Below, piece by piece: positions 1-64,000 of a stretch of DNA of 64,000 nucleotides (the first letter of the stretch is position 1; every line of letters starts with the position of its first letter). The notes below the pieces were generated by a model. It did no database searches and was not told the origin of the DNA. It saw nothing but the letters and a program-made list of their open reading frames with translations. A program made the position numbers and the translations under genes. The stretch is from an uncultured Gemmatimonadales bacterium (GTDB taxonomy: Bacteria > Gemmatimonadota > Gemmatimonadetes > Gemmatimonadales > GWC2-71-9), in the NCBI GenBank assembly GCA_963748815.1, contig CAVVKJ010000009.1, positions 100,004-164,003 of the forward strand, given 5' to 3'.

Positions 1-372
1 GCCGCCATGCCCACGGGTGACATCCAGATCGGGCTCTTCAACTACGGATTTTCACTGTCGGCGGCACCGACAGCGGGAACGCATGCGTTCGCGGTGACCA
101 ACAACGCCGACCAGCCGCATGAGATCGCGATCGTCCCGCTTGGGTCGGGCGAGACGATGCAACCGTGGATCGACTGGGTGTCGGGGGGCTACGCGGGACC
201 GCCCCCCGGCATGACCACCGGGGGACTCACCGACATCCGGCCGGGCCAGGTGCAGAATTTTTCCGCCACTCTCGCCCCGGGACGCTACGGCCTCATCTGC
301 TTCGTCCGTGATGCGACCGACGGCAAGTCGCATGTGCTCCACGGGATGACCACCACCTTCACCGTGTCGTAG
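1..372 (+). CDS. Cupredoxin-like protein, C-terminal part (5' partial)
   Basis: Frame is open from base 1. 'PHEIAI...GRYGLICFVRD...HVLHGM' gives the His...Cys-His-Met order of a type-1 copper site. Confidence 0.55.
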   Translation, partial: AAMPTGDIQIGLFNYGFSLSAAPTAGTHAFAVTNNADQPHEIAIVPLGSGETMQPWIDWVSGGYAGPPPGMTTGGLTDIRPGQVQNFSATLAPGRYGLICFVRDATDGKSHVLHGMTTTFTVS

Positions 373-413
373 TCCCGGGGGGCCACATGTCCCCCGCCTG
401 ACGTATACTTGAG

Positions 414-1316
414 ATGATGAGTCCAACGGTCGTTGTCTCGGGTGCCTCCGGTCTGCTCGGTAGTGCGCTGCTCCCGGCGCTGGCCGCCGCAGGATGGGGG
501 CACCGTTCGTTGGTGCGCCGAGCGGCCGGTGCCGGCGAGGTGCGATGGAGCCCGGCCGACGGCACCATCGACGCGAGCGCGCTCACGGGCGTTTCCGCGG
601 CCGTCCACCTGGCCGGCGAACCGATTGCCGAAGGGCGCTGGACCGCCGCGAAGAAGGCGCGGATCCGCAGCAGCCGCGTGCTCGGCACCCGCCTCCTGGC
701 CGAATCGCTGGCGCGGATGCCCGTCCGGCCCGCGGTGCTGGTCTCCGCCTCCGCCATGGGAATCTATGGCGACCGGGGCGACGAAATCCTCGACGAGGAC
801 AGTGCCCTCGGCACCGATTTCCTCTCGGAGGTCGGCAGGGAATGGGAGGCGGCGACCGCACCTGCCAGCGATGCCGGCATCCGGGTCGTGCATCTGCGGT
901 TCGGGATCATCCTTGCCCCGGACGGCGGGGCGCTCCCGCGAATGGTCCGCCCCTTCCTCCTCGGGGCCGGCGGACCGATCGGGAACGGCCGCCAGTGGAT
1001 GAGCTGGGTGGCCATCGAGGACGCGATCCGGATTGTCCTCGAAGCGATGCAGAACGGGGAGCTGACCGGGCCGATCAACGCCGTCTCACCCACTCCGGTT
1101 CGCAACGCTGATTTCGCCACGCAACTCGGCGCGGTGCTGCACCGCCCCGCCCTGGTTCCCGTCCCGGCCTTCGCGCTCCGGCTCCTCTTCGGCGAGATGG
1201 CCGACGCCGCCCTCCTGGCCAGCCAGCGCGTCGTCCCTGCCCGACTGGGCGCCCACGGATTCGAGTTCCGCTACCCGACCCTCCCCGGGGCCCTGCGCGC
1301 AGTCCTCGACCGCTGA
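414..1316 (+). CDS. TIGR01777 family NAD-dependent epimerase/oxidoreductase (YfcH/SDR39U1-like)
   Basis: GASGLLG Rossmann motif, HLAGEPIAEGRWT, SASAMGIYG, GNGRQWMSWV, GFEFRYPTL. Start at 414 or 417. Confidence 0.9.
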   Translation: MMSPTVVVSGASGLLGSALLPALAAAGWGHRSLVRRAAGAGEVRWSPADGTIDASALTGVSAAVHLAGEPIAEGRWTAAKKARIRSSRVLGTRLLAESLARMPVRPAVLVSASAMGIYGDRGDEILDEDSALGTDFLSEVGREWEAATAPASDAGIRVVHLRFGIILAPDGGALPRMVRPFLLGAGGPIGNGRQWMSWVAIEDAIRIVLEAMQNGELTGPINAVSPTPVRNADFATQLGAVLHRPALVPVPAFALRLLFGEMADAALLASQRVVPARLGAHGFEFRYPTLPGALRAVLDR

Positions 1317-1337
1317 TTCTCGTGGTATCTTTGCAGG

Positions 1338-2031
1338 ATGTCCCCTGCCCCCGCCGTCGTCCTCCTCAGCGGAGGCCTCGACTCCGCCACGACGCTGGCC
1401 ATCGCCCGCGCGGAGGGGTTCGCCTGCCACGCGCTGAGCGTTCGCTACGGGCAGCGCCACGCGATTGAGCTCGCCAGCGCCACCGCCGTGGCCCACCACC
1501 TCGGCGCCGCCTCCCATCGGGTCATCGAGATCGACCTCCGCGCATTCGGCGGCTCCGCCCTGACCGCCGACATCCCCGTCCCGAAAGACCGCGACGACGG
1601 CGCCCGCGACGAGCGGCATCCCGATCACCTACGTCCCGGCCCGCAACACGATCTTTCTCTCCTACGCCCTCGGCTGCGCCGAGGTGCTGGGCGCCGCCGA
1701 CATCTTCCTCGGCGTGAACGCGGTGGACTACAGCGGCTATCCCGATTGCCGGCCGGAGTTCGTGCAGGCGTTCGAGCAGCTGGCCAACCTCGCCACCCGG
1801 GCCGGCGTCGAGGGACGCCGGATGACGATCCACGCGCCGCTGCTCGCCATGCGCAAGAGCGAGATCATCGCGCGCGGCCTCGCCCTGGGCGTCGATTTCG
1901 GAATGACGCTGAGCTGCTACGATCCCGCGCCGGATGGCGCCGCCTGCGGCCGCTGCGACGCCTGTCACCTCCGGCTCGAAGGATTCCGCGGGCTCGGACG
2001 CGCCGATCCCGCCCGGTACCAGTCGCCATGA
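1338..2031 (+). CDS. queC: 7-cyano-7-deazaguanine synthase QueC (one +1 frameshift near 1600-1612)
   Basis: N-half has LLSGGLDS and YGQRH. The next frame continues [27 protein letters not shown] and SCY...CGRCDAC to TGA at 2029-2031. Confidence 0.9.
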
Positions 2032-2666
2032 GCTACGCGGTCAAGGAAATCTTCTACACCCTGCAGGGCGAGGGCGCCCACGCGGGACGCCCGGCGGTCT
2101 TCTGCCGGTTCGCCGGCTGCAATCTCTGGAGCGGCCGCGAAGCCGATCGCGCCGACGCCACCTGCGATTTCTGCGACACGGATTTCGTGGGAATCGACGG
2201 GCCGGGGGGCGGGCGTTTCGCGACCGCCGTCGAGCTGGCCGCGGCGGTGAAGGCGGCGTGGCCGGCGGCGGCCGGCGGCGGGGTGCCCTACGTGGTCTGC
2301 ACCGGAGGAGAGCCCCTGCTGCAGCTCGACGCGGCCGCGGTGGACGCCCTGCACGCCGCGGGATTCGAAGTGGCGGTGGAAACCAACGGCACGCAACCCG
2401 CGCCGCCGAACATCGACTGGATCTGCGTGAGCCCCAAGGCCCGGGCCGCGGTGCGCCTGCGGCGCGGCGACGAACTGAAGCTGGTGTACCCGCAGCGCAC
2501 GGCACTCCCCGAGGACTTCGACGGCCTGGAGTTCACCCACCGGTTCCTGCAACCGATGGACGGCCCTATGCTCCGCGAGAATACGGCCGCGGCCGCCGCG
2601 TACTGCCTGGCGCATCCCCGCTGGCGGTTGAGCCTGCAGACGCACAAGCTCATCGGCCTTCCCTGA
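2028..2666 (+). CDS. queE: 7-carboxy-7-deazaguanine synthase QueE (radical SAM, Cx14Cx2C type)
   Basis: [26 protein letters not shown]...[33 protein letters not shown] overlap with the queC stop. Confidence 0.92.
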
Positions 2667-2685
2667 CCTCCACCCCCAGGGTCCC

Positions 2686-3294
2686 ATGCACGGATACTCC
2701 GATCGCATCAATCACGCACTCGCCTTTGCGGCCAAGCACTACGGCACCGTCCAGGGACCGGAGCGGACGATGGCCTTCCTGGCCCATCCGGCCAACATCG
2801 CGATCATCCTGGCTCGCTACGGTTGCGAGGACCTGACCGTGGTCGCGGGCATCCTGCACCGCGTGCTGGAGGAGGCCCCGCCCGGCGAGCGCGAGGAGCT
2901 GGAAGCCAAGGTGCTCGAGAAGTTCGGCCCGGTGGTGCTGGCCACCGCCTGCGAGGTGCTCGAACCGCGGCACGACGCACTGGGCCGGCTTCGCGCCTGG
3001 CGCACCTGCAAGCGGGAGTACCTGATCCAGATCGCCGACGCGGAGCCGCGCGGCCTGGACATCTGCGCCGCCGACGAACTGCACAACTGCGGCGCGGCCA
3101 TTCGTGTCGTGCGCCGGCTCGGCGCCGAGTACCTGCACGCCGATCCCGACGCCTCGCCCGCCGACACGCTCTGGTGGTTCGGCGCCATCGCGGACCATCT
3201 CAATGCCCGCCGGGAATGGCGCAACCGCGCCATGCTCGACGAGCTGACCGCCATGACGCGGGAGCTGGCCGTCCTGCTGCAAATCGGGAGCTGA
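2686..3294 (+). CDS. HD-domain protein of the RelA/SpoT hydrolase (MESH1/SAH-like) fold with degenerate active site
   Basis: ALAFAAKHY, AHPANIAIIL, AGILHRVLEE (canonical LHDxxED), ADELHN (canonical ADKLHN). Confidence 0.7.
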   Translation: MHGYSDRINHALAFAAKHYGTVQGPERTMAFLAHPANIAIILARYGCEDLTVVAGILHRVLEEAPPGEREELEAKVLEKFGPVVLATACEVLEPRHDALGRLRAWRTCKREYLIQIADAEPRGLDICAADELHNCGAAIRVVRRLGAEYLHADPDASPADTLWWFGAIADHLNARREWRNRAMLDELTAMTRELAVLLQIGS

Positions 3295-3357
3295 TCCAGC
3301 GTGTGACCGCGGTCACACATAATTGGCGGGCCGAGCGATGTCCCGGTATATTTAGGC

Positions 3358-4695
3358 ATGGATCAATCTGTCGCCGCATCCGCGCTCGGCACCCTCCCCA
3401 GCGCCTTTGCGGCAGCCTGCCGACTCTCCCGCAACGACGCGGAGTTATTCGAGCGCTGCCGCGACGCCTTGGTCGGTCGCTTCAACTCCACCGCCATCTG
3501 GTTCGACATCGCGACGCCCCACGGGGCGGTGCCGCGCATCGGCCCAGCGGACGAGACCGGCACGGCGGTGGCCGTGGCAAAGATCCGGAGCGGCGAGACT
3601 GAAGTCGTCATCAGCGCGGGGCCGGAGCTGGCGGAACGGCTTCGGGTGGTGGCCCTGCCGCTGGCGCACGGGCTCTCGGTGGTCGTCGAGCTGCGCAGCG
3701 TGCTCATGGAGCGTCAGGCCGCGCTCGACGATGCCACCTTCCAGCTTCGCGCCCTCCGGCAGGTCGCCCGCCTCCTCAGTTCCGTGCATTCCTCGGCCGA
3801 AACCGAGCAGTTGATCCTCGACTTCATGGCCGAAGTGTTCTTCACCTGGTGGGCCTGCCTCCTGCGGCCGACCGGCGACAACTACGAGCCCCGCATCTTC
3901 CGCTCGCTCGACGACCGGATCCGTCCGGGCCCGATCGCGCGCGCCCTGCTCGACACCGTCCTGCCGACCGGCGCCGGTGCCACCGGCGGGCAGGAGATCG
4001 CGGTCGCCGCCCTGGCGCCGATGACGACCGAAGTCGTCATCCCGCTCGACGCCGGCGCCGAGCGCCTCGCCGTCCTCCTGCTCGGCCCCCGGCTCAACGA
4101 CCGGCAGTACGGCCCCGCCGAGCTCGACCTGGCCGGGACGCTGTCGTTCGCCGCGGCCATCGCGCTCAAGAACGCGCACCTCGTCGAGCAGCTGCAGACC
4201 GCCGCCAACACCGACGAGCTCACGGCGCTGATGAACCGGCGCGCCCTCGAGGAACGCCTCGGCGCCGAGCTCGCCCGGTCCACCCGGCACGAGCTCGACA
4301 CCACGATCATCATGCTCGACATCGACAACTTCAAGCTGGTCAACGACAGCGGCGGCCACGCCGCGGGCGACGAGTTGCTCCGCGCCGTCGGCCTCCTGCT
4401 CAAGCATCAGTGCCGCCAACCCGACGTCGTCGGGCGGCTCGGTGGGGACGAGTTCCTCGTCATGCTGCCGATGACCTCGCCGCGGGAGGCCATGGTGCTC
4501 GTCGGCCGGGTGCAGGCGGGACTCTCGGCGCTCGCCCCCCTCGGGCTGGGACACCAGATTTCCGTGAGCCTGGGCGTCGCCGCGGCGCCCCGGCACGGCA
4601 CCACCGTCAGCAGCCTGATGGCCGCCGCCGACGCCGCGATGTACAAGGCGAAGCGCGCGGGCGGCAATCGCGCCGAGGTCGCCGGCGACTTCTAG
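3358..4695 (+). CDS. Diguanylate cyclase with GAF-like input region
   Basis: DELTALMNRR, LDIDNFKLVND..GHAAGD, RLGGDEF with an RxxD I-site (RQPD), SLGVA, ADAAMYKAK. Upstream LLLGPR..YGPAELDLA is GAF-like. Confidence 0.9.
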   Translation: MDQSVAASALGTLPSAFAAACRLSRNDAELFERCRDALVGRFNSTAIWFDIATPHGAVPRIGPADETGTAVAVAKIRSGETEVVISAGPELAERLRVVALPLAHGLSVVVELRSVLMERQAALDDATFQLRALRQVARLLSSVHSSAETEQLILDFMAEVFFTWWACLLRPTGDNYEPRIFRSLDDRIRPGPIARALLDTVLPTGAGATGGQEIAVAALAPMTTEVVIPLDAGAERLAVLLLGPRLNDRQYGPAELDLAGTLSFAAAIALKNAHLVEQLQTAANTDELTALMNRRALEERLGAELARSTRHELDTTIIMLDIDNFKLVNDSGGHAAGDELLRAVGLLLKHQCRQPDVVGRLGGDEFLVMLPMTSPREAMVLVGRVQAGLSALAPLGLGHQISVSLGVAAAPRHGTTVSSLMAAADAAMYKAKRAGGNRAEVAGDF

Positions 4696-4710
4696 CCGCG
4701 AGAGGCGTGC

Positions 4711-5253
4711 ATGTCAGATCCCGAGTTCATCCTGCTGGGCGACGCGGTCTGGATCGATTTCATCAACACCGCGCGCGGCCGAGAGCTCGACTCCCCCGAC
4801 CGCCTCGCCGATCCCTCCGCGTACCACCGCTGGATCAAGGCCGAGAAGCTCAGCCCCGACGGCGATGACCTCTCCTGGGACCAGGTGCTCGCCTTCCGCG
4901 CCCGCCTCCTGAGCGTGGCGGCCGCCCTGGCCGAGGATCGCGCGCCCTCGGCCTCCGCCATTCACGAGATCAATCATTTGCTCGCTCGCATGGCAGGTCA
5001 CCACCAGTTGACCCGCGTGGGCGGCAGCTGGCACCTGGCCTTCGCCCCGGCCCGGACGGCGACGGCGCTGGAGGCGATCGCAGGGAGCGCGGCCCAGACG
5101 CTCGCCGATTCCGCGGCCCGGGTCCGCCACTGCCGGGCGGAACCGTGCTCGCTCTTCTTCGTCGATCGCTCGCCCGGACAGGGCCGGACGTGGTGCAGCG
5201 CCGAGCCGGGCGCCCATGCCGTGCGCCCCGACCGCCGCCGGGCTGTGCACTGA
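4711..5253 (+). CDS. ABATE domain / CGNR zinc-finger family protein
   Basis: N-terminal WIDFINT and C-terminal C-x4-C...FFVDRS...RTWCS pattern. The terminal CGNR motif is absent. Confidence 0.75.
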   Translation: MSDPEFILLGDAVWIDFINTARGRELDSPDRLADPSAYHRWIKAEKLSPDGDDLSWDQVLAFRARLLSVAAALAEDRAPSASAIHEINHLLARMAGHHQLTRVGGSWHLAFAPARTATALEAIAGSAAQTLADSAARVRHCRAEPCSLFFVDRSPGQGRTWCSAEPGAHAVRPDRRRAVH

Positions 5254-5265
5254 CGCCACGATGCC

Positions 5266-7029
5266 ATGTCACTGACTGACCCCGGCCTGTACGCCGAACG
5301 CACCCAGGCCGCGCTGGGGCACCGCTACCGGCTCGATCAGTTGGTGGCGGCCTCGCGCGAGCGGGTGCTCTTCCACGCGTACGACCTGACCCTGAAGCGG
5401 CGCGTGAGCCTTCGGGTCAACATGTACCCGGACAGCATCCTGCGCGGCTGGTTCCTGCGGGAGGCCGAGGCGCTGGCCCAGCTCGACCACCCGGCGATCC
5501 GGCACGTGTACGACGCCGGCATCATCGGCGACCTCGCCTTCCGGGCCGGGAGCTGGATCGAGGGGGAGAGCGCCTATGACGCGGTCCAGCGCGGGCCGCG
5601 GCCCATCCCGACGGTACACGCGTTGGCGCGGGACATCCTGGCGGCGCTGGATCACGCGCACAGCCGCGGGATGATCGTCCGACGTATCGTCCCGGCCTCG
5701 CTCCTGCTCGGACCCACCGGGCGCGGCACCGTCACCGACCTGCGCTTCTGCAGCTACACCCTCTCGACCATTCCTCCGGGCCACGAACCGACCGGTCTCG
5801 AGTTCATGGCCCCGGAGGTCCGCGACGGCTCGCGTGGCGACCCCGCCAGCGACGTCTTCACCGCGGGCGCGATTCTCTACTACGCCATCACCGGCCGGGA
5901 GCCGCCGCTGGACGCGCGACACGTCGAGCGCCCTTCCCTGGTCCGCCCGACCTGCCCGAAGGCCTTCGACCGCATCCTGCTCCGCGCCCTCCGCGAGGCG
6001 CCCGACGACCGCTACCTCACCCCTGCGGAAATGCTGGAGGATTTCGCCTCCGACGCAGGGACCTACGAGAGCCCCGCGGTCTCGCCCGGCGACTTCGCGC
6101 CGCCGCAGGACACCGAGCACTGGGAGAAGCGGCTGCGCCGCGCCCTCGGCGACGACTACGAGCTCTTCGAAGCCCTCGGCGCCGGCGGGTTCGGCCGGGT
6201 CTACCGCGTCCGCGACCTGCACCTCGAGCGCGAAGTGGCGCTGAAGGTCCTGCATCCCTTCCTGACCGCCGAACCGCCCGTCGTGGAACGATTCCGCCGG
6301 GAAGCCCAGCTCGCCGCCCGGCTGCACCACCCCAACATCGTGGACATCTACGACATCGCCGGCCGGGCCGGCCTGCTCTGGTACACCATGGAATACGTCA
6401 AGGGGCCGAACCTCGCCCAGCTGGTGGAGCGCGAAGGCCCCTTCCCCCTGGACCTCGTCCTCCAGATGCTGCACCAGGCGCTGCTCGCCCTGGCCCACGC
6501 CCACGGCGCCGGACTGGTCCACCGCGACATCAAGCCGGAGAACCTCCTCCTCGCCCCGGACGGAACGCTCCGCATCACCGATTTCGGCCTGGCCCTCGCC
6601 CTGCGCGGGGAAGGCCGGTTTGGCGGCGCCACCAGCCAGAGCGGCACGCCGCAGTTCGCCAGCCCCGAGCAGCTCCTCGGCGAACGGGTGGACCAGCGGA
6701 GCGACTTCTACAGCCTGGCGGCGGTCGCGTATTTCGTCCTGATGGGGGAAACCCCCTTCCCGGGCGGGACACCGGAGCAGATACTCGCGCGCCAGACCGC
6801 CGATCGGTTTCCCGACCTGCGCGCCAAGCGACCGGATGTGCCCGAGGCGCTCGAAATGGTCCTCCAGCGCGCGCTCCGGAACGAAGTCGAGGCGCGCTAC
6901 CCCTCGGCGGCGGAGTTCCTGCAGGCGCTCCAGCGGGCCATGGGCCGCAAGGTCCGCGAGCGCAGCGGCGAGTGGGCCCGCGCGGCCGCCCGCTGGTGGC
7001 GCGGCGGGGGCTCGACCGGTTCCTCTTGA
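5266..7029 (+). CDS. Tandem pseudokinase + Hanks-type Ser/Thr protein kinase
   Basis: C-terminal domain has [21 protein letters not shown] and SPE. The N-terminal domain has the kinase fold ([22 protein letters not shown]) with its catalytic motifs lost. Confidence 0.9.
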
Positions 7030-7129
7030 CTTGACCGCGAATTATCGGGAAATTGTCCGGGCCACACCGGCAAGCCGCCCGGGGCATCCTGTCCGGGCGT
7101 ATGGACACACCACACTGGAGTTTGGACTC

Positions 7130-7339
7130 ATGGCACGCACAACCGGCACCGTGAAGTGGTTCAACGACGCGAAGGGCTTCGGCTTCATCACCCCCGAGAG
7201 CGGCGAGAAGGACTGCTTCGTCCACCACACGGCCATCTCGGCCGAGGGCTTCCGCAGCCTCGCCGAAGGCGACAAGGTCGAGTTCGACATTGTTCAGGGC
7301 GCCAAGGGCCCAGCGGCCGAGAACGTCACCAAGGTCTAG
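7130..7339 (+). CDS. cspA: Cold-shock protein
   Basis: [15 protein letters not shown] and CFVHHTAI (RNP1/RNP2). GGAG RBS upstream; 69 aa. Confidence 0.95.
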
Positions 7340-7366
7340 CTCCAGAGAGCAGGGACCGAAACGTCA

Positions 7367-7401
7367 GCGGGCCGCTCCAAGGGAGCGGCCCGCGTCGTTT
7401 T
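7367..7401. terminator. Intrinsic terminator, probably bidirectional, between csp and infA
   Basis: 12-bp stem gcgggccgctcc/ggagcggcccgc followed by gtcgtttt, with gaaacg on the other side. Confidence 0.8.
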
Positions 7402-7420
7402 CAGGAGTTGCAGTGGCCAA

Positions 7421-7639
7421 CTACTTGTGTCGGTAGGTCACGCGTCCGCGGGTCAGGTCGTACGGCGAGAGCACCACGCTGACTCGGTCGCCCTCGAGGA
7501 CCCGGATCTTGAACTTGCTCATCTTGCCGGCGGCGTACGCCAGGATCGAATGGCCGTTCTCCAGCAGCACCCGGTAATTGCGATCGGGGAGGACTTCCGT
7601 CACGACCCCTTCCATCTCGATGCCTTCTTCTTTCGCCAT
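7421..7639 (-). CDS. infA: Translation initiation factor IF-1
   Basis: [18 protein letters not shown]...GKM...[26 protein letters not shown]; 72 aa. Confidence 0.97.
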
Positions 7640-7737
7640 CCAAGCCACTCCACTGTTGGGACACTGGCGGCCAGCGATCCAGGCCGCTCCGGGAACGCGG
7701 GGAATCTTGCCCCGCGGACGCCATTAAGCAACAGCCG

Positions 7738-9453
7738 TTACGCCCCCCCGAGGACCCGCAGTTCGTCCTCCACCAGGACGACCAGCTCCCGGATCAGCTC
7801 CCGGTCGGCCCCGAATCGGGCCCCGGCGCGGGCGTACATCGCCGGCAGGCCGACGGTGCAGCCCAGCGCCAGCGCCTCACGGTAGTCCCGGACGGCGCCC
7901 GCCTGGTCGGCCCGGCTGCGGCGCCAGATCTGCAGCGCGCCGAGCTGCGCCAGGCCGTACTCGATGTAGTAGAACGGATAGAGGAAGATGTGGAGCTGGC
8001 GATACCAGCGCGCCAGGCGCTCGTCCTCCAGCCCGGACCAGTCGACCCCGGCCTGGAAACGCTCCCGCAGGCGATGCCAGGCCTCGTCCCGGGCCGACGC
8101 GTCGTCGCCGTGGCCGCTGGTGTAGATCCAGCGCTGGAAGGCGTCGACCGCCGCGACGTGCGCGAGCGTCATGAGGACCTCCTCGAGGTGCTCAATCCGC
8201 GCGAGCCGCAGCTCCTCGGCCGAGGCCATCCCGCCCGGTTCCGCCAGGTAGGGCGCCGCGAGCAGCTCCATCGACATCGAGGCGAGTTCTGCCGACTCCG
8301 AACCGACATAGCGCTGCCAGAGCAACGGCTGACGGTGCGAGGCGAAGGCGTGAAACGAATGCCCGGCCTCGTGGAGCAACGTGTTGACGTCGTCGAGCAG
8401 GCCGACCGCATTCATGTGAATGAAGGGACGCCCGCGGAAATGCAGCGTTTCGCAGTAGCCGCCGGGCGCCTTGCCGGCGCGGCTCTCGAGATCGAGCAGC
8501 CGCTCGCCCCGCATCAGGTCGAATTCGGCTCCCAGCTCCGGAGCCACCGCATGGAACACCCGCGACGCCTTTTCCACGAGGTCGGCCGAGTCCCGGAACG
8601 GGCGCAGCGGCGGCCGGCCCGACGGATCGACATCCAGGTCCCAGGGCCGGAGCACGTCCAGCCCGAGCGCCGCCCGTCGGCGCTCGAGGATCCGCGCCAC
8701 CGCGGGCACCACCTCCGCCTCCACCGCGTCGTGAAACCGGGTCACGTCCTCGGGAGTGTAGTCGAAGCGGCACTTGGCGGCGTAGCTGTAGGCCTCGAAG
8801 TCCGCGAAGCCGGAGTTTCGTGCCACCCGCTGACGGCGCTCGTACATCTCCGTGAAGAGGTCGGAGAGTTCCGCACGCAGCGCAATGTAGGGCGCGCCCA
8901 TGGTCCGGAAGGCGCGCTCCCGGATGGCCCGGTCGGGGCTCTTGAGGAACGGCCCGATCTGCGGCAGCGTCCGGGTCTCGCCCTCCCACTCGACGGTGAT
9001 GCCACCGGTCAGCCGCTGGTACTTGGCGGACAGCTCCTCCAGCTCGCTGAAGAGCGGGAGGTTTTCCTCGCGGAAGATCTCGATCTGGGAGCGGAATCGC
9101 TTCAGGACCACGTCGAGGTCGGGGCGGCTGAAACCCGTCTCGAGGAGCCGCCGCGCCAAACGCACACCCTGCTCTTCCAATTGCGGGAAGATTTCCGCCG
9201 AGAAGCGGAGATGTGCCGCTTCTTTGGCGGAATCGCGGGTGTCGCCGGTGTAGGCGATCATCGCCTCGGCCGCCGCCTCGGTGACCAGTTCCTCGAGGCG
9301 CGACCAGGCCGCCAGCCAGGGTCCGACCGAGTCGGTGTCGAGCGGGACCGTGGCCAGCGCCTCGTACCAGGGGAGGATGGCGCCCCAGCTGGCGTCGGCG
9401 AAGGCGGCCGGCGACTCGGGAAGGACGGGAAGCGTCACGGAAATTTCTGACAT
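7738..9453 (-). CDS. M3 family oligoendopeptidase (PepF/M3B-like)
   Basis: GKAPGGYC, LLHEAGHSFH zinc motif, AELASMSMEL, HIFLYPFYYIEYGLAQLGALQ. Confidence 0.9.
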   Translation of the reverse strand: MSEISVTLPVLPESPAAFADASWGAILPWYEALATVPLDTDSVGPWLAAWSRLEELVTEAAAEAMIAYTGDTRDSAKEAAHLRFSAEIFPQLEEQGVRLARRLLETGFSRPDLDVVLKRFRSQIEIFREENLPLFSELEELSAKYQRLTGGITVEWEGETRTLPQIGPFLKSPDRAIRERAFRTMGAPYIALRAELSDLFTEMYERRQRVARNSGFADFEAYSYAAKCRFDYTPEDVTRFHDAVEAEVVPAVARILERRRAALGLDVLRPWDLDVDPSGRPPLRPFRDSADLVEKASRVFHAVAPELGAEFDLMRGERLLDLESRAGKAPGGYCETLHFRGRPFIHMNAVGLLDDVNTLLHEAGHSFHAFASHRQPLLWQRYVGSESAELASMSMELLAAPYLAEPGGMASAEELRLARIEHLEEVLMTLAHVAAVDAFQRWIYTSGHGDDASARDEAWHRLRERFQAGVDWSGLEDERLARWYRQLHIFLYPFYYIEYGLAQLGALQIWRRSRADQAGAVRDYREALALGCTVGLPAMYARAGARFGADRELIRELVVLVEDELRVLGGA

Positions 9454-10667
9454 CAGGCGCCTGCCGGTGTGGGCTCGGCCACCGGACCGAGCCGGAAAGC
9501 CAGGATGCTGACGAGGGCCACCGTGGCCGCCGCCATGTAGAAGGGCCAGTCGTGGCCGTAGTCCTGAAAGGCCCGCGTCGCGAGGATGGGGGCGATGACC
9601 CGGGCGATGCCCGCAAAGGTCTGCGCCGAGCCCATCACCGTGCCAAGCTCCGATTTATCGGCGGCGCGCGACATCAGCGCCGTCGTGGATGGGAACAATA
9701 ACGCGGTCCCGATGGGCACAAAGGGGATAATCAACGCCAAACCCCAGAGCGTGGAGACCGCTGGATACAGCAGGAGACCGATGATCAGGCAGCCCCCACC
9801 GATGCGCATCGCCCACGCCTCCCCGACCCGATCGACGATCGGGCCGAGAAAGATCGAGCGCATGATCAGCGACAGGGCCCCCACGTACAGGAAGAAATAT
9901 CCGATCGTCTTTTCGGTGACGCCGTATTCGGCGCCGAGGAAGAGCGGCAGCACCGACGTGAGGCAGGTGAACGCCAGCATCCCGACTGCGTAGATCCAGA
10001 CCAGCCGGGCCACCGTCGTGCCCGGGCGGCGGAAGACCTGCCACGCCGCGTGCCAGACCGGTTTCCTGGTGGGGGCGTGGCTTCCGGGCCGGCGGCTCTC
10101 CGGCAGGAATTTCCAGGCGAAGATGACATTCGCGACGCAGAGTCCCGCAGCCACGAAGCCGGGGGCTGCTCGCCCCCAATGCGCGGCGAGCGAGCCGACC
10201 ACCGGCCCGATCATCACGCCGAGCGACGTGGCTGCGGAGAGCCAGCCGAGCGCGCGGGCGCGCCCCGCGGCCGGGATCGAATCGGCGACGTACGCCTGCG
10301 CCACGCCCGTCGTGCCCCCGCCCGCGCCCTGGATGATCCGGGAGAGGAAGAGCCAGGCCACGGTGTTCGCCAGTCCGAAGGCCACGTAGGCCACCGCCGA
10401 CGCGGAAAGGCCGATCAGCAGCGCCGGGCGGCGTCCGTAGCGGTCCGAGACCCTGCCCCAGAGCGGCGCGGAGATCAGCTGCGCGATCGAGAACGAGGCG
10501 ATGATCCACCCGATCGTCGCATAGCTGGCGTTGAGGTTCTCGGCGTAGAACGGCAGCAGCGGGAGGACGATGGCGAAGCCGATCATGTCCACGGCGCTCG
10601 CCGCAATCAGCACCAGCAGCTTGCGGAGGTCAGACCCGTCGAGGGGTGGTGCGGCGACCTTGCTCAT
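9453..10667 (-). CDS. MFS transporter (TetA/DHA1-like)
   Basis: Motif A GRVSDRYGRRP, DMIGFAIVLPLLP, about 12 hydrophobic segments. Confidence 0.9.
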   Translation of the reverse strand: MSKVAAPPLDGSDLRKLLVLIAASAVDMIGFAIVLPLLPFYAENLNASYATIGWIIASFSIAQLISAPLWGRVSDRYGRRPALLIGLSASAVAYVAFGLANTVAWLFLSRIIQGAGGGTTGVAQAYVADSIPAAGRARALGWLSAATSLGVMIGPVVGSLAAHWGRAAPGFVAAGLCVANVIFAWKFLPESRRPGSHAPTRKPVWHAAWQVFRRPGTTVARLVWIYAVGMLAFTCLTSVLPLFLGAEYGVTEKTIGYFFLYVGALSLIMRSIFLGPIVDRVGEAWAMRIGGGCLIIGLLLYPAVSTLWGLALIIPFVPIGTALLFPSTTALMSRAADKSELGTVMGSAQTFAGIARVIAPILATRAFQDYGHDWPFYMAAATVALVSILAFRLGPVAEPTPAGA

Positions 10668-12322
10668 CCCCGAGCCTCCCCGCGCGCGCCCAGGGCGAAG
10701 ACCGCCGCGCTCGCGATCATCAGCAGCACGCCGTACGCGGCGGCGACCCCCATGTCACCCTGCCGGAGGCTGCCGAGGATCTCGAGGGAAATGGGCCGGG
10801 TGTCGTACGTGTAGAGCATGATGGAGGTCACGAAGTCGCCGAGAGAAGTGACGAAGGCCAGGGTGGCGCCGGCGGCGAGCGCCGGCGCGAGTCCCGGAAG
10901 GATGACGCGACGGAGGGTGCGCAGCCGCCCGGCCCCGAGCGAGGCGGACGCCTCCTCCAGCGACGCGTCGAGCTGCCGGAAGCCCGCCAGCACCGCGCGC
11001 CCGGCGATCGGCAGGTTCCGCACCAGGTAGGCCAGCGGGAGGATCCACGCCGTGCCGACGAGCACAGTTCGCAGGGTGAGCGGGGAGTGCACGCTGAAGA
11101 GTGCGGCGAGCGCGATGGCGAAGACCGTCCCTGGCACCGCCCACGGAAGCCCGAGCAAGCCCTCGATCAGCCGGCCGGCCCGGACACGCCGGCGGACCAC
11201 GAGCGACCCGGCCGTCAGCGCCACGGCGACAGCCGCCAGCGTGGCGGCGGTGGCCATCCAGAGGCTGTTGAAGAGCGGCCGGAACCGCTCCGGCTCCGAG
11301 AACAGGGCCGCGTAGTTGCCGGGAGAGAACTCGGGCGGCCATGGCTCGGTGGTCCAGGTGCCCACGGGGACGAACGAGACCAGCAGCAGCGTCAGGTGCG
11401 GGAGCAGGAGCAGGGCGGCAAGCACCCAGGCCGCCACCGCAATCCCGGCGCGGGCCCGCGCGCTGCCGGCCCGGGCCAGCGAGGGAGCGGTCCCCTTCCC
11501 CACGCCCGCGAGGGAGCCGCCGGGGTCGGCGCGCCGAAAGAGCGCCATCGCGCCGAGCGCCAGGAGCATCAGCGCCGCGGTTTCGACCATGGCGAGTCGG
11601 TCGTCGCCGTTGAGACGGGTGAAGACGATCTGCGTCGTCATGACCCGGTAGCCCCCGCCGAAGATGTACGGCGCGCTGAACGAGGCGAGCGAGGTCATGA
11701 AGGTCAGGAGCGCCGCGCCGGCGATGGCGGGGCGGAGGTGCGGGAGGATGACCTGGACCAGCGTCCGCCAGCGGCCCGCGCCGAGCGCCGAGGCGGCCTC
11801 CAGCATGGCCCCGTCGAGCCGCGAGAGAGCCGCGCGGCAGAAGAGGTAGAAGTAGACGTACATCGAGTAGGCGTGCACCAGCAGGATCGCGCCAGGGCCG
11901 GACAGCCGCCACGGCGGGTTCTCGAGTCCAAGCACGTACTGGACGAAGCGCCCGATGAACCCCGTTTCTCCGTAGAGAAAGAGGAATGCGACCACGCCGA
12001 CCAGCGGCGGGAGCACGGCGGGGAGCGCGACGAGCATGCCCAGCAGCTTGCGGCCGGGAAAATCCACCCGCTCGAAGAGGAAGGCCAGCGGCACGCCGAC
12101 GGCGCCGGCCAGCACCACGCTGGCCAGGGAGAGCCAGAGGCTCGCCCACAGCGCCTGCCACTCGGTGGATCGCCCGGCAAACCGGCGGATCTCGTCGAGC
12201 GTCCAGCCGGTGGAATTGCGCACACCCTCGATGAGCACCAGCGCCAGCGGGTACGCCACCAGCCAGACCAGCGCGGCCACCAGGAGCCAGCCCAGCCACG
12301 TCGCGCGGCGCGAGGAAGTCAT
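10664..12322 (-). CDS. ABC transporter permease with two TM domains (FbpB/ThiP-like)
   Basis: Two EAA loops (LEAASALGAGRWRT, LEEASASLGAGRLRT). Confidence 0.88.
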   Translation of the reverse strand: MTSSRRATWLGWLLVAALVWLVAYPLALVLIEGVRNSTGWTLDEIRRFAGRSTEWQALWASLWLSLASVVLAGAVGVPLAFLFERVDFPGRKLLGMLVALPAVLPPLVGVVAFLFLYGETGFIGRFVQYVLGLENPPWRLSGPGAILLVHAYSMYVYFYLFCRAALSRLDGAMLEAASALGAGRWRTLVQVILPHLRPAIAGAALLTFMTSLASFSAPYIFGGGYRVMTTQIVFTRLNGDDRLAMVETAALMLLALGAMALFRRADPGGSLAGVGKGTAPSLARAGSARARAGIAVAAWVLAALLLLPHLTLLLVSFVPVGTWTTEPWPPEFSPGNYAALFSEPERFRPLFNSLWMATAATLAAVAVALTAGSLVVRRRVRAGRLIEGLLGLPWAVPGTVFAIALAALFSVHSPLTLRTVLVGTAWILPLAYLVRNLPIAGRAVLAGFRQLDASLEEASASLGAGRLRTLRRVILPGLAPALAAGATLAFVTSLGDFVTSIMLYTYDTRPISLEILGSLRQGDMGVAAAYGVLLMIASAAVFALGARGEARG

Positions 12323-13368
12323 GGCGCCACCGGATAGAGGTGCATGCCGGTCCCCGTCGGCTCGACGCCGACGGCATCCCCTTCCCGGGCCGCGGCGGGC
12401 AGCCCCGCGACCTCCAGCACCAGCCCGCCGGGCGTCTCGACGGCGAAATACGCGACGGCGCCGGTGAAGCGCCGGTTGATGACCGTGCCCGTCACCCGGC
12501 CCGGTGCCGCCGTGGTGATCCGCAGGCCCTCCGGGCGCGCGAGGAGCCTGGCCGCGGCGCCGGGCGTCGCGACGCCCGGCCCGCCCCAGCGGGTCGGCCA
12601 GATGCAGTCCTGTACCCTCGCCTCCCGGTCGGAAATCACCGTCGCGGGGACCTCGCTGGCGCGGCCGATGAACGCGGCGACGAAGGACGACGCCGGCAGG
12701 GCGTACAGGTCATCCGCGGTGCCCAGTTGTTCGAGGTGCCCGTTGCGGAGGAGCGCGATCCGGTCGCCAAGATCGAATGCATCTTCCTGCTCGTGCGTTA
12801 CCACCACCGCGGTGATGCCGAGGCGATGCACCAGCATGCGAAGCTCGCGGCGGGTGCGCTCGCGGAGTGCCGGGTCGAGATTCGAGAGGGGCTCGTCGAG
12901 GAGCAGCACGCTCGGCTCCGGGGCGAGCGCGCGCGCCAGGGCCACGCGCTGCTGCTGCCCGCCCGAAAGATTGGCCACCGGCCGCCGCTCGAAGCCCGTC
13001 ATGTCGACCAGCGCGAGCGCCTCGGCGACCCGCCGGGAGAGTTCGGTGCCGCGCACCCCGCGACTCTCCAGCCCGAAGGCGACGTTCGCGCCGACGTCGA
13101 GGTGCGGGAAGAGCGCGTAGTGCTGGAACACCATGCCGAACCGCCGCGCCACCGGCGAAAGCCCCGTGACATCGCGCCCCTCCAGCACGACCCGGCCGGC
13201 GTCGGGCGACTCGAACCCGGCGAGCAGTCGCAGCGTCGTCGTCTTCCCGCTCCCGCTCGGCCCCAGCAGCGCCAGCACCTCCCCGCGCTCCAGCGTGAGC
13301 GAGAGCCCGTCGACGGCACGCTGCCCCTGGAATTGCTTGGTGAGCCCATCCAGTTCCAGAAACCCCAC
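12319..13368 (-). CDS. ABC transporter ATP-binding protein (FbpC/PotA-like, TOBE C-terminus)
   Basis: GPSGSGKT, VFQHYALFPH, LSGGQQQR, LLLDEP. GTG start at 13368 follows AAAGGAG. Confidence 0.92.
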   Translation of the reverse strand: MGFLELDGLTKQFQGQRAVDGLSLTLERGEVLALLGPSGSGKTTTLRLLAGFESPDAGRVVLEGRDVTGLSPVARRFGMVFQHYALFPHLDVGANVAFGLESRGVRGTELSRRVAEALALVDMTGFERRPVANLSGGQQQRVALARALAPEPSVLLLDEPLSNLDPALRERTRRELRMLVHRLGITAVVVTHEQEDAFDLGDRIALLRNGHLEQLGTADDLYALPASSFVAAFIGRASEVPATVISDREARVQDCIWPTRWGGPGVATPGAAARLLARPEGLRITTAAPGRVTGTVINRRFTGAVAYFAVETPGGLVLEVAGLPAAAREGDAVGVEPTGTGMHLYPVAP

Positions 13369-13398
13369 GCACACTCCTTTGCCCTCAGTCCCCAGTCC

Positions 13399-14460
13399 TC
13401 AGTCCCGTAGGTCCTTCCCCGTTCCCCGCACATGCTGGTCCCAGTAGCTCATCCACCCCGCCCCCTCCTGCGCCAGGAGCGGCCAGTCCATCGGCACCAC
13501 CTTCATGGTGCGTTCCACCTCGGCCACCCAGGCGGGCAGCGAATCGAGCGGAAGGTCCTGTCGGGCGGGGAGCCGGTACACCTGGCGCGCCGCCAGCAAC
13601 AGCGCCTCGGCCTCGCCGACGTAGTCGATGAACGCCTGCGCCGCCTCGGGGTGCTGCGACCCCGCCACGAGGCCGATCGCATCGTCGATCACGACGGTGC
13701 CACTCCGCGGGAAGAGGTACCCGAACGGCATCCCCTTCCCCTGGCTGATCAGGATGTCCGGGAGGTCCCAGAGGGTGACGACCCCCTCTTCACGCGCGAG
13801 CTTCTGGTCCAGGATGGCCGGATTGAGGGCGTAGGTCTTCGTGTTGCGATCGAGGGCGCGCAACCAGGCCATCCCCGCGGTCGTGTCGCCCGTTTCCCGG
13901 AGGCTGCGCTCGATGATGTATCCCCAGATGGCGCGCATGGTCCCGCTCGCCATCGGGTCGCGGATCAGCACCAGGTCGCGCCACCGCGGCTGGAGGATGT
14001 CGTCCCAGTCCTGCGGCGCCTCGGGAGCGCTCACCGCCTTGTTGTTGAAGGCGATGATGACCGGCGTCCGGTACACTGGCCAATACAGCGAGCCGGGACC
14101 GACCCCCTCCGGGCCGACCGCATCGGCCCACACCGGCCGATACGGCGCAAGCAGCGAGTCGGCAACCCCGCGATCAAAAATCGTCGTCGGGCCACCGAAC
14201 CAGACGTCGGCCTGCGGATTGACCTTCTCGAACCGCAGCCGGTCCAGGATTTCCTGGCTGCCCATGTCGAGCCACTTGATGTCGATGTCGGGTCGCCACT
14301 GCTCGAACGCCGTCTCGAGCAACTTGAGCTGGTCCCGTCCATGCGGGGAATACACCACGACCGGCGTCCGGGCATCCCGCCCGCAGGCGAGCATCCCGAC
14401 CAACACCAGCATCCACAGGGGCGAGGCACCGCCTCGCCCGCTCCCCCATCGCCGCGGCAT
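13399..14460 (-). CDS. ABC substrate-binding lipoprotein (Fe3+/thiamine/2-AEP-type SBP family)
   Basis: Lipobox MLAC, NPQADVWFGG, PQDWDDIL, DPMASGT, AQAFIDY. ATG overlaps the upstream TGA. Confidence 0.85.
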   Translation of the reverse strand: MPRRWGSGRGGASPLWMLVLVGMLACGRDARTPVVVYSPHGRDQLKLLETAFEQWRPDIDIKWLDMGSQEILDRLRFEKVNPQADVWFGGPTTIFDRGVADSLLAPYRPVWADAVGPEGVGPGSLYWPVYRTPVIIAFNNKAVSAPEAPQDWDDILQPRWRDLVLIRDPMASGTMRAIWGYIIERSLRETGDTTAGMAWLRALDRNTKTYALNPAILDQKLAREEGVVTLWDLPDILISQGKGMPFGYLFPRSGTVVIDDAIGLVAGSQHPEAAQAFIDYVGEAEALLLAARQVYRLPARQDLPLDSLPAWVAEVERTMKVVPMDWPLLAQEGAGWMSYWDQHVRGTGKDLRD

Positions 14461-16916
14461 CACGGCATCGCCCCCGTTGATTGCAGCGCCAGCAGATTCA
14501 TGAAGAGGCGATAGGCGCCGGGGACCCCGGCGGGCAGCTCCCGGAAGAACGCGAGGCCGGTGTAGACATACGTACCGCTTCCCACCGGCGCCACGAGCAG
14601 CCCTCCCTCGAGCGGCGGATCGCCCGGATCGTGCATTTCCAGCACCGCCCGGTATTCGGGCGCCCACGACCGCGCGAAATACAACCCGCGCTCCTGGACC
14701 CAGCCGTCCCAGTCGGAACCCGCGATCGCGTTCGGCGTGCGCACCACCGGGCTGGCCGGGTCGAGAATCCGAACCGGCGCGAACTCATTCGTGACGCGAT
14801 CGTGCGAATCCGGGCGATCGCCCGGCTTCCGCTCCGGCGCCGTGCCCGCCAGCATCGAGGCAAGCGACGCACCGCCGACCGTCAAGGGGAACGGGGCAAA
14901 GGCGCCGCGAAAAAACTCGTATTGCTGGTACTGGACCAGCAGCAGCCCCCCGGCACGCGCATACGCGAGCAGGCGCGCGTTGAACTCCCTGACGGCCGGC
15001 ACCGTCTCGTACGCCCGGCTGCCGATCACCACCGCATCGAACTTGGAGAGGTCTCCCCGGGCCAGCGAATCCGGCGTCAACTCCACCACCGGCACCCCGA
15101 GCCCCGCCAGCGCCTCGGGAACCCCGTCCGCGGCACCGCGAACGTAGCCGACCGCGCGCAGCGGCGGCACCGCGATGTCCATCACCTGGATCGTCCCGAC
15201 CGCGGGGCGGCTCATCCCCCGCCGTGCGATGTGCGGGTAGTCGATGATGTCGCTCGACTCGGCAAAGCGCTCGTCCGCGGATGTCACGGCGATGGCGCGG
15301 ACCTCGAACGCCCCCGCTGCCGGCGACGGCGGCGGTACCAGGGAAAAACTGAACGAGGCCTCCTCCCCCTTTCGCGTCAGGCGGAAGAGCTGCGGAGGCG
15401 GGGCCACCCACCCCACCGGTACTTCGAGCTTCACTTCGCCGGAGGTGGTGTCGGAGGTGGCGTGGTTGAGCGTCACGTTGATTGTCCGGGGCTCGCGCGA
15501 GGCGAGCGGCCACACCACGACGGCGCGGTCCAGCCGGACCCCTACGCGCGGCACCACGAGCAGCCGTTGCCGCCGCTCGCCGAACGCCGGGTCGGCCCAG
15601 CGGTACGTGACCTCCCGCGTGATCGAGAGCCCGCCGTCGAGCACGGCATTGACAGTCAGCAGGGGTGGAGACGCAGGCTGAGCCGCCACCGGCGACCGTC
15701 CCCATCGATACATCGCGCCATCGCGTGGCAGTCGCAGGAAGTAGGGTTCGGTGCTCGCCGAGGTCGGGAGGGTCACGGTATCCGTCACGGTGGCCATGGC
15801 ACCGGGCGAGACGACGAGTTCGTGGCGGGGGGCATTCACCGTCGCCCCGGACACGCCGAGCGTCGCGCGCAGCGGCTGGCTGCCCGCGTTCCAGAGGTAG
15901 AGGGTGACCTCGACCTGCTGGCCCGGTACGAAGTCGGCGGCATTGGCCACGGCGTCGAGGACGATGCCCCGCTCGTTGGCTTGCGAAATGGCGCTGAACC
16001 GCGCCTGGTCCTCCCACGCCGCGGACCATGTCGGGAGAGCGGTCGTCGCGAGGGAGGTATCGATCCCGGCCCAGAAGGCGCTCCCCCGGCCGGTCCGATC
16101 GGAGACCAGCGACACTCGCGTCGAGGCAGGCCCCGGACGCTGCAGGGTCCCCATATCCTGGGAGCGGTGCCGGCTGCGGCTGGCCATCGCGATCTGGTGG
16201 TACGACTGGCCGACCGCCTGGTCGAGTTCGCCCGTCTGGATCGTGTCCATGACCGGCGCCGGTGTAAATCGTGTCGCCCGGTAGAGCTTCTCCACCCGCC
16301 AGGGCTGGAGTCGCTCCTCGGTGGCCAGTTCCGGAAAGCGCGATGGGTCGGCGGCTGCCTCAAAGGCCGTGTGCGCCGCCCATCCCGCCGCCTGGTGCTG
16401 CCCGTGACCGTCTTCCTCGGTCCCACTGAATACGGAGACGATGATCTGGGGCTGGAATTCGCGGATCACCCGCACCACGTCCTTCAGGATCGAGTCCCGG
16501 GGCCAGTGCGCCCAGGTATCGTCGAGATTCTTGGAATACCCGAAGTCGTAGGCCCGCGTGAAGTACTGGCGGCCGCCGTCGAGGACGCGGGCGCTGAGGA
16601 GTTCCTCGGTCCGCAGCAGGCCCAGCGCCTCGCCGAGCTCGGGGCCGATGAGGTTTTGGCCCCCCTCCCCGCGGTTGAGCGACAGGTAGGCCGTCACGGC
16701 GCCTTCGCCCCGCACCAGGACCGTGATGAGATCGGTGTCCTCGTCGTCGGGATGGGCGCCGATGACCAGGACCCGCTTGTTGTGTCCCAGCATTCGGCGG
16801 GCGTGCTCCGCCGTGACGGCTCCGCCCGTGGAGGCAGGACCGAGTTGAGCCTGAGCTGGGATAACGCCGACCACGAGGGCGGCCAGGAGCGCCGTCACAC
16901 CGAAGCGAACTCGCAT
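14460..16916 (-). CDS. Secreted PIG-L (LmbE-like) family deacetylase with C-terminal accessory domains
   Basis: Signal peptide MRVRFG..AQA, AHPDDE, RGEGGQNLIG, RTEEL, DFGYSK, GHGQH, GWVQERGLYF. Confidence 0.88.
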   Translation of the reverse strand: MRVRFGVTALLAALVVGVIPAQAQLGPASTGGAVTAEHARRMLGHNKRVLVIGAHPDDEDTDLITVLVRGEGAVTAYLSLNRGEGGQNLIGPELGEALGLLRTEELLSARVLDGGRQYFTRAYDFGYSKNLDDTWAHWPRDSILKDVVRVIREFQPQIIVSVFSGTEEDGHGQHQAAGWAAHTAFEAAADPSRFPELATEERLQPWRVEKLYRATRFTPAPVMDTIQTGELDQAVGQSYHQIAMASRSRHRSQDMGTLQRPGPASTRVSLVSDRTGRGSAFWAGIDTSLATTALPTWSAAWEDQARFSAISQANERGIVLDAVANAADFVPGQQVEVTLYLWNAGSQPLRATLGVSGATVNAPRHELVVSPGAMATVTDTVTLPTSASTEPYFLRLPRDGAMYRWGRSPVAAQPASPPLLTVNAVLDGGLSITREVTYRWADPAFGERRQRLLVVPRVGVRLDRAVVVWPLASREPRTINVTLNHATSDTTSGEVKLEVPVGWVAPPPQLFRLTRKGEEASFSFSLVPPPSPAAGAFEVRAIAVTSADERFAESSDIIDYPHIARRGMSRPAVGTIQVMDIAVPPLRAVGYVRGAADGVPEALAGLGVPVVELTPDSLARGDLSKFDAVVIGSRAYETVPAVREFNARLLAYARAGGLLLVQYQQYEFFRGAFAPFPLTVGGASLASMLAGTAPERKPGDRPDSHDRVTNEFAPVRILDPASPVVRTPNAIAGSDWDGWVQERGLYFARSWAPEYRAVLEMHDPGDPPLEGGLLVAPVGSGTYVYTGLAFFRELPAGVPGAYRLFMNLLALQSTGAMP

Positions 16917-16975
16917 GGATTCCCGGGGGAAGTGACCAAAAAGAATAACCCCGGCAGGGCCGGGGCGTGAGGTGC

Positions 16976-17281
16976 TTAGAAGCCGCGGGGATGCCCCGGA
17001 CCGGGAGGCCGCCGCCGCCCGGGCGACCGACCCGCCCAGAAGGCGGCGAAGAAGAGCGCCACCGCCACACCAAGGAGGATCTTGCCGGCGAGCATGGCCA
17101 CGCCGTAGAGCAGCAGGAGCATCCCGAGCGAGATGAGGATCGTCGCGACGGAACGGAGAATCTCGTCCAGGTTGCGGCCGGGATGCCGCCGCCCCCAGTA
17201 CGCCGAGGCGACCGCCCCGGCCACTCCGATGAGGAGAAACCCGTACCAGATCAGGATCCAATAGCGGCGACCTGCGATCAT
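16976..17281 (-). CDS. Small membrane protein, hypothetical (about 3 TM)
   Basis: Hydrophobic helices with typical codon usage; same strand as neighbours. Confidence 0.65.
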   Translation of the reverse strand: MIAGRRYWILIWYGFLLIGVAGAVASAYWGRRHPGRNLDEILRSVATILISLGMLLLLYGVAMLAGKILLGVAVALFFAAFWAGRSPGRRRPPGPGHPRGF

Positions 17282-17384
17282 GCACACCTGCCCGGTGGCG
17301 AGGTCTCCTGGGGGCGGAGCCGCTCACGACAATACCACGCGCTGGTGGCGCCCGCCATCCCGCGACCGACAGCTGTCAGCACCC

Positions 17385-17891
17385 TCACTCGGCCGAGCGG
17401 AAGCCCAGCGGGTCGCGACGCACCGCGCGGCGCAGCGCCGGATGGTGCCGCCAGAGATAGGTGACCATCACGACCGCGGCCACGAGGTTCGCGAAGAGCA
17501 CCAGGCCGAGAGGGAACAGCCCCTGCGTCGCCTCGTGGAACATGTAGGCAAGTCCTGCGAAGAAGAACTCGAAGAAGATGAGGATCATCACGAACGCGAA
17601 CCGCAGCGACGGCTGCGTCGTGGCCAGGCGGGCGGCCCAGGCCATGAGCACGCCAAAGAGGAGGAAGACCGCCAGGTGCAGCCCGGTGTAGGCCAGCACC
17701 GACCCGGAGAGGGCCTGCCCGGTGACCGGGGTGCCGCTCCCCTGCAGCAAGACCTGGCCGAGCACGCTCGGCGTGAGCAGCGGCACGCCGAGGATCAGGT
17801 CGCGCACGAGAAAGACGGCGGCGACAGCGGCGGCGCCGAGGAGGCCGGCGACGACCCCCTCCTTCGGCGTCGAATGATGGTGATGCGTCAT
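17385..17891 (-). CDS. Membrane protein, hypothetical (about 4 TM, N-terminal HHHH)
   Basis: GGAGG RBS, MTHHHHS start, four hydrophobic segments. Confidence 0.75.
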   Translation of the reverse strand: MTHHHHSTPKEGVVAGLLGAAAVAAVFLVRDLILGVPLLTPSVLGQVLLQGSGTPVTGQALSGSVLAYTGLHLAVFLLFGVLMAWAARLATTQPSLRFAFVMILIFFEFFFAGLAYMFHEATQGLFPLGLVLFANLVAAVVMVTYLWRHHPALRRAVRRDPLGFRSAE

Positions 17892-17971
17892 GGGGTCCCT
17901 CCCGATAGGGGCAAGTCCTCCGGCGACGTTACATCCTCAGACCGCACTCCGCCATCCCTGACGCCGCCGGT

Positions 17972-18295
17972 TCATTCGGAAAGCGCGCGCAGCCGCGCCC
18001 ACGGGAAAATGCCGGTCGAGTGCCCGTCGCTCCAGGTGACCCGCAGCCCGTAGGCCCCGACGAGGTGGATGGCGGTCGGTCGGACGTCCTCAGGCACGGT
18101 GACGGGATCGAGCAACGGTCGCCCCGACATCTCTTCGACGCACATCGCGCAGGGGCAGGCGAGGCGGAGCGCCCGCGCCGGGACCCGGCGTTCGCCGTCA
18201 CCGGACACCCACTCGAACCAGAGCCCGTCGTCCCGCCGCGTGATCGCGTGCGGGGCGCGTTTCGTCTCCGGCCCGGACGGGGTGATATTATTCAT
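17972..18295 (-). CDS. DUF971 / gamma-butyrobetaine hydroxylase-like N-terminal domain protein
   Basis: LRLACPCAMC...VGAYGLRVTWSDGHSTGIF signature. Confidence 0.85.
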   Translation of the reverse strand: MNNITPSGPETKRAPHAITRRDDGLWFEWVSGDGERRVPARALRLACPCAMCVEEMSGRPLLDPVTVPEDVRPTAIHLVGAYGLRVTWSDGHSTGIFPWARLRALSE

Positions 18296-18339
18296 GGTCA
18301 CTTCGCTCGCTCGATGAACTGCAACGTCCGGACACTCCC

Positions 18340-21114
18340 ATGACCGCCCCCAAGACCAATCCCTTCGGCGCCCGCGGCACCCTGCCGCACGGATCCCAGC
18401 CGATCACGATCTATCGCCTCCCGGAGCTCGCTCGGCAAGGGGTGGGCGACCTCGACCGCCTGCCCTTCTCGGTGCGCGTCCTCCTCGAGAACGCCCTCCG
18501 CTGGTGCGGTCAGGGCGTGGTCACCGAGGACCACGTGCGGACCCTCGCCGGCTGGAAGGCCACGCAAGCCGACCGCCCGGAATTCCCCTTCATGCCGGCC
18601 CGGGTGGTGCTCCAGGACTTCACCGGCGTGCCCTGCGTGGTGGACCTGGCCGCCATGCGCGACGCCATGGCCGAGATGGGCGGCGACCCCGACCGGATCA
18701 ACCCGGTCGTCCCCTGCGACCTGGTCATCGACCACTCGGTGCAGGTGGACCACTATGGCACCCCCGACGCCTTCCGGCTCAACGTCGCCCTCGAATTCGA
18801 CCGCAACGCCGAGCGCTACCAGCTGCTGAAGTTCGCCCAGCGTGCGTTCCACAACTTCCGGGTGGTGCCGCCCGGAATGGGGATCGTCCATCAGGTCAAC
18901 CTGGAACATCTCTCCCCCGCCATCCAGCTCCGCGAGCAGCACGGCCTGCTGACGGCCTATCCCGACACCCTCGTGGGGACCGACTCCCACACCACGATGA
19001 TCAACGGGCTCGGCGTGGTCGGCTGGGGCGTCGGTGGCATCGAGGCGGAGGCGGTCATGCTTGGCCAGCCGTACTTCATGCTGGTGCCGGACGTGATCGG
19101 GATGAAGCTCACCGGCGCGCTCCCCGCGGGAACCACCGCCACCGACCTCGTCCTCCGTGTCACCCAGATGCTCCGGGCCAAGGGGGTCGTGGACAAGTTC
19201 GTCGAGTACTACGGACCCGGCCTCTCCGGGCTCGGACTCGCCGACCGCGCCACGATCGCCAACATGTCGCCCGAATACGGCGCCACCGTCGGGTTCTTCC
19301 CGATCGATGCCGAGACGCTGCGGTATCTCCAGCGCACCGGCCGCAGCAAGGAGACGGTCGACCTGGTGGAGCGGTACACCAAGGAGCAGGGGCTCTTCCG
19401 CACCGACGCGACCCCCGATCCGGACTTCACCAGCACCATCGAGCTCGACCTCTCCACGATCGAGCCGAGCCTGGCCGGGCCGAAGCGCCCGCAGGACATG
19501 GTGCCGCTGCGCACCATGCGGAAGAGCTTCGCCGTCAGCCTCCCGACGCTGATGCAGCCGAGCGTGCCCGCCGCGCGGCGGGACTTCGCCTCGACGGAGG
19601 CGGGCCGCTGGGCAGCGGAGGGCGGGGACCAGCCCCAGGCGGTCGTCGCGCCGAGCGTCCGGTGCAGCATCAACGGGGAGGACCACGAGCTGAGTGACGG
19701 CGCGGTGGTGATCGCCGCCATCACTTCCTGCACCAACACCTCGAACCCGTCGGTCATGATCGGCGCAGGCTTGCTGGCGAAGAAGGCCATCGCCAAGGGG
19801 CTGCGAAGCCGGCCCTGGGTCAAGACCAGCCTTGCCCCCGGCTCGCGCGTCGTCACCGACTACCTGCGCGACGCCGGCCTGACGCCGTTCCTCGACCAGC
19901 TCGGCTTCCAGACCGTCGGCTACGGCTGCACCACCTGCATCGGGAACAGCGGCCCGCTGCAGGCGCCGATCGCCCGCGCCATCGAAGAGCACTCCCTGGT
20001 GGTGGCGGCCGTGCTCTCGGGCAACCGGAACTTCGAGGCCCGCGTCCACCCCCTGGTGCGCGCCAACTACCTCGCCTCGCCGATGCTGGTGGTGGCCTTC
20101 GCGCTCCTCGGGCGGGTCGACGCCGACCTCACCACCGAGCCGCTCGGCATTTCCGACGCCGGCGAGCCGGTGTTCCTGCGGGACATCTGGCCCTCCTCGA
20201 CCGAGATCGCGGCGGCGATGTCCACCGCGCTCACCCCGGAACTCTTCACGCACGAGTACGCCAAGGTGTTCGAGGGCGACCAGGAGTGGAAGGACCTGGA
20301 GGTGCCGACCGGCAGCCGCTACGCCTGGGACGCCGACAGTACGTATGTGCAGCTGCCCCCCTTCTTCCGGCAGCTCTCGGCGGAGCCGGACGAGATGGCC
20401 GACGTCGTGAACGCGCGGGTGCTCGCGGTCCTCGGCGATTCCGTCACCACCGACCACATCTCCCCTGCCGGCGCCATCCCGAAAAACGGCCCCGCCGCGC
20501 AATACCTCCGGGACCACGGGGTCGAGCAGCCCGACTGGAACACCTTCGGCGCCCGCCGCGGCAATCACGAGGTGATGATGCGCGGCACCTTCGGCAATGT
20601 CCGGATCAAGAACGCCCTGGTGCCGGACAAGGAAGGGAACTGGACGGTGCACTTCCCGAGCGGCGAGGTCACCTCGATCTACGACGCGGCCATGCGGTAC
20701 ATCGCCGATGCCACGCCGCTCGTCGTGCTGAGCGGCAAGGAATACGGGACCGGCTCCAGCCGCGACTGGGCGGCCAAGGGCACGCTCCTCCTCGGCGTGA
20801 AGGCGGTCATCGCCGAAAGCTACGAGCGGATCCACCGGAGCAACCTCGTGGGCATGGGGGTGCTGCCACTGAGCTACCAGCCGGGGGAAACCCGCGACAC
20901 CCACAAGCTGACTGGCCGCGAGAGCTTCACCATCACCGGCATCGCGAAGGGGCTGACCCCTGGCGGGACGGTGGATGTGGTGGCGAAGCGGGAAGACGGC
21001 TCCACGGTGAAGTTCAAGGCGGTGGTCCGGCTCAACAGCGAGGTGGAGGTCGACTACTACCGCCACGGCGGGATCCTGCAGCGGGTGCTGCGGAAATTCG
21101 CGGCGGAGAGCTAG
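18340..21114 (+). CDS. acnA: Aconitate hydratase A
   Basis: LQDFTGVP, DHSVQVD, GIVHQVNLE, GTDSHT, AAITSCTNTSNP, GYGCTTCIGNSG, YGTGSSRDWAAKG. Confidence 0.97.
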   Translation: MTAPKTNPFGARGTLPHGSQPITIYRLPELARQGVGDLDRLPFSVRVLLENALRWCGQGVVTEDHVRTLAGWKATQADRPEFPFMPARVVLQDFTGVPCVVDLAAMRDAMAEMGGDPDRINPVVPCDLVIDHSVQVDHYGTPDAFRLNVALEFDRNAERYQLLKFAQRAFHNFRVVPPGMGIVHQVNLEHLSPAIQLREQHGLLTAYPDTLVGTDSHTTMINGLGVVGWGVGGIEAEAVMLGQPYFMLVPDVIGMKLTGALPAGTTATDLVLRVTQMLRAKGVVDKFVEYYGPGLSGLGLADRATIANMSPEYGATVGFFPIDAETLRYLQRTGRSKETVDLVERYTKEQGLFRTDATPDPDFTSTIELDLSTIEPSLAGPKRPQDMVPLRTMRKSFAVSLPTLMQPSVPAARRDFASTEAGRWAAEGGDQPQAVVAPSVRCSINGEDHELSDGAVVIAAITSCTNTSNPSVMIGAGLLAKKAIAKGLRSRPWVKTSLAPGSRVVTDYLRDAGLTPFLDQLGFQTVGYGCTTCIGNSGPLQAPIARAIEEHSLVVAAVLSGNRNFEARVHPLVRANYLASPMLVVAFALLGRVDADLTTEPLGISDAGEPVFLRDIWPSSTEIAAAMSTALTPELFTHEYAKVFEGDQEWKDLEVPTGSRYAWDADSTYVQLPPFFRQLSAEPDEMADVVNARVLAVLGDSVTTDHISPAGAIPKNGPAAQYLRDHGVEQPDWNTFGARRGNHEVMMRGTFGNVRIKNALVPDKEGNWTVHFPSGEVTSIYDAAMRYIADATPLVVLSGKEYGTGSSRDWAAKGTLLLGVKAVIAESYERIHRSNLVGMGVLPLSYQPGETRDTHKLTGRESFTITGIAKGLTPGGTVDVVAKREDGSTVKFKAVVRLNSEVEVDYYRHGGILQRVLRKFAAES

Positions 21115-21144
21115 GCGGGGAAGCGGGGAAGCGGGGAAGCGGGG
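21111..21144 (+). repeat. (GCGGGGAA)n octamer tract, left arm of a 27-bp inverted repeat
   Basis: ctag-gcggggaa-gcggggaa-gcggggaa-gcgggg. Bases 21111-21137 are the exact reverse complement of 22519-22545. Confidence 0.9.
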
Positions 21145-21158
21145 CCGAAGCTCGCCGC

Positions 21159-21224
21159 CGTCATTCCCGCGCAAGCGGGAATCCAGCGGCCAGGACACTG
21201 GACCCCGGCTTTCGCCGGGGTGAC
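21159..21224. repeat. REP-like palindromic doublet
   Basis: cgtcattcccgcgcaagcgggaatccag followed by the inverted partner ctggaccccggctttcgccggggtgac; each forms its own hairpin. Confidence 0.75.
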
Positions 21225-21236
21225 TGAATAAAGCGA

Positions 21237-21274
21237 ATCGACCCCCCGGAATCTCCGAGGGGTCGATCTGTTTT
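21237..21274. terminator. Intrinsic terminator between convergent acnA and sigma factor genes
   Basis: Stem atcgaccccccgga/tccgaggggtcgat (one mismatch) followed by ctgtttt. Confidence 0.7.
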
Positions 21275-21300
21275 CGGTTCGTCGTGGTGGGCTACAGGGC

Positions 21301-22194
21301 TTAGGCCACCAGATCCCGCAACCGCTCGCCGGTCTCGCCTTCGCGCAGCTTGAGCAGCGCGCGATCGCGCAGCTGGCGGATCCGCTCGCGGGTGACGCCC
21401 ATCATCCGGCCGATTTCTTCCAGTGTCCGGCTGTTGCCGTCGTCCAGGCCGAAATAGAGGCGGAGGACCTTGGCGTCGCGGGGTGGCAGCACGGCCAGCG
21501 CCGACTCGATGTCGCTGGTCTGGCTGTTGGTCATCGTGGCGGAATCGGTGCCTTCCTGCTCCGCCATGGCGAAGCGCTCCATCCGCTCGTTGCCGTCGCC
21601 ATCCCGCGTCGGGTGGTCGAGCCGCACCGCCTCCGTGTTGAGGGCGCTGAGGCTGCGGACCGCCTCCGGGGTCAGGCCGGTGGCGCGGGCCAGCTCCTCG
21701 GTGGTCGGCATCCGGCCGAGGCGCTCCTTGAGGAGCGTCGTGGTGCGTCCGAGGCGGCTGAGGTCGGCGGTACGATTGAGCGGCACCCGAACCGGCCGGC
21801 CGTGGCGGGCGATGGCCGCCTGCACGGCCTGACGGATCCACCACACCGCGTACGAAATAAACTTGACGCCGCGATCCGGATCGAACTTGCGGGCGGCCGT
21901 CATGAGCCCGAGGTTGCCCTCGCCGATCAGGTCGACCAGCGGCACGCCGCGATTCTGGAACTTCTTGGCCACGGACACGACGAACCGGACGTTGTGCCGC
22001 GCCAGCTTTTCCTGGGCGGCCACGTTGCCCCGAAAGGCCTTGCGGGCAAGCTCCATTTCCTGCTCACGGGTCAGCAGCGGGACCCGGCTGATTTCATCAA
22101 GGTACAGGTCGAGCGACTCACGTCCCTCGTCTACGGCCTTGGCAATCTGAGCCGGCCGAACAGCACGACGCTTGGCGCGTGGCTTGACAGTCAC
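21301..22194 (-). CDS. RNA polymerase sigma-70 factor, RpoD/SigA family lacking region 1.1 (group 2-like)
   Basis: LDLYLDEISRVPLL, NVRFVVSVAKK, DLIGEGNLGL, KFISYAVWWIRQ, TLEEIG..GVTRERIRQ. GGAGG RBS before the GTG. Confidence 0.92.
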   Translation of the reverse strand: MTVKPRAKRRAVRPAQIAKAVDEGRESLDLYLDEISRVPLLTREQEMELARKAFRGNVAAQEKLARHNVRFVVSVAKKFQNRGVPLVDLIGEGNLGLMTAARKFDPDRGVKFISYAVWWIRQAVQAAIARHGRPVRVPLNRTADLSRLGRTTTLLKERLGRMPTTEELARATGLTPEAVRSLSALNTEAVRLDHPTRDGDGNERMERFAMAEQEGTDSATMTNSQTSDIESALAVLPPRDAKVLRLYFGLDDGNSRTLEEIGRMMGVTRERIRQLRDRALLKLREGETGERLRDLVA

Positions 22195-22274
22195 CGAACC
22201 TCCTCCGGAGGAAAACCCAGCACTCTATGGGCAGCAACGGCCTGAGTGGCCGTCCAAATACAGTCGCGAAAACT

Positions 22275-22332
22275 AACAGCTAAGGCGCGAAAAATCAACA
22301 GCTTACGTAAGCATATCACCCTGAACAGCTTG
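22275..22332. promoter_or_regulatory. AT-richer upstream region with an IHF-consensus site and three AACAGCT repeats
   Basis: AATCAA-cagc-TTA at 22293-22305 matches WATCAANNNNTTR. AACAGCT occurs at 22275, 22297 and 22324. Confidence 0.45.
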
Positions 22333-22511
22333 CGGAATCGTGCCAGAAAATCGGTCGAAATCCGCACCGGAACCGTGATCTCTGCAACTCCGAGATGCCT
22401 GCCACATTGGCAACGTCGCACCCTGCAAGGACTTGGCTGGGCTGCTCTGGCGCAATGGAGCACGCATCCTATAGACCACGTGACGCGCCAAAGAGTTCCC
22501 CGCGCACAGCG

Positions 22512-22545
22512 CCCCTCCTCCCCGCTTCCCCGCTTCCCCGCCTAG
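22512..22545 (-). repeat. (GCGGGGAA)n octamer tract, right arm of the 27-bp inverted repeat
   Basis: Minus strand reads ctaggcggggaagcggggaagcggggaggagggg. Confidence 0.9.
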
Positions 22546-22554
22546 ATTGCCTGA

Positions 22555-23145
22555 ATGCTCACCAACGACTCCTATGAACTGCTCCGCCGGCTGGCCTCCC
22601 CCCTCGTAGCGGTCACCTCCGCCCACGGAGGCCGGACCAACGGCATGATCCTCGACAGCGCCATCCGGGCGAGCATCTCCCCCGAACACCCCCGCCTGTC
22701 GGTCTACATCCACAAATGGCACCTGAGCCACGACCTGGTCTGGGCCAGCGGCCGCTTCGGCGCCCACCTGCTCACCCAGGACCAGCTCGAGCTGGTCCAC
22801 CATCTGGGCTTCAGGAGCGGTCGGCAGGACGCGGACAAGCTCGCCTCGGTGCCCCATCACATCGGCGAGAGCGGCGTCCCCGTGCTCGAGGAGTGCCACG
22901 CCGCCTTCGAATGCCGGGTCATCAACACGATGGACGCCGGTCCCTCGACGCTCTTCCTCGGCGAGGTCGTGGCCACCCACGGCGGCGCCACGGGGCCCCT
23001 GCTGACGGCGGACTATTTCCGGGCGAACCTGCCGGCGAAGTGGCGGGAGGAGTTCCTCAAAAACTACCGCGAGGCCCAGGAACGAATCCGGGACCTCGCG
23101 GCGGTGCAGGACGTGCGGCGGTGGGGCGGGCCTACAGCGCCTTGA
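22555..23145 (+). CDS. Flavin reductase family protein
   Basis: LVAVTSA..NGM, SISPEHPRLSV, GVPVLEECHAAFECRV, GPSTLFLGEV. Confidence 0.85.
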   Translation: MLTNDSYELLRRLASPLVAVTSAHGGRTNGMILDSAIRASISPEHPRLSVYIHKWHLSHDLVWASGRFGAHLLTQDQLELVHHLGFRSGRQDADKLASVPHHIGESGVPVLEECHAAFECRVINTMDAGPSTLFLGEVVATHGGATGPLLTADYFRANLPAKWREEFLKNYREAQERIRDLAAVQDVRRWGGPTAP

Positions 23146-24520
23146 TCTCCGTGATCAGGCTGGTCAGCGACTTCTTGGCGTCGCCGAAGAGCATGGCGTT
23201 CTTCGGGTTGTAGAACAGTTCGTTCTCGATACCGGCAAATCCGGCGCTCATCCCCCGCTTCATGACGATGATGCTCTTCGCGTGGTCGGCGTTGAGGATC
23301 GGCATCCCGTAGATGGGGCTCGACGGGTCGGACCGCGCCGCCGGGTTGACGACGTCGTTGGCGCCGATGACCAGCGCCACGTCGGCCCGCTGGAAGTCGT
23401 CGTTGATCTGGTCCATTTCGCAGAGCTTCTCGTAGGGCACGTTCGCCTCCGCCAGGAGGACGTTCATGTGCCCCGGCATCCGCCCCGCCACGGGGTGGAT
23501 CGCGTACTTGACCTCCCCGCCCCGCCGCTCGATCAGGTCGGCCAGCTCGCGCACCGCGTGCTGCGCCTGCGCCACCGCGAGCCCGTACCCCGGCACCACG
23601 ATCACGAACTGTGCGTAGCCGAGTTGCACCGCGGCATCCTCGACCGTCACCTGGCGGACCGTGAGCCCTGCGGAGCTCTTGCCGCCGCCGGATGCCTCGC
23701 CGCCGAAGGCGCCGAAGAGCACGTTGGTGAGCGAGCGGTTCATCGCCTTGCACATGATCTGGCTCAGGATGATCCCCGACGACCCGACCAGCGCGCCCGC
23801 GATGATGAGCAGGTTGTTGTGGATGACGAAGCCGGTCATCGCCGCGGCGATGCCGGAGTAGGAGTTCAGCAGGGAAATGACCACCGGCATGTCGGCGCCG
23901 CCGATGGGAATCACCAGGAGCACGCCGAGGATGAGCGCCAGCGCGATGACCGCGTAGAAGGGCCAGAGCACCTGTTCCGGCACGATCAGCTGGTAGGCCG
24001 CGAGCCCGACGATGGCGGCGAAGAGCGTCCCGTTGACCACCTTCTGCAGCGGAAAGGTGATCGGCTTGCCGGTCATGACCTCCTGGAGCTTGGCCCAGGC
24101 GATCAGGCTGCCCGACAGCGTCACCGACCCGATCAGGAGGCTGAGCTGGGTCGTGATGCCGATGTCGATCGTCGGGGTGACGCCGGCCAGCTCCGCCTTC
24201 AGGAACTCCGCGCCGCCCACGAGGAGCGAGGCGCCGCCGCCAAAGCCGTTGAGGAGCGCGACCATCTGCGGCATCGACGTCATCTTCACCGCGCGCGCCA
24301 TCCAGAGCCCGGCCGCGGAGCCGATGAACATGCCGACCAGGATTTCCTGGTAGGTCAGGATGCCGTGGTCGAAGAGCGTCACCGCGATGGCGATCAGCAT
24401 GCCGACGCCCGACATCCGGTTGCCCTGCCGGGCCGTGAGCGGGCTGCCCAGGCGCTTCAGGCCCAGGACGAAGAGGACGGCGGCCACCAGGTAGAGGAGT
24501 TGTTCGAGCGCGACGGGCAT
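23132..24520 (-). CDS. pntB: NAD(P) transhydrogenase subunit beta
   Basis: MPQMVALLNGFGG, GGADMPVVISLLNSYSG, VPGYGLAVAQAQ, HPVAGRMPGHMNVLLAEA, GANDVVNP. Confidence 0.96.
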   Translation of the reverse strand: MPVALEQLLYLVAAVLFVLGLKRLGSPLTARQGNRMSGVGMLIAIAVTLFDHGILTYQEILVGMFIGSAAGLWMARAVKMTSMPQMVALLNGFGGGASLLVGGAEFLKAELAGVTPTIDIGITTQLSLLIGSVTLSGSLIAWAKLQEVMTGKPITFPLQKVVNGTLFAAIVGLAAYQLIVPEQVLWPFYAVIALALILGVLLVIPIGGADMPVVISLLNSYSGIAAAMTGFVIHNNLLIIAGALVGSSGIILSQIMCKAMNRSLTNVLFGAFGGEASGGGKSSAGLTVRQVTVEDAAVQLGYAQFVIVVPGYGLAVAQAQHAVRELADLIERRGGEVKYAIHPVAGRMPGHMNVLLAEANVPYEKLCEMDQINDDFQRADVALVIGANDVVNPAARSDPSSPIYGMPILNADHAKSIIVMKRGMSAGFAGIENELFYNPKNAMLFGDAKKSLTSLITEIKAL

Positions 24521-24810
24521 TACTTGGCCTCCGGCTTCTTCGTGAACATCTCCAGCATCCGGTCGGTCACCGCGTAGCCGCCCACCACGTTCATCATGGC
24601 GAAGACCACGGCGCTGACCCCGAAGACCCACGAGATCCACCCGTAGCCGCCGCCGGCCACCACCAGCGCGCCGACGATGGTGATGCCGCTGATCGCGTTG
24701 GCGCCGGACATCAGCGGGGTGTGGAGCGTCGTGGGGACGCGATTGATCAGCTCGACGCCGAGAAAGGTGGCGAGCACGAAGAGCGTGATGCTCAGGACGA
24801 GGGCTTCCAT
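24520..24810 (-). CDS. pntAB: NAD(P) transhydrogenase subunit alpha, part 2 (membrane)
   Basis: LHTPLMSGANAISG and NVVGGYAVTDRMLEMF. Confidence 0.93.
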   Translation of the reverse strand: MEALVLSITLFVLATFLGVELINRVPTTLHTPLMSGANAISGITIVGALVVAGGGYGWISWVFGVSAVVFAMMNVVGGYAVTDRMLEMFTKKPEAK

Positions 24811-24812
24811 GA

Positions 24813-25922
24813 TCAGGCCGCCTTGCCGGTGCGGAGTTCGCCCGCGTGCGTGACGCACATCGGGCCGGTGATCGGGTCGGAGAGGTCCACCTGCAGGGCC
24901 CCGTCCTTGAGGAGGTGGGTCACGAAGGTGAGCACGTTGCGACCGTACATCTGGCTGGCGTGGAGCGGTACGCCGGCGGGGAGGTTGACCGGGGACAGAA
25001 TGGTCACCCCGTTCACCGTCACCGTCTCGCCGAACTTTGTCAGCTCGCAGTTGCCGCCGGACTCCCCCGCCAGGTCCACGATGACCGAGCCGGGCTTCAT
25101 GGCGCGCACCGCCTCCGCCGTGATGAGCCGCGGCGCGGGCCGGCCCGGAATCTGTGCCGTGGTCACGATCAGGTCCTGGCTCTTGGCGTGCTCGCCGATG
25201 CCCGCGACCACCCGGGCCTGCTGCTCCTCGGCCAGTTCCTTGGCATAGCCGCCCTGCCCCTCGCCCTCGACGGCGGCCACTTCCACGAAGGCGGCGCCCA
25301 GGCTCTGGACCTGCTCGCGCACCACCGAGCGCACGTCGAACGCGGAGACGATGCCGCCAAGGCGCCGCGCCGTGGCGATCGCCTGGAGGCCGGCGACGCC
25401 GGCGCCGACCACGAACACCTTGGCCGGGGCGAGCGTTCCGGCGGCGGTGGTCAGCATCGGCAGAATGCGGCCCATGGCGTCGGCGCCGATCAGCACTGCC
25501 TTGTACCCGGCGATCGTCGCCTGCGAGGAGAGCGCGTCCATCGACTGCGCCTTGGTGGTGCGGGGCACCAGTTCCATGGCGAAGGCGGTCACCTTCCGGC
25601 CTGCCAGCGCCGCGAGGAGATCGCCCGAGGCCGAGGGCGCGAGGAAGCTGACCAGCGCCGCCCCCTCGCGGAGCTGGCCGGCTTCTTCGGCGGTCGGGCG
25701 CTGCACCTTGAGCACGAGGTCGGCGCCCAGCGCGTCGGCCGCGGTCCCGACCAGGGTGGCGCCGGCCGCCTCGTACTCGGCGTCGGGCACGTAGGCGGCG
25801 GCGCCGGCGCCGCGCTGCACCAGGACCTCGCAGCCGGCCTTCTTCAGCTTGGCCACGCCGTCGGGCACCAGCGCCACGCGCCGTTCGTCGGGGCGAGTTT
25901 CCGCAGGGACTCCAATGCGCAT
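24813..25922 (-). CDS. pntAA: NAD(P) transhydrogenase subunit alpha, part 1 (dI)
   Basis: ERRVALVP, AQSMDALSSQ, GAGVAGLQA, TTAQIPGRPAP, DLAGESGGNC. Confidence 0.95.
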   Translation of the reverse strand: MRIGVPAETRPDERRVALVPDGVAKLKKAGCEVLVQRGAGAAAYVPDAEYEAAGATLVGTAADALGADLVLKVQRPTAEEAGQLREGAALVSFLAPSASGDLLAALAGRKVTAFAMELVPRTTKAQSMDALSSQATIAGYKAVLIGADAMGRILPMLTTAAGTLAPAKVFVVGAGVAGLQAIATARRLGGIVSAFDVRSVVREQVQSLGAAFVEVAAVEGEGQGGYAKELAEEQQARVVAGIGEHAKSQDLIVTTAQIPGRPAPRLITAEAVRAMKPGSVIVDLAGESGGNCELTKFGETVTVNGVTILSPVNLPAGVPLHASQMYGRNVLTFVTHLLKDGALQVDLSDPITGPMCVTHAGELRTGKAA

Positions 25923-25963
25923 GTCGTGTCTTCCAGGGTGGATGGTGGCGGGGAATCTAATCG

Positions 25964-26518
25964 TCAGTGGGCCGCGGTGAGCGAATCGACCGCGGCGCCG
26001 AGGGCGGTGTAGGCGGTGGGGTCCACTTCCCGAAAGGGGATCGCCCGGTATCCGATGGTGCCGTCCGGCGCCACGACGAAGAGGTTCCGGTTGTTGAGCC
26101 CGGTCACGCTGTGCGCCCCGTACGCTTTGCCGACCGCGCCGTCGGGGTCGCTGAGGAAGACGAACGGATAGTCCGCCTCCTTCGCCCAGGCCGCCAGCGT
26201 CTCGGGGGGATCGGTACTGATGGCCAGCAGGACCACGTCCTTGCCGCCGTTGAACACCGTCGCGTACTGATCACGGTACGCGTTCATCTGGATGGTTCAG
26301 CCCTTGGTCTTCGCCTTGTAGAAGAAGGCGATGACCACCGTCTTGTCGCGCAAGTCGGCCAGCTGGACCTTGGCGGGAAGGATGCCGTCCCGCGTGGCGC
26401 CGGTGAGCGCGAACGGCGGGGCGACGGCGCCGACGGCCAGCGGTTCCTGGGACGCGCCGGTGCAGGCGATCCCGACGACGAGCGCGGCGCCGACCGCGAT
26501 CCCACGGGGAGAATGCAT
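25964..26518 (-). CDS. Peroxiredoxin-like (AhpC/TSA, BCP-like) lipoprotein with in-frame UGA, probable selenoprotein
   Basis: ORFs 26297-26521 and 25964-26287 are one frame: APPFAL...VVIAFFYKAKTKG-UGA-TIQM...AISTD...FLSD...RNLFVVAPDG. The UGA at 26297-26299 is at the TxxC cysteine position. Confidence 0.88.
26261..26282 (-). promoter_or_regulatory. Putative bacterial SECIS hairpin
   Basis: CGCGUAC-CGUGAUCA-GUACGCG, a 7-bp perfect stem beginning 14 nt after the UGA with G near the 5' side of the loop. Confidence 0.6.
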
Positions 26519-26638
26519 CACGCCAACCTCGAGGAGAGAGTCACTGGAATGTACATCGGCCTGCGCGATCCGGGCCCCCCGGCGGTCGGTCCGCGTCCGC
26601 CCCGACCGGTTTCTCGAGGGAAAACCCGCCGATTCCTA

Positions 26639-26667
26639 TTGTTGACAGAGGGAAAACTTGCTACATT
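26639..26667 (+). promoter_or_regulatory. Sigma70-type promoter for the SWIB gene
   Basis: Extended -10 TGcTACATT (26659-26667), TTGTTG at 17-bp spacing, overlapping TTGACA at 26642. Confidence 0.5.
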
Positions 26668-26734
26668 GGAATCGCAGTCCTACGGTGTCCCCTGCGGCAC
26701 ACGTGGAGTTTACCCTCGTAAATGGAGACTCGCG

Positions 26735-27128
26735 ATGGCAACCAAGAAGAAGAAGGCAGCGAAGAAGCCGGCGAAGAAGGCCGCCAAGAAGGCGGTCAAG
26801 AAGTCCGCCAAGAAGAAGACCGTCAAGAAGGCCGCCAAGAAGAAGGCCCCGAAGAAGAAAAAGACGGCCTCCAAGCGTAAGCCGTCGGCGGCGTTCATGA
26901 AGCCGATGAAGATTTCCCCCGCGCTCGCGGCGGTCATCGGCGCCGGTCCGTATCCGCGCACCGAAGTCACCAAGCGGCTCTGGGCGTACATCAAGAAGAA
27001 CAAGCTCCAGGACAGCCAAGAACAAGCGCGACATCAACGCCGATGCCAACCTCAAGGCGGTCTTCGGTGGACGCGGCAAGGTCAACATGTTCGAGATGAC
27101 CAAGCTCGTCAGCAAGCACCTTTCGTAG
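26735..27128 (+). CDS. SWIB/MDM2 domain protein with histone H1-like Lys/Ala-rich N-terminus (one +1 frameshift near 27015)
   Basis: MATKKKKAAKKPAKKAAKK..., then FMKPMKISPALAAVIG..PRTEVTKRLWAYIKKNKLQD; the next frame gives KNKRDINADANLKAVFGG..VNMFEMTKLVSKHLS*. Confidence 0.88.
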
Positions 27129-27157
27129 TTCCCGATATCCCCCGCAGGGACCGGACG

Positions 27158-27190
27158 AAGGGCACGCCCGCTGGCGTGCCCTTTCGGTTT
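27158..27190 (+). terminator. Intrinsic terminator
   Basis: Stem aagggcacgcc/ggcgtgccctt followed by tcggttt. Confidence 0.7.
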
Positions 27191-27236
27191 CCTCCCCCTT
27201 CCAGCACCCGCGGGCGCCCGCTATACTCCCGCCCCT

Positions 27237-28916
27237 ATGGCAAATCCACAGTACATCTACACGATGGTCAACCTCGGCAAGGTCGTCCCCCCCAAGCGGG
27301 AAGTCCTGAAGGGGATCTACCTCTCGTTCTTCCCCGGCGCCAAGATCGGCGTCCTCGGCTCCAACGGCGCGGGCAAGAGTTCATTGCTGCGGATCATGGC
27401 GGGGGTGGACCAGGATTTCATCGGCGAGGCGCGCGCCGCCGAAGGCACCCGCATCGGGTTCCTGCCGCAGGAGCCGGTGCTCGATCCCGACAAGGACGTC
27501 CGGGGCAACGTGGAGGAGGCGGTGCGCGCGCAGCGCGCCCTCCTCACGGAGTTCGAGGCGGTCTCCGCCCGCTTCGCGGAACCGATGACCGACGACGAGA
27601 TGACGAAGCTCCTCGAACACCAGGGCAACCTGCAGGAGCGGATCGAGGCCCAGAACCTCTGGGATCTCGACCGCACCATCGACATCGCGATGGACGCGTT
27701 GCGGCTGCCCCCCGGCGACGCATCGGTGGCGACGCTCTCCGGCGGCGAGAAGCGCCGGGTCGCCCTCTGCCGCGTCCTCCTCGAGCAGCCCGACATGCTC
27801 CTGCTCGACGAGCCGACCAACCACCTCGACGCCGAGTCGGTCGCGTGGCTCGAGCGGCACCTCGCGGAGTTCCCCGGCACCGTGGTGGCGGTCACCCACG
27901 ACCGGTACTTCCTCGACAACGTCGCGGGCTGGATCCTCGAGCTGGACCGGGGCCAGGGCATCCCGTGGAAGGGCAACTACTCCTCCTGGCTCGAGCAGAA
28001 GCAGGCCCGGCTCGCCACCGAGGAAAAGCAGGCGTCCGCCCGCCAGCGGACCCTGCAGCGCGAGCTCGAGTGGGTGCAGATGTCGCCCCGCGCGCGCCAG
28101 GCCAAGAGCAAGGCCCGCGTCGCCCGATACGAGGAAATGCTCGCCGAGGGAGATCGGGTGCGGGAAGGATCCGCGGAAATCCTGATTCCGCGGCCGCCGC
28201 GGCTGGGCGACGAGGTGGTCATCGCCAAGGGGCTGGCCAAGGGGTACGGCGACCGCCTCCTCTTCGAGAACCTGGACTTCTCCCTGCCGCGCGGCGGGAT
28301 CGTCGGGGTCATCGGCGCGAATGGCGCCGGCAAGACCACCCTCTTCCGGATGGTCGCGCAGCAGGAGCAGCCGGACGCCGGCACCCTGACCATTGGATCG
28401 ACCGTCAAGGCGTCGTACGTCGACCAGAGCCGGGAGGCGCTCGACCCCGCGAAGACGGTCTACGAGGAAATCAGCGACGGCGCCGACGTGCTCGACTTCG
28501 GCGGCCGCGAGGTGAACGCCCGCGCCTACTGCGCCGGGTTCAATTTCCGCGGCACCGACCAGCAGAAGAAAGTCGGCATCCTCTCCGGCGGGGAGCGGAA
28601 CCGGCTCCACCTGGCCAAACTGCTGAAGACCGGCGGCAACCTGCTGCTGCTCGACGAACCGACCAACGACCTCGACGTGGACACCCTGCGCGCCCTGGAA
28701 GACGCGCTGGTCGCCTTCGCGGGGTGCGCCGTCGTCATCAGCCACGACCGGTGGTTCCTCGACCGGATCGCCACCCACATCCTCGCCTTCGAGGGGGACA
28801 GCCAGGTGATGTGGTTCGAGGGGAATTTCCAGGAGTACTCCGCGGACTTCCACCGCCGGAAGGGCACCTCGGCGGACCAGCCGCACCGGATCAAGTACAA
28901 GAAGCTCGTGCACTGA
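27237..28916 (+). CDS. ettA: Energy-dependent translational throttle protein EttA (ABC-F)
   Basis: [20 protein letters not shown], two ABC domains, [14 protein letters not shown]-terminal PHRIKYKKL; 559 aa. Confidence 0.95.
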
Positions 28917-28920
28917 CCGC

Positions 28921-29377
28921 GTGCGCTTGACCCACGACCTCCTGCTGGTGCACGCGACGATGACCCTCGTTCTCGCCGGGGTCATGTGGACCCTCCAGCT
29001 CACGATCATCCCCGTGCTCGCGCGGGATACCGCCGAGACCTGGCCGCATCATGCGCAGCTGTACCGCCGCATCTTCCGGATGCTCTTCTGGCCGCTCGTG
29101 GTGATCGAAGGGGGCAAGCGGTGTCGCTGTCGCGCTCCTGCAGCCGGCGGGCATTCCCCCGTGGCTGCACGGCATCAACCTCGGCCTGCTGCTCTGCGCG
29201 TGGATCACCGTGCCCGTCACCCGGTACGTCGTCGGGCACGGGCCCGTGGCCCGGTACCATCCCGAGGGCTTCGGCAAGTTTGCGCGGCTGAACTGGATCC
29301 GGGTGACGGTGTGGACCGGCCGGTCCATCGTCGTACTGGCGATGCTGCACCTGGCCGCCCTCGAGCGGAGTTCCTGA
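28921..29377 (+). CDS. Membrane protein, hypothetical (+1 frameshift in the G run at about 29110)
   Basis: AGVMWTLQL..PLVVIEG continues in the next frame as SGVAVALL...LNWIRVTVWTGR...* (TGA 29375-29377). Confidence 0.65.
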
Positions 29378-29509
29378 GGCGAGCGGCATTCGCCCTCGCG
29401 GGGTTGCGGCGATCGGTACCAGACCACATAGTGGGAGTCGGCTCAAGGGATCGAGCCAGCGACCCGATCCGTGAGCCTGTTTGGAGTCCCCCTCTCCAAG
29501 GAGGTCCCG

Positions 29510-30308
29510 ATGCGCCATCTCCCCCGCCGGCATCGCCCGCCCGCCTGTTCCTGTGCTCACTCGCCGTCTCCGCCACGCTCCTGGCCGGCTGCAGCGATGA
29601 CAACGGCGACAACAACGGCGGCGGACCCGCAGCTTCGACCGACTACGTCGGGCCTCATCGCCAGCGACCGACGGGCAGACCGGACCGCTCAACATTACGT
29701 TCGCCAGCCCGGTGGCCTCTCGCCCGCGCCCGATGGCCGGCGCGGGGCCGTCGGCGTCAGCAGCGCGCGCGGTCAACGCGACCGGCACCATGAGCCTCGG
29801 CGGCGGCCCGGTGATCAACCTCACCGGCGACCTGATCGACGACGATTTCCTGGACGATGTCCGGGAGGCGGATATGACCTGTTCGGCGACCTCGAACAAC
29901 GGGTTCATCGTCGGCGGATTCAGCAACGCCGGCATCGTCCTCGTCGAAGGAGTCGTTCGTGGCGGCCAGCAGCAGCTCCGGGTCCCCGGCACTACGCGTT
30001 CTGCGGCACGTTCGAGGGCGAGGACGTCGGCGATCCGCCCACGCCCAACTCGGGCAGCTTCAACCTGGTGGTCGCCGGCGGCATCGCGGCCGGTTTGGCC
30101 GTGGATGACGAGGGAAACGCGATCCCGATCCAGGGCACGTCGACGTCGTCGTCGATTTCGATCAACCAGAACGATCCCGGACTCGGGCGGCAACCTGACC
30201 GCCACGGGCACCTACAACAGGCACGTCGATGCAGGGCGGAGCATTTAGCGTGACGGTGTGGCGGCATTCGCGATCCTCCACCTGGTGGCACTCGCGCGCA
30301 CGGTCTAG
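29510..30308 (+). pseudogene. Lipoprotein paralog of 33254-34048, interrupted by many single-base frameshifts (pseudogene or consensus errors)
   Basis: AAGGAGG RBS. Fragments LLAGCSDDN, YVG, DGQTGPLNITFASPV, VNATGT.SLGG, AFCG.FEG.D and GSF..V.AG match the intact paralog but lie in alternating frames. The end is approximate. Confidence 0.75.
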
Positions 30309-33108
30309 CGCGCGAGAGGCTGTCCACCGCCGCCCGGACCCTCGCCACCTGCGCGGCGAGCGCCGGATCGGGATCGTCCCGCAGCACCAGCAGGTGCCGC
30401 CAGGCGCGGAGCGCCCTCGGCCCGTCCCCCTCCAACAGGGCCAGCCGCCCCTCGTGGTACAGATATCCCGCCAGCGAGTTTGGCCCGTACACCGGATCAA
30501 GCGGGCGGCGAGCCAGCATGGCGAGCGCGCCCGGGCGGTCGCCGAGCGCTTCGTGACACCGTGAGAGGACGAGCGGAGTCGCCCCGACCTGATTTGCGCC
30601 CGCGAGCCAGTCCGCCAGCGAATCGGCGCGCCGCAGGCGGGCGAGGGCGTCGGGAGCGCCAAGCCGCGCCGCGGCAAGGCAGCCGTACGCGGCAAAGTTG
30701 AGATCGTCCGGCCAGCGATCAAGCGAGGCGAGATAGGCCCGCGCCCCGGCGGAATCGACCAAACCACCCTGCCACAGTTGCCAGAACGCCAGCTCCGTGC
30801 GCGCGCGGGTCGTGGTATCGCGCCCCGTTGTCACGGCGCGCCGAAGCGCTTCCATCTGCGGTTGCACCGCCTCGTCGGCCGCGTAGTAGACCGGTGCGGC
30901 CATCAATGGTGGCAACCCCGCGGCCGCCATCGCCTGCGCCATCTGCGATGGCCGCCCGCGATTGCCGGCCTGCGACACGCTCAGCGAGAGGAGGTACGCT
31001 GCGTCCGCGCTCGTACTGATACGACGCCGGAGGATGGACAGCGCCCGGACGGGGTCGCTCATGCCGGTCGCGTCGAGTTGCCCCCAACCGACGATGCGAA
31101 AGAGGGCAAAGGAGCTCATCGTGTCGAGCCCCGCCCGGATCTGTCGGAGGCCGGAATCGTCGCGCAACGCGATGGCGGCCCGCCACCGAAGAAATTCCAG
31201 CGCATCGTTGGGGGCCTGCCCGCGCTCCGCCAACGGCAAAAGGCGCCCCACGAGCGTGGTATCACCTTCCCGCGCCGCCATCTCGATCCGGTGCAGCAGC
31301 GCGGGCACCGAGGCGGAATCCAGCGCGAGCGCCCGGTCGAAGGCGTTGCGCGCCCGGTCCTGTGCGCCGGCGATCCCGACGACGTCCCCAGAGTGGAAGA
31401 GCACGTCTCCCAACCCAAACCAGGTGCGTGAACGGTCAGGCGCCCAGCGGATCGCCGCCTCCCAGTCCTCCACCTGCTCCCGCACCGGCGTGAGCACCGG
31501 CCAGCGGCGCCCGACCAGCGCCGTCAGGATCGCGCGGTCCCGGACGCCCAGCCGCTCCCGCAGGCCCCACGCCCGCTGCTTGGCCGCGCCGTGCGGATCC
31601 TCACCGGCCCAGTCCAGCGCCTCCGCGTGGTCACGGGCCGCCAGGGCGAACGTTGAGTCAAGTTCGAGGGCCCGGGCAAGCGCCGCCGTCGCATCGGTCA
31701 CCCGCCCGTCGCGCATCGCCTCCCGCCCATCGAGGTAGGCCCGCAAGGCCGGAAGGGGAATCGCGGCGAGCGACGGGGCGTCGGCGTCGCCCTCGCTTGC
31801 GAGCGTGGTGAGGAGTTCCGCCACCATCCGATCCACCATCCACGGCAGGCTGTCCAATGGCCCGCTCACCTGCGGCAACTGCACGCTGACGCCGCTGGTC
31901 GTGCGGATGACGACGGGCGCCAGCACGAGTCGGGCGCCTTCGCGAAGCAGGGTCCCGGTCAGGACCACGCCAGCGCCTGTCTCCCGCGCCGCGGCCAGGA
32001 AGGACCCTGTGGCCGATGTCGTGTCGTCCGTCCTCGCGTGCGCGACCGCGCGAAGCGCCACATCCGGATCCACCGGACGCGGGGACGATGCGCCGGAGAG
32101 CCGCGCGTTGGTCAAGTCCACGAGTCCGATGGAAAGCGCCGCGAGCATCGTATCCGACCCGCCCGTCCGGAACGGCGCGATCAGGAGCCGGGCGGGATCG
32201 GTCGCCGCCTCGTCCGGGGCCCGGCCGCGCCAGGTGGCCACCGCCGCCGCAAGCGCCAGCACGCACGCGCCGCCCGCGAGCAGCCACTGCCAGGACCGGA
32301 TCGGGGAGCCGGCCGGGCGCCCTGGCTCGGCGGCAGGGGGGCCCCACGGGCTGCCCCCAACGTCAGACGGCGGGACGCCGACGACGACCGGCGCGTCGGT
32401 GCGGATGGCCTGCCGAATCGCCACGGTCTCCGGAGCCGGAGCCACGTCATATTCGCGCCGAAGCCGCTCCTCGAACGCGGCATAGGCCTGCACCGCTCCC
32501 GCGGTGTCGCCGGCCCGGACCAGGACTTCGAGGAGCTTTCGAATGCCTGCCTCGTCCTCCGGCACGTGCTGCACCGCCCGCCGCGCCCAATGGGCGGCTG
32601 CTCCCGCCCTCCCTTCCAATTCAGCATCCCGCGAAAGCCCCCACGCACCCGTGGCGGCCCGACGCTGGATTTCCGCGCGCCTCGCCTCCAGCCACTCCTC
32701 GAACCCGGACGCATCCGACACGTACAGTCCCGGCGCCAGCTCTCCGGTCAGGAGGTCAAGGGCGGCCTCCCAACGACCGGTGGCGGCGGCCTCCTCGAAA
32801 TCAGCGATATCCGACCGAAACAGCCCGGCATCAAGCCCGACCTCGTCATCGCCGCGATTCACCAGGACGCCGTCCCCAAGTTCCCGACGGAGATGGAAGA
32901 GCGCCTGCCGGAGCGCGTTTCGCGCACCCGCCGTATCGAGCTCCGGCCAGAACAAGGCCAGGAGGGTGTCACGCCTGAGAAAGGTCCCGGGGCGTTCGGA
33001 CGCCAGGCGCAGCAGCAGCGCCAGGCGTTTGGGCTGGGTGAGGATGCCACGCAATTCGCCGTCGGCTCCGCGCAGGTCGATGTTGCCGAAGGACTTGAGC
33101 CGGATCAT
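29992..33108 (-). CDS. SARP-family (wHTH + BTAD) transmembrane transcriptional regulator with TPR-rich C-terminus
   Basis: QPKRLALL, RRDTLLALFWPE, ARNALRQALFHLRR, FEEWLE, EYDVAPAPET, a TM segment, then TPR repeats (ALELDSTFALA). The true stop is probably TAG at 30305-30307; the last ~100 aa look like frameshift run-on. Confidence 0.85.
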   Translation of the reverse strand: MIRLKSFGNIDLRGADGELRGILTQPKRLALLLRLASERPGTFLRRDTLLALFWPELDTAGARNALRQALFHLRRELGDGVLVNRGDDEVGLDAGLFRSDIADFEEAAATGRWEAALDLLTGELAPGLYVSDASGFEEWLEARRAEIQRRAATGAWGLSRDAELEGRAGAAAHWARRAVQHVPEDEAGIRKLLEVLVRAGDTAGAVQAYAAFEERLRREYDVAPAPETVAIRQAIRTDAPVVVGVPPSDVGGSPWGPPAAEPGRPAGSPIRSWQWLLAGGACVLALAAAVATWRGRAPDEAATDPARLLIAPFRTGGSDTMLAALSIGLVDLTNARLSGASSPRPVDPDVALRAVAHARTDDTTSATGSFLAAARETGAGVVLTGTLLREGARLVLAPVVIRTTSGVSVQLPQVSGPLDSLPWMVDRMVAELLTTLASEGDADAPSLAAIPLPALRAYLDGREAMRDGRVTDATAALARALELDSTFALAARDHAEALDWAGEDPHGAAKQRAWGLRERLGVRDRAILTALVGRRWPVLTPVREQVEDWEAAIRWAPDRSRTWFGLGDVLFHSGDVVGIAGAQDRARNAFDRALALDSASVPALLHRIEMAAREGDTTLVGRLLPLAERGQAPNDALEFLRWRAAIALRDDSGLRQIRAGLDTMSSFALFRIVGWGQLDATGMSDPVRALSILRRRISTSADAAYLLSLSVSQAGNRGRPSQMAQAMAAAGLPPLMAAPVYYAADEAVQPQMEALRRAVTTGRDTTTRARTELAFWQLWQGGLVDSAGARAYLASLDRWPDDLNFAAYGCLAAARLGAPDALARLRRADSLADWLAGANQVGATPLVLSRCHEALGDRPGALAMLARRPLDPVYGPNSLAGYLYHEGRLALLEGDGPRALRAWRHLLVLRDDPDPALAAQVARVRAAVDSLSRARPCARVPPGGGSRMPPHRHAKCSALHRRACCRCPWRSGCRPSPGSFWLIEIDDDVDVPWIGIAFPSSSTAKPAAMPPATTRLKLPELGVGGSPTSSPSNVPQNA

Positions 33109-33253
33109 GCGAGCACCGAGACGGTGTCAGGGGGGCGTTACGGGTTGGATAACGTGGAAGTAACCGGCCAAGCCGACATTCGTCAATCGCCCGGCGTCCG
33201 GGCGGCCGTATGGCCGCTTGGACCCACATTTCCCTCCCGCCCAGGAGCAGTCC

Positions 33254-34048
33254 ATGTACAACAGCTTCGTCACCCGCCAGCACAACTACCGTCGGCTTGC
33301 CGCGGCCGCGTTTCTGCTCCTCGGGGCCGTGGTGTCCGGCTGCAGCGATGACAACAATGACGACGGGGGCGACAACAACCTTCCCGCTGCCAGCGCCTAC
33401 GTTGGGTTCGTCGCCAGCACCGATGGGCAAACCGGACCGTTGAACATCACGTTCGCGAGCCCGGTCTCCGCCCCGCCTGTGGTCCCTGGTGGAGTTACCG
33501 GCCCCAGCCTCTCGAGCGGCGCGCCGGTCAACGCCACCGGCACCGTGAGCCTCGGCGGCGCCCCCGTCGCCATCAGCGGCACGCTGGACGGCGGCACGCT
33601 CAACATGTCGGGCGGCGGCTGGACGTTGACCGGGTCGCTCCTGAACGGCATGCTGGTGGGGACCTTCACCGCGCCGGGCGGGGTGACAGGGTCGCTCTCG
33701 GCGGTCGCCTCCGCGTCCGGCTCCCCGGCCAAGGCGTTCTGCGGCTACTTCGAGGGCTCCGACCTGACCATCGATCCGCCGGAGGCCGTCTACGGCAGCT
33801 TCAGCGTCGTGATTGCGGGAGACGTGGTGCTCGGCACCGCAGTGAGCGAGGGGGGCAACGTGATCGACTTCTCCGGCACGGCAACCGCAACGTCGTTCAC
33901 GATCACCAAGACCACCACGGAAGGCACGCTGAGCGCCTCGGGCACCTACGATGCCGACGGCACCGAGGGGACCTGGAACACCAAAGTGGGCAGCGTCACG
34001 GTGCAGACCGGCGGGTTCGTCGGCTATCCTGACTGCACGCCCCTCTGA
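33254..34048 (+). CDS. Beta-rich Gly/Ser/Thr lipoprotein, hypothetical
   Basis: AGGAG RBS, lipobox VSGC, acidic linker, beta-strand-like body with two further Cys. Confidence 0.8.
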   Translation: MYNSFVTRQHNYRRLAAAAFLLLGAVVSGCSDDNNDDGGDNNLPAASAYVGFVASTDGQTGPLNITFASPVSAPPVVPGGVTGPSLSSGAPVNATGTVSLGGAPVAISGTLDGGTLNMSGGGWTLTGSLLNGMLVGTFTAPGGVTGSLSAVASASGSPAKAFCGYFEGSDLTIDPPEAVYGSFSVVIAGDVVLGTAVSEGGNVIDFSGTATATSFTITKTTTEGTLSASGTYDADGTEGTWNTKVGSVTVQTGGFVGYPDCTPL

Positions 34049-34070
34049 TCCATCCATACCCAGCACGCAG

Positions 34071-34108
34071 CGACCCCCCGGGAATCTTCCCCGGGGGGTC
34101 GTCGTTTT
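34071..34108 (+). terminator. Intrinsic terminator
   Basis: Stem cgaccccccggg/cccggggggtcg followed by tcgtttt. Confidence 0.8.
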
Positions 34109-34155
34109 CCTGCCCCGCTGCCCCCCGTCACCCCGGCGAAAGCCGGGGCCCGCCC

Positions 34156-36117
34156 CTACGGGGTCGGGCTACTCTTCGGCTCCAGCTTGAGAATCCAGAG
34201 CCCGGTGTTGATGTCGGGTACGTAGATGATGCCGTCCTTCACCACGGCGCCCCACGCGAAGGTGGCGCGCGGCTTGGCCCCCTTGTCGTCGGCCGTGTAG
34301 GTCCACGCCATCTCCCGCCCCTGGCGGAGCAGGTCGCCCTTCAGCTCCCCGGAAATGTCCACCGCGCGTGCGCCCCCCTGGTAATTGCCCATGTAGAGCG
34401 TGTCGCCCGCCGCCCAGATGTTGTGGACGCCGCCGTCCGTCGGCTCGTACCAGGCCACGAGTTTCGGCTTCTCGAGGTTGGAGACATCCAGCACCTGCAG
34501 GCGGCCGAAGGTCAGGTCGTTGCCGTCCTTGAGGCCGGTGGAGGGCTTGCTCGCGTACACCTCGTCGCCGATGAACACGTACTTGCCCTGCCGCCAGGCG
34601 GTGTGGGTCCCGCGCGCGCTCAATCCCCAGTACTCGTCGACCCGGGCGTACAGGGCGTCGAGGTCGTACTTGAACTGGGAGATGAACTTCGGATTCTCCG
34701 GGCTGCCACCCTTCACGCCGTTCCCCACGTCGAGGACCACCAGTCCGTCGTCCCAGTAGCTCAAGTAGGCGATGCCATCAGTGACGGCGATGTCGTGCAG
34801 GTATCGCCCCTGGGTGACCTGCTCCGTCTGCCACCGGGCCACTTCACGCGGCTGGAGCGGATCCCGGATGTCGATGACGCGCATCGAACCGGTGGCGTCG
34901 TCGGTCAGGTAGACATGCCCCTGGTACACGTAGGAGCTGTGCACCCCGCCGGACACCGTTTCGGTGTACTGCGCGATCGGCTTCGGGTGGCAGGCGTCGC
35001 TGGCGTCGAAAATGACGATGCCGTCCTTGCGGTTCGACGAACCCTCTCGTGAGAACACGCCATACTTGCCGTCCTCCGTCGTCATTACGTCGTTGACGAG
35101 CCGGGCGTCGGTCATCATCGAGTCGACGACGGTCGGCGCCCGCGGATCGGACACGTCGATCGCGTACACCCGATCGGAAATCGTCGTCAGGTAGGCGCAC
35201 TTCCCCGCCGGATGCACCCAGACCTCCGCCGCGCGTTCCGACACCGGCACCCGCCCCAGCACCTCGAAGCCACGCCCCACCTTGCGCGCGCCCACCGTCA
35301 CCAGCGCGTCCGCCGTCCTCCCGCCGATCTCGGCGGTCACCGTGTAGCTGCCCGGCGTCTCCGCCACGAACGACCCATCCGCGCCGATCATCGCCACGCC
35401 CTGCCCTCCCGCCACGCTCCACCGCGTCGCCACACCCGTCAGCAGCTTCCCGTTCCCCTGCACCGCCGTCGCCGAAAAGGCCACCACGTCGCCGGTGCGG
35501 ACCGACGTCAGCGCCGGCACCAGCTCGAGGGCGGTCACGCTGTTGGCCAGGACCTCGATCGGCAGCGTGGCCGACGCCGCCCCGGCCTTGGCCGTGATCA
35601 CCGCTCTCCCGGCCGCCAGCGCGCTCAGGCGGCCATCAGGGGTGATGGAGGCCACCTTCTTGTCGCTCGACGTGAAGCTGATCGCGTCCGAACGGCGGTC
35701 CCCCTGCGCGCTGAACGCCGCCGCCACCAGCGTCAGGCGAGTCCCCGCCACGATCCGGGCGGGGGCATCCACAAACTCGACCACGGCGGCGGGGGCCGGG
35801 ACGATGCGGACAGTGGCGTGCCCAAGGGCGTTCTTCGACCCCGGCAGCGAGGCGACCGCGGTCACCTGGGTGGTTCCGATGAACCCGCCGCTCAGAACAC
35901 CGGTGGAGTCGATGCTCCCGCCGTTCCCGGCGGCAAACCAGCGAATGCGGGCCGCGGTAACCGGCCGGCCGTCGCTGGCGAGCGCCCGCGCCTCCATCTG
36001 AAGCGTCTGGCCCACCTGGACCTCCGCGCTGGCGGGCGTCACCTCGATAGAGGCAATCGCCGGCGGGGCGGCCTGCTGGGGATCCTGGGCAAGCACGAGC
36101 AGCAGCGGGATGAGCAT
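34156..36117 (-). CDS. Secreted protein with Ig-like (Big_2) domains and LVIVD-repeat beta-propeller
   Basis: SIEVTPAS, FTSSDKKVASITPDG; repeats YAIDVSDP, IVIFDASD, MRVIDIRDP, LVVLDVG, LQVLDVSN. Confidence 0.8.
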   Translation of the reverse strand: MLIPLLLVLAQDPQQAAPPAIASIEVTPASAEVQVGQTLQMEARALASDGRPVTAARIRWFAAGNGGSIDSTGVLSGGFIGTTQVTAVASLPGSKNALGHATVRIVPAPAAVVEFVDAPARIVAGTRLTLVAAAFSAQGDRRSDAISFTSSDKKVASITPDGRLSALAAGRAVITAKAGAASATLPIEVLANSVTALELVPALTSVRTGDVVAFSATAVQGNGKLLTGVATRWSVAGGQGVAMIGADGSFVAETPGSYTVTAEIGGRTADALVTVGARKVGRGFEVLGRVPVSERAAEVWVHPAGKCAYLTTISDRVYAIDVSDPRAPTVVDSMMTDARLVNDVMTTEDGKYGVFSREGSSNRKDGIVIFDASDACHPKPIAQYTETVSGGVHSSYVYQGHVYLTDDATGSMRVIDIRDPLQPREVARWQTEQVTQGRYLHDIAVTDGIAYLSYWDDGLVVLDVGNGVKGGSPENPKFISQFKYDLDALYARVDEYWGLSARGTHTAWRQGKYVFIGDEVYASKPSTGLKDGNDLTFGRLQVLDVSNLEKPKLVAWYEPTDGGVHNIWAAGDTLYMGNYQGGARAVDISGELKGDLLRQGREMAWTYTADDKGAKPRATFAWGAVVKDGIIYVPDINTGLWILKLEPKSSPTP

Positions 36118-36220
36118 GGGGGAAACTCCACGAAGCAGAGGGGGACCGATGGGTGTGGCTGCCGGACGGCATCGACCGCCCGGAAGTTGCAGGTGGTGAT
36201 AATAGCCCTATTTTCCCGGC

Positions 36221-37117
36221 ATGCCCACAACCCCTCCCCCCGGCAACGTCCCGGTCGGCCTGGTCCAGATGCGATGCTCCCCCGACGCCGCCGACAATCT
36301 CGCGCGGGCGGTCGCCGGCATTCGCGCCGCGGCGTCGAAGGGCGCCCGGATCGTCTGCCTCCAGGAGCTCTTCCGCAGCGAGTACTTCTGCCAGACGGAG
36401 GACCACGCGCACTTTGCCCTCGCCGAGGCGATCCCGGGGCCAAGCACCACCGCGCTCTCGGCGGTGGCCGCGGAGCTGGGCGTCGTCCTCGTGGCCTCGC
36501 TCTTCGAGCGCCGGGCGGAGGGGCTCTACCACAACACCGCCGCGGTCATCGACGCCGACGGCGCCTACCTCGGCAAGTACCGGAAGATGCACATCCCGGA
36601 CGACCCGCAGTACTACGAGAAGTTCTACTTCGCCCCCGGCGACACCGGCTTCCGCATCTTCGACACGGCCGTGGGCCGGATCGGCGTGCTCATCTGCTGG
36701 GACCAGTGGTACCCGGAGGCGGCCCGCCTGACCGCCCTCCGCGGCGCGCAGATCCTCTTCTATCCGACTGCGATCGGCTGGCTGCCGCCCGAGAAGGCCG
36801 AATACGGCGCCGCGCAGAAGGACGCGTGGACCACCATGCAGCGCAGCCACGCGATCGCCAACGGCGTGTTCGTCGTCGCCGTCAACCGGGTGGGACACGA
36901 GGGGCTGACCGCGCCCAACGGGATCGACTTCTGGGGCGGGAGCTTCGTGGCCGACCCGTACGGATCGGTGCTCGCCCGCGCCGGCGAGGGGGAGGAGGTG
37001 CTGGTGGTCGAGTGCAACCTCGCGCTGACCGACGTGGCGCGCACCCACTGGCCGTTCCTGCGCGATCGCCGCATCGATGCCTACGGCGACCTCACCCAGC
37101 GGTACCTCGACGGGTGA
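36221..37117 (+). CDS. aguB: Carbon-nitrogen hydrolase, N-carbamoylputrescine amidase-like
   Basis: CLQELF, YRKMHIPDDP.YYEKFYF, ICWDQWYPE (E-K-C triad); adjacent to agmatine deiminase. Confidence 0.85.
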   Translation: MPTTPPPGNVPVGLVQMRCSPDAADNLARAVAGIRAAASKGARIVCLQELFRSEYFCQTEDHAHFALAEAIPGPSTTALSAVAAELGVVLVASLFERRAEGLYHNTAAVIDADGAYLGKYRKMHIPDDPQYYEKFYFAPGDTGFRIFDTAVGRIGVLICWDQWYPEAARLTALRGAQILFYPTAIGWLPPEKAEYGAAQKDAWTTMQRSHAIANGVFVVAVNRVGHEGLTAPNGIDFWGGSFVADPYGSVLARAGEGEEVLVVECNLALTDVARTHWPFLRDRRIDAYGDLTQRYLDG

Positions 37118-38180
37118 GCAAGCGTCGCAGCCATCCCACGCCCGCCGCGCTCGGCTATCGCATGCCGGCCGAGTGGGCGCCCCACCGGGGCACCTGGCTC
37201 TCCTGGCCGCACAAGGAAGCGTCGTGGCCCGACAAGTTCGGGCCGGTGCCCGGCATCTTCGCGGAGATGGTCCGGCATCCTCGCCCCGCACGAGGAAGTC
37301 CACATCAACGTCACCGGCCCCGAAATGGCCATCGACGTGCTCTCACTCCTCCGCCCCTTCGACCTGCCCATCGGGCGCGTCGTCCTCCACGAGAATCCGA
37401 CCAACGACGCCTGGTGCCGCGACCACGGCCCCTGCTTCATCCAGCGCGCCGTTGACGGACGGCGCGAGGAGGCCATCGTCGACTGGGGGTACAATGCGTG
37501 GGGCGGGAAGTATCCTCCCTTCGACCTCGACGACGTCATCCCCACCCGCATCGGCGCCGCATACGACATCCCGGTCTTTCACCCGGGCATCGTGATGGAG
37601 GGAGGGTCGCTCGACGTGAACGGCGCCGGCACGCTCCTCACCACCGAGGCGTGCCTGCTCCACCCGAATCGGAACCCGGACCTGGGACGCGACGAGATCG
37701 AAGGGTACCTGCGGGAGTATCTCGGGGTGACGCATGTCCTGTGGCTCGGCGACGGCATCGTGGGCGACGACACCGACGGCCACATCGACGACATCACCCG
37801 CTTCACCGACGAGCGGACCGTGGTGACGGTGATCGAGGAGGACCCGCGGGACGAGAACTACGAGCCGCTCCAGGACAACCTGAGGCGGCTCCAGGGCATG
37901 ACCGACCAGGACGGCCGGCCGCTGCGCATCGTCACGCTGCCGATGCCGCGCGCACTCTACCAGGACGACCAGCGGCTCCCGGCAAGCTACGCCAATTTCT
38001 ACATCGCCAACGGCGTGGTGCTGCTTCCCGCCTACGATCCCGCAACGGGACGAGACGGCCCGCGTCACCCTGCAGGAACTGTTTCCCACCCGGCGCGTGG
38101 TCCCCATCGACGCCACCGACCTCGTCTGGGGACTTGGAGCTTTCCACTGCGTCTCGCAGCAGTGGCCCGCCTTGGCCTGA
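37114..38180 (+). CDS. aguA: Agmatine deiminase family protein (two +1 frameshifts, near 37278 and 38045)
   Basis: RMPAEW..H.GTWLSWPH, DAWCRDHGP, EGGS, DDTDGHID, ASYANFY and terminal GAFHCVSQQ are spread over three frames. Confidence 0.88.
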
Positions 38181-38208
38181 CCCCGCAGGGGCGCCCCGCG
38201 GTGCGCCC

Positions 38209-39147
38209 CTACAGCTCCCGCTCCACCAGCCCCTTCAGCACGTACCACACGGTCGCGGCCGCAAGCCGGGCGGCGGCGTTGTCGCGGTCATACACCGGGT
38301 TCATCTCCACCACATCGCAGGACTGCACGCCTCGGCTCCGCCCCGCCCGATAGGCGGCGTGCAGCCAGAGGTCGGCGGTGATCCCACCCACCGATGGCGA
38401 GCTCGCCCCGGGCGCCGCCGCCTGCTCGACCGCGTCGAGGTCGAAGCTCACGAAGGCCGGCCCCTCGATCGATCCGTAGATCTCGTCGATGCGCGCAGGC
38501 GAGAGGTCCCGCCGCCAGACGAAGCGGGCGCCGTGCGCCGCCAGGAACTCCAGGTGCGATCGCGCCACCACGTGGGGGAGCAGCCCGGCCGCCACGAATT
38601 GCCGGCAGGCGCCCGAGGGGTCGAGGATCGCCTGCCGAAAGGGGGAGCCGGCGTGTCCACGACCGTCCTGCAGGTCCCGCACGTCCGGATGCGCATCCCA
38701 GTTCAGGATGCCGACGCGCTGCCCCGCCGCCACGTATCCCCGAAAATGCCCGAACGAGGTCTCGTGCCCGCCGCCGAGCACAATGACGAACGATCCCGCA
38801 GCAAGATGCGGCGCCAGTGCGGCGCCCAGGAGCTCCTGATCCTGCTCCACGTCGTCGGTCAGGTCCAGGTTGCCCAGATCCAGGGTGTGGGCGAGCAGTT
38901 CCACCGACTCCTCGAACCGCTCCGCGTCCGGGGTCAGGCGAAAGAGCATCCGCCGAATCTCGTCCGGCGCGCCGGCCGCGCCGACCCGCCCACCGTTGCG
39001 GTGCACCCCTTCGTCCGACGGGAACCCGATCAGGACGACCCGCGGCACCGTTCCGTCGGCGAGTTGCGTGCCGAGGATGTGTCCGATGCGGGGGTCGTCG
39101 CCACCGGTGGTCGGGAGGATCACGTCGGGCTGGGTGAAGTTCAGCAT
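38209..39147 (-). CDS. hutG: Formimidoylglutamase (arginase family)
   Basis: DEGV.RNGGR.GA, GGGHETSF, WDAHPD, SFDLD, VEMNP; downstream of hutI. Confidence 0.88.
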   Translation of the reverse strand: MLNFTQPDVILPTTGGDDPRIGHILGTQLADGTVPRVVLIGFPSDEGVHRNGGRVGAAGAPDEIRRMLFRLTPDAERFEESVELLAHTLDLGNLDLTDDVEQDQELLGAALAPHLAAGSFVIVLGGGHETSFGHFRGYVAAGQRVGILNWDAHPDVRDLQDGRGHAGSPFRQAILDPSGACRQFVAAGLLPHVVARSHLEFLAAHGARFVWRRDLSPARIDEIYGSIEGPAFVSFDLDAVEQAAAPGASSPSVGGITADLWLHAAYRAGRSRGVQSCDVVEMNPVYDRDNAAARLAAATVWYVLKGLVEREL

Positions 39148-39163
39148 GGGATCTCGTGGGTGG

Positions 39164-40390
39164 CTAGGACGGCGCCTGCCAGCAGACGCTTCCGGAGGCG
39201 ACGGTCAGGACGCACGCGTTCGGGCGGAAATGGTAGAGCCAGTGGTTGACGTCCGGCGAGTCGATGACCGCGAGGTCAGCGCGGCAACCCACCGACACCT
39301 CGCCGGCCTGCCCCTGCAATCCCACCGCCTTGGCCGCAATGCTGGTGGCGCCCTTCAGCGCCTCGGCCGGCGTCATCCGCTGCAGGTGGCAGGCGAGCAT
39401 CATCGCCAGCGGGAGGTCCCAGCTCGGCGCGGACCCGGGGTTGAAATCCGTCGCCACGGCCACGCCGACACCGGCGGCGATGAACTTGCGGGCCGGCATC
39501 GGCGTCTGGTTGAGGTAGAGCGTGGCGATCGGGAGGCTCACCGCCACCACGCCGGCCGCCGCCATGGCGGCGATCCCGGCGTCCGACGCGCACTCGAGAT
39601 GGTCGGCGCTGAGCGCCCCCACGTCGGCGGCCAGTTCCGCGCCGCCACCGGCGGAAAGCTGGTCGGCGTGGAGCTTGGGGGCGAGGCCGACCGCCTTGCC
39701 AGCCAGGAAAATCTGCCGTGCCTCGTCCACGCTGAACGCGGTGTCCTCCACGAAGACATCGCAACACCGGGCCAGGCCGGCGGCCGCAACCGCGGGGATC
39801 ATCTCGTCGAGCAGCAGCCGCAGGTAGGCGGACCGGTCGGCACGGTGTTCCGCCGGCACGACGTGCGCGCCGAGGAAGGTGGGGACGATTCGGGTCGGCT
39901 GCGAGGCAGCCAGCGCCTGGTACACCCGGAGCAGTCGCAGCTCGGTCTCCAGGTCGAGCCCGTAGCCGCTCTTGCACTCGACCGTGGTGACACCAAGCCG
40001 GCGCATCCCGTCGAGCGCCGCCGAGGCCCTGGCGAGGAGGTCGGCGTCCGTCGCGGCCCGGGTGGCCCGCACGGTCGACATGATGCCGCCCCCCGCCCGC
40101 GCGATATCGAGATACCCCACGCCCTGCAACCGCTGCTCAAATTCGTCGGCCCGCCACCCGCCGAACGCCAGATGCGTATGACAGTCCACCAGCCCCGGCA
40201 CCACGAGCCGGCCGCCGGCGTCGATCGACGCGCCACGACTGAACTCCGCCGGCAGCGTCGCCTCGGGCCCGACCCACCGGAGGGTCTCACCCTCCCAGGC
40301 GACCGCCGCCTTGGGGACGAGGTGGATCTCTCCCTGCCCTCCCTCGGGACGGCAGGTGGCGAGCAGGCCGATGTTGCGGAGGACCGTCAC
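39164..40390 (-). CDS. hutI: Imidazolonepropionase
   Basis: DCHTH, GGGIMSTVRATR, E.KSGYGL, LGAH, LHADQL, SADHLE, ATDFNPGS. Confidence 0.95.
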   Translation of the reverse strand: MTVLRNIGLLATCRPEGGQGEIHLVPKAAVAWEGETLRWVGPEATLPAEFSRGASIDAGGRLVVPGLVDCHTHLAFGGWRADEFEQRLQGVGYLDIARAGGGIMSTVRATRAATDADLLARASAALDGMRRLGVTTVECKSGYGLDLETELRLLRVYQALAASQPTRIVPTFLGAHVVPAEHRADRSAYLRLLLDEMIPAVAAAGLARCCDVFVEDTAFSVDEARQIFLAGKAVGLAPKLHADQLSAGGGAELAADVGALSADHLECASDAGIAAMAAAGVVAVSLPIATLYLNQTPMPARKFIAAGVGVAVATDFNPGSAPSWDLPLAMMLACHLQRMTPAEALKGATSIAAKAVGLQGQAGEVSVGCRADLAVIDSPDVNHWLYHFRPNACVLTVASGSVCWQAPS

Positions 40391-40397
40391 GCGCGCG

Positions 40398-42071
40398 TCA
40401 CGTGCCGTTGATCATCGGGAGGTCGACCCCGCGTTCGTTGGCCGTTTCGATGGCGATCGGATATCCGGCGTCGGCGTGGCGCATGACTCCGGTGCCCGGA
40501 TCGGCCGTCAGCACCCGCTGCAGACGGCGATCGGCCATCTCGGTCCCGTCGGCCACCGCCACCATGCCGGAGTGGATGGAATACCCGATGCCGACTCCGC
40601 CGCCATGGTGCAGTGACACCCAGCTCGCGCCGCAGGCGGTGTTCAGCATGGCGTTGAGGAGGGGCCAGTCCGCGATCGCGTCGGAGCCGTCCATCATCCC
40701 TTCCGTCTCCCGGTTGGGCGAGGCCACCGATCCGGTATCGAGATGGTCGCGCCCGATGACGATCGGCGCCTCGACCTTGCCCTTCTTCACCAGCCAGTTG
40801 AACCGGAGCCCCATCTCGGCGCGCTCCCCATATTCCAGCCAGCAGATGCGTGCGGGAAGCCCCTGGAAGTGCACCTTCTCCCGGGCCTTCCGGATCCAGC
40901 GGGCCAGCGCTTCGTGCTTCGGAAAGGTTTCCAGGACGGCGTCGTCGGTCACCGCGATGTCCTTCGGGTTCCCGGACAAGGCCGCCCAGCGGAACGGCCC
41001 GGCGCCCCGGCAGAAGAGCGGCCGGATGAAGGCGGGCACGAAGCCCGGGAAGTCGAACGCTTCCGGCATGGCGCGGAGGTCGGCCACCTGGCCCCGGAGA
41101 TTGTTCCCATAGTCGAACACCACCGCGCCGCGCCGCTGGAGCTCGAGCATCGCGTTGACGTGGATCACCATCGAGTCGAGCACCCGGTCCTCGTACCCCT
41201 TCGGATCCGCGCCCCGCAGCTCGGCGGCCTGCTCCAGGTCGAGGCCGATCGGGATGTACCCGACGCGGAGGTCGTGCGCCGAGGTCTGGTCGGTCACCAC
41301 GTCGAGAGTGACACCGCGCCGCACCAGCTCCGGCAGCACTTCGGCGATGTTGCCGACCAGCCCGACCGAGTACCCCCGCCGCTCGGCGCGGGCTCGTTCC
41401 ACCAGGGCGAGGGCCGCATCGAGGTCGGTCGCAATCGCGTCGCAATAGCCGGTGTCGACCCGCCGCTGGATCCGGGTGGCGTCGACATCCACACCGAGAA
41501 AGGCGGCGCCGTTCATCGTGGCGGCCAGCGGTTGGGCGCCGCCCATGCCGCCGAGGCCGCCAGTCACCACCAGCCGGCCGGCGAGCGAGCCGCCGAAATG
41601 CTGCCGCGCACACTCGGCAAAGGTCTCGTAGGTCCCCTGCAGGATGCCCTGGGTCCCGATGTAGATCCACGACCCCGCGGTCATCTGGCCGTACATGGTC
41701 AGGCCCAGCGCGTCGAGTCGGCGGAATTCGTCCCAGTTGGCCCAGCGGGGCACGAGGTTGGCGTTGGCGATCAGGACCCGCGGCGCCTCCTCATGCGTCC
41801 GGAAGACGCCGACCGGCTTGCCGCTCTGCACCAGCAGCGTCTCGTCGTTCTCGAGCCGCTGGAGCGTCGAGACGATCCGGTGGTAGCTCGGCCAATCGCG
41901 CGCCGCCTTACCGCCGCCGCCATAGACGATGAGCTCCTCCGGGCGCTCGGCCACCTCGGGGTCGAGGTTGTTCATCAGCATCCGCATGGCGGCTTCCTGA
42001 TGCCAGCCCTTGCAGGAGAGTGCCGTGCCCCTGGGGGCGCGAATCGGGGTGGAGCCGATGGTGGCTGTCAT
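40398..42071 (-). CDS. hutU: Urocanate hydratase
   Basis: [58 protein letters not shown]. Confidence 0.97.
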
Positions 42072-42135
42072 GTGCAGGTCACAGATGGAAGAGGAACCCG
42101 AAATCTAACGGCCGGGGCCCGGATTCCACACCGCC

Positions 42136-43818
42136 TCACTCCGCCGGAGCCCGGTAGCCCGGCCCACGCACCACGCGTCCCGCCGCGGCGCCGGTCGGCT
42201 CGCCATCGCGGAGCACCTGGACGCCGTTGACCCAGACCTGGTGGACGCCCGTGGCATACTGGTGCGGCTCGGCAAAGGTGGCACGATCGGCGATCGTGGC
42301 CGGGTCGAACACGACGATGTCAGCGTAGTTCCCGGGGGCCAGTCGTCCCCGCCGCGTCAGCTTCAGGTTGTCGGCAGGTTGGGACGTGAGCCGGCGGATC
42401 GCCTCGGACAGGGGGAGCAGCCGCTCCTCGCGTACATACTTGCCCAACAGGCGCGCAAAGTTGCCGTAGGCGCGCGGGTGCGTTCCGGAGAGGAGGAACA
42501 CGCCCTCCGCGCTCTTCGAGCCGCCGTCCGACCCGAAACTCATGTAGGGGACCTGGATCTTCCGGCGCACGTTCTCCTCGGACATCGTGAAGAAGACGCA
42601 GCCGACCCGGCTGTCGTCCTCGATGACGAGGTCCATGGCCGTTTCCTCGGGCGACGTCCCCCGCATCGCGGCGACTTCCGCCAACGTCTTCCCGGTGAGT
42701 GGCTTGAGCGCCGGATTCTTGAACCCCACCAGCAGGACACCCCCGGCTCCGCCCGCATTCACGAAGGCATTGTCGAACCCGGCGTCGCCCTGCATCTCCT
42801 TGAGGAGGCGTCGGCGCACGGCCGGGTCCTTCAGCCGGGCCACCCAGGCGTCGTGGCCGCCCTCCTGCACCCAGGTGGGCATCGTGGCGTCGAGGCCGGT
42901 CGAGCTCGCGGGATATGTGTACATGTCGGCCGTGATCCGGAGGCCCGCGGCCCGGGCGGAATCGATCAGGGCGATCACGCTATCAAGCTTGGCCCAGTTC
43001 TGCCGCCCCGACGCCTTGAGGTGGTAGATCTCGGCCGGGACTTCAGCCTGGCGCGCGATCGTGACGAGCTCGCGGGCCGCCGTCAGGAGCCCTTTCCCCT
43101 CGTCGCGGATGTGGGAGATGTACATCCCACCCGACTCACCCGCCGCACGGGCCAGCGCGATGAGCTCCTCGGTGGTGGCGTAGTTGGCGGGCGCATAGAT
43201 GAGGGAGGAGCCCACCCCGAGCGCCCCCTCGGCCATCCCCTGGCGCACCAGGTCCTGCATCCGCGCCAGCTCCGCGGGCGTCGCCGGCCGGTCGGTGTAC
43301 CCCACCTCATGCACTCGAACCGTCGTGGCGCCGACGAAGGAGGCCACGTTGGTCGCGATTCCCCGGGAGACGACGTAATCGAGGTACTCGCCGAGGGTGG
43401 TCCAGGGAATCTCGTAGACCAGGTCGCCCTGTTGCGCGATCATCAGGGCCCGCATCGAGTCGGTCAACGGGCCCATCGACGAGCCTTCGCCGAAGATCTC
43501 GAGGGTGACCCCCTGCCGAATGTCGCCCTGGGAGCGCCCGTCGACCAGGAGGTCCGCGTTGGCCCAGCTGAGCATGTTGATGAAGCCCGGTGCCACGGCC
43601 AGCCCGGCGGCATCGACCTCGACCCGGCCCGTCGCGGACCCGAGATCCCCGATCGCGACGATGGAATCTCCCACGACGGCGACGTCGCCCTCGAGCGGCT
43701 CACCTCCGGTCCCGTCGTAGACCGTCCCATGGCGGATGACGAGGTCGTAGCCGGGGGCACGCTCGCAGGCGGCCAGCAAGGCCACGGCGCCGAGCAGCAG
43801 GCAGGCATGGAGTCGCAT
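42136..43818 (-). CDS. N-acyl-D-amino-acid deacylase (D-aminoacylase) family amidohydrolase, lipoprotein
   Basis: Lipobox LAAC, VAPGFIN, SHIRDEG, YHLK, GSDG, HPRAYGNF, ADIVVFDP. Confidence 0.88.
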   Translation of the reverse strand: MRLHACLLLGAVALLAACERAPGYDLVIRHGTVYDGTGGEPLEGDVAVVGDSIVAIGDLGSATGRVEVDAAGLAVAPGFINMLSWANADLLVDGRSQGDIRQGVTLEIFGEGSSMGPLTDSMRALMIAQQGDLVYEIPWTTLGEYLDYVVSRGIATNVASFVGATTVRVHEVGYTDRPATPAELARMQDLVRQGMAEGALGVGSSLIYAPANYATTEELIALARAAGESGGMYISHIRDEGKGLLTAARELVTIARQAEVPAEIYHLKASGRQNWAKLDSVIALIDSARAAGLRITADMYTYPASSTGLDATMPTWVQEGGHDAWVARLKDPAVRRRLLKEMQGDAGFDNAFVNAGGAGGVLLVGFKNPALKPLTGKTLAEVAAMRGTSPEETAMDLVIEDDSRVGCVFFTMSEENVRRKIQVPYMSFGSDGGSKSAEGVFLLSGTHPRAYGNFARLLGKYVREERLLPLSEAIRRLTSQPADNLKLTRRGRLAPGNYADIVVFDPATIADRATFAEPHQYATGVHQVWVNGVQVLRDGEPTGAAAGRVVRGPGYRAPAE

Positions 43819-43874
43819 GGGAAGAGTCCGGTGAGGAGAGGGAGCGGAACGATGGAGCCGGGGGCGCCGGGTGC

Positions 43875-44711
43875 TCAAGCCAGCCGGTCGAGCTCCGCGC
43901 GCATTTCGAGTGCGCTGGACCACCGCTGGTCCCGATTCTTCGCCAGCGCGCGCTGGACCGCACCGGCGAGCGCCGCGGGCACCTCCGGGCGGAGTTCCGC
44001 GAGGAGCGGCGCCTCGGCGGTCTGCTGCAGCTGCAGGACGACGGCCTCGCTCCGGTGCACGAACGGGGGCCGCCCCGCCAGCGCCTCGAAGAGGACGCAG
44101 CCGAGCGAGTAGATGTCGCTCCGGTGATCGAGGTCCTTCACCGCCACGACCTGCTCCGGGCTCATGTAGGACGAGGTGCCGACCGTAAAGCCTGACCGGG
44201 TCAGCTTTTCGTCTCCCACCGCCTCGATGGCCCGCGCGATGCCGAAATCCAGCAGCATGGCCCCCTCGGTCGAGAGGACGATGTTGTCGGGCTTCACGTC
44301 CCGGTGCACCACGTTGTTCTGGTGGGCATACGCCAGCGCCCCGAGGACATCCCGGCCGATGCGGACCCCATCATCGATGGACACCCGGCGCACCTGCGCG
44401 ATGTGCTCCTTGAGTGTCGGGCCATCGATATAGGCCATGGCGAGATAGACGAGCCACTCGTGCTCGCCGTAGTCGAGCAGCTTGGCCACATGGGGATGTT
44501 CGAGGCGGGAGAGGGTCTTGATTTCCCGGAGGAATCGGTCGGCGGTCGCGGTGACCACCAGCTCCGGATGCAGCACCTTCAGCGCAATGGCCCGGCCGTC
44601 CAGCGCCCGCGCGAAGAACACCCGACCCGCGCCACCACGCGCCAGTTCCCGCTCGACGGTGTACTTGCCGCGCAGGGCCTCCTGGATCATCGGGAGCAGG
44701 TCACGCCGCAT
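43875..44711 (-). CDS. Stand-alone Ser/Thr protein kinase (catalytic domain only)
   Basis: ARGGAGRV, IALK, HRDVKPDN, DFGIA, YMSPEQ, SDIYSLG. Confidence 0.92.
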   Translation of the reverse strand: MRRDLLPMIQEALRGKYTVERELARGGAGRVFFARALDGRAIALKVLHPELVVTATADRFLREIKTLSRLEHPHVAKLLDYGEHEWLVYLAMAYIDGPTLKEHIAQVRRVSIDDGVRIGRDVLGALAYAHQNNVVHRDVKPDNIVLSTEGAMLLDFGIARAIEAVGDEKLTRSGFTVGTSSYMSPEQVVAVKDLDHRSDIYSLGCVLFEALAGRPPFVHRSEAVVLQLQQTAEAPLLAELRPEVPAALAGAVQRALAKNRDQRWSSALEMRAELDRLA

Positions 44712-44794
44712 GAGGGACGCCTCCAGTCATGCGTGTAAGGTCGGCCCTCCGGCCCCCTGAGGCAAGGAGGGGAATTGCCCCCTGCCCGGTGCCG

Positions 44795-44825
44795 TGCAAC
44801 CTTTTCGGATCTGCGGGTGTCCAAT
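44795..44825 (+). promoter_or_regulatory. Putative autoregulatory ECF promoter
   Basis: TGCAAC-N17-TGTC(CAAT) just before the ECF start codon, matching the AAC / GTC pattern typical of ECF promoters. Confidence 0.6.
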
Positions 44826-44832
44826 CCCGTGC

Positions 44833-45405
44833 ATGCAAACCTCAGCCACCGGAGTCCCGGCCCTGTCCCGAGACCCCTCCGAATCACGGTCCGCTGCCGA
44901 TGCGGTCGAAGTCGCCCTCGCCGCGAGTGGCGATGCGCACGCCTTCGAACGCCTCTACCGGCGGCACGTGACGCGGGTCCACAACCTGGTCCGCCGGATG
45001 CACGGCCCCGAGGACAGCGACGAAGTGACCCAGGATGTCTTCGTCCGGGCCTGGGAGAAGCTGGGGACGTTTCGGGGTGAGTCGGCGTTTGCGACCTGGC
45101 TGCACCGCCTGGCGGTGAACGTCATCCTGACCCACCGGGAGGCGCGCGGGAAACGCCGGAACCGGTTCAGCGACAGCGAGCAGTTGTTGACCTCCGCTGC
45201 GGCGCGCCGGGAAACACCGGAGGCCGCGATGGACCTCGAAAACGCGCTCGCCAAGCTCCCCGACGGTGCCCGCGAGATCTTCGTCCTCCACGACGTCGAG
45301 GGGTATCGCCACGAGGAAATCGCGGAAATGCTGGGCCTGGCGACGGGCACCTCGAAATCGCAACTCCACCGGGCGCGCATGGCGCTGCGCTCGTGGCTCG
45401 ACTGA
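44833..45405 (+). CDS. ECF RNA polymerase sigma factor
   Basis: GDAHAFERLY, QDVFVRAW, FRGESAFATWLHRLAVN, EGYRHEEIAEMLG...GTSKSQLHRAR. Confidence 0.93.
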   Translation: MQTSATGVPALSRDPSESRSAADAVEVALAASGDAHAFERLYRRHVTRVHNLVRRMHGPEDSDEVTQDVFVRAWEKLGTFRGESAFATWLHRLAVNVILTHREARGKRRNRFSDSEQLLTSAAARRETPEAAMDLENALAKLPDGAREIFVLHDVEGYRHEEIAEMLGLATGTSKSQLHRARMALRSWLD

Positions 45406-45422
45406 ACGACGGGAAGGATCTC

Positions 45423-46103
45423 ATGACGGACCAATGGATCGATCGGCTCTCCGAATACCTCGACGGTGACCTCCCGTCGGCCGAGCGCGCGGCCCTCGAA
45501 GCGCACCTCGTGGAATGCGCGGCCTGCCGGACCACGGTGCACGAACTCCGGCGGGTGGTGACCCGGGCGCACGCCCTGGTGGACCGCCCTGTCGAGGGCG
45601 AGCTCTGGACCGGCATCGCGGCCCGCATCGGGGCAGCCGGCGCGCCGGTCGTCGACCTCTCCGCCCGGCGGGCACGGCGCAGCTACTCCTTTAGCGTACC
45701 CCAGCTGGCGGCGGCGGCCGTCCTCCTTCTGGCCGCCGGGGGCGGCGCAAGCGCCGTCGCGCTCCGGTCAACGGACGCCCCGCCGGCGCCGGTCGCACAG
45801 GCGACACCTCCGGCGTTGCGCGTGATCCCGGCCGGACTCCCCAGCAAGGCCGAGCAGAGCTACGACACCGCCGTGCGCGACCTCGAACGGACGCTGGACG
45901 CCGGCCGGTCCCGGCTCTCCCCGAAGACCGTCGCCGTCCTCGAACGCAACCTCGGCCGGATCGACCTGGCGATCGAGGAGGCCCGCGCCGCGCTCAAGGC
46001 GGATCCGGCCAACGCGTATCTCAGCGCTCACCTCGCCACCGCGATGCAGCAGAAACTCGCGCTGCTCCAGCAGGCCACCGTGCTCGCCAATCCGGCGAGC
46101 TGA
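45423..46103 (+). CDS. Zinc-binding (zf-HC2) anti-sigma factor
   Basis: LSEYLDG..HLVECAAC (HxxxCxxC), one TM segment, extracytoplasmic helical C-terminus. Confidence 0.9.
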   Translation: MTDQWIDRLSEYLDGDLPSAERAALEAHLVECAACRTTVHELRRVVTRAHALVDRPVEGELWTGIAARIGAAGAPVVDLSARRARRSYSFSVPQLAAAAVLLLAAGGGASAVALRSTDAPPAPVAQATPPALRVIPAGLPSKAEQSYDTAVRDLERTLDAGRSRLSPKTVAVLERNLGRIDLAIEEARAALKADPANAYLSAHLATAMQQKLALLQQATVLANPAS

Positions 46104-46114
46104 AAGGACCTCCC

Positions 46115-46954
46115 ATGTTGCTCACCGCTTCCCTCGTGGCCGCCGCGCTCCTGACCGCGCCGCCCGCGGACACCACCCTCGCCGTCGCCAAGGGCACGCG
46201 GCTGTCGGTCAACAACCATGCGGGCCGGATCACCGTCACCGGGTGGAGCCGGAGCGAGGTCCAGGTCCGTTGGACCTCCGACGACGATGACGCCGAAGTT
46301 CGGGTGGAGCAATCGGGCGGCGAGGTCCGCGTCGCGCAGCGGATGCGCTACGGTCCGACCGAGATGGACATCACCATCAACGCGCCGACCTGGATGGCGG
46401 TGAGCCTCCAGGGCGTCGAGACCGCCATCACCGTCTCGGGAATCGCCGCGCCCGTCAAGGCCCGGTCGGTCGAAGGCGATGTGACCGTCGCGGGGGGGGC
46501 GGAGAATGTCTCCCTGAGCTCGGTGGACGGCGACATCCGCGTCGACGGCGTGCGCGGCAACCTCGACATCCAGGCCGTCGACGGCGACGTCACGGTGCTG
46601 GACCTGGTTGGCGCCCTGAACGTGCAGGGGGTGGACGGGAACATCCGGCTCGAGGGCATCACCTCCGCCTCCACCCGGGTCAGCACCGTCGATGGGGACG
46701 TGGGCTTTGCCGGCGCGATCGCCGCGAACGGCAATTACGGCTTCAAGACCCACGACGGCGACATCACCATCCGTCCGGTGGGCGCCCTCAACGCGACCGT
46801 CTCCGTATCGACCTGGAGCGGCGAGTTCGAGTCGGCGATGCCGGTCACCATCAGCGGCAGCCAGGAGGGGAAGCGCTTCAGCTTCACCGTGGGCACCGGC
46901 AGCGCCCGCATCGATCTCGAGGCCTTTGACGGCCTCATCCGACTCGAGAAGTAG
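46115..46954 (+). CDS. DUF4097 family beta-strand repeat protein, secreted
   Basis: Signal peptide and repeated (S/A/T)VDGD(I/V) units. Confidence 0.85.
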   Translation: MLLTASLVAAALLTAPPADTTLAVAKGTRLSVNNHAGRITVTGWSRSEVQVRWTSDDDDAEVRVEQSGGEVRVAQRMRYGPTEMDITINAPTWMAVSLQGVETAITVSGIAAPVKARSVEGDVTVAGGAENVSLSSVDGDIRVDGVRGNLDIQAVDGDVTVLDLVGALNVQGVDGNIRLEGITSASTRVSTVDGDVGFAGAIAANGNYGFKTHDGDITIRPVGALNATVSVSTWSGEFESAMPVTISGSQEGKRFSFTVGTGSARIDLEAFDGLIRLEK

Positions 46955-46987
46955 ACCGAACATTCATCCCCGCACAGGAGCACTGAT

Positions 46988-47776
46988 ATGCATCGGCACT
47001 ATCTGGCAGGCCTCGCGGCGTTCGCCCTGACCGGCGTCGGCACCACTGCGGCGGCGGCGCAAAGCACCGACTGGAACTGGAAGGGCGCCGTGGCGGCCGG
47101 GAAGAGCATCGAGATCAAGGGCGTCAACGGCGATGTCCGGGCCACCGCAGGCTCCGGGTCCGACGTCGTCGTCACGGCGGTCAAGAAGGGCCGGAAGTCG
47201 GACCCCTCCACCGTCACCATCGAGGTGGTGAACAGCGCCGCCGGCGTCACCATCTGTGCGGTGTACCCCAGCGGCGGCAAGCGGGCCAACAGCTGCGGCG
47301 CCGGCAACGATGGCCACATGTCCACCAACGACAACGACGTATCCGTCAGCTTCTCGGTGCAGGTGCCGACCGGCGTCAAGTTCGTCGGCAGCACGGTCAA
47401 CGGTTCGGTGAGCACCGAACGGTTGGGGAGCGACGCCGACGTCTCGACCGTGAACGGCGACGTGCGGGTGGTGGCCGCCGGCATTGTCCGGGCCAGCACG
47501 GTGAACGGCTCGGTCGACGTCTCGATGGGCAAGGCCGACTGGACCGGGAAAGTCGAGCTGAGCACGGTCAATGGGAGCATCCGCGCCACCCTGCCGGCCA
47601 ACTTCAGCGCCGTTGTGAACGGCTCCACGGTCAACGGCAGCATCGAGTCGGAGTTCCCGCTGACCGTTCAGGGCAAGTTCGGGCCGCGAAACATTCACGG
47701 GACGATCGGCGCCGGCGGACGGACGCTGGACCTGGAGACCGTCAACGGCAGCATCACCCTCGTCAAGGGTTCCTGA
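46988..47776 (+). CDS. DUF4097 family beta-strand repeat protein, secreted
   Basis: Signal peptide (AAA-Q) and repeated STVNG(S/D)(I/V) units. Confidence 0.88.
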   Translation: MHRHYLAGLAAFALTGVGTTAAAAQSTDWNWKGAVAAGKSIEIKGVNGDVRATAGSGSDVVVTAVKKGRKSDPSTVTIEVVNSAAGVTICAVYPSGGKRANSCGAGNDGHMSTNDNDVSVSFSVQVPTGVKFVGSTVNGSVSTERLGSDADVSTVNGDVRVVAAGIVRASTVNGSVDVSMGKADWTGKVELSTVNGSIRATLPANFSAVVNGSTVNGSIESEFPLTVQGKFGPRNIHGTIGAGGRTLDLETVNGSITLVKGS

Positions 47777-47887
47777 CCGCTGAAACTCGGCGCCGGTGAC
47801 CTCCGTCCGGCATAAATAGATGTCACTGCGACAGCGGGCTGTCGTGCACCTGCACGGCAGCCCGTGTCGCGCCCAGATTGAGCCCTG

Positions 47888-50590
47888 ATGCCCTTCCCGC
47901 GCCATCAGCTTCGAACGCCGATCCTCCTGGCCGCGGTCCTGGCGGCGGCCCCGCTGGCCGCCCAGACGAGCAACCCCGGGGATGGCAAGGTTGCGCGTGC
48001 GACCCACGTACCCGGCTCGGCACCACACATCGACGGGCATCTGGATGACCCAGCATGGGCCACCGCCGAGTGGTTCACGGACTTTGCCCAGAAGGACCCG
48101 ATCGTCAACGGGGTGCCCACCGACAGCACCGCTGTCGCCTTCCTGTACGACAGCGACGCCCTGTATGTCGGCGCGCGGCTCTGGAGCGGTCGCGTCTCCG
48201 AAATCCCCCGGCCGGTCACGCGGCGGGACCAGTACAGCAACAGTGAGTATTTCATCGTCGCGCTCGATCCCTATCACGATCAGCGCACCGGGTACTCGTT
48301 CAGCGTCAGCTCCGGGGGCGTCCTGGGAGATTCGTACCACCCCGAGGACGAGGAAGACAACCGGGACCCCGCCTACAATCCAGTCTGGCAAGCCCGGATC
48401 TCGTTCGACAGCCTGGGCTGGTATGTCGAGATGCGGATCCCCTTCTCCCAGATCCGGTTCAACAAGCAGGCCGTGCAGGAATGGGGGCTCAACATCAACC
48501 GGTGGCGCCCCGGGTTCAACGAGGACATCTACTGGGTCGTCATTCCCCGGACGCAGTCGGGGTTCTTCTCGCATTTCGGCACGCTGACCGGGATGAACGA
48601 CATCCAGCCCCGGCGCACGGCGGAGTTCATCCCGTACATCGCCGGCACCGCCAACTTCGTCGGGGCGCCGGGCGAGGGCAATCCGTTCAACGACGGCAGC
48701 AGCTCCGATCTCCGTGCCGGCGCCGACTTCAAGGTGGGGCTCGGATCCAACCTGACGCTTGATGCCACGATCAACCCCGATTTCGGGCAGGTCGAGGCCG
48801 ACCCCGCCGAAGTCAACCTCAGCGCCTTCGAGACGTTCTTCCCGGAACAGCGGCCCTTCTTCATCGAGGGGAACCAGCTGCTCGAGGGGAACGGCCCGGG
48901 CTACTACTACTCCCGCCGCATCGGCGGCCAGCCCCGGGGCTACCCGACCGGCGACTTCGTCAACGACGCCGATTTCGTCGATGAACCCGGCTATGCCACC
49001 ATCCTCGGCGCCGCCAAACTGACCGGTCGGACGTCCTCCGGCATGTCGATCGGCGCACTCGCGGCGTTGACCCAACGTGAGTACGCCACCGCGTACATCG
49101 CCGATTCCAACGCCTATCAGGACATCGCGGTCGAACCAACCACGTTCTATGCCGTCACCAGGGCCCAGCAGGAGGTCGGGAGCTCCGCCTCAACGGTCGG
49201 GGTGACGCTGACGGCACTCTCCCGCAGCTTCAGCGATGCGACGCCGCTCTCCCTGCAGATGGTCAACAAGGCGTTTTCGGGTGGCGCCGACTGGCTGGCC
49301 CGGCTGAGCGGCGGCCTGTACCAGATCAGTGGCCACGCCGGGTTCAGCTACATCAATGGTACCGAGGAATCCATCACGGCGGTGGCCACCTCCTCCGCCC
49401 ACTATTTCCAGCAACCCGACCAGGATTACCTCCCGCCCGTGCTCGGAGAGACCTCGATGGCCGGGTATTCCCTTGGCCTGGGCTTCGAAAAGACCGGGGG
49501 CAGGTATTGGACCGGCGGCGTCAACGCCGGGGCCGAGTCGCCTGGATTCGAGCTGAATGACGCCGGCCGGCTCAGCAGCGCCAACGATATCGACACGGAA
49601 GCCTTCATCAATTTCCGGGAAAACACGCCGGGAAAGACCTTTCGGAACTACCGCCTCGGGCTTTACGCCGCGTCGGGCTGGAATTTCGGTGGCACGAGGA
49701 CCTACTCGATCATCCGTCTCAACACCAACCAGACGTGGATGAACTACCTGCGCAGCTACCTCGGCGGGTTTTATCGCCCCGCTGGCACCAGCGACGACCT
49801 CACGCGCGGCGGGCCCTTGATGGGAACCGGCAGCGAGGGCGGGGCGGAGGTGAGCCTCGGCACGGGCGAGGCCAATGCGCTCCGGGGCAATCTCAACGCG
49901 GGCTTTACGACGGGACAATACGGGCGAGCTTCGCAGTACGCGAATGTCTTCCTCCTGGCGCGCCCCGGGAACCGGTGGCAGCTCTCGGTGCGCCCGACCT
50001 GGCAGCATTCCGTCAACCCGCGGCAGTACGTGACGGCGGTCGACGGCGGTACCGCAGCCACCTACGGGACGCGGTACGTGTTCGCATCCGTCGACCAGAC
50101 CACGCTGTCGATGCAGCTGCGGCTCAACTACTCCTTCTCGCCGACGCTGACGCTCGAGGTCTACGCCGAGCCCTTTGCATCGAGCGGAGCGTATGCGGAA
50201 TACGGCCAACTGACCGCCGCCGGGGAGCCGACCCTGCTCACGTACGGCACCGGGAACACGAGCATCGTGCAGGACCCTGGTGGCAACTATACCGTCACCG
50301 ACGGGAACAGCGGCCAGGTGTTTGCCCTGCCCAACAACGATTTCAACGTCCTCAGCTACCGGAGCAATGCCGTGCTCCGCTGGGAATACCGTCCCGGCAG
50401 CACCCTGTTCCTGATCTGGCAGCAGAACCGAAACTCCTTCTGTTCCGGCGGCTACGACTCGGGCATCTGCTACCAGGAAGACGTGGAAGCAGGGAGCGGC
50501 ATCCGGCCCGGCGACCTCCTCGAAACGCGCACCGTGCCGGGCGACAACGTGTTCGTCATCAAGGCCACGTACTGGCTCTCGCTGCACTGA
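47888..50590 (+). CDS. CBM9-like + DUF5916 outer-membrane beta-barrel protein
   Basis: IDGHLDD..W, VEMRIPFSQIRF, LDATINPDFGQVEADP, FFPEQRPFFIEG, C-terminal IKATYW. Confidence 0.85.
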   Translation: MPFPRHQLRTPILLAAVLAAAPLAAQTSNPGDGKVARATHVPGSAPHIDGHLDDPAWATAEWFTDFAQKDPIVNGVPTDSTAVAFLYDSDALYVGARLWSGRVSEIPRPVTRRDQYSNSEYFIVALDPYHDQRTGYSFSVSSGGVLGDSYHPEDEEDNRDPAYNPVWQARISFDSLGWYVEMRIPFSQIRFNKQAVQEWGLNINRWRPGFNEDIYWVVIPRTQSGFFSHFGTLTGMNDIQPRRTAEFIPYIAGTANFVGAPGEGNPFNDGSSSDLRAGADFKVGLGSNLTLDATINPDFGQVEADPAEVNLSAFETFFPEQRPFFIEGNQLLEGNGPGYYYSRRIGGQPRGYPTGDFVNDADFVDEPGYATILGAAKLTGRTSSGMSIGALAALTQREYATAYIADSNAYQDIAVEPTTFYAVTRAQQEVGSSASTVGVTLTALSRSFSDATPLSLQMVNKAFSGGADWLARLSGGLYQISGHAGFSYINGTEESITAVATSSAHYFQQPDQDYLPPVLGETSMAGYSLGLGFEKTGGRYWTGGVNAGAESPGFELNDAGRLSSANDIDTEAFINFRENTPGKTFRNYRLGLYAASGWNFGGTRTYSIIRLNTNQTWMNYLRSYLGGFYRPAGTSDDLTRGGPLMGTGSEGGAEVSLGTGEANALRGNLNAGFTTGQYGRASQYANVFLLARPGNRWQLSVRPTWQHSVNPRQYVTAVDGGTAATYGTRYVFASVDQTTLSMQLRLNYSFSPTLTLEVYAEPFASSGAYAEYGQLTAAGEPTLLTYGTGNTSIVQDPGGNYTVTDGNSGQVFALPNNDFNVLSYRSNAVLRWEYRPGSTLFLIWQQNRNSFCSGGYDSGICYQEDVEAGSGIRPGDLLETRTVPGDNVFVIKATYWLSLH

Positions 50591-50633
50591 GCACGGGCTT
50601 GCGTTCGCGGCGCGGCACACCAAGTGTTGTCCC

Positions 50634-51557
50634 ATGCGCATCGCCCTCTATACCAACAGCCGCGTGCCCGCCCAGCGATACGGGGGCACCCAGCGGGTCG
50701 TGACCTGGTTGGCGCGAGGCCTGGCGGAACACGGTCACGAGGTCATCCTCCTCGCCGAGCGCGGGTCGGTGCTCCCGGAAGCACGGGTGATTCCCCTGCC
50801 TGGCGCGGACCTCCGCAGGCCCAGCTTCAAAATCGACCTGCACCTGCCCCCCGGCGTCGACATCCTGCACGTACACGGATTGCTCCCCGGCTCGACGACC
50901 TGCCCGACCGTCAAGACCCTCCACGGGAATCGCCCGCCGGGGAGCAGCGCATCGACGAACACGATCTGCCTCAGCGCCGACCACGCCACCCGCCACGGGA
51001 CCACGGCGTTCGTGTACAACGGTCTCGATCTCAGGGAGTACCGGTTTGCCGCAACGAAGGACCGCTACGACCTGTTCCTCGGACGATTGCATGCCTCCAA
51101 GGGCCACCGATGGGCCGTCGCCGGTGCACGGCAGGCAGGGCGCCGCCTGCTCATCGCCGGAGCGTGGCGGCCATCGCTGCGCCGGTCACTCCGGTACGTG
51201 GGATCGGTCGGGGGAGAGCGAAAGGCGGCGCTGCTGGCGGGGGCGCAGTGCCTCTGGATGCCGGCACTCTGGGATGAGCCGTTCGGGCTGACGCTGATCG
51301 AGGCGCTGGCGAGCGGCACCCCGGTCCTCGGGACCCGCCGAGGCGCGCTGCCAGAAATCGTCACCCCGGCGGTGGGGGCCCTCGGGGATACGCTGGAGGA
51401 GCTCGTGGAGCTTCGGTCGACGATGGATCACCTGGATGCTGCGGCCTGCCGGTCACGCGTCGAGGAGAAGTTCACCCACCTCGTCATGGCGGAGAGCTAC
51501 GTCCGCATGTACCGCCACTTCCTTGCCACGGGGCGCCTGCCGCCAGGGCACGGCTGA
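50634..51557 (+). CDS. Glycosyltransferase family 4 (GT-B)
   Basis: YGGTQRVV, LFLGRL...KG, EPFGLTLIEALASGTPV. Confidence 0.88.
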   Translation: MRIALYTNSRVPAQRYGGTQRVVTWLARGLAEHGHEVILLAERGSVLPEARVIPLPGADLRRPSFKIDLHLPPGVDILHVHGLLPGSTTCPTVKTLHGNRPPGSSASTNTICLSADHATRHGTTAFVYNGLDLREYRFAATKDRYDLFLGRLHASKGHRWAVAGARQAGRRLLIAGAWRPSLRRSLRYVGSVGGERKAALLAGAQCLWMPALWDEPFGLTLIEALASGTPVLGTRRGALPEIVTPAVGALGDTLEELVELRSTMDHLDAAACRSRVEEKFTHLVMAESYVRMYRHFLATGRLPPGHG

Positions 51558-51567
51558 CCGGCCACCC

Positions 51568-52431
51568 TCACCCCAGTCGCTCCCCGATCGCTCCGGCGAA
51601 GCGTCCGGGTGCCGCCGCGTCCCACCTGAGAAACATCGAGGGCTCGGTCACCTCGAGTTCCAGGAGGCGCAACACACCATCCGAAGTCGCCAGCAGGTCC
51701 ACTCGGGCGTAGAGCGTGTCGCTCCGCAGCGCATCCAGCACCCGCTCCCCCGCAGCCAACTCGTCCCCGGTCGGCGTGACCGAGAGGACCCGCCCGCCAT
51801 GCTCCGTCTGGACCCGAAAGTCCCCGGCAGCGGGAATCTTCCGCACGGCGTGGCTGAACCGCCCGTTGAAATACAGCAGGCTGAGCTCCCCGGCCGTGGA
51901 GACCTCGGCGACGTACGGCTGCGCCATCATCGCCCGCTGGGTGAGCTGCTCCGTGAGAAACGCCTGGCCCTCCCCCATCGAGTCCGGCCCCGCAAGCCGC
52001 GTCCGCCTGGCCCCCGCCGAGACGACGGGCTTGAGCACCACGTCCTCCCACCCCTCCTCGCGAACCACGGCCGCCAGGTCCGCCGTCACGCCACGATCGA
52101 ACCAGCGGGTCGGCACGATGGGAACGCCCCCCTCGGCGAGTTCCCGGAGATATCGCTTGTCGGTGTTCCAGCGGAGCATCGCCGCGGAATTCCAGAGGGG
52201 GCGAACGGCGGCGACCCGATCGGCCCACTCGAGGAAGGCGTCGATCTTGTTGGGGTAGTCCCAGGTGGTCCGGACCACGACGAGGTCGTAGGACGCCCAG
52301 TCCACTGCCGAGTCGTTCCAGACGAGGGGGAGTCCCTCGATGCCGATCTCGGCAAGGGCGGGAATGAGCGGGGCGTCTTCCTCATCGAGATCGGGAAGGG
52401 CCAGGCAGGTGGCAAGGGCGACTCGGGCCAT
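51568..52431 (-). CDS. RimK/glutathione synthetase-like ATP-grasp protein
   Basis: VVRTTWDY, WNTDKRYL, VLKPVVSAGA, GELSL, DFRVQ..HGG, YARVDL, ELEVTEPS. Confidence 0.82.
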   Translation of the reverse strand: MARVALATCLALPDLDEEDAPLIPALAEIGIEGLPLVWNDSAVDWASYDLVVVRTTWDYPNKIDAFLEWADRVAAVRPLWNSAAMLRWNTDKRYLRELAEGGVPIVPTRWFDRGVTADLAAVVREEGWEDVVLKPVVSAGARRTRLAGPDSMGEGQAFLTEQLTQRAMMAQPYVAEVSTAGELSLLYFNGRFSHAVRKIPAAGDFRVQTEHGGRVLSVTPTGDELAAGERVLDALRSDTLYARVDLLATSDGVLRLLELEVTEPSMFLRWDAAAPGRFAGAIGERLG

Positions 52432-52455
52432 GGGCAGGATTCGGTCGAGGGTGGT

Positions 52456-52490
52456 GAAAACGCAGCGGCCGGCCCGAAGGCCGGCCGCTG
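52456..52490 (-). terminator. Intrinsic terminator of tRNA-Pro
   Basis: 12-bp stem with a UUCG loop followed by cgtttt on the minus strand. Confidence 0.8.
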
Positions 52491-52494
52491 ATGA

Positions 52495-52568
52495 TCGGGA
52501 CGGCGGGATTTGAACCCGCGACCCCTGCAACCCCATTGCAGTGCGCTACCAGACTGCGCTACGTCCCG
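52495..52568 (-). tRNA. tRNA-Pro(GGG)
   Basis: Cloverleaf CGGGACGTAGCGCAGTCTGGTAGCGC...CTGCA-ATGGGGT-TGCAG...GGTTCAAATCC; CCA not encoded. Confidence 0.96.
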
Positions 52569-52664
52569 TGAATCGAGGCCCAAAACTAGCCCCTCACGCC
52601 GGCTTGGGGAAGGGGCCGCAGCCCGATATGTTGAATGCTCCCCCGTATTCACAGTGGAGCCGAC

Positions 52665-54608
52665 ATGGATCGCCGTTCCTTTGTCCACCGCAGCGCGAGC
52701 GGCGTGGCCGCCCTCGGCGCCCTGCGAGTCCTCTCCGCCTGCCGCCCAGACGCTCCCTCCGCCGCCGAGGACGCCCAATTCGTCGCCGTGCGGGAGCGGT
52801 ACTTCCTCAAGACCCTCGAGTTGAACCCCGTCACCTCGACCTATCTCGGCGGCGACGGCTACTCGCCAACTCTGGCGGCCACGAACGGGAAGCTCCGAGA
52901 CTTCAGCCCCGGCGCCCTGGAGGCGGAAGTCACCTTCCTGCAATCGATTCTGGCCGCGCTGGGGACGATCCCGACCGGGACCCTCACGGCCCAGTCCCGC
53001 GTGGACCACGCCGTCGTGCAGGCCCAGGCCGGGTACATGGTGCACCAGTTGGCCGAGCGACGGTACCAGGAGCGCTGCGTAGACACGTACGTCGCCGAGC
53101 CGTTCCGCGGCATCGACTGGCAAATCCAGGGCATGACGGATGCCGGCAACGGCCTGCTGGGCACGGAAGCCGAATGGGCGCTCGTGGTCGCCCGGGTCGG
53201 CTCGGTGCCCGCCTACGTGCAGGTCGCCGAGGCGAACCTTCTGGCGGGCAAGGCTGCCGGCAACCTCCCGGACCGACGCCTCGTCGCCCGGGACGGCGTC
53301 GCGGGCGCCGAGGCCAACGTCGAGTACTTCACCACCACCCTGCCCGGCCTGGCCGCGGAATACTGCGGGGATCGGCCGTTCGCCGCGGCGACCGTGACTC
53401 AGCTCAGGACTTCGGGCGCGGCCGCCGGCACGGCCTACGCGGGGCTGGCGACCTTCCTGGCCAAGACCTACGACCTCAACGAAACGATCGATCGATACGC
53501 CGTGGGCGAAGTGGAGTACGCCTGGCGAGTCAACAACTGCCTGCGCGATGACCGGACCCCGGCCGATCTCTTCGAATACGGAGCGGCCCAGGTGGCTGAA
53601 TACGAGGGGAAGGTATTCCGGGTGGCCGAGGAGGTATCGAAACAGGCCAACCTCGGGCTCCCGTTCGGCACCGACGCGGAGCAGCGGGCCAGCGTCCGGG
53701 CCGTCATGGACCACCTGGCCAAGGACTCCCCGAAGGACGACACCGAGCTGTTCGACTGGTACAAGGAAGCGGGGACCCGCGCCGTGGAGTATGGGCGGCA
53801 GAAGCAGATGTTCGACATCCCGGCGGACTACCGGCTCGTCGTCACCGAGACGCCGCCGGTCCTCCGCAGCACCACCGATGCATCGTACTACCCCGCCCCG
53901 CCCTTCAAGACCACCGGCGTCGGCCGGTTCTACCTGACCCCCACCGGGAACGACCCCGGGGCGCTCAAGCTCAACAACCGGAGCTCGGTGGCCACGACCG
54001 CGATCCACGAGGGATTTCCCGGGCATGACTGGGACTACAAGTACATGACGCAGCACGCGGCGGAGATCTCCGACATCCGCTGGCTCACGCCGGGCGCCGT
54101 CGAGGACTCCTTCTCGATGTGGGAAGACTCGATGTCGTCGGAGGGGTGGGCGCTCTACTCGGAGGAGCTGATGGCCGAGGCGTCCTCGGGCCGGCCCTAC
54201 GGATTCTACGAGCCGGGCGAGTACCTCTACATGCTGCAGGCGCAGCTGATGCGTGCCGTCCGGGTGCGCGTCGACGTCGGCATTCACACCGGCCGGATGA
54301 GCTTCGACGACGCCGTGGACTATTTCGCGGCCCACGTCGACTTCTTCCCGAACGCGCGCGCGGGCCAGGGCAAAGACCCGGTGGCCAAGGCGGCGTTCGA
54401 CAACGCCAACCGCGCCATCTACCGCTACTCCAAGTGGCCGACCCAGGCCATCACCTACAACCTCGGCAAGCACAACATCCAGGAGCTGCGCGCCGCCGCG
54501 GAGCAGCGACAGGGATCGACCTTCGACCTGAAGGCCTTCCACGAGAAGTTCATGGGGATGGGGACGATCCCGACCGGCTACTTCCGGGAGGACTTCCTCA
54601 CGGGGTGA
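52665..54608 (+). CDS. DUF885 family metallopeptidase-like protein, Tat-exported lipoprotein
   Basis: MDRRSF twin-Arg, LSAC lipobox, HEGFPGH, EGWALYSE, RVRVDVGIH, PTQAITY, DLKAFH. Confidence 0.88.
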   Translation: MDRRSFVHRSASGVAALGALRVLSACRPDAPSAAEDAQFVAVRERYFLKTLELNPVTSTYLGGDGYSPTLAATNGKLRDFSPGALEAEVTFLQSILAALGTIPTGTLTAQSRVDHAVVQAQAGYMVHQLAERRYQERCVDTYVAEPFRGIDWQIQGMTDAGNGLLGTEAEWALVVARVGSVPAYVQVAEANLLAGKAAGNLPDRRLVARDGVAGAEANVEYFTTTLPGLAAEYCGDRPFAAATVTQLRTSGAAAGTAYAGLATFLAKTYDLNETIDRYAVGEVEYAWRVNNCLRDDRTPADLFEYGAAQVAEYEGKVFRVAEEVSKQANLGLPFGTDAEQRASVRAVMDHLAKDSPKDDTELFDWYKEAGTRAVEYGRQKQMFDIPADYRLVVTETPPVLRSTTDASYYPAPPFKTTGVGRFYLTPTGNDPGALKLNNRSSVATTAIHEGFPGHDWDYKYMTQHAAEISDIRWLTPGAVEDSFSMWEDSMSSEGWALYSEELMAEASSGRPYGFYEPGEYLYMLQAQLMRAVRVRVDVGIHTGRMSFDDAVDYFAAHVDFFPNARAGQGKDPVAKAAFDNANRAIYRYSKWPTQAITYNLGKHNIQELRAAAEQRQGSTFDLKAFHEKFMGMGTIPTGYFREDFLTG

Positions 54609-55200
54609 GCGGAGCCGCCGGGAAGCGGCGCCAGAGGAGGCCCGCCACCGCGATGCCCAGCACCGCCCCAACGGTCACGTCGCTCAGGAAGTGCGCGCCC
54701 GCCAGGATGCGGCTCAGCGCGCACGCCGCGGCCAGGGCGTAGCAGACGGGTCGCGTGCGGGGAAAGAGCAGGCCGACCATGGCCAGCGCCCCAAACGCCA
54801 CCCCTGCGTGGCTGCTCGCCATCCCGAGTCCCGAGGTGCTGAACGGGCGGTCGTTCCACGCCCGGAAGAGGTATTCCCCCTCCCAGGCACCCGGCCGCAG
54901 CCGCCGGACGAGAATCTTCACCACCTCGGCGAGCCCTCCGCCCAGCGCCGCCGACCCGACCAGCAGCAGCCCGCGCCGCAGTGCCGCCCCGACGCCCTCC
55001 GCCGCGCGACGGGGCCAGTCGGTCAACACCAGCGCCGTGCCAGCGATGATCCAGGTGGGGAGAAATCCCTGGACGCGAAGGAGCCGGCCCAGGTCAGTGT
55101 TGGCGAACTTCGGGGCGGCAAGGTGGGCGAAGGCCCAGCCGTCGAGCAGGTGGGCAAGGATGATCGCGAGGAGGGACACCAGCAGGAACCGCTTGGTCAT
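54598..55200 (-). CDS. PAP2 family phosphatase
   Basis: K..VRR.RP, SSH and SR...AHF.SDV motifs. Confidence 0.88.
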   Translation of the reverse strand: MTKRFLLVSLLAIILAHLLDGWAFAHLAAPKFANTDLGRLLRVQGFLPTWIIAGTALVLTDWPRRAAEGVGAALRRGLLLVGSAALGGGLAEVVKILVRRLRPGAWEGEYLFRAWNDRPFSTSGLGMASSHAGVAFGALAMVGLLFPRTRPVCYALAAACALSRILAGAHFLSDVTVGAVLGIAVAGLLWRRFPAAPLTP

Positions 55201-55228
55201 CGGGGACCCCTCTCCCGGTGTCGGGAGC

Positions 55229-55256
55229 CGAAACGCCGTCCCCGAGAGGGACGGCG
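55229..55256 (-). terminator. Probable terminator after the tRNA pair
   Basis: Stem cgccgtccc/gggacggcg followed by ttt on the minus strand. Confidence 0.55.
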
Positions 55257-55267
55257 CTGGCGAGGAG

Positions 55268-55340
55268 AGCCACTGATCGGATTCGAACCGATGACCCCCG
55301 CATTACGAATGCGGTGCTCTACCGACTGAGCTACAGTGGC
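55268..55340 (-). tRNA. tRNA-Thr(CGT)
   Basis: GCCACTGTAGCTCAGTCGGTAGAGC...CCGCA-TTCGTAA-TGCGG...GGTTCGAATCC; CCA not encoded. Confidence 0.96.
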
Positions 55341-55387
55341 CGAACGGTGAAACAAAGGGGGCGCACATCTGTGCGCCCCGGTCTGTA

Positions 55388-55469
55388 TGCCCTGGCGCGG
55401 ATTCGAACCGCGACGCCTTTCGGCACTACCCCCTCAAGATAGCGTGTCTACCAGTTTCACCACCAGGGC
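55388..55469 (-). tRNA. tRNA-Leu(GAG)
   Basis: GCCCTGGTGGTGAAACTGGTAGACAC...CTATC-TTGAGGG-GGTAG, long variable arm, GGTTCGAATCC; CCA not encoded. Confidence 0.96.
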
Positions 55470-55480
55470 AGGCGGGCATC

Positions 55481-55509
55481 AACTTAGCGGTGCGTTCCCG
55501 GGGTGTCAA
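55481..55509 (-). promoter_or_regulatory. Sigma70 promoter of the tRNA-Leu/tRNA-Thr operon
   Basis: TTGACA-N17-TAAGTT ending 11 nt before tRNA-Leu. Confidence 0.8.
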
Positions 55510-55551
55510 CCTGCAATAAACCTCCACACGGCAACGACTTGTGGCGTATGG

Positions 55552-58500
55552 TCAGTTGATCGCGAACGCCGTACTAAGGGCCTGTGGAAGGACGCCGTCG
55601 TTGGCAGTGAGGGTATAGCCAGCCCCCGCGATGTCGATGGACAAACCACCGAAGGTGGCTACACCGCTCACCGGTGCCACTGCCCCGCCGCCGGTGAGGA
55701 CTCCGGGGCCTGGATTGGTCCCGATGCCCAGTCCGATGGGTGTCGCGGCGCTGGTTACGACGTTGCCGAAGGCATCGACGACACGCACCTCAACCGCCGG
55801 AGTGACCGTGGCGCCCGCCAGCGTCGTGGTCGGCTGAACCTGGAACTGAAGCGTGGTCGCGGCGCCGAAGGGATTCACGGTGTGCGCTGTCCCCGTCGAG
55901 GTGCTGGTGGCGAAGTTGGCATCGCCTGGATAGCTGGCCGTCACCGACTTCGCCCCCGCCGTCGTCGACGTGAGCGTGCAGGTGCCCACCACCACCGTCG
56001 CCTGACAGGTCGCCGCCCCGTCGCTCACCGTCACCAGCCCCGTCGGCGTGCCGCTGCCCGTCACCGTGAAGGCCACCGCGTAGCCCTGGCCCACCACCGT
56101 CGGCGTGCTCAGGTTCGTGGTGATCGCCGTCGTCGTCGCCGCCGGGGTCACCGTGTGCGCCGTCCCCGCGGAGGCACTGCCGGCGAAGTTCGTCGTCGCC
56201 CCGTAGGTCGCGATCACCGTCTTGGCCCCGGCCGTCGTCGAGGTCAGCGAGCAGGAGCCCGTCCCGCCCGTGAGCGCCACCGGCCCGCAGCTCGCCGCGC
56301 CGTCACTGACCGTCACCGTGCCGGCCGGCGTACCGCCGCCAGGCGCCGCGGCGGCCACCGTGAAGCTCACGGTGTAGCCCACACCCACCGCAGTCGCGGC
56401 GCTCAGGTCGCTGGTGATGGTCGTCGTCGTCGCCGCCGCATTGACCTGGTGGCTCGAGCCGGTCGAGAGACTCGCAGCGAAGTTGGCGTCGCCCGGATAG
56501 CTGGCCGTCACCGTCTTCGCCCCCACCGTCGTCGACGTGAGCGTACACGTGCCCACCGCCACCGTCGCCTGACAGGTTGCCGCCCCGTCGCTCACCGTCA
56601 CCAGCCCCGTCGGCGTGCCGCTGCCCGTCACCGTGAAGGCCACCGCGTAGCCCTGGCCCACCACCGTCGGCGTGCTCAGGTTCGTGGTGATCGCCGTCGT
56701 CGTCGCCGCCGGGGTCACCGTGTGCGCCGTCCCCGCGGAGGCACTGCCGGCGAAGTTCGTCGTCGCCCCGTAGGTCGCGATCACCGTCTTGGCCCCGGCC
56801 GTCGTCGAGGTCAGCGAGCAGGAGCCCGTCCCGCCCGTGAGCGCCACCGGCCCGCAGCTCGCCGCGCCGTCACTGACCGTCACCGTGCCGGCCGGCGTAC
56901 CGCCGCCAGGCGCCGCGGCGGCCACCGTGAAGCTCACGGTGTAGCCCACACCCACCGCAGTCGCGGCGCTCAGGTCGCTGGTGATGGTCGTCGTCGTCGC
57001 CGCCGCATTGACCTGGTGGCTCGAGCCGGTCGAGAGACTCGCAGCGAAGTTGGCGTCGCCCGGATAGCTGGCCGTCACCGTCTTCGCCCCCACCGTCGTC
57101 GACGTGAGCGTACACGTCCCCACCGCCACCGTCGCCTGACAGGTTGCCGCCCCGTCGCTCACCGTCACCAGCCCCGTCGGCGTGCCGCTGCCCGTCACCG
57201 TGAAGGCCACCGCGTAGCCCTGGCCCACCACCGTCGGCGTGCTCAGGTTCGTGGTGATCGCCGTCGTCGTCGCCGCCGGGGTCACCGTGTGCGCCGTCCC
57301 CGCGGAGGCACTGCCGGCGAAGTTCGTCGTCGCCCCGTAGGTCGCGATCACCGTCTTGGCCCCGGCCGTCGTCGAGGTCAGCGAGCAGGAGCCCGTCCCG
57401 CCCGTGAGCGCCACCGGCCCGCAGCTCGCCGCGCCGTCACTGACCGTCACCGTGCCGGCCGGCGTACCGCCGCCAGGCGCCGCGGCGGCCACCGTGAAGC
57501 TCACGGTGTAGCCCACACCCACCGCAGTCGCGGCGCTCAGGTCGCTGGTGATGGTCGTCGTCGTCGCCGCCGGGGTCACCGTGTGCGCCGCGCTGGTTGA
57601 GACGCTGCCTCCGAAATTGACGTCCCCTGCGTAGGTCGCCGTCAGGGACCGTCCAACTGCTGTCGGGAAGGTCAGGCTGCAGGCCCCAACCCCACCCACC
57701 AGAGTCGCGATGCAGCTCAAGGTTCCATCACTCACGGTCACCGTCCCGGTAGGCGTGCCTCCCACGCCGAGAACGGACACGCCAACCGAGACCACCTCAC
57801 CCACCACTGAGGGGTCAGGCGCGTCTGCCGTGATCGTCGTGGTCGATGCGCCCTTCGATACGGTGTGGCTCACGCCGAGCGACGTTGAAGTAGTAAAATT
57901 GAAGTTCAAGGGTGTGTACGCCGCCGTCAACGTGCGCGCCCCCGCACCCGTCGGCGTCAGGTTGCAGCTGCCCGCCCCCGATGCAAGCGCTGAGATCGTG
58001 CAGCTCGCGCCCAGGTCATCACTTACCAGCACGCTGCCGGTCGGGAAGGCTCCCGTGGCGGAAGTGACGGACACGGTTACCGCAATTGCACCCCCGAGGG
58101 TAACCGGATTCGGCGTATGCGCGTTGATGGCGGTCGTCGTGGCGGCGCCGTTCACCGTGAGACCGACGCCGGAAGATGCGCTGGTCAGGTAATTGGCGTC
58201 CCCGGCATAGGTGGCCGTCAAGGTCTTGGACCCTTGCGACGCCGGTGTGTAGCTGCAGCTGCCGGCCGCCACCGTGGCCGAGCACCCGGTGGCCCCATCG
58301 CTCACTGACACGCTACCCGTCGGGGTACCAGTACCCGGCGCGGCGGCCGCCACGCCGAAGTTCACGGTGACGAGCTGGCCGAAGCTTGCCGGGTTCGGCG
58401 TGACCACCCCGATCGTCGTGGTGGTCGCCGCCCTGGTGACGTTGTGCGGCTCGGTGTCGCTGGCGCCGTTGAAGTTCGCATCTCCGGCATAGGTTGCCGT

Positions 58501-61500
58501 CAGTGTCTTTGATCCGATGGTCGTCGGGGTCAGGAGGCAGCTTCCCGCCGCGACCGGCGCAGCGCAGTTCGCGGCTCCATCCGAGATCGTCACGTTACCC
58601 GTGGGCGTGCCCACTCCCGGGGATGTGACGAAGCTGCTCCAAGCCACCGTGAATCCCTGGCCCGTCACCGAGGGATCGGGGTTATCCGCGGCGATCTGGA
58701 TCAGCGTGTTGGCCTTGTTCACCGTGTGTGGCGTACCGGTGGAGGCACTCCCGGAGAAGCTGCTCGTAGCGGTATAGGTGGCGACGAGAGTCTTGCTGCC
58801 AGCCGTCGTGGAGGTAAGCGAACACGACCCCGTCCCACTGGCGAACACCGAGCAGCTGTCGGTGCCGTCGCTCACCGTAACGTTTCCGGTCGGTGTTCCG
58901 CCTGGAGACGTGACGCTGAAGAAGACGTTGTACGCCTGGCCTGTCACGGTCGCGGCGGGGTTATTCGTGATCGTCGTCGTGGTCGCGGCCGCCGTCACGT
59001 TGAAGGTTATGCTGTTCGCCGCCGAGAGTGCCGGCACCGCCACGGGCGCGAACGCTGCCAGCGAATACCCCGTCCCCGCGTTCGGTACCGAGACCGTGCT
59101 GAAGGTCGCGATGCCGGCAACTGCCCGGGCTCCTACCGTCCCGCCGAGCGCGCCCGACGGGAACAGCGAAAGCTGGATCGAGTCGGTCGCCGTCGTGATG
59201 GTATTGCCGAGCGCGTCCTGGATCGCCACTTGGATCGCCGGGGCAATGGCGGCACCCACGGCCGCGTTCGACGGCTGCGTGATGAATACCAGCTTGTTAC
59301 CGCTTCCAACTTGAATATTGAAGCCGGTGCTGGTGGCTGGTGGCAGGCTTCCGCCGTTCGCCGTCAGTGTATACGCCGTTCCGGCTTTATCGATGGCGAG
59401 CGTCGAGAAGGTCGCCACGCCGGAGACGGCGTTGACCACCTTGGTGCCGGAGAGGACGCCGCTGGCGGGATTGGCACCGATGGCCACCGTAATCGAGGTG
59501 GCGGCCGAGGTGACCCGGTTACCCTGAGCGTCCTGGACCATAACCTGTACCGGCGGGGCAATCGCGCTGCCGGCCACCGTGTTGCTTGGCTGTCCGCTAA
59601 ACACCAGTTGGCTCGCTGCACCCGGGGTGATCGTGAAGCTGGAGCTGACCGCCGACGTCAAGCTCCCCGAGGTCGCGGTCAGCGTGTAGCTCCCCGTCAG
59701 ATTGACACTCAGCGTCCCGAAACTCGCCACACCGCTCGCGGCATTCGCCAGCGTGGTGCCGGAGAGCGTCGCGCCCGCTGGGGTGGTCAACGCGACACTC
59801 ACCGGCGCCGCGGAGGTGGTCACGGTGTTCCCCTGGGCATCCTGAACCAGGACGGTCACCGCCGGGGTCAATGCGGCTCCGGCCGTGGTCCCGGTTGGCT
59901 GTACCTGGAAGGCAAGTTTCGCCGGAGTTCCGGCCGTCACATTGAATGTGGTGCTCGTCGCGGCCGAGAGCCCCCCGCCGGTCGCCTGCAGGGCGTAGCC
60001 GGTGCCGGCCAGGTTGACGCTGAGGCCGCTGAAGGTCGCGACACCGGCGACCGCGGCGATCGGTCCGCGCGCGGTGAGCACCGCCCCACCGGTGCCGCCA
60101 GTGAGCGCGAGGGTGAGGGCAGTGGTCGCAGAAGTGACGGTGTTGCCGTAGGCATCACGGATCAGCACGGTGACCGCTGGGCTCATCGTCGCTCCGGCGA
60201 CGACGGCCGTGGGAGCCTGTCCAAAGGCAAGCGCCGCCGCCGCAGCCGGCGCCACCGTGAACTGGATCGTGGTGTCAGCGGTCAACGCGCCAGAGGTGAA
60301 CCGCACGGTGTATCCGGCGGCCGCCTTCGTCAGTTGCAGATTGGCAAAGGTCGCAACGCCAGCGACCGCATTCTGCGAGAGCGTGCCACCGAGGACATCG
60401 CTGCCCGGGTTCGCAGCCAGCGCCGCCGCAATAGATGCAGTTGACGAGGTGACGACGTTCCCGTTCGCGTCCTCCACTTGGACGACGGGACTCGGTGCGA
60501 TGGCCTGGCCTGCCGTGGAGGCACCCGGTTCCTGGACGATCCGCAGTCGCGCGGCCGTCCCAGGCGTGACGTTGAAGCCGGCGCTCGTGCCCGCCGAGGC
60601 CCCGGTCGCCGACGCCGCGAGGGTGTAGCCCGCGCCCGTGCGGTCGACCGACAGATTGCTGAAGGTGGCCAAGCCTGCCGTCACCGGCTGACTCAAGGTG
60701 CCTACCAGGGTGCCGCTCGCCGGGTTGGTCCCCAGCGCCATCGTCACGCTGCCGCTGAACGTGGTGGCGAGGTTGCCGCTCCCGTCCTCGACCCGTACCA
60801 CGACTGCTGGAGCGATGGAGGCCCCGGCCACGACGGTAGACGGCTGTACCCCGAACACCAGGCGGAGCCCGGTACCTACCGTGATGTTGAAGCCGGTACT
60901 GGTCGCCGGGGTGAGGCCTCCGGACGTCGCCGTCAACGTGTAACCCGTGCCCACCTTGTCGAGGGTCACCCCGGCAAAGGTGGCCACGCCATTGACCGCC
61001 GCCACCTGCGTCGTGCCGCCGAGCGTGGCGGTGCCCGGGTTGTTGCCGATCGCCAGGAGCACATTGTCGGTCGCGGTCGTGACCGTGTTGCCGTTGGCGT
61101 CCTGGATGGTGACCTGGATCGCGGGCGCGATGGCCGCGCCGGCCGGCGTGTTGGTCGGCTGGACGGTGAAGGCGAGCTTTGTGGCGCCTCCCGCCCCGAT
61201 GGCGAAGGCGTTGCTCGTGGCCCCGGCCAAGGAAGCGGAGGCCGCGGTCAGCGTGTAGCCGACACCGGTCTTGTTCACCGTGAGATTCGCGAAGGTGGCA
61301 ATCCCGGAGACGGCTGCCTGCGTGAGCGTCCCACCCAGCACCGCACTAGACGGATTGACCCCGAAGGCCACCGTAACCGACCCGGCGGAACCTGTCACGG
61401 TGTTGCCAAACGCGTCCTGCACGGCCACCGTGACCGCAGGAGTCAGCGCCGCACCGGCAGCCGCCCCAGTCGGCTGCTGGACGAATGCCAGAGCGCTCGC

Positions 61501-64000
61501 CGCGGCGGGCGAAACGGTGAAGGTCCCGCTGGTGGCCCCCGACAGGCCGGTCGCGGTGGCCGCGAGTGTGTAGCCGGCGGCGGCCTTGTTCAGCGTCAGC
61601 GTGCTGAAGGTGGCAATGCCACCCGAGGCCGCGACCGTCTTGGTCCCGCCGAGGGTGCTCCCGCCCGGATTGGCTCCAAGTGCCACGGTGACAGTGGTGT
61701 TGGCGGTGGTCACCAGGTTTCCGAGCCCGTCCCGAATCGCGACGGTGACGGCGGGGGTGATCGTGGCCCCGGCGGCCACATTGCTCGGTCCCTGCGTAAA
61801 CACCAGTTGGGTCGGAGCCCCCGCCACGCCGGTGGCGTTGAAGGTCACCAGCGCGGGCGAGAGCCCCGCGCCGGAGGCCGTCACGGTGTTCGCACCAGCC
61901 AGCGATCCGAGCGTCCACGAGTTGAGGCTCGCGATACCAGACGCGTTGGTCGCGACTGCGGTGATCGGGAGGATGCTCCCGCCTCCAGCCGTGAGCGTGA
62001 AGGTGATTGGCACATTGGCGACCGGATTGCCGTTCGCATCGGTCACCAGCACCGAGGGCGGTGCAGCAACGGGTCGGCCCGCGGTGTCGGTCTGCGCAGT
62101 GAGCGAGTTGGCCGCGATGGTGGTGGCACCCGCCGAGTTCACGGTGAATCCTGAACTGGTGGCGCTGGCCAGACCGGTCGCCGATGCCACCAAGCTGTAC
62201 CCGGTGCCTGCCTTGTCGAGACTGAGAGCGCTGAACGTCGCCACGCCCGCGACCGCACTGGCGGTCAACGGGCCGCCCAGCGTACTCGACCCGGGATTGG
62301 CCCCGATCGACATTGTCACCAGGTTTGTGGCCGTGGTGACGGTGTTCCCTGCCCCGTCCCGCACCCGGACTGTCACGGCGGGGGCGATGGCTTGTCCGGC
62401 GGTAACGGTGGACGGCTGCACCACGTACTCCAGTGCGGTCGCCGTGCCGGCGGTCAGGTTGATCACCGTCGACGTATCGGGCGTCAGTCCGCTCCGCGTG
62501 AAGCGTACGATCCTGGGCCCGAGCGTCCCCGTCAGGATGAGGTTGCTGAAGGTAGCGCTGCCATTGGCCGCCGTCGGGACGCTGAGCGTGCCCGTGAGCG
62601 TCCCACCCCCGGAAACCAACGATGCGGCGATGCTCAGGCCGGCGGTGCTGACGGGATTGCCGGACAGATCCTGCAGTTGCACGACGGTCGGCGGCGTCAT
62701 GGCAATGCCGCTTTGCGCCCCGGCTGGCGGCTCGGTCATGATGGCCAGCTTGGTGGCCGCGCCTGCGGACAGGTTGACCGGGTCGGATGTGACTCCCGTG
62801 AGGCTGGTGCCGGTGAACTGCAACGTATAGGGCCCCGCGAGCCCGGTGATGCTAAGCCCCGTGAACGTCGCGCGGCCGTTCGCATCAGTGGCCTGCGTCG
62901 GCGAACCGCTCAGCGTTCCGTTGCCCGACACGATCGCCACCGTGATGGCGATCCCCGCGGTTGATACGGGATTTCCGTTGACATCCTGGAGCTGGACCAC
63001 TGGCGACTGCGAAAAGCCGAGCGCGTTCGTGGCCGAGGACGGCGGCTGCGTCACCATGCCCAACCGACCGGCGCTCCCGGCGATGGCGGTAGCCGTGAAC
63101 GTGACAGGATTCGGGACAATGCCGCCGGGAGCCGCCGTCGCCGTGAGTGAGTTCGCCCCGGCCGCCGGTCCAAGTGTCCACGAGGTGGGAGAAGCGAAGC
63201 CACTCGCATCAGTGTTGACCGCGGTGGTTGGCGCCACACTCCCGCCGCCGCTGGCCACGGTAAACGTCACCGCCACGTCCGGAACCGGATTGTCGCTTGC
63301 GTCGAGCACCAGCACCCGAGGCGCGATCGGTACTGCACTACCGGACGTGGCCGTTTGCGCATTCCCCTGATTGATCGCCATCTGCGTTGGCGTACCGGGG
63401 GTGATCGATATCGTTGACGAGACTATCAGGTTCAGGCCCGGACTGGTGAACAGCAGCGTCCGGTTGCCGACGGTTCCGGTCACCGACAGTCCGGCAAAAG
63501 TCGCCAGACCGCTGGCATTGCTGTTGACGGTAGCGGTGCCGCCGAGGGTGCCGCCCCCGCTGTTGATGGCAACCGTCACCGCCCGCACCCCGGAAACGGA
63601 ATTGCCTGCCGCATCCTGGATCTGGACCTGTGGCTGCACGGCAAACGCAACACCGTTCGGCGCACTGCTCGACGGTTGCCTCGCGATCGCGAGTTTCGTC
63701 GCGAAGCCCGCGCCAAGGGCAACAACTGCGCTCGTATCGGGCGCGAGGCTCCCCGAAGTGAAGCGGATCGTATATGCGCCGGTCGGACCGGCTATCGCCA
63801 GGTTTGCAAATGTGGCCACGCCGCTGACCGTGGAAGCAGTCAACGTCCCAGCGAGCGTGCCACTGCCCGAGGCAAGCGAGGCAGTGACCACAGTGCCGCT
63901 GGTGCTGACGGCGTTGCCGAACACGTCGGCGAGCCGGACGGCGGGCTGGGCCGCGAGAGGCACCCCGCTCTGGGCCGTCGGAGAAGGCTCCGTTTGTACC
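55552..64000 (-). CDS. Giant Ig-like repeat surface protein / putative adhesin (5' partial, more than 2800 aa)
   Basis: Frame is open to the window edge. Roughly 100-aa modules of two kinds: 'LxFxxQP..AG..I.PAV.V.VQDA.GN...GVATF..L...GYTL' (invasin/Big_1-like) and 'ATTTTI..TPTG.VTVSDG..C..C..TATY.GD.NF' (Big_3-like). Confidence 0.9.
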   Translation of the reverse strand, partial: VQTEPSPTAQSGVPLAAQPAVRLADVFGNAVSTSGTVVTASLASGSGTLAGTLTASTVSGVATFANLAIAGPTGAYTIRFTSGSLAPDTSAVVALGAGFATKLAIARQPSSSAPNGVAFAVQPQVQIQDAAGNSVSGVRAVTVAINSGGGTLGGTATVNSNASGLATFAGLSVTGTVGNRTLLFTSPGLNLIVSSTISITPGTPTQMAINQGNAQTATSGSAVPIAPRVLVLDASDNPVPDVAVTFTVASGGGSVAPTTAVNTDASGFASPTSWTLGPAAGANSLTATAAPGGIVPNPVTFTATAIAGSAGRLGMVTQPPSSATNALGFSQSPVVQLQDVNGNPVSTAGIAITVAIVSGNGTLSGSPTQATDANGRATFTGLSITGLAGPYTLQFTGTSLTGVTSDPVNLSAGAATKLAIMTEPPAGAQSGIAMTPPTVVQLQDLSGNPVSTAGLSIAASLVSGGGTLTGTLSVPTAANGSATFSNLILTGTLGPRIVRFTRSGLTPDTSTVINLTAGTATALEYVVQPSTVTAGQAIAPAVTVRVRDGAGNTVTTATNLVTMSIGANPGSSTLGGPLTASAVAGVATFSALSLDKAGTGYSLVASATGLASATSSGFTVNSAGATTIAANSLTAQTDTAGRPVAAPPSVLVTDANGNPVANVPITFTLTAGGGSILPITAVATNASGIASLNSWTLGSLAGANTVTASGAGLSPALVTFNATGVAGAPTQLVFTQGPSNVAAGATITPAVTVAIRDGLGNLVTTANTTVTVALGANPGGSTLGGTKTVAASGGIATFSTLTLNKAAAGYTLAATATGLSGATSGTFTVSPAAASALAFVQQPTGAAAGAALTPAVTVAVQDAFGNTVTGSAGSVTVAFGVNPSSAVLGGTLTQAAVSGIATFANLTVNKTGVGYTLTAASASLAGATSNAFAIGAGGATKLAFTVQPTNTPAGAAIAPAIQVTIQDANGNTVTTATDNVLLAIGNNPGTATLGGTTQVAAVNGVATFAGVTLDKVGTGYTLTATSGGLTPATSTGFNITVGTGLRLVFGVQPSTVVAGASIAPAVVVRVEDGSGNLATTFSGSVTMALGTNPASGTLVGTLSQPVTAGLATFSNLSVDRTGAGYTLAASATGASAGTSAGFNVTPGTAARLRIVQEPGASTAGQAIAPSPVVQVEDANGNVVTSSTASIAAALAANPGSDVLGGTLSQNAVAGVATFANLQLTKAAAGYTVRFTSGALTADTTIQFTVAPAAAAALAFGQAPTAVVAGATMSPAVTVLIRDAYGNTVTSATTALTLALTGGTGGAVLTARGPIAAVAGVATFSGLSVNLAGTGYALQATGGGLSAATSTTFNVTAGTPAKLAFQVQPTGTTAGAALTPAVTVLVQDAQGNTVTTSAAPVSVALTTPAGATLSGTTLANAASGVASFGTLSVNLTGSYTLTATSGSLTSAVSSSFTITPGAASQLVFSGQPSNTVAGSAIAPPVQVMVQDAQGNRVTSAATSITVAIGANPASGVLSGTKVVNAVSGVATFSTLAIDKAGTAYTLTANGGSLPPATSTGFNIQVGSGNKLVFITQPSNAAVGAAIAPAIQVAIQDALGNTITTATDSIQLSLFPSGALGGTVGARAVAGIATFSTVSVPNAGTGYSLAAFAPVAVPALSAANSITFNVTAAATTTTITNNPAATVTGQAYNVFFSVTSPGGTPTGNVTVSDGTDSCSVFASGTGSCSLTSTTAGSKTLVATYTATSSFSGSASTGTPHTVNKANTLIQIAADNPDPSVTGQGFTVAWSSFVTSPGVGTPTGNVTISDGAANCAAPVAAGSCLLTPTTIGSKTLTATYAGDANFNGASDTEPHNVTRAATTTTIGVVTPNPASFGQLVTVNFGVAAAAPGTGTPTGSVSVSDGATGCSATVAAGSCSYTPASQGSKTLTATYAGDANYLTSASSGVGLTVNGAATTTAINAHTPNPVTLGGAIAVTVSVTSATGAFPTGSVLVSDDLGASCTISALASGAGSCNLTPTGAGARTLTAAYTPLNFNFTTSTSLGVSHTVSKGASTTTITADAPDPSVVGEVVSVGVSVLGVGGTPTGTVTVSDGTLSCIATLVGGVGACSLTFPTAVGRSLTATYAGDVNFGGSVSTSAAHTVTPAATTTTITSDLSAATAVGVGYTVSFTVAAAAPGGGTPAGTVTVSDGAASCGPVALTGGTGSCSLTSTTAGAKTVIATYGATTNFAGSASAGTAHTVTPAATTTAITTNLSTPTVVGQGYAVAFTVTGSGTPTGLVTVSDGAATCQATVAVGTCTLTSTTVGAKTVTASYPGDANFAASLSTGSSHQVNAAATTTTITSDLSAATAVGVGYTVSFTVAAAAPGGGTPAGTVTVSDGAASCGPVALTGGTGSCSLTSTTAGAKTVIATYGATTNFAGSASAGTAHTVTPAATTTAITTNLSTPTVVGQGYAVAFTVTGSGTPTGLVTVSDGAATCQATVAVGTCTLTSTTVGAKTVTASYPGDANFAASLSTGSSHQVNAAATTTTITSDLSAATAVGVGYTVSFTVAAAAPGGGTPAGTVTVSDGAASCGPVALTGGTGSCSLTSTTAGAKTVIATYGATTNFAGSASAGTAHTVTPAATTTAITTNLSTPTVVGQGYAVAFTVTGSGTPTGLVTVSDGAATCQATVVVGTCTLTSTTAGAKSVTASYPGDANFATSTSTGTAHTVNPFGAATTLQFQVQPTTTLAGATVTPAVEVRVVDAFGNVVTSAATPIGLGIGTNPGPGVLTGGGAVAPVSGVATFGGLSIDIAGAGYTLTANDGVLPQALSTAFAIN
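55910..57572. repeat. Intragenic tandem repeat, 567-bp unit, about 2.9 copies
   Basis: Near-identical sequence at a 567-bp period (for example 56407/56974/57541); each unit encodes 189 aa, i.e. two Ig-like domains. Confidence 0.95.

What the first reader, a model, noticed from the sequence alone, without database searches (positions are those of the whole stretch)
25964..26518. Hidden selenoprotein: peroxiredoxin-like lipoprotein with UGA at the catalytic position and a SECIS-like hairpin
Seen: two small ORFs join in frame across one UGA (26297-26299) to give a 184-aa thioredoxin-fold protein, FFYKAKTKG-U-TIQM. The catalytic Arg region (NNRNLFVV) is intact, and a 7-bp hairpin begins 14 nt downstream. 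The only Cys is in the signal peptide lipobox (GIAC), so there is no resolving Cys. Known: Prx use PxxxTxxC, Sec-containing Prx-like proteins exist, and bacterial SECIS elements lie immediately 3' of the UGA. Unusual here are the predicted lipoprotein export, Tyr instead of the conserved Pro, and a Lys-rich active-site loop. Inference: an extracytoplasmic 1-Sec peroxiredoxin-like family that standard gene callers miss. Other errors in this window are indels, so a substitution error at exactly this codon is less likely.
Basis: partly seen in the sequence, partly recalled or inferred. Interest (0 to 1): 0.85.

Follow-up and report, generated by a model that had tools for sequence, protein, structure and literature searches.

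The report
Exported selenium peroxiredoxin lacking its proline
The apparent stop codon inside this gene very likely encodes selenocysteine in a predicted exported peroxide-destroying enzyme common across Gemmatimonadota bacteria, and most selenium versions carry tyrosine or phenylalanine where almost all cysteine versions keep the textbook active-site proline.

Summary
Confirmed, on the minus strand (26518→25964). The gene encodes a 184-aa AhpC/TSA protein with TGA at the peroxidatic position (T71-x-x-U74) and Arg144. The genome has selA, selD, tRNA-Sec, a frameshifted selB and a second selenoprotein (SelW). Of 167 distinct family genes, 132 have TGA and 35 Cys. The 6-bp hairpin core is intact in 132/132 TGA genes and 2/35 or fewer Cys genes. 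All 50 tested TGA-bearing genomes have selA; 15/18 Cys-only ones lack it. So it is a real selenoprotein gene, not an error. The lipoprotein claim is doubtful: a lipobox-like Cys occurs in 11/167 genes, while an export signal is family-wide. The striking feature is the PxxxTxxC proline. TGA genes have Phe 72, Tyr 52, Val 1, Pro 7. Cys forms have Pro in 35/35 genes and 95/95 database proteins; two damaged-looking exceptions exist. The switch recurs on the tree (at least 7 changes, about 7 of 8 independent pairs agree, p≈0.016; one Pro clade rejected). CcdA and TlpA neighbours suggest the reductant. Sec-peroxiredoxins and exported peroxiredoxins are known. This scan found this family before on other DNA. 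Verdict: new variant of a known kind.

The parts
25964..26518 (-). Gene for a 184-aa selenocysteine peroxiredoxin-like protein (AhpC/TSA)
   Evidence: PF00578 E 4.5e-25; AhpE fold, TM 0.82
26527..26530 (-). GAGG, likely ribosome-binding site, 8 nt before the ATG
   Evidence: sequence; function inferred
26447..26518 (-). Predicted export signal, residues 1-23/24; Cys19 (26464-26462) is a possible lipobox Cys; G-A-S|Q is an alternative SPI-type cut
   Evidence: rule-based only, SignalP not available
26318..26320 (-). Tyr67 codon, at the position of the conserved Pro of PxxxTxxC
   Evidence: alignment to AhpE; family counts
26306..26308 (-). Thr71, catalytic Thr of TxxU
   Evidence: Thr in 125/132 Sec genes
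26297..26299 (-). In-frame UGA at the peroxidatic position (Sec74)
26261..26282 (-). SECIS hairpin, nt +15..+36 after the UGA (7-bp stem, 8-nt loop with G at loop position 2)
26087..26089 (-). Arg144, conserved catalytic Arg
   Evidence: 167/167 family genes

Best explanation
This gene very likely encodes a selenocysteine-containing, one-residue (1-Sec) peroxiredoxin that is predicted to be exported to the cell envelope and would reduce hydroperoxides there. Shown by sequence and comparison: the UGA at the catalytic position, the conserved hairpin, the Thr/Arg catalytic residues, the peroxiredoxin fold, the N-terminal hydrophobic signal and the absence of a resolving Cys. Inferred steps: (1) SelB binds the hairpin 15-36 nt after the UGA and inserts Sec74 (about 0.95). 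(2) The protein is exported, as a soluble envelope protein in most of the family and possibly lipid-anchored in this clade (export about 0.9; lipidation about 0.45). (3) The Sec74 selenolate, aided by Thr71 and Arg144, attacks the peroxide and becomes selenenic acid (about 0.8). (4) With no resolving Cys, an outside dithiol recycles it, most likely an exported TlpA-like thioredoxin fed by CcdA, as with Caulobacter PprX (about 0.55). (5) Tyr67/Phe replaces the active-site Pro as a selenium-specific adjustment of the pocket, probably capping the reactive selenium. Cys forms need the Pro, and lineages that switch between Sec and Cys switch this residue as well (coupling about 0.75; the capping role about 0.35).
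For: Family: 132 of 167 distinct genes have TGA at this codon, 35 have TGY. SECIS: six wobble positions inside the hairpin are 94-100% fixed in TGA genes against 49-69% in Cys genes, while downstream control wobbles are 48-85% and 46-89%. The outer pair +15/+36 is complementary in 97/132 genes (CG, GC, UA, UG, AU; shuffle mean 47.6, max 60; relatedness not corrected). It meets the published bSECIS limits (stem 4-16 bp, loop 3-9 nt, G in the first two loop positions, 16-37 nt spacing, MFE ≤ -7.5; PMC13188914 passage). Machinery: selA, selD and tRNA-Sec are over their cut-offs; selB is present in frameshifted pieces; a SelW gene with TGA is present. selA was found in 50/50 genomes with a TGA copy and not found in 15/18 genomes where only a Cys copy was seen. 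Fold: AlphaFold pLDDT 94.3; top PDB hit is the 1-Cys AhpE, TM 0.82. No extra Cys in 129/132 Sec and 35/35 Cys genes. Hydrophobic N-terminus in 166/167. CcdA-type and TlpA-type genes lie beside the gene in 32 and 36 of 105 loci. Pro site: TGA genes F72/Y52/V1/P7; Cys genes P 35/35; 95/95 full-length Cys proteins P. On the tree, at least 7 changes are forced by strongly supported branches; of 8 independent pairs about 7 agree and 0 oppose, p≈0.016. One clade of all Pro forms is rejected, p-AU 3.6e-10 (63-row subset).
Against: No biochemical evidence of Se insertion, activity or localisation. The coupling is one-sided: 7 Sec genes keep Pro, and 4/4 Sec-peroxiredoxins from the phylum of L147 (Acidobacteriota by its record title) keep Pro, so Sec does not need the aromatic residue. 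Two database proteins of the family pair Cys with Ser or Phe (P0160, P0225; both look damaged), and two pair Phe/Tyr with Leu at the Sec site (P0010, P0140). The first pairs test (167 rows) was not significant (p 0.125). Trees are quick LG+G4 trees on about 150 columns, with long Cys branches. In this genome CcdA and TlpA are not beside the gene; TlpA sits beside a Cys paralogue. The protein is far below the NCBIfam cut-offs for BCP (60 vs 140 bits) and PrxU (46 vs 270). The hairpin is not unusually stable in wider windows.
Confidence: 0.8

Rival explanations
1. It is a real selenoprotein but not mainly a peroxidase: with the Pro gone and a basic loop, the Sec form works as an envelope thiol/disulfide or redox-relay protein, or on another oxidant.
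For: The Pro is described as absolutely conserved in Prxs (PMC3322552 legend) and as part of the PxxxTxxU motif (PMC13188914). The protein is below the family cut-offs for BCP and PrxU.
Against: Thr71, Arg144 and the AhpE-like fold are kept. There is no CxxC/UxxC. Sister Cys forms carry the full PxxxTxxC motif, and Sec and Cys forms alternate within clades, which points to one job.
Confidence: 0.1
2. The Pro/aromatic pattern is not a catalytic adaptation. It comes from ancestry, recombination with Cys-Pro paralogues, or a translation effect of the nascent peptide on UGA recoding.
For: Some genomes hold tandem Sec and Cys copies (G085, G204). Cys branches are long. Sec+Pro forms exist.
Against: A single Pro clade is rejected with the trait and SECIS columns masked. 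Independent pairs agree. Phe/Tyr and Pro codons differ by at least two bases. Sec forms use almost only Phe/Tyr, not a relaxed mix. Nested Cys-Pro genes such as L053 keep a near-intact hairpin sequence, which fits recent descent from a Sec gene.
Confidence: 0.25
3. The UGA is a sequencing error, a pseudogene lesion or a true stop between two genes.
For: The assembly has frameshifts, even in selB. Met78 gives gene callers a start for a 107-aa fragment.
Against: The same TGA is in 132 distinct genes across several families, and an independent contig shows no change to a Cys codon. Synonymous constraint on the hairpin exists only with TGA. TGA tracks selA. Met78 is equally conserved in Cys forms, and the fragment lacks the catalytic residue.
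Confidence: 0.02

Closest known systems
Selenocysteine peroxiredoxins (Prx, PF00578, TxxU; prototype PrxU of Eubacterium acidaminophilum, Söhling 2001, seen only as a reference entry and table row in PMC13188914)
   Same: PF00578 fold, TxxU at the peroxidatic site, in-gene SECIS, conserved Arg.
   Different: The review calls PxxxTxxU highly conserved; here 125/132 Sec genes lack the Pro. The family has an export signal and no resolving Cys, scores 46 bits against the PrxU cut-off of 270, and sits in Gemmatimonadota, which the review's main text does not mention.
PprX, periplasmic peroxiredoxin of Caulobacter crescentus (PMC3322552, passages read)
   Same: Exported peroxiredoxin; reduced through a DsbD-family membrane protein and TlpA, the same kinds of genes found beside this family in 32 and 36 of 105 loci.
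   Different: PprX uses Cys, keeps PXXXTXXC and has a resolving Cys; this protein uses Sec, has Tyr for Pro and has no resolving Cys.
AhpE of Mycobacterium tuberculosis (1-Cys peroxiredoxin, PDB 1xxu/1xvw)
   Same: Best sequence and structure match among solved proteins (E 2e-12; TM 0.82); single catalytic chalcogen.
   Different: 33% identity; AhpE has Cys and Pro, and its matching region starts where this protein's signal peptide ends.

Membership tests
Sec-containing peroxiredoxin (Prx, PF00578, TxxU) | AhpC/TSA domain and peroxiredoxin fold | tested here: met
   PF00578 88.4 bits over cut-off 26; Foldseek top hits AhpE and BCP
Sec-containing peroxiredoxin (Prx, PF00578, TxxU) | TxxU with UGA at the peroxidatic position, plus conserved Arg | tested here: met
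   T71-K-G-U74 and R144
Sec-containing peroxiredoxin (Prx, PF00578, TxxU) | Pro of PxxxTxxU/C | tested here: not met
   Tyr67; 125/132 Sec genes lack Pro. Filed as a variant that works like a Prx, not as a canonical member
Sec-containing peroxiredoxin (Prx, PF00578, TxxU) | bSECIS directly 3' of the UGA | tested here: met
   Fits the model limits; conserved only in TGA genes; bSECISearch itself not run
Sec-containing peroxiredoxin (Prx, PF00578, TxxU) | selA, selB, selC, selD in the genome | tested here: met
   over cut-off; selB present but split by a frameshift in this assembly
Sec-containing peroxiredoxin (Prx, PF00578, TxxU) | Selenium incorporation and peroxidase activity | not testable with these tools
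   needs 75Se labelling/MS and enzyme assay
PrxU (NF040737) / BCP (NF006960) equivalogs | Curated NCBIfam score cut-off | tested here: not met
   45.7 vs 270 and 60.1 vs 140 bits
PprX-type periplasmic peroxiredoxin | N-terminal export signal | tested here: met
   hydrophobic stretch in 166/167 genes by a crude rule; SignalP not available
PprX-type periplasmic peroxiredoxin | Resolving cysteine | tested here: not met
   no second Cys in the mature protein
PprX-type periplasmic peroxiredoxin | Reduction by TlpA and a DsbD-family protein | tested here: inconclusive
   gene neighbourhood in 32-36/105 loci, but not in this genome
Bacterial lipoprotein | Lipobox ending in a conserved Cys | tested here: inconclusive
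   G-I-A-C departs from the recalled [LVI][ASTVI][GAS]C consensus at -3. The Cys is kept in 10 of 11 genes of the window's clade; the rule finds it in 11/167 overall
AhpE subfamily | Subfamily-specific active-site profile | not tested
   only best-hit similarity

The most novel reading that the evidence does not exclude
A phylum-wide exported 1-Sec peroxiredoxin whose active site is tuned to selenium. The otherwise near-universal peroxiredoxin proline is replaced by Tyr/Phe only when Sec is present, and Pro returns each time a lineage loses the Sec machinery and reverts to Cys. This is a repeated natural experiment that names one residue needed to make a Sec enzyme work as a Cys enzyme, and the reverse.
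Probability: 0.55. Interest if true: 0.72.

Novelty: new variant of a known kind. Interest (0 to 1): 0.55.

Why it matters
Why enzymes use selenium rather than sulfur, and what must change in an active site when they swap, is a long-standing question that is usually studied by artificial Sec→Cys mutants. This family supplies many natural Sec/Cys sister pairs with one coupled second-site change at a residue thought invariant, so a four-variant kinetic test becomes straightforward. It also shows that Gemmatimonadota widely use selenocysteine in an envelope antioxidant that databases record as a truncated 107-aa fragment without its catalytic residue.

Tried and rejected
Folding energy as evidence for the SECIS: not better than shuffles in 41-121-nt windows, so I relied on conservation. 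A perfect Sec↔aromatic rule, seen in the first 116 genes, was dropped when lower-scoring relatives gave 7 Sec+Pro genes. Lipoprotein as a family trait was rejected. The Lys-rich loop as Sec-specific was rejected. A link to the downstream pnt (transhydrogenase) genes: the neighbourhood is limited to about 10 loci of the window's clade, so not used. The careful tree and the AU test on 264 rows did not finish; quick trees and a 63-row AU test were used. A crude genome scan for readthrough genes found this gene (top score) but missed SelW, so it is not a complete selenoproteome. RNA run X15 had only short contig pieces on the gene and none across the UGA, so there is no expression evidence. A sigma-70 promoter scan found nothing. 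No complex prediction with TlpA was run, because a transient enzyme-reductant pair is a poor case for it. Literature searches with no report of this family or of the Pro change. These cover open-access text only; supplementary selenoprotein lists were not read and could contain members. A word search of earlier scan findings for the Pro/Cys coupling gave nothing.

Full report
OBSERVATION. The feature lies on the minus strand, 26518→25964. Read with TGA as Sec it gives 184 aa, with Tyr67-K-A-K-Thr71-K-G-Sec74 (TGA at 26299-26297), Arg144, and Cys19 as the only Cys. Table 11 splits it into two ORFs, and the protein database holds the 107-aa C-terminal piece. Of the 120 listed hits, 24 are such fragments. 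Pfam AhpC-TSA scores 88 bits. An AlphaFold model of the mature domain (pLDDT 94.3) matches the 1-Cys peroxiredoxin AhpE best (TM 0.82, 33% identity), and Sec74 aligns with AhpE's peroxidatic Cys and Tyr67 with its Pro. The 7-bp hairpin starts after a 14-nt spacer (-9.4 kcal/mol), but wider windows fold no better than shuffles. A contig from an independent public run spans the codon with one difference in 401 nt, not of the type that gives a Cys codon.

GENOME. G000 (86% complete) has tRNA-Sec, selA and selD over their cut-offs. selB is present in pieces split by a frameshift, with its C-terminal domain readable. A second gene, SelW/Rdx, has an in-frame TGA. Close relatives are titled Gemmatimonadales.

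FAMILY. A search of 301 genomes of the phylum matched 297 at some level. Among the listed best matches, 14 had no internal stop and the rest had one TGA (G157, flagged unpublished, counts only in that tally). I assembled loci. In one search, 122 of 131 loci aligned across the site; the 9 dropped were one fragment and eight distant proteins. Six exact duplicates were removed and 54 were added, giving 170: 132 TGA, 35 in-family Cys and 3 paralogues used as outgroup. This set is chosen, not random, and kin are not independent. The 6-bp hairpin core is intact in 132/132 TGA genes and in 2 of the 38 Cys rows. Wobble positions inside it are 94-100% fixed with TGA and 49-69% with Cys; control wobbles do not differ. 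The outer pair shows CG/GC/UA/UG/AU alternatives, with 97/132 paired against a shuffle mean of 47.6. The element fits the bSECIS model given in PMC13188914 (passages). Of 80 genomes searched for selA, all 50 with a TGA copy have it (three also hold a Cys copy). Of 18 with only a Cys copy seen, 15 lack it, and 12 had no clear orthologue. The gene is therefore a real selenoprotein gene.

EXPORT AND REDUCTANT. A hydrophobic N-terminal stretch is found in 166/167 genes, 100 with an AxA|Q-like cut and 11 with a lipobox-like Cys by crude rules. The Cys is kept in 10 of 11 genes of the window's clade, but G-A-S|Q offers a signal-peptidase-I alternative, so lipidation is open. No resolving Cys exists in 129/132 Sec and 35/35 Cys genes. 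A CcdA-type (PF02683) gene and an exported TlpA-type gene flank the family gene in 32 and 36 of 105 longer loci, all Sec forms, on the opposite strand in the loci inspected. In G000 they lie elsewhere, and TlpA directly precedes an exported Cys paralogue. This resembles the ScsB→TlpA→PprX route of Caulobacter (PMC3322552, passages). The partnership is inferred.

THE PROLINE. TGA genes have Phe 72, Tyr 52, Val 1 and Pro 7 at the Pro site; Cys genes have Pro 35/35. All 95 full-length Cys proteins among the 120 hits have Pro. Among 150 more distant representatives, 95 Cys motif matches had Pro and 6 did not; 50 proteins gave no motif match. Two of the six are in-family and look damaged. Trees were built with the Sec/Cys site, the Pro site and the SECIS-coded residues masked. 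With 167 rows, the pairs test was not significant (about 4 agree, 0 oppose, p 0.125). With 94 database Cys proteins added, strongly supported branches force at least 7 changes for the aromatic state, and of 8 independent pairs about 7 agree and none oppose (p≈0.016). On a 63-row subset one clade of all Pro forms is rejected (p-AU 3.6e-10). Cys-Pro genes are nested among Sec-aromatic ones (e.g. L053, L060/L063). With the paralogue root this reads as Cys-Pro → Sec-Pro → Sec-aromatic with repeated returns to Cys-Pro, but the root is uncertain. Against a strict rule: 7 Sec-Pro genes, and 4/4 Sec-peroxiredoxins among ten hits in 151 genomes of another phylum keep Pro, one of them with a signal peptide. 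So Cys appears to require Pro, while Sec permits and here favours an aromatic residue. One structural paper calls the Pro a barrier to solvent (PMC3337327, one passage). That a Tyr/Phe cap protects the selenium is my inference and is untested.

MECHANISM. SelB-directed Sec insertion; export; attack of the selenolate on the peroxide aided by Thr71 and Arg144 (the general scheme for peroxidatic Cys/Sec in PMC7231847, abstract and passages); reduction of the selenenic acid by an outside dithiol, probably TlpA fed by CcdA. The sequence features are shown; each chemical step is inferred.

KNOWN AND NEW. Sec-peroxiredoxins are a known class: 91 proteins in 78 organisms in PMC5029168 (table passage), with the motif given as highly conserved PxxxTxxU in PMC13188914 (passages). 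Exported peroxiredoxins are also known (PprX). Neither review's main text contains 'Gemmatimonad', and searches showed no report of this family or of the Pro change. Supplements were not read, and subscription papers are outside the library. The protein fails the Pro criterion and the PrxU/BCP cut-offs, so I file it as a variant that works like a peroxiredoxin. This scan has reported the family from other genomes at least eight times, once noting the missing Pro. I consulted these notes only after the family, selA and tree analyses were done.

VERDICT. A real, mis-annotated selenoprotein; a new variant of a known kind. Interest 0.55, resting mostly on the repeated Sec/aromatic versus Cys/Pro switch, which is directly testable.

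Noticed in passing
G000:C8:192245-192451 + (L219): SelW/Rdx-family gene with in-frame TGA (CxxU), a second selenoprotein in this genome.
   Followed up: partly
G000:C10:513295-515125 - (L011/L012): selB is split by a frameshift in this assembly, probably an assembly indel; SelD at C5:163204-164127 is the Cys form, not a selenoprotein.
   Followed up: partly
G000:C10:812297-813295 - (L051): An exported TlpA-like thioredoxin lies directly upstream of an exported Cys/Pro peroxiredoxin paralogue, so the genome has two envelope peroxiredoxins, one Sec and one Cys.
   Followed up: partly
G085:C19:42173-43191; G204:C14:128508-129553; G288:C3:322476-323649: Tandem copies of the family gene: Sec plus Cys in G085 and G204, two Sec copies in G288. 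A Cys copy could be a low-selenium backup.
   Followed up: no
L214 (G377:C1:2347807-2348193), L209, L212, L216: Unrelated BCP-type peroxiredoxins with in-frame TGA and Pro kept, in the phylum of L147; L214 has a signal peptide.
   Followed up: partly
P0010, P0140: Two database proteins of the family have Leu at the Sec position with Phe/Tyr at the Pro site; likely a single-base error or mutation of TGA.
   Followed up: no
P0165, P0190: Exported paralogues with no Cys at the catalytic position, possibly non-catalytic peroxiredoxin-fold proteins.
   Followed up: no
window 23132-25922 -: NAD(P) transhydrogenase genes start 42 nt after the peroxiredoxin stop on the same strand; this neighbourhood is limited to about 10 loci of the window's clade.
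   Followed up: partly
window 26736-27100 +: Divergent gene for a very Lys/Ala-rich small protein, recalled as histone-like with a SWIB-type C-terminal domain; not confirmed by a family scan. It appears upstream of the family gene in part of the relatives.
   Followed up: no
G000:C18:18479-19726 and C10:1175846-1177093: Two near-identical molybdopterin oxidoreductase genes, one near a contig end; possible duplication or assembly overlap.
   Followed up: no
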